Position numbers and translations under genes: made by a program
DNA from: Escherichia coli
Lineage (GTDB): Bacteria > Pseudomonadota > Gammaproteobacteria > Enterobacterales > Enterobacteriaceae
Reading direction: 5' to 3' (one strand)
Length of the DNA stretch: 64,000 nucleotides
Assembly: GCF_003334815.1 (NCBI RefSeq)
Contig: NZ_QOWO01000024.1
Shown here: one piece after another, positions 1 through 64,000 of the stretch
Numbering within the stretch: position 1 is the first letter of the stretch
Layout of the letters: every line of letters begins with the position of its first letter
The notes under the pieces: generated by a model
The model's input: only the letters and a program-made list of their open reading frames with translations
What the model was told of the DNA's origin: nothing
The model's database searches: none

Positions 1-11076: not shown

Positions 11077-12725
11077 TTGGGACGATACTGAATCAGCACC
11101 AGACGCTCCTGACGATCGATGGCATCTGCGGGCGGAATGGCGAGACTGTTGATATCTTCATCGCGGTCAACCGAAAGCACGAGAGTAATAATCCCCTCCT
11201 GACGATGTTGATTAAGCCAGTTTGCGAACTCATCACCGCTGACAAATCTCCCTTTCGCATCCGGATAATTAAGGCCGTATTTCAACTCACCTGTCTGGCG
11301 ATACATGATGATGTCATCGCGTTGCAGGCTCCATGCCAGACCTGCGGCAACACCGACGCTATCAGTAAGAATATAGCGGCTTGGCTGAAGTGATTCTTGT
11401 GTCATCTCGACAAAAAATTGCGGATGTTTTCCTTCCATAACTCTGTCAGGAATTGAAAATCCTACCAGCAACGCCAGCCCCAGCGGGCAAAGCGCGGCAA
11501 AAGGCCAGGTCTTTTCGACGTTTGTTAAGGTGTACCAGCCGAAAAATGCCCATAGCGAAAAAATCGACCAGGCACAAAAGACTTTATAGCTCTCGAAGGT
11601 TTGCCACACCGGCGTGTTCATTGGTCCCCACGGGGAGACCACAAATGTGGCAATAATGCCAGTGACGCCAAAAGCGATGTTAATCCAGCCATTAATCCGC
11701 AGCGCCAGAGGATTATTTTTTGCTGCCAGCAAAGCGTAATGCGCCATCAGCATTGCCAGAGATGCAAAGCAGGAAAGAATATAGGTGGGCAATTTACCTT
11801 TAGCGACGGAGAAAAACAGCAGCGGCATTATCGTCCAGCTCAACAAATAGACGGTTGCGGAATGCTTGCGGTTTTTCCAGCCTGTGTACAGTGCACCGGG
11901 GAGTAATCCCAGCCACGGCAGGCTACCGGCAATGATGACCGGCACGTAGTACCAGAACGGAGCTCTATGTTGGGCATCATCCAGTGCAAAGCGTTGAATA
12001 TGCTCAACCCAGAAAAAATAGTGCCAGAAGTTAGGCTCCCGCTGCGCTATCGCCAGTCCCCAAGGGAGAACCGTCAGTACGCAACTGATAACCGCCAGCC
12101 AGCCGTAAATAAAGAGATCTTTCCAGCGTTTTTGCGTCGCTACCCATGGCAGCACGCTTAATACCGGCACGGCAAGGGCGAGAAAACCTTTGGTCATCAC
12201 CCCCATGCCGCAGGTGATTCCCAGCAGTAAAAATCCTGCGCTTTTGCCTTTCCACGTCTGTGCCTGCATTGCCAGCCAGAAGCTGCACATTCCCGCCACC
12301 AGCCAGAATGCAATAAACGGATCGAGCACGGCATAAGTGCCGATGGCATAGACAATAAACAATGAGAGATAAATTACTGTGGCGAGTAGAGCCAGACGTT
12401 TATCGCGCCATAAGCGCAGAGTAAACCAGGTCACCAGCGCGGCAGTTAACAGGGTCGCAAAGATAACGCCTGCCCGCACACCAAAGTTATTCGCGCCAAA
12501 TAGCCATTGCCCAATGCTGTTAATCCAGTATCCGGCAATGGGTTTTTCGAAATAACGTAGCCCTAACAGATGGGGCACAATCCAGTCGCCGGATGCCAGC
12601 ATTTCTCGACTGATTTCCGCATAACGCGTTTCATCGGGTTGCCAGAGCAGACGCGTGCTGATCGGTAACAGGTAATAGCAGGCAATAAACGCGAAGAGGC
12701 CGATAAGGTAACGTACCGATTTCAT
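11073..12725 (-). CDS. arnT: Lipid A 4-amino-4-deoxy-L-arabinose transferase ArnT
   Basis: 550-aa polytopic membrane protein; position in arn operon. Confidence 0.9.
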
Positions 12726-13615
12726 CAGCGACTACCCGCAATTTGTTGGCAACCCAGCCAGCCTTCACGTCCGGCAATATTTCCGCGAACAACTTGTCCG
12801 AGCGGCAACGTCTCTGATAACAGTTCGCTTAAAGGGCAAAATGTCACGCCTTCCTGAGCTGCGCGTTTGAGGAGATCCACAAAATTATGCTGATAAGCGC
12901 AGCCTTCAACTTCTGCATGAATGGTATAAACCGGCGTGCCTTTATCTCGCAGGATGCGGTTGAGTAACCAACCGTTAAAATCTTCTGCTTTCACATCCCG
13001 ACCAATCACTTCATCCCAGGTGGGTAAGGTCACCGGAATTTGCGCAGTGCCAGGGTTTCCTGATTCGAGCAATGGACGGAACGGCATGGCCCCACGACAA
13101 TCGCTGTTGTAGCGCAAATGGAACGCTTCTTTTGCTTCGATCACCTTCTGGTCGGCACGCCAGCCCGCAGCGGCAGAACAGGTTACCGGTTGACCGATAA
13201 TCTCTTCCAGAGTGCGAAGACCGCGTGCAATATCGTCGATCATTGTTTGCCGATCCCAGTTACCGCTACGGGCTTGCCAGGCATGGTGATCCCAGGCGTG
13301 CAGGCCGACTTCGTGATGTTTAGCCGCTTCACGAATGATATCGGCATTGGCATGACCAATCTCTTTACCTGGCCAGGCCGTACCTGCCAGTAAAATATCC
13401 CAGCCATAAAGCGATGCCGCGTTTGAGCGCAGCATCTTCCACAAAAACTGTGGCTTCACCAGTCGCCAGAGATGGCGGCCCATATTGTCCGGGCCGACGC
13501 TGAAAAAAATGCTGGCCTGAATATTATGCTTACTCAAGATTTCCAGCAGACGCGGCACGCCTTCACGGGTGCCACGAAAGGTATCGACATCAATGCGTAA
13601 GCCTACTTTGGTCAT
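12725..13615 (-). CDS. arnD: 4-deoxy-4-formamido-L-arabinose-phosphoundecaprenol deformylase ArnD
   Basis: 296-aa ORF, overlapping stop/start with arnT and arnA. Confidence 0.88.
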
Positions 13616-15593
13616 GATGGTTTATCCGTAAGATCAACGGTGCGCAGGAAGAAATCCAGCGTTTCGTCGATGGTTTCCTGCATATCAATTTTCGGCTCCC
13701 AGTCCAGGCAGCGGTGGGCATTGCGGATGCTCGGTTTACGATGCTCTACGTCCTGATATCCTTTGCCGTAGTAGCTGCTACTTTCGACAACGCGAAAGCC
13801 CGCAAACGGTGGGAAATGATGGCGCAGCGGATGTTTTTCGAAGCTCGCCAGCAGCATCTCGCCCAGTTCCTCAATGCTCGCTTCGTTCTCAGGATTGCCA
13901 ATGTTGATAATTTCACCGTCGCAGCGATTTCCCGCATTTTCGATAATGCGGTATAACGCCTCGATACCATCGCGAATATCAGTAAAGCAGCGTTTTTGTT
14001 TTCCGCCATCAATCAGCTTAATCGGTGAACCTTCTACCAGATTGAGAATGAGTTGCGTAATAGCGCGGGAGCTGCCAATTCGCGCTGCATTAAGGTTATC
14101 CAGTCGTGGTCCCATCCAGTTAAACGGGCGGAAGAGGGTGAACTGTAAACCCTCTTTTTCGCCATAGGCCCAGATCACCCGATCAAGTAATTGTTTTGAT
14201 ACCGAATAAATCCAGCGTGGTTTATTCACCGGGCCGACGATTAAATTAGAATGGTCCTCATCGAAGTATTTATCGCTACACATCCCATAAACTTCTGAAG
14301 TTGACGGGAAGATGATTCGCTTACGGTACTTCACGCAGTAGCGGATAATGCGCAGATTCTCTTCAAAATCGAGTTCAAATACGCGCAGCGGGTTGCGGGT
14401 ATATTCAATCGGCGTGGCTATCGCCACCAGCGGCAAGACGACATCACATTTTTTGACATGATACTCAATCCATTCGGAATGAATACTGATATCGCCTTCA
14501 ACAAAGTGAAAATGCGGATGATTCAGAAAACGGCTTATCGCATCGCTGCCAATATCCAGACCGTAAACTTCATAATGATCTTCGCGCAGCAGGCGTTCTG
14601 TCAGATGGTTGCCAATAAAGCCATTCACCCCGAGGATGAGTACCCGGGTACGGCGTCGGGCGGTGCAGGCAGGCTGGCTATTCAAGCGTGAACCTTGCAC
14701 CAGGCCCAGCGTCTGCGCTAATTGCGAGCCCTGCATAGTAATGCCGTCGCCCGCCTGTCCGGTGACGATTTCCAGCGCGCCATCGCCACAGGCAATCAGC
14801 AGTGGCGCAACAGAAATCACGCTCCCCGGCTGTGCTTTGCTGGCACGAGGATGAACACGCGACGACCAGACGGTGAATTTCTGATTGCCAACATAGCTGA
14901 AGGCACCCGGCCACGGATCGGCAACGGCACGTACCATGTTGTGCAGTACGGATGCCGGTTTATGCCATTCAAGGAAACTGTCATCCGGCGTTCTGCGACC
15001 AAAACAGGTGGCTTCGTTTTCGCGCTGGGCGATTTCCAGAATATTACCGTGTTTAATGGCGGGTAATGTCTGTTCCAGTAGCTGGCGCGCGGCATGGCAC
15101 AATTTATGATGCAGCGTAATAGCGATATCGTCTGGCGCAATGGCAATGCGCAGTTGCGCCACAATGGCCCCGGCATCGGCACGTTTCACCATTCGGTGCA
15201 ATGTAACGCCAGTTTCCGTTTCACCGTTGACCAGCACCCAGTTCAGCGGCGCGCGACCACGATATTTTGGTAACAGCGAACCATGCAGATTAAATGCACC
15301 TGCGGGAGCGAGCTGCAAAATTTCGTCGTAAATAAGATGGCGATAATAAAAAGAGAAAATCACATCTGGCGACAGTTGGGCAATGCGTTCCACCCACAGC
15401 GGATGATTAACGTTATCCGGCGCATAAACCGGAATGCCTCTTTCCGCCGCCAGACGAGCCACCGAACCATAAAAGGCTTTTTCACCGGGATTATCAGTAT
15501 GGGTAAAAATGGCGCTAATTTCGTAACCGGCAGCCAGCAGGGCTTCAATACCGAGGCATCCCATATCGTGGTAGGCAAAAACGACGGTTTTCA

Positions 15594-15594
<1 letters not shown>
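13612..15594 (-). CDS. arnA: Bifunctional UDP-glucuronate decarboxylase / UDP-Ara4N formyltransferase ArnA
   Basis: 660-aa ORF; N-terminal formyltransferase region plus C-terminal Rossmann motif [10 protein letters not shown]. Confidence 0.92.
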
Positions 15595-16565
<971 letters not shown>

Positions 16566-17723
16566 TTATTGTCCTGCGAGTTGCTGAAGGGCTGTGATGA
16601 CATGGTCGGCATCGGCGGTAGTCATATCCGGGAACAGCGGCAAAGAACAGATGCGTTCGCTATTCCATTCGGTATTCGGTAACGACAGCGTGGGAAAACG
16701 CTCGCGATAATATTTTTGTGTGTGAGCGGCGCGGAAATGTAACCCGGTACCAATGCCTCTTTCTTTTAACGCTTCCATCAACGCATCGCGACTGATACCA
16801 CAACGTTGTTCATCGACACGAATAATAAACAGATGCCAGGCGTGAACGTGCGGCCAGGCGGGAAGGCTTAATGGCTGAAAGGGGAGAGCTGCCAGTGCTT
16901 GCTGATATTGCTGGGCAATTTCGCGCCGACGGGTGTTGAGGTGCTCTAATTTGACTAACTGTGTCAGGGCAATCGCGGCGTTAATATCGGTCAGATTGTA
17001 CTTATAGCCCGGTGTTAAGACTTCAGCCTGCGGTGCACGGCCCCAGGTTTGTCTGTCATAGGCATCGACACCCAGACCGTGAAATTTCAGCATCCGTAGC
17101 TGGCGGGCAAGGTTTTCATTATCAGTTACAATCAGGCCACCTTCAGCACAGGTAATATTTTTAATGGCATGAAATGAAAAAATAGCGGTACCTTTTGCGC
17201 CAATATGTCGCCCTTTGTAATACGTACCGACGGCATGGGCAGCATCTTCGATAACTGCGATGCCGTAACGTTCGCCAATGGCGCGAATGGCGTCAATATC
17301 TGCTGGCGCACCGGCATAATGCACCGGAATGATGGCTTTAGTGCGTGGCGTAATGGCTGACTCGATAGCTTCAGGCGTGACCATCAGCGTATCGCGGTCG
17401 ACATCCACCATTACCGGCGTTGCACCCAACAAGGAAATCATATTGAGGGTTGAAACCCAGGTCAGGGAAGGCGTAATCACTTCATCGCCCTTGCCAATTT
17501 TCAACGCCATTAGCGTGATATGCATTCCGGCGGTGGCTGAACTGACCGCGATGGCATGCTGATTTCCCGTCAACTGGCAAAAAGCTTGCTCAAGCGCCTG
17601 ATTCTTCGGACCGGTTGTGATCCAACCGGATTCGAGAACCTCTTTAACTGCAGCGAGTTCCTCCACGCCCATTGCTGGTCGCGAAAAAGGCAAAAATTCT
17701 GACATTGCTTTTCCTTCCGCCAT
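16566..17723 (-). CDS. arnB: UDP-4-amino-4-deoxy-L-arabinose--oxoglutarate aminotransferase ArnB
   Basis: ORF-track frame trimmed to [10 protein letters not shown] (start could be the next Met at 17705); PLP aminotransferase (DegT/ArnB) family. Confidence 0.86.
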
Positions 17724-17803
17724 TGAATACCTGTCCACTTATATTTGCTATAAAGAGTGTTGTGTATATTTTGCCATTTGGAGCGAAATTTTAAGGATAG
17801 AAT

Positions 17804-17820
17804 ATTAACTTAACCTTAAG
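17804..17820 (-). promoter_or_regulatory. Putative PmrA (BasR) box upstream of arnB
   Basis: Minus strand reads CTTAAG-GTTAA-GTTAAT (two hexamer half-sites with 5-bp spacer), followed about 10 bp downstream by TAAAAT; about 95 bp upstream of arnB start. Confidence 0.55.
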
Positions 17821-18012
17821 AAACTAATATTAGACGTAAATATTGAAATTTTTATATTTTTTCTTATTTAGGCTTTGCATTTGGCAAAATTTTGAGGCAT
17901 TTTGCCGACATCGTAGGATTTTTAATATTACACCAACTGCGAATTATCGCCAGAAATGTAGCTCAATTTCACGGTAATTGTCTGGTTGCGCTTGTCTATA
18001 GGTGGAGTTTAC

Positions 18013-18615
18013 GTGTTAGCTTTTTGCCGCTCTTCGTTGAAGTCAAAAAAATATATCATCATTTTACTGGCGCTCGCTGCAATTGCCGGACTGGGTACTC
18101 ATGCCGCCTGGAGTAGCAATGGTTTGCCACGTATCGACAATAAAACACTGGCCAGACTGGCACAGCAGCACCCGGTTGTCGTTTTGTTTCGTCATGCTGA
18201 ACGTTGCGACCGTTCAACCAATCAATGCTTGTCAGATAAAACAGGTATTACGGTTAAAGGTACCCAGGATGCCCGTGAACTGGGCAACGCTTTTAGTGCT
18301 GATATCCCTGATTTCGATCTTTATTCCAGTAATACCGTCCGGACCATTCAGTCGGCTACCTGGTTTTCAGCGGGTAAAAAATTGACGGTAGATAAACGAC
18401 TTCTTCAGTGCGGTAATGAGATTTATAGTGCAATTAAGGACTTACAAAGCAAAGCGCCTGATAAAAATATCGTTATTTTCACCCATAATCATTGCCTGAC
18501 ATATATTGCTAAAGATAAGCGTGACGCGACATTTAAACCTGATTATCTGGATGGTTTAGTCATGCATGTGGAAAAAGGCAAAGTTTATCTGGATGGGGAA
18601 TTCGTTAACCACTAA
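18013..18615 (+). CDS. ais: Ais (PmrG-like) histidine-phosphatase-fold protein
   Basis: ORF-track frame trimmed to GTG at 18013 (VLAFCRSS); signal peptide; histidine phosphatase motif LFRHAERCD. Confidence 0.75.
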
Positions 18616-18625
18616 ATTTTCAATC

Positions 18626-18647
18626 TGACAGCCAGTAATGGCTGTCA
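18626..18647. terminator. Shared hairpin between convergent ais and nudI
   Basis: Perfect 8-bp stem tgacagcc / ggctgtca with 6-nt loop inside the 38-bp convergent spacer; weak U-tracts either side. Confidence 0.4.
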
Positions 18648-18653
18648 TCATTG

Positions 18654-19079
18654 TTACAGAAGACCTTTCAAACGTAACGTTTTTCGGGTGGCGACATTCA
18701 AATCATAATGCACCAGATCTTCAGGTTTTACCCACGCGTAGTCCTGAAACTCTTCGTTTATTTTCACTTCTCGGTTGGCAGAAACGCAGTCAAAAATCAG
18801 GTAAATCATATAAATCTCTTCCTTGCGACCATCTGCATACGTCTTGGTGCGAATATCATCGCTGAAGGTCCACGGCGTGATTTCTGTCAAAAGCAGCTGT
18901 TCTCCCAGTTCTTCGCGAATTTCGCGGCGTAGTGCCTCTTCAATTCGTTCGCCAGGCTCCACGCCGCCACCCGAAATCGCCCATTGACCGGGGAAAACGC
19001 CGCGATCGTCGGCCATTTTACACAGCAAATAAGCACCATCATTTTGAATCAAAGGGCATACAATAGTCCGTTGTCGCAC
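18654..19079 (-). CDS. nudI: Nudix hydrolase NudI
   Basis: 141-aa ORF with Nudix box [24 protein letters not shown]. Confidence 0.86.
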
Positions 19080-19357
19080 AGGGATATTCCTTATAAATAA
19101 AAAGAAACCATGAGAATACGGTAACTCACAAATATGTGAAAGTGACAGTAATCTCTTTTGCGATGATAACTGTACTTATTATTATTTTTGTGTGTATCGA
19201 TAAAGTGTGTTTATTTTTTCGGCATTTAATTATTTAAGAAGTATTTAGTTACAATAAGTGACTAGATCCTTTTTTTCGCTCATTGAATCCTCTGTGCCAG
19301 GCAGTACAATCCCGCAGCTTTGGGAATTTTGATTAATTGCTTGTGGGAAAGGGGATA

Positions 19358-19900
19358 ATGAAAAAAATTGCGCTAGCAGGTCTGGCCGGAATGCTGTTGG
19401 TTTCTGCATCGGTCAATGCAATGAGCATCAGCGGTCAGGCGGGTAAAGAATACACCAATATTGGTGTCGGTTTTGGGACTGAAACGACGGGCCTGGCGTT
19501 AAGCGGTAACTGGACACATAACGACGACGACGGTGATGTCGCTGGCGTGGGGCTGGGGTTGAATCTGCCTCTCGGGCCGTTAATGGCGACCGTTGGCGGA
19601 AAAGGCGTTTACACCAACCCGAATTACGGCGATGAAGGTTATGCCGCAGCGGTAGGAGGTGGTTTGCAGTGGAAAATTGGCAACAGCTTCCGTTTGTTTG
19701 GCGAGTATTACTACTCTCCGGATTCGCTCTCCAGCGGTATTCAAAGTTATGAAGAAGCGAATGCTGGCGCGCGTTACACCATTATGCGTCCAGTCAGTAT
19801 TGAGGCGGGTTATCGCTACCTGAATCTGTCGGGTAAAGACGGTAACCGCGACAACGCCGTGGCTGACGGCCCGTATGTTGGGGTTAACGCCAGTTTCTGA
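19358..19900 (+). CDS. yfaZ: YfaZ-family outer membrane protein
   Basis: ORF-track frame trimmed to MKKIALAGLAG (180 aa); signal peptide; C-terminal aromatic residue (NASF) typical of beta-barrel OMPs. Confidence 0.75.
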   Translation: MKKIALAGLAGMLLVSASVNAMSISGQAGKEYTNIGVGFGTETTGLALSGNWTHNDDDGDVAGVGLGLNLPLGPLMATVGGKGVYTNPNYGDEGYAAAVGGGLQWKIGNSFRLFGEYYYSPDSLSSGIQSYEEANAGARYTIMRPVSIEAGYRYLNLSGKDGNRDNAVADGPYVGVNASF

Positions 19901-19999
19901 TCCCTTCCGGCGCGGCATTCTGTCGCGCCATTCAGTTTCTTACTACGCCTTATCTCCCTTTGCGTTATAGTGATTCGATAACAAAAGCAGGAGATAACC

Positions 20000-21202
20000 A
20001 TGTTAAAAGTGGAAATGTTATCCACCGGGGATGAAGTGTTACACGGGCAAATCGTTGACACTAACGCTGCCTGGCTGGCCGATTTTTTCTTTCATCAGGG
20101 GTTGCCATTATCTCGCCGCAATACGGTGGGGGATAACCTTGATGACTTAGTCACCATTCTTCGCGAACGTAGTCAGCACGCCGATGTGCTGATCGTTAAC
20201 GGCGGGCTGGGACCGACCAGCGATGATTTAAGCGCACTCGCCGCTGCGACAGCAAAAGGTGAAGGCCTGGTGCTGCATGAAGCCTGGCTCAAAGAGATGG
20301 AACGCTATTTCCACGAACGTGGACGAGTAATGGCACCGAGCAACCGTAAACAAGCGGAGCTGCCTGCCAGTGCTGAATTTATCAATAACCCGGTAGGCAC
20401 CGCCTGTGGTTTTGCCGTGCAGCTTAATCGTTGCCTGATGTTCTTTACTCCCGGCGTACCGTCAGAATTTAAGGTGATGGTCGAGCACGAAATCCTGCCG
20501 CGCCTGCGCGAGCGTTTTTCTTTACCGCAGCCGCCGGTTTGTCTGCGTTTGACTACTTTTGGTCGTTCGGAAAGCGATCTGGCACAAAGCCTGGACACTC
20601 TACAACTGCCGCCGGGCGTAACAATGGGCTATCGCTCCTCAATGCCTATCATCGAACTGAAACTCACCGGACCGGCAAGCGAGCAACAGGCGATGGAAAA
20701 ACTGTGGCTGGATGTTAAACGTGTTGCCGGACAGAGCGTGATTTTCGAAGGCACTGAAGGACTGCCCGCGCAGATCAGTCGCGAATTGCAAAACCGCCAG
20801 TTCAGCCTGACGTTGAGCGAGCAATTCACCGGTGGTTTATTGGCTTTGCAACTTTCTCGCGCAGGTGCTCCATTGCTGGCGTGTGAAGTGGTTCCTTCAC
20901 AGGAGGAAACCCTGGCGCAAACTGCGCACTGGATTACAGAACGGCGGGCCAACCATTTTGCCGGGCTGGCACTGGCTGTTTCGGGTTTCGAGAACGAGCA
21001 TCTCAACTTTGCGCTAGCCACGCCAGACGGCACTTTCGCTCTGCGTGTGCGTTTCAGCACTACGCGCTACAGCCTGGCTATCCGTCAGGAAGTGTGCGCA
21101 ATGATGGCACTGAATATGCTGCGCCGTTGGTTAAACGGCCAGGATATCGCCAGTGAGCATGGCTGGATTGAGGTTGTTGAGTCCATGACCTTATCTGTCT
21201 GA
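20000..21202 (+). CDS. yfaY: CinA-like protein YfaY
   Basis: 400-aa ORF with MoCF-binding-like N-terminus (MLSTGDEVLHGQIVDTNAAWLA). Confidence 0.8.
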   Translation: MLKVEMLSTGDEVLHGQIVDTNAAWLADFFFHQGLPLSRRNTVGDNLDDLVTILRERSQHADVLIVNGGLGPTSDDLSALAAATAKGEGLVLHEAWLKEMERYFHERGRVMAPSNRKQAELPASAEFINNPVGTACGFAVQLNRCLMFFTPGVPSEFKVMVEHEILPRLRERFSLPQPPVCLRLTTFGRSESDLAQSLDTLQLPPGVTMGYRSSMPIIELKLTGPASEQQAMEKLWLDVKRVAGQSVIFEGTEGLPAQISRELQNRQFSLTLSEQFTGGLLALQLSRAGAPLLACEVVPSQEETLAQTAHWITERRANHFAGLALAVSGFENEHLNFALATPDGTFALRVRFSTTRYSLAIRQEVCAMMALNMLRRWLNGQDIASEHGWIEVVESMTLSV

Positions 21203-21421
21203 TTCCGCCACTCTGTGCCGGTTTACTGCACCGGCACATTCCCCCTCCGGCAAAATTTGTCCAACCTGTTGTACTCAATAAGAAAAAATCCGTGCGCTGA
21301 TTCACAAATTTGTGCGTAATTTCTCCAGTCTGCTGGACGAGGAGCGGGATTTGATGCGCTTCACAATTTTACTCCCCCTGAGCAACGAGACTGATTCCAG
21401 TATCTAAGACTGGAGTCCAGT

Positions 21422-22204
21422 ATGTTGGAATCAAGCAAAGTTCCCGCCCTGACACGGGCTATTGATATTCTCAATTTGATTGCCCGCATTGGCCCCTGTA
21501 GTGCTGCGACGATCATTGACACATTGGGAATCCCTAAAAGCACGGCCTATTTGCTGCTTAATGAACTCAGGCGTCAGCGTTTTCTTAGCCTTGATCACCA
21601 GGAAAATTTTTGTTTGTGGACCAGGCTGGTGGAGCTTTCCGGTCATGCGTTAAGCAAGATGGATCTCCGGGAACTGGCTCGACCGCGTTTGACGCAACTG
21701 ATGGATACCACCGGGCTGTTATGTCACCTGGGGATTATTGATAACGGCAGCGCTTATTACATTTTGAAAGTGGAGTCATCAGCCACTATCAGCGTGCGTT
21801 CCCATGAAGGAAAAAGCCTTTCGCTTTATCGCTCCGGAATAGGTAAATGCCTGCTTGCCTGGCAACCTGCAGCGGTACAGCAAAGTATTATCGAAGGGCT
21901 GGTCTGGGAGCAGGCGACACCCACAACGATTACTCATCCACAGCAACTTCACGAAGAACTGGCGCGTATTCGCCGTCAGGGCTGGAGCTATGACAACGGC
22001 GAAGATTACGCCGATGTCCGTTGTGTCGCTGCGCCGGTGTTTAACGCCAATAACGAGCTTACCGCTGCGATCTCGGTGGTCGGTACCCGCTTACAAATCA
22101 ATGAAGAATACCGTGATTATCTGGCGGGCAAGGCCATTGCCTGCGCCAGGGATATTTCACGTCTGTTGGGATGGAAAAGTCCCTTTGACTTACAAGCCTC
22201 ATAA
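21422..22204 (+). CDS. rhmR: IclR-family transcriptional regulator RhmR
   Basis: 260-aa ORF; N-terminal HTH ([13 protein letters not shown]), IclR-type effector domain; heads the rhm cluster. Confidence 0.8.
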
Positions 22205-22218
22205 CAATGGAGAACATC

Positions 22219-23424
22219 ATGACCCTACCAAAAATTAAACAGGTTCGCGCCTGGTTTACTGGCGGTGCGACAGCAGAAAAAGGCGCTGGCGGCGGTGATT
22301 ATCACGACCAGGGGGCGAATCACTGGATAGACGATCATATTGCCACCCCGATGAGTAAATACCGCGATTACGAGCAGTCACGCCAGTCATTTGGCATTAA
22401 CGTTCTTGGCACGTTGGTTGTTGAAGTCGAAGCAGAAAACGGCCAGACCGGATTCGCCGTTTCGACAGCCGGTGAAATGGGCTGTTTTATTGTCGAAAAA
22501 CATCTTAACCGTTTCATTGAGGGTAAATGTGTCAGTGATATCAAACTGATCCACGATCAAATGCTCAGTGCCACCCTGTATTACTCCGGCTCTGGTGGCC
22601 TGGTGATGAATACGGTTTCTTGTGTCGATCTGGCTCTGTGGGATCTGTTCGGCAAAGTGGTCGGGCTTCCGGTTTATAAACTTTTAGGCGGCGCTGTTCG
22701 TGATGAGATTCAGTTCTACGCCACAGGTGCGCGTCCGGATCTGGCAAAAGAGATGGGCTTTATCGGTGGCAAAATGCCGACGCACTGGGGGCCACATGAT
22801 GGCGATGCGGGGATCCGCAAAGATGCCGCTATGGTCGCGGATATGCGTGAAAAATGCGGTGAGGATTTCTGGTTAATGCTCGACTGCTGGATGAGTCAGG
22901 ACGTGAACTATGCGACCAAACTGGCCCACGCTTGCGCGCCCTATAACCTGAAATGGATCGAAGAGTGCCTGCCGCCACAGCAGTATGAAAGTTATCGCGA
23001 ACTGAAACGCAACGCGCCAGTCGGAATGATGGTCACCAGCGGTGAGCACCACGGCACACTGCAATCTTTTCGTACGCTTTCAGAAACCGGTATCGACATT
23101 ATGCAGCCGGATGTTGGCTGGTGCGGTGGTTTAACCACGCTGGTGGAAATTGCCGCAATCGCCAAATCCAGGGGGCAACTGGTGGTGCCGCACGGTTCGT
23201 CTGTTTACTCTCACCATGCGGTGATCACCTTCACCAATACGCCATTCAGCGAATTCCTGATGACCAGCCCGGATTGTTCAACGATGCGTCCGCAGTTTGA
23301 CCCGATTCTGCTCAATGAGCCGGTTCCGGTGAATGGTCGTATTCATAAATCAGTGCTTGATAAACCCGGTTTTGGCGTCGAACTCAATCGTGACTGCAAT
23401 TTGAAACGCCCCTACAGCCACTAA
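22219..23424 (+). CDS. rhmD: L-rhamnonate dehydratase RhmD (enolase superfamily)
   Basis: ORF-track frame trimmed to second ATG (MTLPKIKQ) preceded by GGAG; start at 22207 also possible. Confidence 0.85.
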
Positions 23425-23480
23425 TCACTCCGGGCGTTGCTGTGACAACGGTAACGCCCACATATTCTAAGGAGCTTTTT

Positions 23481-24770
23481 ATGAGCACCGCTTTGCTTGA
23501 CGCCGTGGTGAAGAAAAACCGTGTGCGTTTAATTCCGTTTATGTTGGCGCTGTATGTGCTGGCGTTTCTCGACCGTTCGAATATCGGTTTTGCCAAACAG
23601 ACCTACCAGATTGATACCGGGTTGAGTAATGAAGCTTATGCGCTGGGAGCAGGCATTTTCTTTGTGGTATATGCGTTTCTGGGTGTTCCGGCGAATCTTT
23701 TGATGCGCAAACTGGGGGCCAGAACCTGGATTGGTACGACAACACTGCTGTGGGGATTTCTTTCGGCAGCCATGGCATGGGCCGATACTGAAGCGAAATT
23801 TCTGATAGTTCGCACTCTGCTTGGTGCTGCGGAGGCCGGATTTTTCCCTGGTATGATTTATCTCACCTCGCAATGGTTTCCGCAGCGTAATCGCGCCAGC
23901 ATTATGGGGCTGTTCTATATGGGCGCACCGCTGGCGTTAACACTGGGATCACCGCTTTCCGGCGCGCTGTTGGAGATGCATGGATTTATGGGGCATCCCG
24001 GCTGGTTCTGGATGTTTGTGATTGAAGGATTGTTGGCAGTCGGTGCTGGGGTATTCACATTCTTTTGGCTTGATGACACACCGGAGCAGGCACGTTTTCT
24101 GAGTAAACAAGAAAAAACGTTGCTTATCAATCAACTGGCAAGTGAAGAACAACAGAAAGTGACTTCTCGGCTGAGCGATGCGCTGCGTAATGGCCGAGTC
24201 TGGCAACTAGCGATTATCTACCTGACCATTCAGGTGGCGGTTTACGGATTAATTTTCTTCCTGCCGACCCAGGTTGCGGCATTGCTGGGAACAAAAGTGG
24301 GCTTTACAGCGTCGGTGGTCACCGCCATTCCGTGGGTTGCGGCCTTGTTTGGGACCTGGCTTATTCCGCGCTATTCCGATAAAACCGGCGAACGGCGTAA
24401 TGTCGCAGCGCTGACATTACTGGCGGCGGGCATTGGTATTGGTCTGTCCGGGCTGCTTTCTCCAGTAATGGCGATCGTAGCGCTGTGTGTTGCAGCTATC
24501 GGGTTTATTGCCGTGCAGCCAGTGTTCTGGACGATGCCGACACAACTGCTTTCCGGTACGGCGCTGGCTGCGGGAATTGGTTTTGTAAACCTGTTTGGTG
24601 CAGTGGGCGGGTTTATTGCCCCGATCCTGCGCGTGAAAGCAGAAACGTTATTTGCCAGCGATGCGGCGGGATTACTGACGCTGGCAGCGGTGGCGGTCAT
24701 CGGTTCGCTGATTATTTTCACTCTGCGTGTAAATCGCACTGTTGCGCAGACCGACGTGGCACATCATTAA
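23481..24770 (+). CDS. rhmT: MFS transporter RhmT (L-rhamnonate)
   Basis: ORF-track frame trimmed to [12 protein letters not shown] (429 aa); multi-TM MFS pattern. Confidence 0.85.
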
Positions 24771-24787
24771 ATAGGTTAAGGAACACG

Positions 24788-39463: not shown

Positions 39464-42400
39464 ATGCGGATTATCTTTCTACGCAAGGAGTATTTATCTT
39501 TACTCCCGTCAATGATTGCATCTCTTTTCTCTGCTAACGGTGTCGCGGCGGTCACTGATTCATGCCAGGGATATGATGTCAAAGCGAGTTGTCAGGCCAG
39601 CAGGCAAAGCCTTTCAGGCATTACGCAGGACTGGAGTATCGCTGATGGGCAATGGCTGGTTTTTTCGGATATGACCAATAACGCCAGCGGTGGGGCCGTA
39701 TTTTTGCAACAAGGAGCGGAATTTTCACTATTACCAGAAAATGAAACTGGAATGACTCTGTTTGCCAATAACACCGTTACAGGAGAATATAATAACGGCG
39801 GGGCCATATTTGCTAAAGAAAACTCAACGCTGAATCTTACTGATGTTATTTTTTCCGGTAACGTCGCAGGCGGCTATGGTGGCGCAATCTATTCTTCTGG
39901 TACTAACGATACTGGTGCCGTCGATTTACGTGTCACTAACGCCATGTTTCGCAATAACATCGCTAATGATGGCAAAGGTGGCGCAATTTATACCATTAAT
40001 AATGACGTTTATTTAAGTGATGTTATTTTTGATAACAACCAGGCATATACATCAACAAGTTACAGTGATGGCGATGGCGGGGCAATCGATGTTACCGATA
40101 ATAATAGCGACAGCAAGCATCCTTCAGGTTATACGATAGTAAATAACACTGCCTTTACAAATAACACTGCCGAAGGTTATGGCGGGGCGATATATACCAA
40201 TAGCGTGACGGCTCCCTATCTTATTGATATTTCTGTTGATGACAGCTACAGCCAGAACGGAGGCGTGTTAGTCGATGAGAACAATAGCGCAGCAGGCTAT
40301 GGAGATGGTCCTTCCTCTGCGGCGGGTGGCTTTATGTATCTCGGCTTAAGTGAAGTTACCTTTGATATTGCCGACGGAAAAACGCTGGTTATTGGCAATA
40401 CAGAGAATGACGGAGCTGTTGACTCTATTGCTGGTACCGGGTTAATCACCAAAACAGGTTCCGGCGATCTGGTACTTAATGCAGATAACAATGACTTTAC
40501 TGGTGAGATGCAGATTGAAAACGGTGAAGTTACCCTGGGCCGCAGCAACTCCCTGATGAATGTCGGCGATACGCATTGCCAGGACGATCCGCAAGACTGC
40601 TACGGTCTGACGATAGGGAGTATTGATCAGTATCAGAATCAGGCTGAGCTAAACGTTGGCTCGACCCAACAAACTTTTGTGCACGCATTGACGGGCTTTC
40701 AGAATGGCACTTTAAATATCGATGCTGGTGGCAACGTTACTGTTAATCAGGGCAGTTTTGCTGGCATCATCGAAGGTGCTGGTCAGCTCACCATTGCGCA
40801 AAACGGCAGCTACGTGCTGGCAGGGGCGCAGTCGATGGCGCTAACCGGCGATATAGTCGTTGATGATGGTGCGGTGCTTTCGCTGGAAGGCGACGCGGCA
40901 GATCTTACCGCTCTCCAGGACGATCCGCAGTCGATCGTGTTAAACGGCGGTGTGCTCGATCTCTCTGATTTCTCCACCTGGCAGAGCGGCACATCATACA
41001 ACGATGGCCTTGAAGTCAGTGGCAGCAGCGGAACGGTTATCGGCAGTCAGGATGTGGTAGATCTTGCAGGTGGCGACAATTTGCATATCGGCGGCGACGG
41101 GAAAGATGGCGTCTACGTGGTGGTCGATGCGAGCGACGGGCAGGTAAGTCTGGCAAACAATAATAGTTATTTGGGCACAACACAAATCGCCTCCGGTACG
41201 CTGATGGTGAGCGACAACTCGCAGCTTGGAGATACCCACTATAACCGCCAGGTTATCTTTACCGATAAGCAACAAGAAAGCGTGATGGAGATTACCTCCG
41301 ACGTTGACACGCGTTCAGATGCGGCAGGCCACGGACGTGATATTGAAATGCGCGCCGACGGTGAAGTGGCAGTTGATGCGGGGGTAGACACGCAGTGGGG
41401 CGCACTGATGGCTGACAGCAGCGGGCAGCATCAGGATGAGGGTAGCACATTGACTAAAACGGGGGCTGGTACACTGGAGCTGACCGCCAGCGGTACAACG
41501 CAGTCGGCGGTACGTGTCGAAGAAGGCACCCTGAAAGGTGATGTTGCTGATATCCTTCCTTATGCTTCGTCACTGTGGGTTGGTGATGGGGCAACGTTCG
41601 TTACTGGCGCGGATCAGGATATTCAGTCAATTGATGCTATTTCCAGCGGCACTATCGACATCAGCGATGGTACGGTTTTGCGCCTGACCGGGCAGGATAC
41701 TTCCGTCGCCCTTAATGCCTCACTATTTAACGGCGATGGGACGCTGGTGAATGCCACCGATGGTGTGACGTTGACAGGTGAGCTTAATACCAACCTTGAA
41801 ACTGACAGCCTGACTTATCTTTCCAACGTGACGGTTAATGGCAATCTGACCAATACGTCCGGTGCGGTTAGCCTGCAAAATGGCGTCGCTGGCGATACGC
41901 TGACGGTAAACGGTGATTATACCGGCGGCGGTACGCTACTGCTCGATAGCGAATTAAACGGCGATGACTCGGTAAGCGATCAATTGGTGATGAACGGTAA
42001 TACTGCTGGCAACACAACTGTGGTGGTTAACTCCATTACAGGGATTGGTGAGCCGACATCGACAGGCATTAAAGTGGTTGATTTCGCAGCTGATCCCACG
42101 CAGTTTCAAAACAATGCGCAGTTCAGTCTGGCAGGCAGCGGCTACGTCAATATGGGAGCGTATGACTACACGCTGGTGGAAGATAACAACGACTGGTATC
42201 TGCGATCGCAAGAAGTAACGCCGCCATCGCCACCTGATCCAGACCCGACTCCCGATCCTGATCCCACGCCGGATCCTGATCCAACACCCGACCCGGAACC
42301 TACGCCTGCTTACCAGCCGGTGTTGAATGCCAAAGTTGGCGGTTATCTCAATAACCTGCGGGCGGCAAATCAGGCGTTTATGATGGAGCGACGCGATCAC

Positions 42401-43216
42401 GCAGGTGGCGATGGTCAGACGCTGAATTTACGTGTTATCGGCGGAGATTATCATTACACAGCAGCGGGGCAACTGGCTCAACATGAAGACACTTCTACGG
42501 TGCAACTTAGCGGCGATCTGTTTAGCGGGCGCTGGGGCACGGATGGCGAGTGGATGCTTGGGATTGTTGGTGGCTACAGCGATAACCAGGGCGACAGCCG
42601 CTCGAATATGACCGGAACTCGCGCCGATAACCAGAACCACGGTTATGCCGTTGGGCTGACATCAAGCTGGTTTCAGCACGGTAATCAGAAGCAAGGGGCC
42701 TGGCTGGATAGCTGGCTGCAATACGCGTGGTTTAGCAATGATGTTTCCGAACAAGAAGATGGCACAGATCATTACCACTCGTCGGGGATTATCGCCTCGC
42801 TGGAGGCGGGGTATCAGTGGTTACCGGGGCGTGGTGTGGTGATTGAACCGCAGGCGCAGGTGATTTATCAGGGCGTGCAGCAGGATGATTTTACCGCCGC
42901 TAACCGTGCGCGCGTGTCACAATCGCAGGGTGATGATATTCAGACGCGGCTGGGTTTACACAGCGAATGGCGTACCGCTGTTCATGTCATACCAACATTA
43001 GATCTGAATTATTATCACGATCCCCATTCGACGGAAATTGAAGAGGATGGCAGCACTATCAGTGACGATGCGGTGAAGCAACGGGGTGAAATAAAAGTGG
43101 GAGTCACGGGCAATATCAGTCAGCGAGTGTCCCTGCGCGGCAGCGTGGCGTGGCAGAAAGGGAGTGATGATTTTGCCCAGACGGCAGGGTTTTTGTCGAT
43201 GACGGTGAAATGGTAA
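39464..43216 (+). CDS. yfaL: Autotransporter (type Va) adhesin-like protein YfaL
   Basis: 1250-aa ORF; signal peptide; passenger with repeated GGA[IV] motifs typical of beta-helical passengers; PDPT-repeat linker; C-terminal beta-barrel ending MTVKW. Confidence 0.85.
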   Translation: MRIIFLRKEYLSLLPSMIASLFSANGVAAVTDSCQGYDVKASCQASRQSLSGITQDWSIADGQWLVFSDMTNNASGGAVFLQQGAEFSLLPENETGMTLFANNTVTGEYNNGGAIFAKENSTLNLTDVIFSGNVAGGYGGAIYSSGTNDTGAVDLRVTNAMFRNNIANDGKGGAIYTINNDVYLSDVIFDNNQAYTSTSYSDGDGGAIDVTDNNSDSKHPSGYTIVNNTAFTNNTAEGYGGAIYTNSVTAPYLIDISVDDSYSQNGGVLVDENNSAAGYGDGPSSAAGGFMYLGLSEVTFDIADGKTLVIGNTENDGAVDSIAGTGLITKTGSGDLVLNADNNDFTGEMQIENGEVTLGRSNSLMNVGDTHCQDDPQDCYGLTIGSIDQYQNQAELNVGSTQQTFVHALTGFQNGTLNIDAGGNVTVNQGSFAGIIEGAGQLTIAQNGSYVLAGAQSMALTGDIVVDDGAVLSLEGDAADLTALQDDPQSIVLNGGVLDLSDFSTWQSGTSYNDGLEVSGSSGTVIGSQDVVDLAGGDNLHIGGDGKDGVYVVVDASDGQVSLANNNSYLGTTQIASGTLMVSDNSQLGDTHYNRQVIFTDKQQESVMEITSDVDTRSDAAGHGRDIEMRADGEVAVDAGVDTQWGALMADSSGQHQDEGSTLTKTGAGTLELTASGTTQSAVRVEEGTLKGDVADILPYASSLWVGDGATFVTGADQDIQSIDAISSGTIDISDGTVLRLTGQDTSVALNASLFNGDGTLVNATDGVTLTGELNTNLETDSLTYLSNVTVNGNLTNTSGAVSLQNGVAGDTLTVNGDYTGGGTLLLDSELNGDDSVSDQLVMNGNTAGNTTVVVNSITGIGEPTSTGIKVVDFAADPTQFQNNAQFSLAGSGYVNMGAYDYTLVEDNNDWYLRSQEVTPPSPPDPDPTPDPDPTPDPDPTPDPEPTPAYQPVLNAKVGGYLNNLRAANQAFMMERRDHAGGDGQTLNLRVIGGDYHYTAAGQLAQHEDTSTVQLSGDLFSGRWGTDGEWMLGIVGGYSDNQGDSRSNMTGTRADNQNHGYAVGLTSSWFQHGNQKQGAWLDSWLQYAWFSNDVSEQEDGTDHYHSSGIIASLEAGYQWLPGRGVVIEPQAQVIYQGVQQDDFTAANRARVSQSQGDDIQTRLGLHSEWRTAVHVIPTLDLNYYHDPHSTEIEEDGSTISDDAVKQRGEIKVGVTGNISQRVSLRGSVAWQKGSDDFAQTAGFLSMTVKW
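42221..42307 (+). repeat. In-frame 18-bp tandem repeat encoding (PDPDPT)n linker inside yfaL
   Basis: ccngatccngacccnacn units repeated about 3.5 times, encoding PPSPPDPDPTPDPDPTPDPDPTPDPEPTP between passenger and beta-barrel. Confidence 0.8.
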
Positions 43217-43238
43217 TCACTGTCTAGTCGGCACGGTT

Positions 43239-43320
<82 letters not shown>

Positions 43321-43343
43321 ATTGGCGCGGCCAAACATCAACC

Positions 43344-44066
43344 TCACTTATTCTGCGTGTGCAGCATATAGTTCACATCCACGCCGGGGCCGAGTTTAAA
43401 AGTATTAGTGATCGGGTTGTAATGCAGCCCAGTGATATGCCGCTCTTTTAAACTGGTCTGATCCACCCAGCCCAGCAATTCTGCCGGTTTAATAAACTTC
43501 TTCACATCATGCGTGCCTTTGGGCACCATGCGCAAAATATATTCCGCACCAACCACCGCCATCAGCCATGACTTGCCGTTGCGGTTAAGTGTCGAGAAAA
43601 AGACATCGCCGCCTGGTTTCACCAGTTGCGCACAGGCTCTGACCACTGACTGCGGATCGGGGACGTGCTCCAGCATCTCCATGCAGGTCACCACATCATA
43701 CTGCCCGGCATGTTTTGCCGCGTGCTCTTCCACGGTTTCCTGCACGTAATCCACCTGAATGCCGCTTTCCAGTGCGTGCAGTTTTGCCACCTGCAATGGC
43801 TCAAAGCCCATATCCAGACCGGTCACCGTCGCGCCTTCGCGCGCCATACTCTCGGCCAGAATGCCGCCGCCACAACCGACATCGAGCACCTTTTTGCCAA
43901 ATAAACCGCCAGCACGCTCGGCAATATAGCCCAGACGCAGCGGGTTAATGCGGTGCAGCGGTTTGAACTCACCTTCCAGATCCCACCAGCGGGAGGCGAC
44001 GGCTTCAAATTTAGCGATCTCTTCGTGGTCTACGTTATGGTTTACCGGCGATTTTTCGGCATTCAT
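43344..44066 (-). CDS. ubiG: Ubiquinone biosynthesis O-methyltransferase UbiG
   Basis: ORF-track frame trimmed to [11 protein letters not shown] (240 aa); SAM-binding motif [13 protein letters not shown]. Confidence 0.9.
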
Positions 44067-44212
44067 TGGCACTTCTACTCCGTAATTGGCAAGACAAACG
44101 AGTATATCAGGCATTGGATGTGAATAAAGCGTATAGGTTTACCTCAAACTGCGCGGCTGTGTTATAATTTGCGACCTTTGAATCCGGGATACAGTAGAGG
44201 GATAGCGGTTAG

Positions 44213-46840
44213 ATGAGCGACCTTGCGAGAGAAATTACACCGGTCAACATTGAGGAAGAGCTGAAGAGCTCCTATCTGGATTATGCGATGTCGGTCATTG
44301 TTGGCCGTGCGCTGCCAGATGTCCGAGATGGCCTGAAGCCGGTACACCGTCGCGTACTTTACGCCATGAACGTACTAGGCAATGACTGGAACAAAGCCTA
44401 TAAAAAATCTGCCCGTGTCGTTGGTGACGTAATCGGTAAATACCATCCCCATGGTGACTCGGCGGTCTATGACACGATCGTCCGCATGGCGCAGCCATTC
44501 TCGCTGCGTTATATGCTGGTAGACGGTCAGGGTAACTTCGGTTCTATCGACGGCGACTCTGCGGCGGCAATGCGTTATACGGAAATCCGTCTGGCGAAAA
44601 TTGCCCATGAACTGATGGCCGATCTCGAAAAAGAGACGGTCGATTTCGTTGATAACTATGACGGCACGGAAAAAATTCCGGACGTCATGCCAACCAAAAT
44701 TCCTAACCTGCTGGTGAACGGTTCTTCCGGTATCGCCGTAGGTATGGCAACCAACATCCCGCCGCACAACCTGACGGAAGTCATCAACGGTTGTCTGGCG
44801 TATATTGATGATGAAGACATCAGCATTGAAGGGCTGATGGAACACATCCCGGGGCCGGACTTCCCGACGGCGGCAATCATTAACGGTCGTCGCGGTATTG
44901 AAGAAGCTTACCGTACCGGTCGCGGCAAGGTGTATATCCGCGCTCGCGCAGAAGTGGAAGTTGACGCCAAAACCGGTCGTGAAACCATTATCGTCCACGA
45001 AATTCCGTATCAGGTAAACAAAGCGCGCCTGATCGAGAAGATTGCGGAACTGGTAAAAGAAAAACGCGTGGAAGGCATCAGCGCGCTGCGTGACGAGTCT
45101 GACAAAGACGGTATGCGCATCGTGATTGAAGTGAAACGCGATGCGGTCGGTGAAGTTGTGCTCAACAACCTCTACTCCCAGACCCAGTTGCAGGTTTCTT
45201 TCGGTATCAACATGGTGGCATTGCACCATGGTCAGCCGAAGATCATGAACCTGAAAGACATCATCGCGGCGTTTGTTCGTCACCGCCGTGAAGTGGTGAC
45301 CCGTCGTACTATTTTCGAACTGCGTAAAGCTCGCGATCGTGCTCATATCCTTGAAGCATTAGCCGTGGCGCTGGCGAACATCGACCCGATCATCGAACTG
45401 ATCCGTCATGCGCCGACGCCTGCAGAAGCGAAAACTGCGCTGGTTGCTAATCCGTGGCAGCTGGGCAACGTTGCCGCGATGCTCGAACGTGCTGGCGACG
45501 ATGCTGCGCGTCCGGAATGGCTGGAGCCAGAGTTCGGCGTGCGTGATGGTCTGTACTACCTGACCGAACAGCAAGCTCAGGCGATTCTGGATCTGCGTTT
45601 GCAGAAACTGACCGGTCTTGAGCACGAAAAACTGCTCGACGAATACAAAGAGCTGCTGGATCAGATCGCGGAACTGTTGCGTATTCTTGGTAGCGCCGAT
45701 CGTCTGATGGAAGTGATCCGTGAAGAGCTGGAGCTGGTTCGTGAACAGTTCGGTGACAAACGTCGTACTGAAATCACCGCCAACAGCGCAGACATCAACC
45801 TGGAAGATCTGATCACCCAGGAAGATGTGGTCTTGACGCTCTCTCACCAGGGCTACGTTAAGTATCAGCCGCTTTCTGAATACGAAGCGCAGCGTCGTGG
45901 CGGGAAAGGTAAATCTGCCGCACGTATTAAAGAAGAAGACTTTATCGACCGACTGCTGGTGGCGAACACTCACGACCATATTCTGTGCTTCTCCAGCCGT
46001 GGTCGCGTCTATTCGATGAAAGTTTATCAGTTGCCGGAAGCCACTCGTGGCGCGCGCGGTCGTCCGATCGTCAACCTGCTGCCGCTGGAGCAGGACGAAC
46101 GTATCACTGCGATCCTGCCAGTGACCGAGTTTGAAGAAGGCGTGAAAGTCTTCATGGCGACCGCTAACGGTACCGTGAAGAAAACTGTCCTCACCGAGTT
46201 CAACCGTCTGCGTACCGCCGGTAAAGTGGCGATCAAACTGGTTGACGGCGATGAGCTGATCGGCGTTGACCTGACCAGCGGCGAAGACGAAGTAATGCTG
46301 TTCTCCGCTGAAGGTAAAGTGGTGCGCTTTAAAGAGTCTTCTGTCCGTGCGATGGGCTGCAACACCACCGGTGTTCGCGGTATTCGCTTAGGTGAAGGCG
46401 ATAAAGTCGTCTCTCTGATCGTGCCTCGTGGCGATGGCGCAATCCTCACCGCAACGCAAAACGGTTACGGTAAACGTACCGCAGTGGCGGAATACCCAAC
46501 CAAGTCGCGTGCGACGAAAGGGGTTATCTCCATCAAGGTTACCGAACGTAACGGTTTAGTTGTTGGCGCGGTACAGGTAGATGACTGCGACCAGATCATG
46601 ATGATCACCGATGCCGGTACGCTGGTACGTACTCGCGTTTCGGAAATCAGCATCGTGGGCCGTAACACCCAGGGCGTGATCCTCATCCGTACTGCGGAAG
46701 ATGAAAACGTAGTGGGTCTGCAACGTGTTGCTGAACCGGTTGACGAGGAAGATCTGGATACCATCGACGGCAGTGCCGCGGAAGGGGACGATGAAATCGC
46801 TCCGGAAGTGGACGTTGACGACGAGCCAGAAGAAGAATAA
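44213..46840 (+). CDS. gyrA: DNA gyrase subunit A
   Basis: 875-aa ORF; N-terminal [28 protein letters not shown], active-site region [22 protein letters not shown], acidic C-terminal tail. Confidence 0.97.
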
Positions 46841-46859
46841 TTTTACTTCTTCATGCCAA

Positions 46860-46882
46860 AAGGGAGCTATCTCCCTTGTTTG
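46860..46882 (+). terminator. Hairpin terminator candidate downstream of gyrA
   Basis: aagggag-ctat-ctccctt followed by gtttg, 20 nt after gyrA stop. Confidence 0.45.
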
Positions 46883-46988
46883 AATTGAAAAGTCCAGGCT
46901 GCAAAGTCTGGGCTTTTGTCGTATTAGGGCACGGTAAAGTTTGGCTGTGCCCGTAAAAAATGGCTGGCTATACACAAGGAATGTGGCA

Positions 46989-53835
<6,847 letters not shown>

Positions 53836-55485
53836 GTGAACTGGCGCAGAATCGTCTGGCTATTGGCGTTGGTTACTCTGCCAACACTTGCGGAGGAGAC
53901 GCCGTTACAACTGGTGCTGCGCGGTGCGCAGCACGATCAACTGTATCAGCTGTCGTCATCAGGCGTGACCAAAGTCTCAGCATTACCTGACTCGCTCACC
54001 ACGCCGTTAGGGAGTTTGTGGAAACTGTATGTTTACGCCTGGCTGGAGGATACCCATCAACCGGAGCAGCCCTACCAGTGTCGCGGAAACTCCCCGGAAG
54101 AGGTTTATTGTTGTCAGGCTGGGGAGAGCATAACGCGCGATACCGCGCTGGTACGTTCCTGTGGGCTCTATTTTGCGCCGCAGCGGTTGCATATTGGCGC
54201 AGATGTGTGGGGGCAATACTGGCAACAGCGTCAGGCACCTGCGTGGTTAGCGTCTCTGACTACGCTGAAGCCAGAAACCTCGGTAACGGTTAAATCGCTG
54301 CTTGATTCATTAGCGACGTTACCCGCGCAAAACAAAGCTCAGGAAGTCTTACTGGATGTGGTGCTGGACGAGGCGAAAATCGGTGTCGCATCCATGCTCG
54401 GTAGTCGGGTACGGGTGAAAACCTGGAGCTGGTTTGCCGATGATAAACAGGAAATCCGTCAGGGTGGTTTTGCTGGCTGGTTAACCGATGGTACACCGCT
54501 GTGGGTTACTGGCAGTGGCACCAGCAAAACGGTACTAACCCGTTATGCGACGGTGCTTAATCGGGTTTTGCCAGTGCCGACGCAGGTTGCCAGTGGGCAA
54601 TGTGTAGAGGTGGAGCTGTTTGCCCGCTATCCGCTGAAGAAAATCACAGCGGAAAAGAGTACGACGGCAGTAAATCCCGGCGTACTTAATGGGCGCTATC
54701 GTGTGACGTTTACTAATGGTAACCACATTACGTTTGTCAGCCACGGTGAGACGACCTTACTGAGCGAAAAGGGCAAACTGAAATTGCAGTCGCATCTCGA
54801 TCGTGAAGAGTACGTTGCCAGAGTTCTGGATCGCGAGGCGAAAAGTACGCCCCCTGAGGCAGCGAAAGCCATGACCGTGGCGATTCGCACTTTTTTACAG
54901 CAAAACGCCAATCGGGAAGGCGATTGCCTGACCATCCCCGACAGCAGCGCCACGCAGCGTGTTTCTGCTTCGCCAGCGACCACGGGGGCGCGAACGATGA
55001 CCGCCTGGACGCAGGATCTCATCTATGCAGGCGATCCGGTTCATTATCATGGCAGTCGCGCTACCGAAGGGACACTTTTCTGGCGGCAAGCCACGGCCCA
55101 GGCGGGGCAGGGAGAGCGTTACGATCAGATACTCGCGTTTGCTTATCCCGACAACAGTCTTAGCCGCTGGGGAGCGCCACGCTCAACCTGCCAGTTATTA
55201 CCCAAAGCGAAAGCCTGGCTGGCGAAAAAAATGCCGCAGTGGCGGCGTATATTACAAGCTGAGACGGGGTACAACGAACCAGACGTGTTTGCGGTTTGCC
55301 GTTTAGTCTCAGGTTTCCCCTATACCGATCGGCAGCAGAAACGGCTGTTTATTCGTAACTTCTTTACGCTTCAGGATCGGCTGGATTTAACCCATGAGTA
55401 TCTGCACCTGGCCTTTGATGGTTATCCCACCGGGCTTGATGAGAACTATATCGAAACGCTGACCCGACAATTATTAATGGACTAA
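53836..55485 (+). CDS. yfaQ: YfaQ-family exported protein of unknown function (C-terminal HExxH motif)
   Basis: 549-aa ORF starting at GTG immediately after yfaS stop; signal peptide MNWRRIVWLLALVTLPTLA; HEYLH at residues 520-524. Confidence 0.75.
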   Translation: MNWRRIVWLLALVTLPTLAEETPLQLVLRGAQHDQLYQLSSSGVTKVSALPDSLTTPLGSLWKLYVYAWLEDTHQPEQPYQCRGNSPEEVYCCQAGESITRDTALVRSCGLYFAPQRLHIGADVWGQYWQQRQAPAWLASLTTLKPETSVTVKSLLDSLATLPAQNKAQEVLLDVVLDEAKIGVASMLGSRVRVKTWSWFADDKQEIRQGGFAGWLTDGTPLWVTGSGTSKTVLTRYATVLNRVLPVPTQVASGQCVEVELFARYPLKKITAEKSTTAVNPGVLNGRYRVTFTNGNHITFVSHGETTLLSEKGKLKLQSHLDREEYVARVLDREAKSTPPEAAKAMTVAIRTFLQQNANREGDCLTIPDSSATQRVSASPATTGARTMTAWTQDLIYAGDPVHYHGSRATEGTLFWRQATAQAGQGERYDQILAFAYPDNSLSRWGAPRSTCQLLPKAKAWLAKKMPQWRRILQAETGYNEPDVFAVCRLVSGFPYTDRQQKRLFIRNFFTLQDRLDLTHEYLHLAFDGYPTGLDENYIETLTRQLLMD

Positions 55486-55489
55486 TGCT

Positions 55490-56266
55490 ATGCGAAAGAT
55501 TTTTCTTCCGTTGTTACTGGTGGCGCTTTCGCCTGTCGCTCACAGTGAAGGTGTGCAGGAAGTCGAGATTGATGCACCGCTCTCAGGCTGGCATCCGGCA
55601 GAGGGCGAAGATGCCAGTTTTTCACAATCGATCAATTACCCGGCGTCGTCCGTCAACATGGCAGATGATCAAAATATCTCAGCGCAGATCCGCGGCAAAA
55701 TAAAGAATTATGCTGCGGCGGGTAAAGTTCAGCAGGGCCGGCTGGTGGTCAACGGTGCCAGTATGCCGCAGAGAATTGAATCCGATGGTTCATTTGCACG
55801 CCCTTATATTTTCACTGAAGGCAGCAACAGCGTGCAGGTCATCAGCCCGGATGGGCAAAGCCGACAAAAAATGCAGTTTTACTCAACGCCGGGTACAGGA
55901 ACGATTCGTGCACGTTTACGGCTGGTTCTCTCGTGGGATACGGACAATACCGACCTCGACCTTCACGTTGTTACGCCCGATGGCGAACACGCCTGGTACG
56001 GTAACACCGTGCTGAAAAACAGTGGTGCACTGGATATGGATGTCACGACGGGGTACGGACCCGAGATTTTCGCCATGCCCGCGCCAATTCACGGGCGCTA
56101 TCAGGTGTATATCAACTACTATGGTGGGCGCAGCGAAACGGAATTAACCACCGCCCAACTGACGCTGATCACCGATGAAGGATCGGTCAATGAGAAACAG
56201 GAAACATTTATTGTACCGATGCGTAATGCTGGCGAGCTGACGCTGGTGAAAAGTTTTGACTGGTGA
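55490..56266 (+). CDS. yfaP: YfaP-family exported protein of unknown function
   Basis: 258-aa ORF 4 nt after yfaQ stop; signal peptide MRKIFLPLLLVALSPVAHS. Confidence 0.75.
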   Translation: MRKIFLPLLLVALSPVAHSEGVQEVEIDAPLSGWHPAEGEDASFSQSINYPASSVNMADDQNISAQIRGKIKNYAAAGKVQQGRLVVNGASMPQRIESDGSFARPYIFTEGSNSVQVISPDGQSRQKMQFYSTPGTGTIRARLRLVLSWDTDNTDLDLHVVTPDGEHAWYGNTVLKNSGALDMDVTTGYGPEIFAMPAPIHGRYQVYINYYGGRSETELTTAQLTLITDEGSVNEKQETFIVPMRNAGELTLVKSFDW

Positions 56267-56298
56267 TTAATGGGGTTACCTTCGCCGTCGATGTTCAA

Positions 56299-56335
56299 GA
56301 AAACACCCGATAACTTTCGCTATCGGGTGTTTTTA
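56299..56335. terminator. Bidirectional intrinsic terminator between convergent yfaP and atoB
   Basis: aaaa-ACACCCGATA-actttcgc-TATCGGGTGT-ttttt: 10-bp stem flanked by A-run and T-run. Confidence 0.7.
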
Positions 56336-56339
56336 TTGA

Positions 56340-57524
56340 TTAATTCAACCGTTCAATCACCATCGCAATTCCCTGACCGCCGCCAATGCACAGTGTTGCC
56401 AGCCCCAGCGTTTTATCGCGTGCCTGCATGGCATGTAATAGTGTGACCAGAATACGAGCACCACTGGCACCGATAGGATGCCCGAGCGCGATGGCCCCGC
56501 CGTTGACATTCACTTTCTCAGAATCAAAGCCCAGGTTTTTCCCAACGGCAAGGAACTGTGCAGCAAATGCTTCATTAGCCTCAATGAGATCAATATCCGC
56601 CAGTTGCAGCCCCGCCAGTTGTAACGCTTTTTGCGTGGCAGGTACTGGCCCCATACCCATCAATGCGGGGGGCACGCCACCGCTGGCATAACTTTTAATG
56701 CGAGCCAGGGGGGTAAGGCCTGCTGCCAGCGCCGCAGATTCTTCCATAATCACCAGAGCGGCAGCACCGTCGTTAATACCAGACGCGTTCCCAGCGGTGA
56801 CTGTTCCTGCTTTATCGAAGGCCGGGCGCAATGCACCTAACGCTTCAGCCGTTGAATTCGCTTTCGGGAATTCGTCTTGACTGAAGACGAAGGTTTTCTT
56901 TCGAGTGACAACATTTACCGGGACGATTTCGGCTGTAAAAGCACCGGACTCAATTGCGGCTGCCGCTTTACGCTGTGAATGTAGCGCCAGTTCATCCTGC
57001 ATTTCACGGGTAATTCCGTACTCTTTAGCCACGTTTTCGGCGGTAATCCCCATATGATAACCATGGGTGGCGCACATCAGGCCATCGCGCAGGATTACGT
57101 CATAAACCTGTCCGTCTCCAAGACGATAACCAGAGCGTGCTTTTGCATCGAGTAAGTAGGGGGCTAAACTCATATTTTCCATACCCCCCGCCACAATGCT
57201 CTGCGCCTGACCTGCCTGAATGGCCTGGGCGGCAAGCGCCACACTTTTAAGACCCGAACCACATACTTTATTGACCGTGAATCCGCACACCGTTTCTGCC
57301 AGCCCGCTTTTTAACAGTGCCTGACGCGCCGGATTTTGCCCCAGCCCGGCTTGTAACACGTTACCCATAATCACTTCATCAACGTGTTGTGAATCGATTT
57401 TTGCACGTTCAATGGCGGCTTTAATTACTGTCGCCCCCAGGTCGATGGCGCTGGTGGAAGCGAGTGAACCGTTAAAACTACCGATAGCAGTACGTACCGC
57501 ACTGACGATGACACAATTTTTCAT
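56340..57524 (-). CDS. atoB: Acetyl-CoA acetyltransferase (thiolase II) AtoB
   Basis: 394-aa ORF; thiolase motifs ([12 protein letters not shown]-terminal CIGGGQGIA). Confidence 0.9.
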
Positions 57525-57554
57525 TTTATATTCCTTCTGTTTGTAGGGGTGCCG

Positions 57555-64000: not shown

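Follow-up and report, generated by a model that had tools for sequence, protein, structure and literature searches.

A PmrA (BasR) box upstream of arnB in Escherichia coli that very probably also serves the divergent gene ais

The arnB-ais intergenic region

The genes arnB and ais lie divergently on the Escherichia coli chromosome, from which the window (by which is meant the whole stretch of 64,000 nucleotides analysed here) is taken. Of 5426 complete E. coli genomes, 5419 contain positions 17400-18300 of the window, annotated there as arnB and ais, and the spacer separating the two genes is identical to that of strain K-12 W3110. The genes and the region between them are as follows:

16566-17705, minus strand: arnB (UDP-4-amino-4-deoxy-L-arabinose aminotransferase), first gene of arnBCADTEF, according to the RefSeq annotation
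17706-18012, no strand: divergent control region, AT-rich (29-32% GC), with an entry in Table 1 of PMC3661553
18013-18615, plus strand: ais, also called pmrG (LPS core heptose(II)-phosphate phosphatase), with a GTG start and a GGTGGAG Shine-Dalgarno sequence

The length of the spacer depends on which start codon is taken for arnB. Two in-frame ATG codons occur at 17705-17723 (minus strand), giving proteins of 385 amino acids (MAEGKAM...) and 379 amino acids (MSEF...). The original prediction put the spacer at 289 bp (17724-18012), a figure that holds with the older, 385-amino acid start at 17723; counted from the RefSeq start at 17705, the spacer measures 307 bp. That the spacer is AT-rich, as was also claimed, is borne out by its GC content of 31.8%, against 51.6% for the window. 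The nucleotides between the two ATG codons, ATGGCnGAAGGAAAA, are conserved across Escherichia, Salmonella, and Citrobacter; they provide an AAGGA Shine-Dalgarno sequence for the downstream ATG, the RefSeq start.

The ais/arnB spacer is one of 78 "promoter islands" reported to be bound by H-NS, listed for E. coli K-12 as entry 2363626_315, ais(-)/arnB(+), with H-NS code K (PMC3661553, Table 1). The AT-richness of the spacer (29-32% GC) was computed from its sequence; the binding of H-NS is as given in that literature table. Homologues of ais are limited to Escherichia, Salmonella, some Citrobacter, and Intestinirhabdus, and ais adjoins arnB in 5 of 80 arnB loci (two from Escherichia, two from the C. 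amalonaticus group, and one from Salmonella).

The arn operon is switched on by Fe3+, Al3+, or mild acid through the sensor PmrB, and by low Mg2+ through the relay PmrD; its products add aminoarabinose to lipid A, resulting in resistance to polymyxin. The phosphorylated PmrA dimer binds two half-sites arranged head-to-tail, bends the DNA, and contacts region 4 of sigma-70 and RNA polymerase. The operator that controls arn switches the main chromosomal route to tolerance of polymyxin and colistin in E. coli, Salmonella, and Klebsiella, and marking it correctly matters both for annotation and for the reading of promoter mutations in resistant isolates.

The PmrA box and the arnB promoter

On the arnB side of the spacer, the following features can be recognized:

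17804-17820, minus strand: PmrA/BasR box CTTAAG-GTTAA-GTTAAT, a direct repeat with 11-bp periodicity
17820-17815, 17814-17810, and 17809-17804, minus strand: the parts of the box, namely half-site CTTAAG, spacer GTTAA, and half-site GTTAAT
17788-17793, minus strand: -10 hexamer TAAAAT of the PmrA-dependent arnB promoter, 10 nt past the box
17779-17782, minus strand: predicted arnB transcription start, at about 17781, from geometry (7 +/- 2 nt after the -10 hexamer)

The repeat CTTAAG-N5-GTTAAT had been claimed for the arnB strand, upstream of a TAAAAT hexamer resembling a -10 element. Both were located there, the repeat at 17820-17804 and the hexamer at 17793-17788, with a gap of exactly 10 nt between them; across box and hexamer, the minus strand reads tttCTTAAGgttaaGTTAATattctatcctTAAAATttcg. 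Relative to the predicted arnB start (about 2363874, plus strand, in U00096.2), the box extends from about -39 to -23 and, because of the 10-nt gap to the -10 hexamer, replaces the -35 element. The same geometry is found at the pho boxes of PhoB, tandem direct repeats that also replace the -35 element and from which activation proceeds through region 4 of sigma-70. The box upstream of arnB is like the pho box in its 11-bp periodicity and in ending 10 nt upstream of the -10 hexamer, and differs from it in what is recognized (TTAA/TAA here, TGTCA there) and in the signal to which it responds. Judged by this geometry, that of PmrA/PhoB-type promoters, the observation was right to see in the repeat a PmrA-type box for arnB. 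The arnB half of the finding is thus correct and re-identifies an operator that was previously known; in itself it adds nothing new. Transcription starts at the predicted arnB and ais positions were not found in the set of Kim 2012, which was obtained under non-inducing conditions.

Set against the loose consensus YTTAAK-N5-YTTAAK, the box has one mismatch (G for Y), and it matches exactly the published Salmonella-type pattern CTTAAK-N5-xTTAAT. Experimentally verified Salmonella boxes consist of CTTAAG as half-site 1 and xTTAAT as half-site 2, 5 bp apart (PMC3973317). At pbgP, ugd, and pmrCAB, the two hexamers of the pmra-box, set 5 nt apart, overlap the -35 element, and the PmrA dimer, the sigma-70 holoenzyme, and promoter DNA occur in a single complex (PMC10570014). 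A preprint on E. coli marks in the arn promoter, by inspection, a PmrA consensus "with a slight modification", and the modification fits the single G-for-Y mismatch of the box. In the same species, the response of a ParnB-gfp reporter to Fe3+ and mild acid depends on pmrA, and pmrG/ais is regarded as PmrA-activated and has been measured as such.

Might a repeat of this sort arise simply by chance? TTAA-rich strings are common in AT-rich DNA, and the loose consensus, with up to one mismatch allowed, is met 3 times in the 64-kb window, where 3.17 matches are expected; since the count is at chance level, this consensus is uninformative. On these grounds one could regard the repeat as a functionless product of an AT-rich spacer. 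The specific pattern CTTAAK-N5-xTTAAT, however, is unique in the window (1 match against 0.04 expected in 64 kb; 4 of 100 shuffles contained any). The original prediction had looked to a weight-matrix scan of both strands as a check. A matrix of 23 columns was trained on boxes upstream of arnB with Escherichia left out, from 80 arnB loci fetched from other species, and among 128,000 positions it ranks 17801-17823 (minus strand) first, with 22.8 bits against 11.5 for the next, a result that is partly circular because the training sites were picked by pattern. Three controls nonetheless argue for a genuine signal in the matrix. The scan recovers box1 of Klebsiella pneumoniae, CTTAATATTATCCTAAG, at -171 (published position, -170); the other two controls are the strand bias of the box and its fixed distance to TAnnnT, given next.

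Conservation tells the same way against chance. A CTTAA-anchored box within 300 nt is present on the arnB strand in 75 of 78 loci; the opposite strand carries one in 10 of 78, and shuffled sequence in 4.7%. The box followed after 10 nt by TAnnnT occurs in 67 of 70 distinct enterobacterial arnB contexts (any other spacing in at most 2) and in all 14 ais-linked loci, counts that overstate the number of independent events, the species compared being related; the box as such is conserved in the 14 ais-linked species and in about 75 arnB loci. Seven divergent spacers from E. coli have 10 variable positions, none of them inside the box or the -10 hexamer. The E. coli box aligns with the Salmonella box and is orthologous to footprinted PmrA sites. 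Strand-specific conservation with a fixed 10-nt geometry over about 70 distinct loci, invariance within E. coli, and this orthology effectively refute the notion of a chance repeat, whose probability is negligible.

Because the TTAA cores are palindromic, the box read on the plus strand scores 9.9 bits. The mean reverse-strand score, a measure of two-fold symmetry, is 9.4 bits for ais-linked boxes versus 4.4 bits for the others, a weak trend among boxes that are phylogenetically non-independent.

Two known systems come closest to the E. coli site, which by all its sequence-level features is of their kind. One is the PmrA box in the pbgP(pmrH)/pmrG intergenic region of Salmonella enterica, the orthologous locus, reportedly treated by Wosten & Groisman 1999. 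The gene pair is identical and likewise divergent, and the box lies at -115 from the arnB start codon in both organisms. In Salmonella, the box reads CTTAAT-GTTAA-TTTAAT and is followed after 10 nt by TAGGGT; in E. coli, the half-sites are CTTAAG and GTTAAT. The other is box1 of K. pneumoniae pbgP, CTTAAT-ATTAT-CCTAAG, which has been footprinted (PMC2565834) and for which there are NMR data and the crystal structure 4S05 (PMC3973317) as well as a cryo-EM activation complex (PMC10570014). Like the E. coli box, it is a direct repeat with a 5-bp spacer, upstream of arnB, that overlaps or replaces the -35 element, and TACATT stands exactly 10 nt past it, as TAAAAT does in E. coli. It differs in its second half-site (CCTAAG), in having an extra PhoP-dependent proximal promoter and a longer leader, and in that ais is not adjacent.

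Regulators other than PmrA might dominate the spacer: QseB, or PhoP acting directly, as in Klebsiella and Yersinia. For QseB there is the preprint, which also marks, for the arn promoter of E. coli, a QseB consensus "with a slight modification" and reports that arnB is up-regulated in a pmrA qseC double mutant, and the QseB consensus does find a match with 2 mismatches at 17935-17950 (minus strand). Such matches, however, occur at chance frequency, with 38 in the window against 32.6 expected. As to PhoP, no PhoP-box-like site with up to 2 mismatches was found in the spacer, and E. coli and Salmonella are reported to lack a PhoP box at pbgP (PMC2565834). Either regulator would in any case add to PmrA, not replace it, and we consider it quite unlikely that QseB or PhoP dominates the spacer.

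A putative promoter upstream of ais

On the other side of the box lie features that could belong to ais:

17821-17874, no strand: AT-rich linker with A/T tracts, 54 nt from the box to the ais element, poorly conserved in sequence
17875-17880, plus strand: -35-like hexamer TTGCAT of the inferred ais promoter (TTGCNT in 12 of 14 ais-linked species)
17898-17903, plus strand: CATTTT, the -10-like hexamer of the putative ais promoter, with a conserved GG in front of it
17910, plus strand: predicted ais transcription start (A), from geometry (7 nt past the -10-like hexamer)

On the ais side, comparison brings out the pattern TTGCNT-N17-CATTTT. The 17-nt internal spacer is kept in all 14 ais-linked species, and so is the string GCATTTT; directly downstream of CATTTT, conservation among the same 14 species collapses. 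E. marmotae and E. whittamii have TTTTAA in place of TTGCNT, and in 7 spacers from E. coli the hexamer TTGCAT is invariant. On the pmrG side of the Salmonella spacer the element is also present, as TTGCTT-N17-CATTTT, with a linker of 44 nt compared to 54 in E. coli. The pattern is found in all loci with ais and in none of 70 arnB loci without an adjacent ais. From its sequence and distribution, we infer that TTGCAT-N17-CATTTT (17875-17903) is a weak, activator-dependent sigma-70 promoter for ais. Each of its hexamers matches the consensus at 3 of 6 positions, and a simple promoter scan did not list it. The predicted start would correspond to about 2363745 (minus strand) in U00096.2, with a leader of about 103 nt and the centre of the PmrA box at about -98.

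The distance between box and putative promoter takes few values. CATTTT begins 67 nt beyond the end of the box in 7 species and 77 nt beyond it in another 6, with C. tructae alone at 64 nt, and the linker is 44 or 54 nt long across ais-linked species; this phase-locked length rests on few independent indel events, because the 14 species are related. In C. tructae (locus L091), the sole exception to the 67/77 rule, a gene of 486 amino acids with an ArnT-like PF02366 (PMT) domain, at 820-2280 on the minus strand, is divergent from ais and occupies the place that arnB has in E. coli.

Several other readings of the ais side were tried and set aside. A generic sigma-70 scan gave GTGAAA-N18-GATAAT (minus strand) and TAGACG-N16-TATATT (plus strand), 2 hits where 1.4 are expected, neither of them conserved across species; TAGACG/TATATT as the ais promoter was rejected on its chance frequency and lack of conservation. 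The hexamer TAGGAT (17914-17919) was considered as the -10 element of ais and rejected, as positions 17913 and 17914 are polymorphic in E. coli and the hexamer is unconserved outside Escherichia. The conserved element itself might be read as a degenerate class-II PmrA box, TTTAAG-GCATT-TTGCGT, a reading in which the second half-site is poor, E. coli has TTTGAG, and TAnnnT stands 10 nt downstream in no species. Readings by eye as a site for sigma-54, sigma-28, CpxR, marbox, Fis, or IHF were in no case consistent across species.

Across the spacer and -10-like hexamer of the putative ais promoter runs an 8-nt inverted repeat, GGCAAAAT...ATTTTGCC, at 17882-17907 (plus strand). This repeat is peculiar to E. 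coli, being imperfect in E. albertii and absent in Salmonella, and is probably fortuitous.

The original prediction had seen no equally good box on the ais side, noting a lone TTTAAT half-site. The scan agrees: every other position in 17650-18100 scores at or below 0 bits on both strands. The half-site was located at 17921-17926 (plus strand); it is without a partner half-site and is conserved solely within Escherichia. One may nonetheless ask whether ais has a PmrA site of its own, the arnB box being irrelevant to it, with TTTAAT at 17921-17926 or TTTGAG at 17891-17896 as candidates. In its favour, E. coli does have TTTAAT, and TTTAAG stands at the place equivalent to TTTGAG in 8 of the 14 ais-linked species. 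Neither candidate, however, has a partner half-site 11 bp away, all positions outside the box scoring below 0 bits; the TTTGAG of E. coli, the same in all of 7 strains, has no TTAA core; and in that register no species has TAnnnT 10 nt downstream. The TTTAAT half-site, conserved in Escherichia only, would moreover fall at about +11 to +16 of the inferred ais transcript. A separate site would also leave unexplained the distal box of loci that have lost or never had arn neighbours, described below, and we regard it as very unlikely.

Loci with ais but without arn

Four loci have the gene order menC-menE-(pmrD)-ais and no arn operon: those of C. freundii (L088), C. rodentium (L089), another Citrobacter (L094), and Intestinirhabdus alba (L090). 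All four have kept, upstream of ais, both the box in its "arnB" orientation and TTGCNT-N17-CATTTT. The option that ais shares the site, one of the two that the original prediction had entertained, is therefore favoured by the comparison, since the box persists upstream of an arn-less ais and is phase-locked to an element specific to ais.

More has been kept than the box, in a stretch some 120-330 nt before the start of ais (locus coordinates about 2170-2380). Ten nucleotides past it, on the side away from ais, stands an outward TAnnnT hexamer, TATATT in L088, TAATAT in L089 and L094, and TAGAAT in L090, pointing toward menE or pmrD at their 3' ends. Between box and hexamer, the 10-nt spacers are mutually unrelated. 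That box and TAnnnT were kept while the spacers diverged implies, on the strength of these sequences, that the outward promoter is still under selection in the arn-less loci. Alternatively to a role in the control of ais, the outward unit may drive an unrecognised PmrA-dependent transcript, antisense or short, toward menE or pmrD. A search of Rfam with the spacer and the arn-less loci found no RNA families.

A single box probably shared by two promoters

Taken together, the sequence comparisons argue that the box at 17804-17820 is the known PmrA (BasR) operator of arnBCADTEF, that it is the sole PmrA site in the spacer, and that it very probably also controls ais. According to this model, a single box would be common to both genes, lying at about -39 to -23 for arnB and at about -98 for ais (about -88 in species with the shorter linker). 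With respect to ais, the box would be in reverse orientation, and PmrA would act at the ais promoter as an upstream, class-I-like activator, possibly countering silencing by H-NS. Since the linker is held to 44 or 54 nt, PmrA would probably lie on the polymerase's face of the helix at the ais promoter. A PmrA dimer is not known to activate from -98 in reverse orientation.

A more specific version of the model can be put forward tentatively, as something short of probable: that a single dimer site for PmrA works in two architectures, as a class-II box for arnB and as a reverse, distal, phase-locked site for ais, and that the unit retained is the box together with its outward -10 hexamer. If this is true, then control of ais needs the outward promoter itself or the complex of PmrA and polymerase formed there.

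Control of ais could also be indirect, without any contact of PmrA with polymerase at the ais promoter. PmrA-driven firing of the divergent class-II promoter might send negative supercoils into the ais promoter, or the binding of PmrA might displace H-NS from the AT-rich spacer (counter-silencing). The setting is suitable for either, in that the spacer, at 29-32% GC, is among the promoter islands reported to be bound by H-NS, and the predicted starts of arnB and ais are back-to-back, about 129 bp apart. The outward -10 hexamer, kept in 4 of 4 arn-less loci despite 10-nt spacers that differ fully, is also what one would expect if the firing of that promoter were what counted. Neither supercoiling nor counter-silencing, however, predicts distances from box to ais promoter of 67 and 77 nt, one helical turn apart. 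Indirect control is a contender that we judge rather unlikely.

PhoP promoters whose boxes are distal or reversed, and the counter-silencing of H-NS at acquired genes rich in AT, have reportedly been described (by Zwir in 2012 and Will in 2014). The ais side would be like them in having a box far upstream and reversed, a weak promoter, and AT-rich DNA bound by H-NS, and ais has a narrow taxonomic range. It would be unlike them in its regulator, PmrA, and in a strict helical phasing that is not described for counter-silencing; the architecture of the ais side is here a prediction from sequence.

The phase-locked arrangement of ais with a shared box, and its persistence in loci without arn, were not found in the accessible literature; the Salmonella paper of 1999 may cover part of it. 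If confirmed, the ais side would be a modest addition to the map of the PmrA regulon and would show a single dimer of a response regulator at work in promoters of two architectures.

Other signals in the window

Upstream of yfaZ (ORF 19337-19900) there is a direct repeat at 19231-19249 (plus strand), which can be read as TATTTA-AGAAG-TATTTA or alternatively as TTTAAG-AAGTA-TTTAGT. It matches the PmrA consensus with 1 mismatch and the PhoP box with 2, and it adjoins the TACAAT -10 hexamer of a yfaZ start that Kim 2012 mapped 97 nt upstream of the gene. Its geometry is unlike that of class-II activation, and the repeat is probably due to chance or in a position of the repressor type.

Matches resembling the PhoP box number 23 in the window, an enrichment over the 12.9 expected. 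One of them, GGTTTT-GCAGG-TGTTTA at 9757-9773 (plus strand), has a single mismatch and lies in the 3' part of menE, about 300 nt upstream of pmrD (ORF 10065-10361). It is possibly related to the known control of pmrD by PhoP.

Two signals have been reported within ais. The set of Kim 2012 assigns to arnB a start at 2363241 (plus strand) of U00096.2, which corresponds to about 18414 (minus strand) in the window and so is antisense inside ais. Seen under non-inducing conditions, this start is 691 nt upstream of arnB and would read through the whole control region. Genomic SELEX with a minor sigma holoenzyme places a peak of type D (intragenic) inside ais as well, at about 18509 (U00096.2 position 2363146; PMC5493296).

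Follow-up and report, generated by a model that had tools for sequence, protein, structure and literature searches.

An imperfect in-frame 18-bp repeat encodes a predicted acidic, proline-rich linker that differs in length between strains in the Escherichia coli autotransporter YfaL

The yfaL gene of Escherichia coli carries an imperfect in-frame 18-bp tandem repeat that very probably encodes an acidic spacer of alternating X-Pro residues, with an allelic length series arising through insertions and deletions rather than a phase switch. Spacer length does differ between strains through the gain and loss of repeat units, which is ordinary for this protein family. The repeat was analysed in a 64-kb stretch of E. 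coli DNA (hereafter the window) and compared across E. coli genomes and more distant homologues.

The repeat lies in an intact open reading frame at 39464-43216 (+) of the window, which encodes 1250 residues plus a stop codon. The translated protein aligned with the NCBIfam equivalog NF007285 over its full length (residues 1-1250 against profile positions 1-1250) and scored 2812.2 bits against a curated cut-off of 1459, placing it among the YfaL/EhaC equivalogs. RefSeq labelled every match to the window segment as yfaL. Furthermore, a genome that matches the window at 100% identity over the 321-nt segment is annotated with the order nrdA-ypaB-yfaL-ubiG-gyrA, and the ORF layout of the window agrees with this order. 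The gene is yfaL/ehaC, as the initial annotation had named it, and encodes an AIDA-I-type (type Va) autotransporter adhesin, for which a paper on a display toolkit lists a signal peptide of 28 residues (PMC13101318). A 148-aa ORF on the minus strand (41954-42400, -) was rejected as a gene; its unsupported Arg/Trp/Gly-rich translation mirrors the Pro codons.

At residues 76 to about 245 (39689-40198, +), the N-terminal passenger contains Chlam_PMP-type repeats and six GGA[IV] motifs, which a regular-expression search placed with starts at residues 76, 112, 139, 172, 205 and 240. The passenger had been described as rich in this motif, and the six copies (residues 76-243) bear this out. Pfam Chlam_PMP matches, two of them with E < 0.01, were accompanied by matches to NCBIfam POMP_repeat and Pfam PATR. 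A type 1 autochaperone domain (AC_1; Pfam PF18883, E = 2.4e-18) occupies residues 794-904 (41843-42175, +), and this region matched the IcsA autochaperone structures 3ML3 and 5KE1 as well as domain 1 of the AIDA-I structure 4MEE. The Pfam and structural matches together describe a beta-helical passenger ending in an autochaperone. The beta-helix runs past AC_1 to ...DWYLRS at approximately residue 915, and an AlphaFold2 model (overall pLDDT 93.5, pTM 0.89) shows strands as far as query residue 126, before the linker. Beyond the linker, the model predicts a pore-spanning alpha-helix at residues 956-970 (42329-42373, +; 163-177 in query numbering, pLDDT ~97). The outer-membrane beta-barrel that follows (42428-43213, +) is delimited by Pfam PF03797 at residues 989-1228 (E = 2.8e-34), with model strands continuing to residue 1249. 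The barrel is also supported by TIGR01414, domain 2 of 4MEE and the AlphaFold2 strands; a predicted helix followed by such a barrel is the arrangement of a classical type Va (AIDA-I-type) autotransporter.

The proline-rich acidic linker, PPSPPDPDPTPDPDPTPDPDPTPDPEPTP, comprises residues 920-948 of the in-frame translation (42221-42307, +). Its DNA reads CCG CCA TCG CCA, four 18-nt units and a final CCT. Tandem Repeats Finder (TRF) and unit comparison resolved the units (42233-42304, +) as codon-phased copies encoding PDPDPT three times and PDPEPT once, in the order CCTGATCCAGACCCGACT, CCCGATCCTGATCCCACG, CCGGATCCTGATCCAACA and CCCGACCCGGAACCTACG. The in-frame 18-bp tandem repeat claimed in the initial annotation is thus present, with four units being a more exact count than the "about 3.5" given there. 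From residue 924 onwards every second position of the linker is a proline, and the linker carries 16 of the 31 prolines in the whole of YfaL. TRF reported a period of 18, 3.9 copies and 75% matches with no indels (42236-42306); the only other array scoring at least 50 in the window was an 87-bp repeat at 36306-36474. This periodicity is greater than chance would give: at period 18, the self-match of 0.68 was equalled in none of 20,000 nucleotide shuffles and none of 20,000 codon shuffles, and the period-6 identity of the protein (0.83) in none of 20,000 residue shuffles. Head-to-tail copies of a unit that is a multiple of three, as resolved by TRF and by codon phasing, are the layout of an in-frame VNTR. 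Units are 73% identical at the DNA level, and all 29 pairwise differences fall at third codon positions, 26 of them being synonymous.

In the AlphaFold2 model, residues 920-948 form a coil with no secondary structure and have the lowest pLDDT of the model (78-81), a score that does not clearly predict disorder. The repeat had been proposed to form a linker between passenger and barrel, and the succession of AC_1 (794-904), coil (920-948), helix (956-970) and barrel (989-1228) agrees with this. As modelled, it encodes a linker joining the autochaperone end of the passenger beta-helix to the predicted barrel-plugging alpha-helix.

The linker stretch falls between the anchors GACTGGTATCTGCGATC and GCYTAYCAGCCGGTG, and a linker-bearing segment was found in 5,420 of 5,426 complete E. 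coli genomes. In-frame segments fell into at least ten length classes of 285-345 nt, corresponding to linkers of 18-38 aa. The initial annotation had predicted that linker length might vary between strains, and the comparison of repeat number across genomes gave differing numbers, with units gained and lost among these classes. Class frequencies were taken from two systematic samples, each of 59 genomes, together with identity-band counts, and genome counts are phylogenetically non-independent: 321 nt was found in 78 genomes (~66%), 303 nt in 28 (~23%), 327 nt in seven, 297 nt in three and 309 nt in two. A first protein search, which returned mostly fragments, served as a source of additional alleles and not of counts. 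The rarer classes were 285, 306, 315, 339 and 345 nt, strain UMNF18 being a carrier of the 315-nt allele. In the 19 alleles sequenced, flank lengths were constant (191 and 213 nt), which places all changes of length inside the linker. The indels measured 3, 6, 12, 18 or 24 nt, were confined to the linker and were bounded by short direct repeats. X-Pro alternation was kept in every in-frame allele, and this, together with the restriction of unit differences to third codon positions, suggests that selection acts on the linker at the protein level. The classes followed lineage: K-12 and O157 have 321 nt, the B1 strains O103, O111 and 55989 have 303 nt, the B2 strains 536 and PMV-1 have a different 321-nt allele, and strain 042 has 309 nt.

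Might these differences be artefacts of sequencing or assembly, through collapse or expansion of the repeat? An earlier note had warned of this, and frameshifts are indeed present here in some assemblies that are drafts or built from long reads only (P0035, P0036, P0038, P0063, P0071 and GPEC60-12-649), and draft contigs of Shigella sonnei stop within the repeat. However, the array is imperfect and its 72-87 bp fit within a single Illumina read, so assembly collapse is of no concern. All genomes used were of complete level, and most rare alleles were found more than once, in genomes independent of one another: at least 22 had 285 nt, nine had 306 nt, seven had 315 nt and ten had three-unit B1 alleles. 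The 339-nt allele is present in two records of identical length, while 309 nt on a B2 background (KUN2017-0933), 345 nt (strain 1105) and 303 nt on the window haplotype (UTME-3) did not recur. Moreover, the in-frame classes differ by whole codons. Assembly collapse was therefore rejected, and an artefactual origin of the length differences is extremely improbable.

Length changes recurred on otherwise identical backgrounds. The flank haplotype of the window (0 mismatches in 380 nt) occurs with 303, 315, 321 and 339 nt. An 18-bp duplication had been predicted beforehand, and the 339-nt allele of CFS3246 is an exact duplication of TCCTGATCCCACGCCGGA (42256-42273 of the window); APEC_AN-25 differs from MS6192 in having lost this 18-bp stretch. 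On the B1-type haplotype C7, identical 380-nt flanks accompany segments of 285, 303 and 321 nt, that is, one, two and three units. The O111:H8 strains 05-3004 and TW05614, with no mismatch over 4,303 bp, are distinguished there by a single 18-bp unit of a perfect two-copy tandem, which indicates probable recent slippage. Copy number thus varies on otherwise identical backgrounds (the 4,303-bp pair and the 380-nt flanks), as expected of a VNTR.

The window allele contains an 11-bp exact direct repeat, GATCCTGATCC (42254-42282, +; copies at 42254-42264 and 42272-42282), which served as substrate for both the duplication and the deletion of 18 bp described above. A 12-bp repeat, CTGATCCCACGC, has an upstream copy at 42090-42101 (+) and a second at 42258-42269, and an in-frame deletion of 168 bp in strain VTB97022v is bounded by this pair. 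The indels probably arise by replication slippage or by deletion and duplication at short homologies. Slippage is suggested by its products, unit-sized indels at direct repeats, and identical products would be expected from RecA-dependent unequal exchange. The proposal that the repeat is prone to slippage holds, units being gained and lost on identical flanks, with one qualification: the window allele offers slippage a poor substrate, with 11 bp as the length of its longest exact direct repeat and 73% identity among its units. Most linker variation is old and follows lineage, with recent events being rare.

We also considered whether yfaL is a contingency locus. This was rejected; the unit length is divisible by three, and the major clones in the sample are uniform. 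Allele classes are separated by steps of 3 nt throughout, apart from one pseudogene, in GPEC60-12-649, that has lost 11 bp. The window segment was matched at ≥99% identity by 2,034 genomes, a level that leaves no room in them for an indel as large as 6 nt, and among the matches listed all K-12 and O157:H7 records had 321 nt. Thus, as almost all changes keep the frame and the major sampled clones are monomorphic, the repeat is not a phase-variation switch, and the locus is not hypervariable. The yfaL mutations in one adaptive laboratory evolution study and one long-term carriage study were single-nucleotide changes, not repeat indels. Within the literature searched, no paper paired yfaL with "tandem repeat" or "VNTR".

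We surveyed 148 distant homologues of the autochaperone and barrel module, of at most 50% mutual identity. Their linkers had a median length of 30.5 aa (range 11-105 aa) and a median proline content of 35%, against 1.4% for the rest of the module; 126 of the 148 had a linker proline content of 25% or more, and the linker was net acidic in 142. Motifs varied freely (PEP, PVD, PQP, DVTP and others). In most of the homologues, this position is taken by an acidic linker rich in proline. The closest solved homologue of the module, AIDA-I (PDB 4MEE; E = 8e-36), has ~10 residues between ...WYLTSHL and the helix, and hence is without a long proline-rich linker of the YfaL type; a long linker is therefore not essential to the secretion mechanism.

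Strict alternation of proline with a charged residue is shared with the (Glu-Pro)n/(Lys-Pro)n region of TonB and the EP/DP repeats of trypanosome procyclin, which form extended, protease-resistant, polyproline-II-like rods. These proteins have no homology to YfaL and act in different cellular contexts, so that the likeness is an analogy; a precomputed match of the procyclin family PF05887 on the YfaL homologues P0074 and P0078 reflects shared composition. By this analogy, which is the basis of the proposed mechanism, the (X-Pro)n stretch of YfaL may form an extended, polyproline-II-like and protease-resistant stalk that would set the folded passenger at a distance from the mouth of the barrel and from the LPS layer. 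Selection would keep the presence of the linker and its X-Pro alternation while constraining length only loosely. Such a spacer function is suggested by composition and position alone.

A proline-rich stretch could instead be a functional module, providing a ligand-binding, adhesion or processing site. Deletion of the proline-rich region of TibA, by Cote and Mourez in 2011, reportedly abolished adhesion and not invasion, and we counted this result for such a module; the acidic X-Pro character conserved across the family is also compatible with a binding surface. The great freedom of motif and length among the homologues (11-105 aa), however, is more in keeping with a physical spacer than with a specific site of binding, a third of the linker is lost or gained among E. 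coli alleles without pseudogenisation, and loss of adhesion on deletion is also explicable by poor projection of the passenger. We regard a functional module as unlikely. TibA, the self-associating autotransporter of ETEC, is AIDA-I-type like YfaL and has its proline-rich domain (residues 627-677) at the corresponding position, following the junction or autochaperone region and preceding the helix and barrel embedded in the membrane (PMC3835316). The TibA region is, however, ~50 aa long compared with 18-38 aa in YfaL, its motif differs, and the published deletion effect is for TibA only.

A further question is whether length variation in the spacer is adaptive, the linker being either an exposed epitope under diversifying immune selection, a role already suggested for the repeat regions of pertactin, or tuned in length to the thickness of O-antigen or capsule. 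yfaL is among the positively selected genes of two genome scans (PMC9110714), the major length classes follow lineages, and the Bordetella autotransporter pertactin offers a precedent in its proline-rich tandem repeats R1 (GGxxP) and R2 (PQP), whose number varies between alleles and species (PMC8931430). Like the YfaL repeat, R1 and R2 vary on a slow, population time scale, and R2, which is loosely structured and could not be resolved in the crystal, resembles the predicted YfaL coil (PMC8931430). However, R1 and R2 are described as large loops that join rungs inside the beta-helix of the passenger, while the repeat of YfaL follows the autochaperone domain; the motifs differ, and pertactin variation has been discussed in connection with vaccine-driven selection, with no such pressure known for YfaL. 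The same allele occurs in rough K-12 and smooth O157:H7, and O111:H8, with its one O antigen, has both 285 and 303 nt, which argues against tuning to LPS. Lineage structure is also the expectation of neutral inheritance, the linker adjoins the membrane and probably lies beneath the LPS layer, the scans are not reported to place selected sites in the linker (PMC9110714), and indel-rich alignments inflate tests of positive selection. We consider adaptive variation improbable. It is quite improbable, too, that linker length is a selectable ruler or epitope, with slippage letting lineages adjust projection through LPS or capsule or escape antibodies; were it so, a generic, evolvable X-Pro stalk of 11-105 aa would extend across the AIDA-I-like subfamily.

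Our preferred reading remains that of a loosely constrained spacer. Its practical value is modest and the current understanding of autotransporters is unchanged. As a small in-frame VNTR in a gene that nearly all E. coli carry, the repeat may add typing resolution, and scans for selection on yfaL will contain alignment artefacts because of it. A surface-display anchor in use consists of YfaL residues 786-1250, linker included (PMC13101318), and the natural 18-38 aa alleles show that the spacer can be changed in length with the reading frame intact. Across the autotransporter subfamily, an acidic X-Pro linker between autochaperone domain and barrel is close to constant and has been little discussed.

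The ORF at 39464..43216 matched the NCBIfam equivalog NF007285 over its full length (2812 bits, cut-off 1459) and lies in the gene order inaA, yfaE, nrdB, nrdA, ypaB, yfaL, ubiG, gyrA, yfaA. All matches to the segment 42100-42420 (321 nt, the linker plus its flanks) carried the RefSeq name 'AIDA-I family autotransporter adhesin YfaL/EhaC'. By homology the ORF is thus identified as yfaL/ehaC, and the copy in the window is intact. Damaged copies exist elsewhere: in strain 504239 yfaL is annotated as 'frameshifted' outside a linker segment 100% identical to that of the window, and in OkiPb01681 it is flagged as a pseudogene with an 'internal stop' elsewhere in the gene.

The linker stretch at 42221-42307 (+) is in frame with the 1250-residue ORF and comprises CCG CCA TCG CCA, four codon-phased 18-nt units (42233-42304) and a last CCT, encoding residues 920-948 (PPSPPDPDPTPDPDPTPDPDPTPDPEPTP). 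Tandem Repeats Finder reported a period of 18 at 42236-42306 (3.9 copies, 75% matches, 0 indels), and no shuffle out of 20,000, whether of nucleotides, codons or residues, reached the observed period-18 or period-6 self-match. Thus, composition is not the source of the periodicity, and the in-frame 18-bp tandem repeat described in the initial annotation was confirmed, with four units. DNA identity among the units is only 73%; compared in pairs they show 29 differences, always at the third position of a codon and synonymous in 26 cases, which leaves the peptide units as PDPDPT (three copies) and PDPEPT (one). Proline occupies alternate residues from 924 on, and 16 of the 31 prolines of the protein lie within the 29-residue linker. 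An antisense ORF at 41954..42400 was dismissed as the mirror image of the linker proline codons. The only other array scoring at least 50 in the 64-kb window was an 87-bp repeat at 36306-36474 in the nrdA-nrdB spacer (1.9 copies, 96% identity); it contains REP/BIME-type palindromes (GCCTGATGCGACGC...GCCGGATAAGGCGTT...).

Pfam (residue numbers are output positions plus 50) assigned parts of the passenger to Chlam_PMP and PATR repeats, residues 794-904 to the type 1 autochaperone domain AC_1 and residues 989-1228 to the Autotransporter barrel. YfaL contains six GGA[IV] motifs, in agreement with those previously noted in the passenger. An AlphaFold2 model of residues 794-1250 (69 sequences; mean pLDDT 93.5, pTM 0.89) showed beta strands up to ...DWYLRSQE, a linker without secondary structure at residues 920-948, where confidence was lowest (78-81), and a helix at 956-970 with the barrel after it. 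Given these domain positions and the predicted layout, the repeat is the linker joining the autochaperone end of the passenger to the pore helix, that is, between passenger and barrel as originally proposed.

A search of the full protein library with residues 794-1250 returned 3,540 matches, and we compared the best 148 of these (each at least 430 aa, mutual identity at most 50%), taking the linker as the stretch from the WYL motif to the helix. Linker length had a median of 30.5 aa (range 11-105), proline made up at least 25% of the linker in 126 homologues, and 142 linkers were net acidic; median proline content was 35% in the linker versus 1.4% in the remaining module. Many were also tandem repeats, of PDPxPT, PEPEP, PPVD, DVTPP and others. 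An acidic proline-rich linker is therefore not peculiar to YfaL. AIDA-I (4MEE), the nearest solved homologue, matches YfaL on either side of the linker but has only ~10 residues at its position, compared with 29. One metagenomic protein, P0046 (locus L017; ENA ERZ1311791 NODE_12531, 5,005 bp, coverage 2.3x), continues from a YfaL autochaperone and the start of a PDP linker into an Asn-rich stretch and then a tail, Lys-rich and Fn3-like, that resembles no autotransporter barrel; it is most likely an assembly chimera with its junction at the PDP-coding repeat.

Segment 42100-42420 was present, in single copy, in 5,420 of 5,426 complete E. coli genomes; six lacked it, and one match lay on a plasmid-typed record. 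Two systematic samples of 59 genomes, picked at even steps along the ranked matches, agreed on the distribution of lengths: 321 nt (39 in each), 303 nt (14 in each), 327 nt (3 and 4), 297 nt (2 and 1) and 309 nt (1 in each). By identity bands, the 303-nt class comprised ~1,200 genomes and the B2-type 321-nt allele ~1,350. Synthetic one-unit-shorter alleles and a natural three-unit allele, used as queries, recovered rare classes of 285 nt (at least 22 genomes) and, among the matches listed, of 306 nt (9 genomes), 315 nt (7), 339 nt (two records of identical length) and 345 nt (one genome). The flanks measured exactly 191 nt on the left and 213 nt on the right in all 19 alleles read end to end, so every length difference falls inside the linker, which ranged from 18 to 38 residues and everywhere kept its reading frame and X-Pro alternation. 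The anticipated variation in linker length between strains is thus real and falls into several in-frame classes. Assembly artefact was ruled out, the array being only 72-87 bp and each class recurring in independent complete genomes, except for the 339-nt, 345-nt, B2-type 309-nt and window-haplotype 303-nt alleles, all four of them rare. A phase-variation locus was also ruled out: the units are multiples of three, and the window-type allele was found at 99% identity or more in 2,034 genomes, which therefore carry no indel of 6 nt or longer there.

The sole out-of-frame length among complete genomes was that of GPEC60-12-649 (NZ_CM160084.1), where an 11-bp deletion lies within a three-unit B1-type repeat and RefSeq labels yfaL 'frameshifted'; the deletion is either a genuine product of slippage that inactivates the gene or a fault of the assembly. 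Five proteins from Logan run assemblies (P0035, P0036, P0038, P0063 and P0071) shift frame inside the proline-rich repeat and stop early, reflecting either C-run sequencing errors or real null alleles. Dozens of Shigella sonnei drafts (L018-L021, P0024-P0077), whose linker allele is PPSPPNPNPTPDPDPTPDP with Asn in place of Asp, contain a ~1.9-kb contig running from yfaL residue ~302 to differing points within the repeat (…CCCGATCCTGA), likely owing to an IS insertion or deletion at or after it.

Sequence comparison indicates that both old lineage alleles and recent changes contribute to the length variation. The window-type 321-nt allele is found in K-12 and O157:H7; B1 strains (55989, O103:H2, O111:H8, O121) have 303 nt, B2 strains 536, PMV-1 and NU14 a 321-nt allele starting with NPTPPP, and strain 042 309 nt; flanks of the common classes are 5-39 substitutions apart in 380 nt. 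The 4.83-Mb record NZ_CP026085.1 'Escherichia coli strain DH5alpha' (H266) has a B1-type 303-nt allele, unlike MG1655, C600, TG1, J53 and HMS174 with the K-12 321-nt allele, and is probably mislabelled.

Differing lengths were also found on identical flanks. The window flank haplotype occurs with 303 nt (UTME-3), 315 nt (UMNF18, porcine ETEC), 321 nt and 339 nt (CFS3246), and a B1-type flank haplotype (C7) with one, two or three units (285, 303 and 321 nt). The cleanest case of unit change on an identical background is the O111:H8 pair 05-3004 and TW05614, identical at 4,303 of 4,303 aligned positions; a single 18-bp unit, part of a perfect two-copy tandem, is all that separates them. The 339-nt allele is an exact duplication of TCCTGATCCCACGCCGGA, as forecast in advance from an 11-bp direct repeat (GATCCTGATCC) at 42254-42264 and 42272-42282, and the same 18 bp are lost in APEC_AN-25 relative to MS6192. 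Among B2 strains, a 12-nt DPTP subunit has grown to three copies in 1105, and 12 nt are lost in AR_0017 (short a further 3 nt) and KUN2017-0933. Such products are as expected if the indels arise by replication slippage or by short-homology deletion and duplication, which agrees with the proposed proneness to slipped-strand copy change. We counted ~32 one- or three-unit variants against ~1,200 two-unit B1 alleles (exact direct repeat at least 17 bp; perfect two-copy tandem in O111:H8, only 8 bp in B1-type TUM18780) versus ~10 against ~2,400 window-type alleles (11-bp repeat), suggestive of length variants being commoner where the repeat is purer, the genomes not being independent samples. A larger in-frame deletion of 168 bp (56 aa) in VTB97022v (NZ_CP178670.1) is bounded by two copies of the 12-bp CTGATCCCACGC, corresponding to window 42090-42101, codons AADPTQ of the autochaperone domain, and 42258-42269 in the linker repeat, and removes the final 44 passenger residues and 12 linker residues.

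Judging from its position, composition and analogy, the (X-Pro)n linker probably forms a stiff, extended stalk that carries negative charge, resists proteases and keeps the folded beta-helix away from the barrel mouth and LPS core. The TonB Glu-Pro/Lys-Pro region and procyclin are analogues behind this idea. At the textbook ~3.1 Å per residue for an extended stretch, 18-38 residues would span ~55-120 Å if fully extended. Less probably, the stretch may itself have a direct role in adhesion, as Cote and Mourez reportedly described in 2011 for the proline-rich region of TibA. Adaptive tuning of linker length to LPS is disfavoured, since the same allele is found in rough K-12 as in smooth O157:H7 and two lengths occur inside a single O111:H8 clone.

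Neither the gene and its family nor proline-rich linkers between domains are new; proline-rich repeats have been discussed as loosely structured or polyproline-II stalks, and repeat-number polymorphism in such autotransporter repeats is known from pertactin (PMC8931430). The literature searched paired yfaL with neither a tandem repeat nor a VNTR, so the allelic series may be unreported so far, while still an ordinary further example. Genome scans have named yfaL as a gene under positive selection (PMC9110714); alignment noise in such scans could plausibly come from its indel-rich linker. The surface-display scaffold 'YfaL-T' (residues 786-1250; PMC13101318) contains the linker. Overall, the initial observation holds, its interpretation as a linker that varies in length between strains being supported by the domain layout and length classes. 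Because the feature is conserved family-wide and unit variation is confined to third codon positions, we infer that the presence and character of the YfaL linker are maintained by selection, its length being only loosely constrained.

Follow-up and report, generated by a model that had tools for sequence, protein, structure and literature searches.

The interaction of fluoroquinolones with DNA gyrase has been described for Escherichia coli, where the C3/C4 keto-acid of the drug chelates a Mg2+ ion and two waters of the hydration shell of this ion hydrogen-bond to Ser83 and Asp87 of GyrA; resistance changes in this protein most often take the form of S83L with D87N or D87Y (Carter et al., 2023; PMC9917921). 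One close relative of the gene described here is gyrA of E. coli K-12 MG1655, which likewise encodes 875 amino acids (WP_001281242.1; PDB 6rks, 3nuh, 1ab4 and 1zi0), shares 2,627 of the 2,628 bases and has the same quinolone-resistance-determining region (QRDR), promoter region, downstream region and neighboring genes, the difference being G1621T (V541L). Another is found in strain 52F4, isolated from a calf in Switzerland, whose GyrA (WP_061352875.1, also found in UniRef as A0A377DPK9_ECOLX) is identical in protein sequence, V541L included; its gyrA is one synonymous base off, at codon 285, and five bases differ over the surrounding 42.9 kb. In addition, assembly GCA_965212685.1 has a contig that agrees with the DNA studied here at every base of positions 34213-56840 (22,628 bases).

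This article describes the gyrA locus in a stretch of 64,000 nucleotides of E. coli DNA (hereafter the window), taking as starting point an original prediction, made by reading the sequence, that the gyrA QRDR is of the wild type. The open reading frame is almost certainly an ordinary chromosomal gyrA, encoding the DNA breakage-reunion subunit of DNA gyrase in a K-12-like natural E. coli, with a wild-type QRDR and a V541L substitution that is most likely neutral. The coordinates of the features discussed are collected in Table 1.

Table 1. Features of the gyrA locus and of other parts of the window (positions are those of the window; strand and basis are given where available).
Feature	Position	Strand	Basis or remark
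End of IS10/ISVsa5 (IS4-family) element	1-158		Copies with 100% identity found in 1,028 of 5,426 E. coli genomes
naRNA4 (RF02564), between nrdB and nrdA	36356-36426	+	Rfam, 76 bits
TGTTATAAT, extended -10 element upstream of gyrA	44160-44168	+	Read by eye
gyrA, ATG at 44213, 875 codons plus stop	44213-46840	+	Open reading frame listing and translation
Antisense open reading frame, 323 amino acids	44375-45346	-	Set aside as a chance frame
QRDR, codons 67-106	44411-44530	+	Nucleotide-identical to K-12 MG1655
Codon 83, TCG (Ser), susceptible state	44459-44461	+	Read in the sequence
Codon 87, GAC (Asp), susceptible state	44471-44473	+	Read in the sequence
Codon 122, TAT, catalytic Tyr	44576-44578	+	Tyr conserved in 108 of the 111 diverse GyrA proteins aligned
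Antisense open reading frame, 206 amino acids	45359-45979	-	Set aside as a chance frame
Codon 541, TTG (Leu; Val in K-12)	45833-45835	+	Base and protein comparison with K-12
Terminator-like hairpin, 20 nt past the gyrA stop	46860-46877	+	Consensus scan only; downstream region identical to K-12
yfaS (alpha-2-macroglobulin gene), intact	49321-53835		TGG where MG1655 has TGA (SNP at 53334)

Identity and Genomic Context of gyrA

The reading frame runs without internal stop to the stop codon that ends at 46840. When it was searched by megablast, every one of the 5,426 complete genomes of E. coli gave a full-length gyrA match, and of its 2,628 bases only one differs from K-12 MG1655 (NZ_CP032667.1), so that chance is no issue for this frame. 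The translated protein scored 1308.3 bits against the NCBIfam equivalog TIGR01063 (cut-off 877) and 1257 bits against NF004043 (cut-off 902), and the Pfam families DNA_topoisoIV (PF00521) and DNA_gyraseA_C (PF03989) are on record for an identical GyrA protein. It aligns end to end with solved E. coli GyrA structures, 6rks among them, chain A of which equals the protein of the window at all residues but 541, while the structure of the C-terminal domain (1zi0) matches residues 535-841.

Both halves of the protein carry the features proper to GyrA. The N-terminal breakage-reunion domain contains the catalytic tyrosine, Tyr122, through which the enzyme becomes covalently joined to DNA. The C-terminal beta-pinwheel domain holds the GyrA box (QRRGGKG) at residues 560-566, the feature that tells GyrA from ParC. 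Conservation was assessed on a set of diverse GyrA proteins drawn from a scan of 1.84 billion representative proteins, in which, among the best 150 matches, the 111 of 750-1,000 residues were aligned; in these the GyrA box is strongly conserved. On the strength of the 874 of 875 residues that it shares with the characterized K-12 protein, the product would be expected to introduce negative supercoils together with GyrB.

If the frame were instead the paralogue parC, encoding subunit A of topoisomerase IV, the residues would be misnumbered and codons 83 and 87 would not have the meaning given to them. The two proteins have the HPHGD motif and the fold in common, and topoisomerase IV structures do match the N-terminal 400 residues with E-values of 1e-111 to 1e-137. 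The score against the parC_Gneg equivalog (TIGR01062) is, however, 579 bits, below the cut-off of 628.9, as opposed to 1308 bits for the gyrA profile (cut-off 877), the GyrA box is found in the protein, and the gene lies one base away from the annotated K-12 gyrA and in gyrA synteny. The identity as parC is ruled out by the profile scores, the base comparison with K-12 and the synteny.

The gene order around gyrA (yfaL, ubiG on the opposite strand, gyrA, yfaA, yfaT and yfaS) is the same in K-12. No base differs from K-12 between ubiG and the start codon of gyrA (43344-44212), nor in the spacer between gyrA and yfaA. The upstream region includes the extended -10 element TGTTATAAT, which would form part of the known gyrA promoter of K-12; a generic sigma-70 scan did not call the gyrA promoter. 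No RNA family in or adjoining gyrA was found with Rfam. Two antisense frames of considerable length lie within the gene (Table 1); they were regarded as chance open reading frames, and in the RefSeq records examined gyrA is the only gene annotated there.

The Quinolone-Resistance-Determining Region

The original prediction had placed serine at codon 83 and aspartate at codon 87, within a motif of ten protein letters, and direct inspection of the codons found both to be exact, with the motif at residues 78-87. In the gyrA frame, positions 44459-44473 read TCG GCG GTC TAT GAC, that is, S83 A84 V85 Y86 D87. That the two classic fluoroquinolone-resistance positions carry susceptible residues is likewise borne out, and it extends to the full QRDR, which is identical to that of K-12 in its nucleotides. 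Residues 67-106 and the outlying positions 51 and 196 are free of substitutions; A51, G81, D82, A84, Q106 and A196, sites reported in the resistance literature, are all wild type, and so is R462, the site of CcdB resistance.

In the wild-type enzyme, Ser83 and Asp87 are next to the catalytic Tyr122, on helix IV, and anchor the drug-chelated Mg2+ by way of two water molecules, a water-metal ion contact that positions the drug in the complex with cleaved DNA; a gyrase that has kept both residues would be predicted to stay a fully sensitive target of fluoroquinolones. Since Ser83 and Asp87 are intact, the strain is without gyrA-mediated target resistance. With its QRDR in the wild-type state, gyrA has not undergone the change that comes first in chromosomal fluoroquinolone resistance of E. 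coli and matters most to it. High-level fluoroquinolone resistance in this species almost always includes a change at S83 of gyrA. Judged from the gene sequence, the strain is probably susceptible in phenotype and would not be expected to show high-level resistance.

The gyrA QRDR is by itself insufficient to define the phenotype, because parC, parE, gyrB, the regulators of efflux (marR/acrR/soxR) and plasmid-borne genes lie outside the window, the plasmid-borne determinants being of the qnr, aac(6')-Ib-cr, qepA and oqxAB types. A wild-type gyrA rules out target resistance in gyrA and leaves aside mechanisms that act through parC/parE, efflux or plasmid-borne genes. It is unlikely that the strain is non-susceptible to fluoroquinolones in spite of its wild-type gyrA, by means of a plasmid-borne qnr or aac(6')-Ib-cr or of up-regulated efflux encoded elsewhere. 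The IS10/ISVsa5 sequence at the start of the window is acquired mobile DNA with no counterpart at that spot in MG1655, and offers a very faint hint in this direction. The 64 kb of the window, on the other hand, contain no such gene, all open reading frames of at least 200 amino acids correspond to K-12 gene content and, as is well established, such mechanisms confer at most a low-level reduction of susceptibility when gyrA is unchanged.

Frequency of Wild-Type and Resistant Alleles

The occurrence of the wild-type and resistant states was surveyed with three 61-mers centered on codons 83-87, which were searched for exact matches in the complete E. coli genomes. The wild-type 61-mer was found in 639 genomes, the S83L 61-mer in 72 and the S83L+D87N 61-mer in 331, numbers that are confined to one synonymous haplotype and fall short of a complete tally of residues 83 and 87 in the 5,426 genomes. 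On this 61-nt haplotype S83L or S83L+D87N accounts for 403 of 1,042 complete genomes and the wild type for about 61%. The resistant alleles belong to the same gene and, in many genomes, to the same 61-nt haplotype as the window, the S83L+D87N alleles having TTG and AAC where the window has TCG and GAC. Given how often resistant alleles turn up in sequenced genomes, the wild-type call is somewhat informative. The use of this observation is restricted to strain typing, where its value is modest; it was already known and brings no new biology, and the low rating that the original prediction gave it, as useful for strain characterization only, was appropriate.

Among the E. coli genomes, one plasmid-labelled record with a copy of gyrA matches the S83L and the S83L+D87N 61-mers and not the wild-type 61-mer. 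It may represent a mislabelled or misassembled replicon, or else a transferred resistant allele.

The V541L Allele

The description of gyrA as wild type holds within the QRDR; the allele as a whole is not fully that of the reference, owing to V541L outside this region. The only difference from K-12 gyrA is G1621T (position 45833 of the window), which turns GTG into TTG and had been overlooked in the original prediction. Residue 541 belongs to the beta-strand with which the C-terminal DNA-wrapping domain begins; the GyrA box follows 19 residues later.

The allele is rare: the exact 61-mer around V541L occurs in one of the 5,426 complete genomes, that of strain 52F4, and the exact V541L protein was found on 36 contigs in a larger public collection. 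Its being unique to the window was discarded on account of this complete genome and these 36 contigs. Among the 111 diverse GyrA proteins aligned, residue 541 corresponds to valine in 59, isoleucine in 34, leucine in 15, phenylalanine in two and threonine in one. Leucine is tolerated at this place of the hydrophobic strand, as indicated by its presence in 15 of the 111 sequences. No report of V541L in E. coli gyrA was found in the literature; the only paper that combined gyrA and V541L concerns Clostridioides difficile, the numbering of which is unrelated.

The substitution is most likely a rare, neutral polymorphism that marks a natural lineage, as far as can be judged from the sequence comparisons. 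It is very improbable that the substitution, which falls in blade 1 of the beta-pinwheel of the C-terminal domain, has a functional effect, be it on the wrapping of DNA and the set-point of supercoiling or, in an indirect way, on susceptibility to quinolones. V541L is the sole non-synonymous difference from K-12 in gyrA, it occurs in a single complete genome among 5,426 and it lies 19 residues from the strongly conserved QRRGGKG, all of which would be in line with such an effect. The exchange of valine for leucine is nevertheless conservative and the column, hydrophobic as it is, varies, as the above counts show. Moreover, the allele has been kept in several independent natural assemblies at NCBI, as would a tolerated lineage marker, the neighboring genes show a similar density of private SNPs, so that gyrA is not singled out, and the position is not tied to any phenotype in the literature found. 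There is equally little probability that V541L is an adaptive or compensatory variant that subtly shifts the gyrase supercoiling set-point or the drug response in the lineage. Together, V541L and the remaining private SNPs place the window in a small natural lineage, to which 52F4 and GCA_965212685.1 also belong.

Comparison of the Window With K-12

The window and MG1655 are colinear over positions 159-64000, where they differ by 13 SNPs and by no insertion or deletion. The non-synonymous changes are H250R in arnA, I133V in rhmD, R115G in yfaV, D100N in glpA, V541L in gyrA, L155P and Q107L in rpnE/ISNCY, Q366R in yfaA and S415F in yfaQ. Most of the SNPs in the compared stretch that begins at 21100 are common to the natural isolates 1332KP and 52F4. 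The source strain probably belongs to phylogroup A.

An origin of the SNPs (10 in the first comparison) in a recoded, mutator-laboratory or otherwise artificial strain was considered and rejected. TCG is recoded in genomes of the Syn61 type. An artificial origin is contradicted by codon 83, which is still TCG, by the occurrence of most SNPs in natural isolates and by the one assembly that is identical over 22.6 kb.

Colinearity with K-12 starts inside elaD, after the end of the IS10/ISVsa5 element that occupies the first positions of the window (Table 1). Of the 4,896 places that match this sequence, 750 are on plasmids. Either elaD is interrupted by the insertion sequence or the source contig ends at a copy of it.

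Two further observations concern regions at some distance from the gyrA coding sequence. One of the SNPs, at 53334, lies in yfaS, where the window has a tryptophan codon in place of the internal stop of MG1655, in which yfaS is a pseudogene. With Rfam, the window gave a single match above the gathering score, naRNA4 in the nrdA-nrdB spacer, which probably represents a repeat of the REP type.

Follow-up and report, generated by a model that had tools for sequence, protein, structure and literature searches.

The closest described counterpart of the locus analysed here is the magABCDEF operon of Pseudomonas aeruginosa, and the Escherichia coli genes yfaA-yfaT-yfaS-yfaQ-yfaP are the known type II alpha-2-macroglobulin (A2M) operon equivalent to magB-F. 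The assignment of P. aeruginosa PA4488/MagE as the homologue of YfaQ rests on its annotation (YfaQ, COG5445) and on the operon structure; the peptide encoded by a published primer, sought among the retrieved homologues in order to find MagE of strain PAO1, gave no match. Deletion of magE greatly changed (lowered) the abundance of MagD and resulted in higher-mass, apparently unprocessed MagD forms, and the authors suggested that MagE might be a chaperone or might help in cleaving the signal peptide off MagD (PMC5764988). MagE has a signal peptide, yet it was recovered in the cytoplasmic fraction, and neither a stable complex nor co-purification with MagD was observed (PMC5764988; PMC3735191). 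The mag operon shields P. aeruginosa from T6SS effectors that target peptidoglycan (PMC12663445). In E. coli, the delta-yfaQ mutation gives wider cells, whose phenotype profile clusters with those of mepS, mepK, nlpI, and other envelope mutants (PMC12282094). The same mSystems 2025 paper on E. coli y-genes described YfaQ as "bipartite," with a PBP-like and a SpoIID-like part comprising residues up to 445 (PMC12282094). The literature found on YfaQ, DUF2300, PA4488, COG5445, and MagE contained no mention of zinc, metallopeptidase, or HExxH; the zincin module described below is absent from the published descriptions and database names of YfaQ.

The DNA analysed here (hereafter, the window) is a stretch of 64,000 nucleotides of E. 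coli contig NZ_QOWO01000024.1. Its genes follow the order gyrA, yfaA, yfaT, yfaS, yfaQ, and yfaP; the ato genes come next, on the opposite strand. The operon genes are located as follows:

46941–48677, + strand: yfaA (DUF2138, MagB family), assigned by NCBIfam PRK11410 (9e-274, residues 17–578) and the K-12 annotation; true start probably near 46989.
48647–49297, + strand: yfaT (DUF1175/MagC family), assigned by Pfam DUF1175 (1.2e-57), a weak NLPC_P60 match (0.002), and the K-12 length; true start probably near 48674.
49216–53835, + strand: yfaS, a type II A2M homologue with an intact ORF of 1539 aa, directly upstream of yfaQ.
53836–55485, + strand: yfaQ coding sequence, 549 aa, with a GTG start directly after the yfaS stop codon, taken from the ORF list and translation.
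55490–56266, + strand: yfaP (DUF2135/YfaP_C, MagF family), directly downstream of yfaQ, taken from the ORF, its translation, and the K-12 annotation.

The location of yfaQ between the A2M gene and yfaP/magF, which is typical of the type II A2M operon, was found in the window, in K-12, and in a set of distant loci (L001–L006), where a YfaP_C gene likewise follows the yfaQ homologues. The order A2M-YfaQ-YfaP was kept in five metagenomic and genomic loci of this set, with YfaQ homologues of 30–37% identity, and where the contig allowed, the distant loci retained the complete DUF2138-MagC-A2M-YfaQ-YfaP cassette, its genes adjoining or overlapping each other. The C-terminal 600–700 aa of YfaS aligned with the partial A2M genes upstream of the distant yfaQ homologues at 25–26% identity (E 1e-38 and 2e-61). 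Judged by this gene order, YfaQ is an obligate genomic partner of type II A2M.

In the window, the ORFs of yfaA and yfaT overlap by 31 nt and those of yfaT and yfaS by 82 nt, yfaS and yfaQ are contiguous (53835/53836), and 4 nt separate yfaQ from yfaP (55485/55490). Such overlapping and abutting genes, with the same pattern in the distant loci, suggest translational coupling. The yfaS gene is intact in the window, whereas in K-12 MG1655 it is a pseudogene. The window YfaS has P-W-G-G-V-I-N where the A2Ms beside distant YfaQ homologues (L001:3-2087, L002:1-1815) have the thioester motif G-C-V-E-Q; thus, the A2Ms linked to YfaQ are not uniformly thioester-less. A putative cysteine hydrolase, which an earlier reading made from the letters of the window (hereafter, the sequence-only reading) had noticed in the neighborhood, is YfaT, a representative of the already described NlpC/P60-like MagC family.

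The yfaQ gene of the window is 100% identical to that of many complete E. coli genomes, where it is annotated as "YfaQ family protein," and its product has the same length as K-12 b2226. Although the gene was present in 5382 of 5426 complete E. coli genomes (~99%), the protein is still named only "DUF2300/YfaQ family." Two features of the coding sequence are relevant to the analysis:

53836–53892, + strand: predicted Sec signal peptide, approximately aa 1–19 (...TLPTLA/EE), read from the sequence, with residues 1–20 at low pLDDT and a putative cleavage site.
55393–55407, + strand: HEYLH, comprising the proposed zinc ligands H520 and H524 and the proposed general-base Glu E521.

A Sec signal peptide was also reported for YfaQ (PMC12282094) and for MagE (PMC3735191), and no hydrophobic segments beyond it were read from the YfaQ sequence. 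Window positions 55393–55407 (CATGAGTATCTGCAC) translate to H-E-Y-L-H, residues 520–524 of YfaQ, in the context LTHEYLHLAFDGYPTGLDENYIE, exactly as the sequence-only reading had quoted them. It had also estimated a chance HExxH in this protein to be a low-percent event, and composition-preserving shuffles of YfaQ agreed with this, since the motif appeared in 0.8% of them (0.009 expected). At the window level, 0.8 HExxH motifs were expected among the 49 ORFs of at least 200 aa and one was observed, so that the bare motif is not beyond chance there. The count would be compatible with HEYLH being a chance occurrence without function; the significance of the motif therefore depends only on its conservation and fold context, both of which were tested with positive results.

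Homologues were collected by a word-indexed search (1168 sequences) and by an exhaustive HMMER search of cluster representatives (291 sequences). Among 65 full-length orthologues of 27–67% identity, only 21 of the 549 alignment columns were invariant, and H520, E521, and H524, whose alignment the sequence-only reading had proposed as a check, were among these, being conserved in 65/65 sequences down to 27% identity. The pattern HE[YFW]xH was found in 164/164 retrieved homologues long enough to reach the site, the Pseudomonas homologues retained HExxH, and the stretch QDRLD-THEYLHLAF was wholly invariant in 16 homologues of at least 53% identity. Given this invariance, and the location of the motif in a zincin fold, the probability that HEYLH occurs by chance is negligible. 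The residues following the motif were also considered:

55441–55455, + strand: E536 (55441–55443) and E540 (55453–55455), both at the beginning of the last helix; either is a candidate for a gluzincin-type third ligand of zinc.
55423–55425, + strand: Y530, located 6 residues past the second His; it may be the third ligand or help in the transition state.

The suggestion that acidic residues behind the motif could supply a third ligand agrees with their conservation on the following helix, and both are candidates for this role: the E536 column contained Glu in 62 of the 65 orthologues, Asp in two, and Gln in one, and the E540 column was always acidic (Glu in 59, Asp in 6). Position 530 was occupied by His in 54/65 orthologues and by Tyr in 6/65, the E. 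coli clade having Tyr, and in the most distant family members the His was shifted by one position. In an HMMER alignment, a His of selecase, which we take to be H80, fell one position from YfaQ 530. If residue 530 were the third ligand, as the third His is the third metal ligand in minigluzincins (PMC6925264), the zincin site of E. coli would be atypical. The interchange of His and Tyr at this position would fit a residue that stabilises the transition state no less well than a ligand.

An AlphaFold2 model of YfaQ was built with the 65-sequence alignment (mean pLDDT 95.1, pTM 0.92). The sequence-only reading had left it to a structure prediction whether the two histidines lie on a helix or on a strand; in the model, H520 and H524 were one turn apart on alpha-helix 512–526, within the following domain:

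55171–55482, + strand: C-terminal minimal zincin-fold domain, aa 446–549 (104 residues).

From the N- to the C-terminus, the domain consists of helix 456–474, strands 486–489, 496–498, and 503–506, the HExxH helix 512–526, a short helix 531–534, and the last helix 536–548, which carries E536 and E540. This order of elements is canonical for a minimal zincin catalytic domain, and the backing helix, the mixed beta-sheet with an edge strand, and the active-site helix were all present. The metallopeptidase-like reading of YfaQ thus held in the model, where the 104 residues around HEYLH adopt a zincin fold.

Fold matches included M32 carboxypeptidases, M1 aminopeptidases, Spartan/SprT, proabylysin, projannalysin, and selecase, as well as NleC, Wss1, ArdC, YbeY-type proteins, BlaR1, M48/BepA, deuterolysin, and others. 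The large majority of them are peptidases, and the nearest ones cleave proteins or peptides of L-amino acids; the list also contained non-peptidases, namely ArdC, the YbeY RNase, and an oxygenase domain with HExxH. In AFDB50, the first 48 matches belonged to the YfaQ family, all named DUF2300, YfaQ, or "secreted protein," and the first outsider was an M48 metallopeptidase. When the domain profile was compared with the PDB, the sole sequence match was the minigluzincin selecase with a non-significant E of 0.15, in an alignment that placed HExxH on HExxH and also aligned the preceding strand. Individual family members had weak Pfam matches to zincin families only (M78, SprT-like, DUF6782). A phmmer single-sequence search of the PDB with YfaQ gave no match, and a search of NCBIfam gave only a sub-threshold SpoIID match (17.7 bits against a cut-off of 83.3).

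YfaQ is a three-module periplasmic protein in which the zincin domain, with a conserved Cys pair inside it, follows a PBP/class-D-beta-lactamase-like and a SpoIID-like module:

53905–54570, + strand: N-terminal PBP/class D beta-lactamase-like domain, approximately aa 24–245, with invariant S60-x-x-K63, S108-C109, and K195-T196.
54583–55170, + strand: SpoIID-like domain, approximately aa 250–445, with an invariant Glu, E334 (54835–54837), matched in the alignment to the Glu in the "VVASEM" segment of SpoIID.
55189–55299, + strand: Cys pair C452 (55189–55191) and C488 (55297–55299), inside the zincin domain and invariant in 65/65 orthologues.

The SpoIID fold was found in the middle domain together with the conserved Glu. 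Going by their conserved motifs, the PBP-like and the SpoIID-like modules both appear to have intact catalytic sites, and both belong to types directed at the cell wall. The Pfam "tandem DUF2300" stretches, a designation that the RefSeq product name of K-12 likewise uses, cover YfaQ aa 84–205 and 412–532 (window 54085–54450 and 55069–55431). When the two were compared, no similarity was detected by BLASTP, and the hhalign probability was 0.1%; they also lie in different folds, the first in the PBP-like domain and the second across the end of the SpoIID-like domain and the zincin. The tandem repeat is apparently an artefact of the Pfam model, and the description conceals three distinct enzyme-like folds.

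C452 and C488 probably form a disulfide, which is consistent with a periplasmic protein, and further Cys residues occur in the N-terminal domain (C82, C92, C93, and C109). Disulfides, as the invariant cysteine pairs suggest, would point to the periplasm, which is hard to reconcile with the report that P. aeruginosa MagE fractionates with the cytoplasm. Several distant homologues (P0139, P0143, P0151, P0154, and P0156) run past the last helix, and their C-terminal tails contain a G-x-Y-E-like motif (GTYESF, GSYVDERN, GEYETR, GTYEDN, and PYETID) that is absent from E. coli YfaQ. If the analogy with minigluzincin zymogens applies, these tails could fill the active-site cleft.

The alignment and the model together make it fairly probable that a minimal zincin-type metallopeptidase domain of ~100 residues, not annotated before, forms the C-terminus of YfaQ/MagE with HEYLH as its active-site motif, and about as probable that this domain is a working metallopeptidase. 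By the chemistry of zincins, Zn2+ would be bound by H520 and H524, which lie one turn apart on their helix; residue 530, or else E540 or E536 on the following helix, would supply a third ligand. E521 would activate the zinc-bound water as a general base, the substrate peptide would lie along the edge strand 503–506, and H/Y530 might alternatively stabilise the transition state. A metal-dependent hydrolase other than a peptidase, or another enzyme such as a YbeY-like nuclease or an HExxH oxygenase, seems very improbable, because YfaQ is secreted and has invariant Cys pairs, its partner domains and operon are envelope-directed, and the fold matches are predominantly peptidases.

The domain could also be a zincin-like module without catalysis, whose metal site would be structural, or a pseudoenzyme that binds peptides and tethers YfaQ to wall peptides or the A2M complex. 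Its minimal size, with a lower subdomain of no more than one or two helices, agrees with such a role, as do the different residue at a candidate ligand position in E. coli (Y530) and the effect of MagE on MagD stability, which a chaperone or scaffold would explain as well. Pseudo-zincins, however, usually lose the general-base Glu, and the invariance of E521 in 65/65 orthologues along with both His makes this alternative unlikely.

For a catalytic zincin, the substrate is the least certain step. We tentatively suggest that the domain may process or mature its A2M partner YfaS/MagD, on three grounds: deletion of magE alters MagD, the synteny is obligate, and A2Ms are made to be cleaved. The recovery of MagE in the cytoplasmic fraction without a stable MagD complex counts against the A2M as substrate. 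So do the wider delta-yfaQ cells, if the deletion collection is K-12-derived, as we presume: with yfaS a pseudogene in K-12, the delta-yfaQ phenotype needs no intact A2M.

Alternatively, the fusion to two wall-directed modules and the delta-yfaQ phenotype would suggest, although this is rather doubtful, that the substrate is a peptide of or on the cell wall, or a wall-attached protein. The zincin would then be a cell-wall peptidase acting in cis with the other two modules, and by trimming stem peptides, cross-links, or wall-attached protein it would let the SpoIID-like domain cut the glycan strand, since SpoIID relatives need peptide-free glycan. Its link to the A2M would be indirect, consisting of repairing or opening the wall for the Mag/Yfa complex, a part that PBP1c is thought to play for type I A2M. 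The two fused modules represent peptidoglycan-directed fold types with intact catalytic motifs, and the neighbor YfaT/MagC is NlpC/P60-like. The wider delta-yfaQ cells and their clustering with mepS, mepK, and nlpI, in a strain whose yfaS is a pseudogene if the background is K-12, point in the same direction (PMC12282094), as does the protection that the mag operon gives from peptidoglycan-targeting T6SS effectors (PMC12663445). However, the K-12 phenotype could stem from the other two domains alone, and the nearest structural relatives of the zincin cut L-amino-acid proteins or peptides. Moreover, the known peptidoglycan metallopeptidases have other folds; to our knowledge, these are LAS, M23, M15, M14, or amidase folds, and none is an HExxH zincin. 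The weight that neither substrate takes falls on a non-catalytic or other role.

The sequence-only reading had regarded the cluster as a small envelope proteolysis module. This description is too narrow: YfaQ also has PBP-like and SpoIID-like domains, and the operon is linked to peptidoglycan. A speculative and rather improbable extension of the A2M-processing reading is that YfaQ/MagE is a damage-gated "convertase" of the bacterial A2M system. Free stem peptides and naked glycan would report the state of the peptidoglycan to the PBP-like and SpoIID-like modules. These would control the zincin, which in turn would cleave and activate the A2M (MagD from 165 to 100 kDa); this would be a BlaR1-like logic, in which class-D-like ligand sensing is coupled to a gluzincin, in a soluble periplasmic protein. 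If true, bacteria would have a counterpart to the activation of complement and TEP proteins by proteolysis.

The two papers that address the structure or role of YfaQ/MagE describe it as bipartite, or as a possible chaperone or aid to signal peptide cleavage, and neither mentions a protease module. For a family whose Pseudomonas homologue MagE is linked to virulence, the invariant zincin site offers a concrete hypothesis on the role of YfaQ/MagE in the A2M system that is testable with a single mutation (E521). It bears on the questions of what processes MagD and why magE is needed, and of what links the type II A2M operon with the cell wall and with protection from T6SS effectors that attack peptidoglycan.

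In a comparison with known families, the YfaQ domain resembles in architecture the minigluzincins (selecase MJ1213, proabylysin, and projannalysin) and SprT/Wss1, which likewise have ~100–110 residues and consist of a backing helix, a three-stranded sheet, the HExxH helix, and a C-terminal helix or helices. The third His of minigluzincins is close to the position of the consensus His of the YfaQ family, 6 residues after the motif (PMC6925264), whereas the window protein has Tyr there. Unlike the stand-alone minigluzincins, the YfaQ zincin is fused after PBP-like and SpoIID-like domains, and it has in addition conserved Glu residues on the next helix and an invariant Cys pair.

The M48/M56 gluzincins (BepA, HtpX-like, BlaR1/MecR1) are envelope-associated HExxH enzymes, and BlaR1/MecR1 also pair a zincin with a class-D-beta-lactamase-like domain; BlaR1 chain 8exp_A was matched by both ends of YfaQ. 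The spacing between the motif and the candidate Glu is 11–15 residues in YfaQ, compared with ~36 in MecR1 (from the second His of HE205LSH to E245). A BlaR1/MecR1 (M56) sensor-transducer was ruled out, as YfaQ has the reverse domain order, an extra SpoIID-like domain, and no transmembrane helices, and no sequence match to M48/M56 was found.

Two other zincin groups were rejected as well. A metzincin (HExxHxxGxxH) was ruled out because position 527 is F, L, or Y and never Gly, and only 25 residues follow the motif, all helical, without room for a Met-turn. For an aspzincin (GTxDxxYG), the segment "TGLDENY" is similar, but D535 (Asp in 48/65 orthologues, Asn in 14) and Y538 (variable) are not conserved, and this reading was rejected.

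SpoIID/LytB lytic transglycosylases are kin of the middle domain of YfaQ, not of the HExxH domain, and we know of no SpoIID relative that carries a zincin. MagE of P. aeruginosa (PA4488) belongs to the same family and has the same operon order DUF2138-MagC-A2M-YfaQ-YfaP; published accounts treat it only as a protein of unknown role with an effect on MagD processing, and they report no protease domain in it. The YfaQ zincin resembles the smallest zincins (minigluzincins, SprT/Wss1, and the catalytic cores of M48/M56), but its sequence does not demonstrably make it a member of any of them (E 0.15 at best). It is a new family-level member of a very well known kind of enzyme, rather than a new kind of system.
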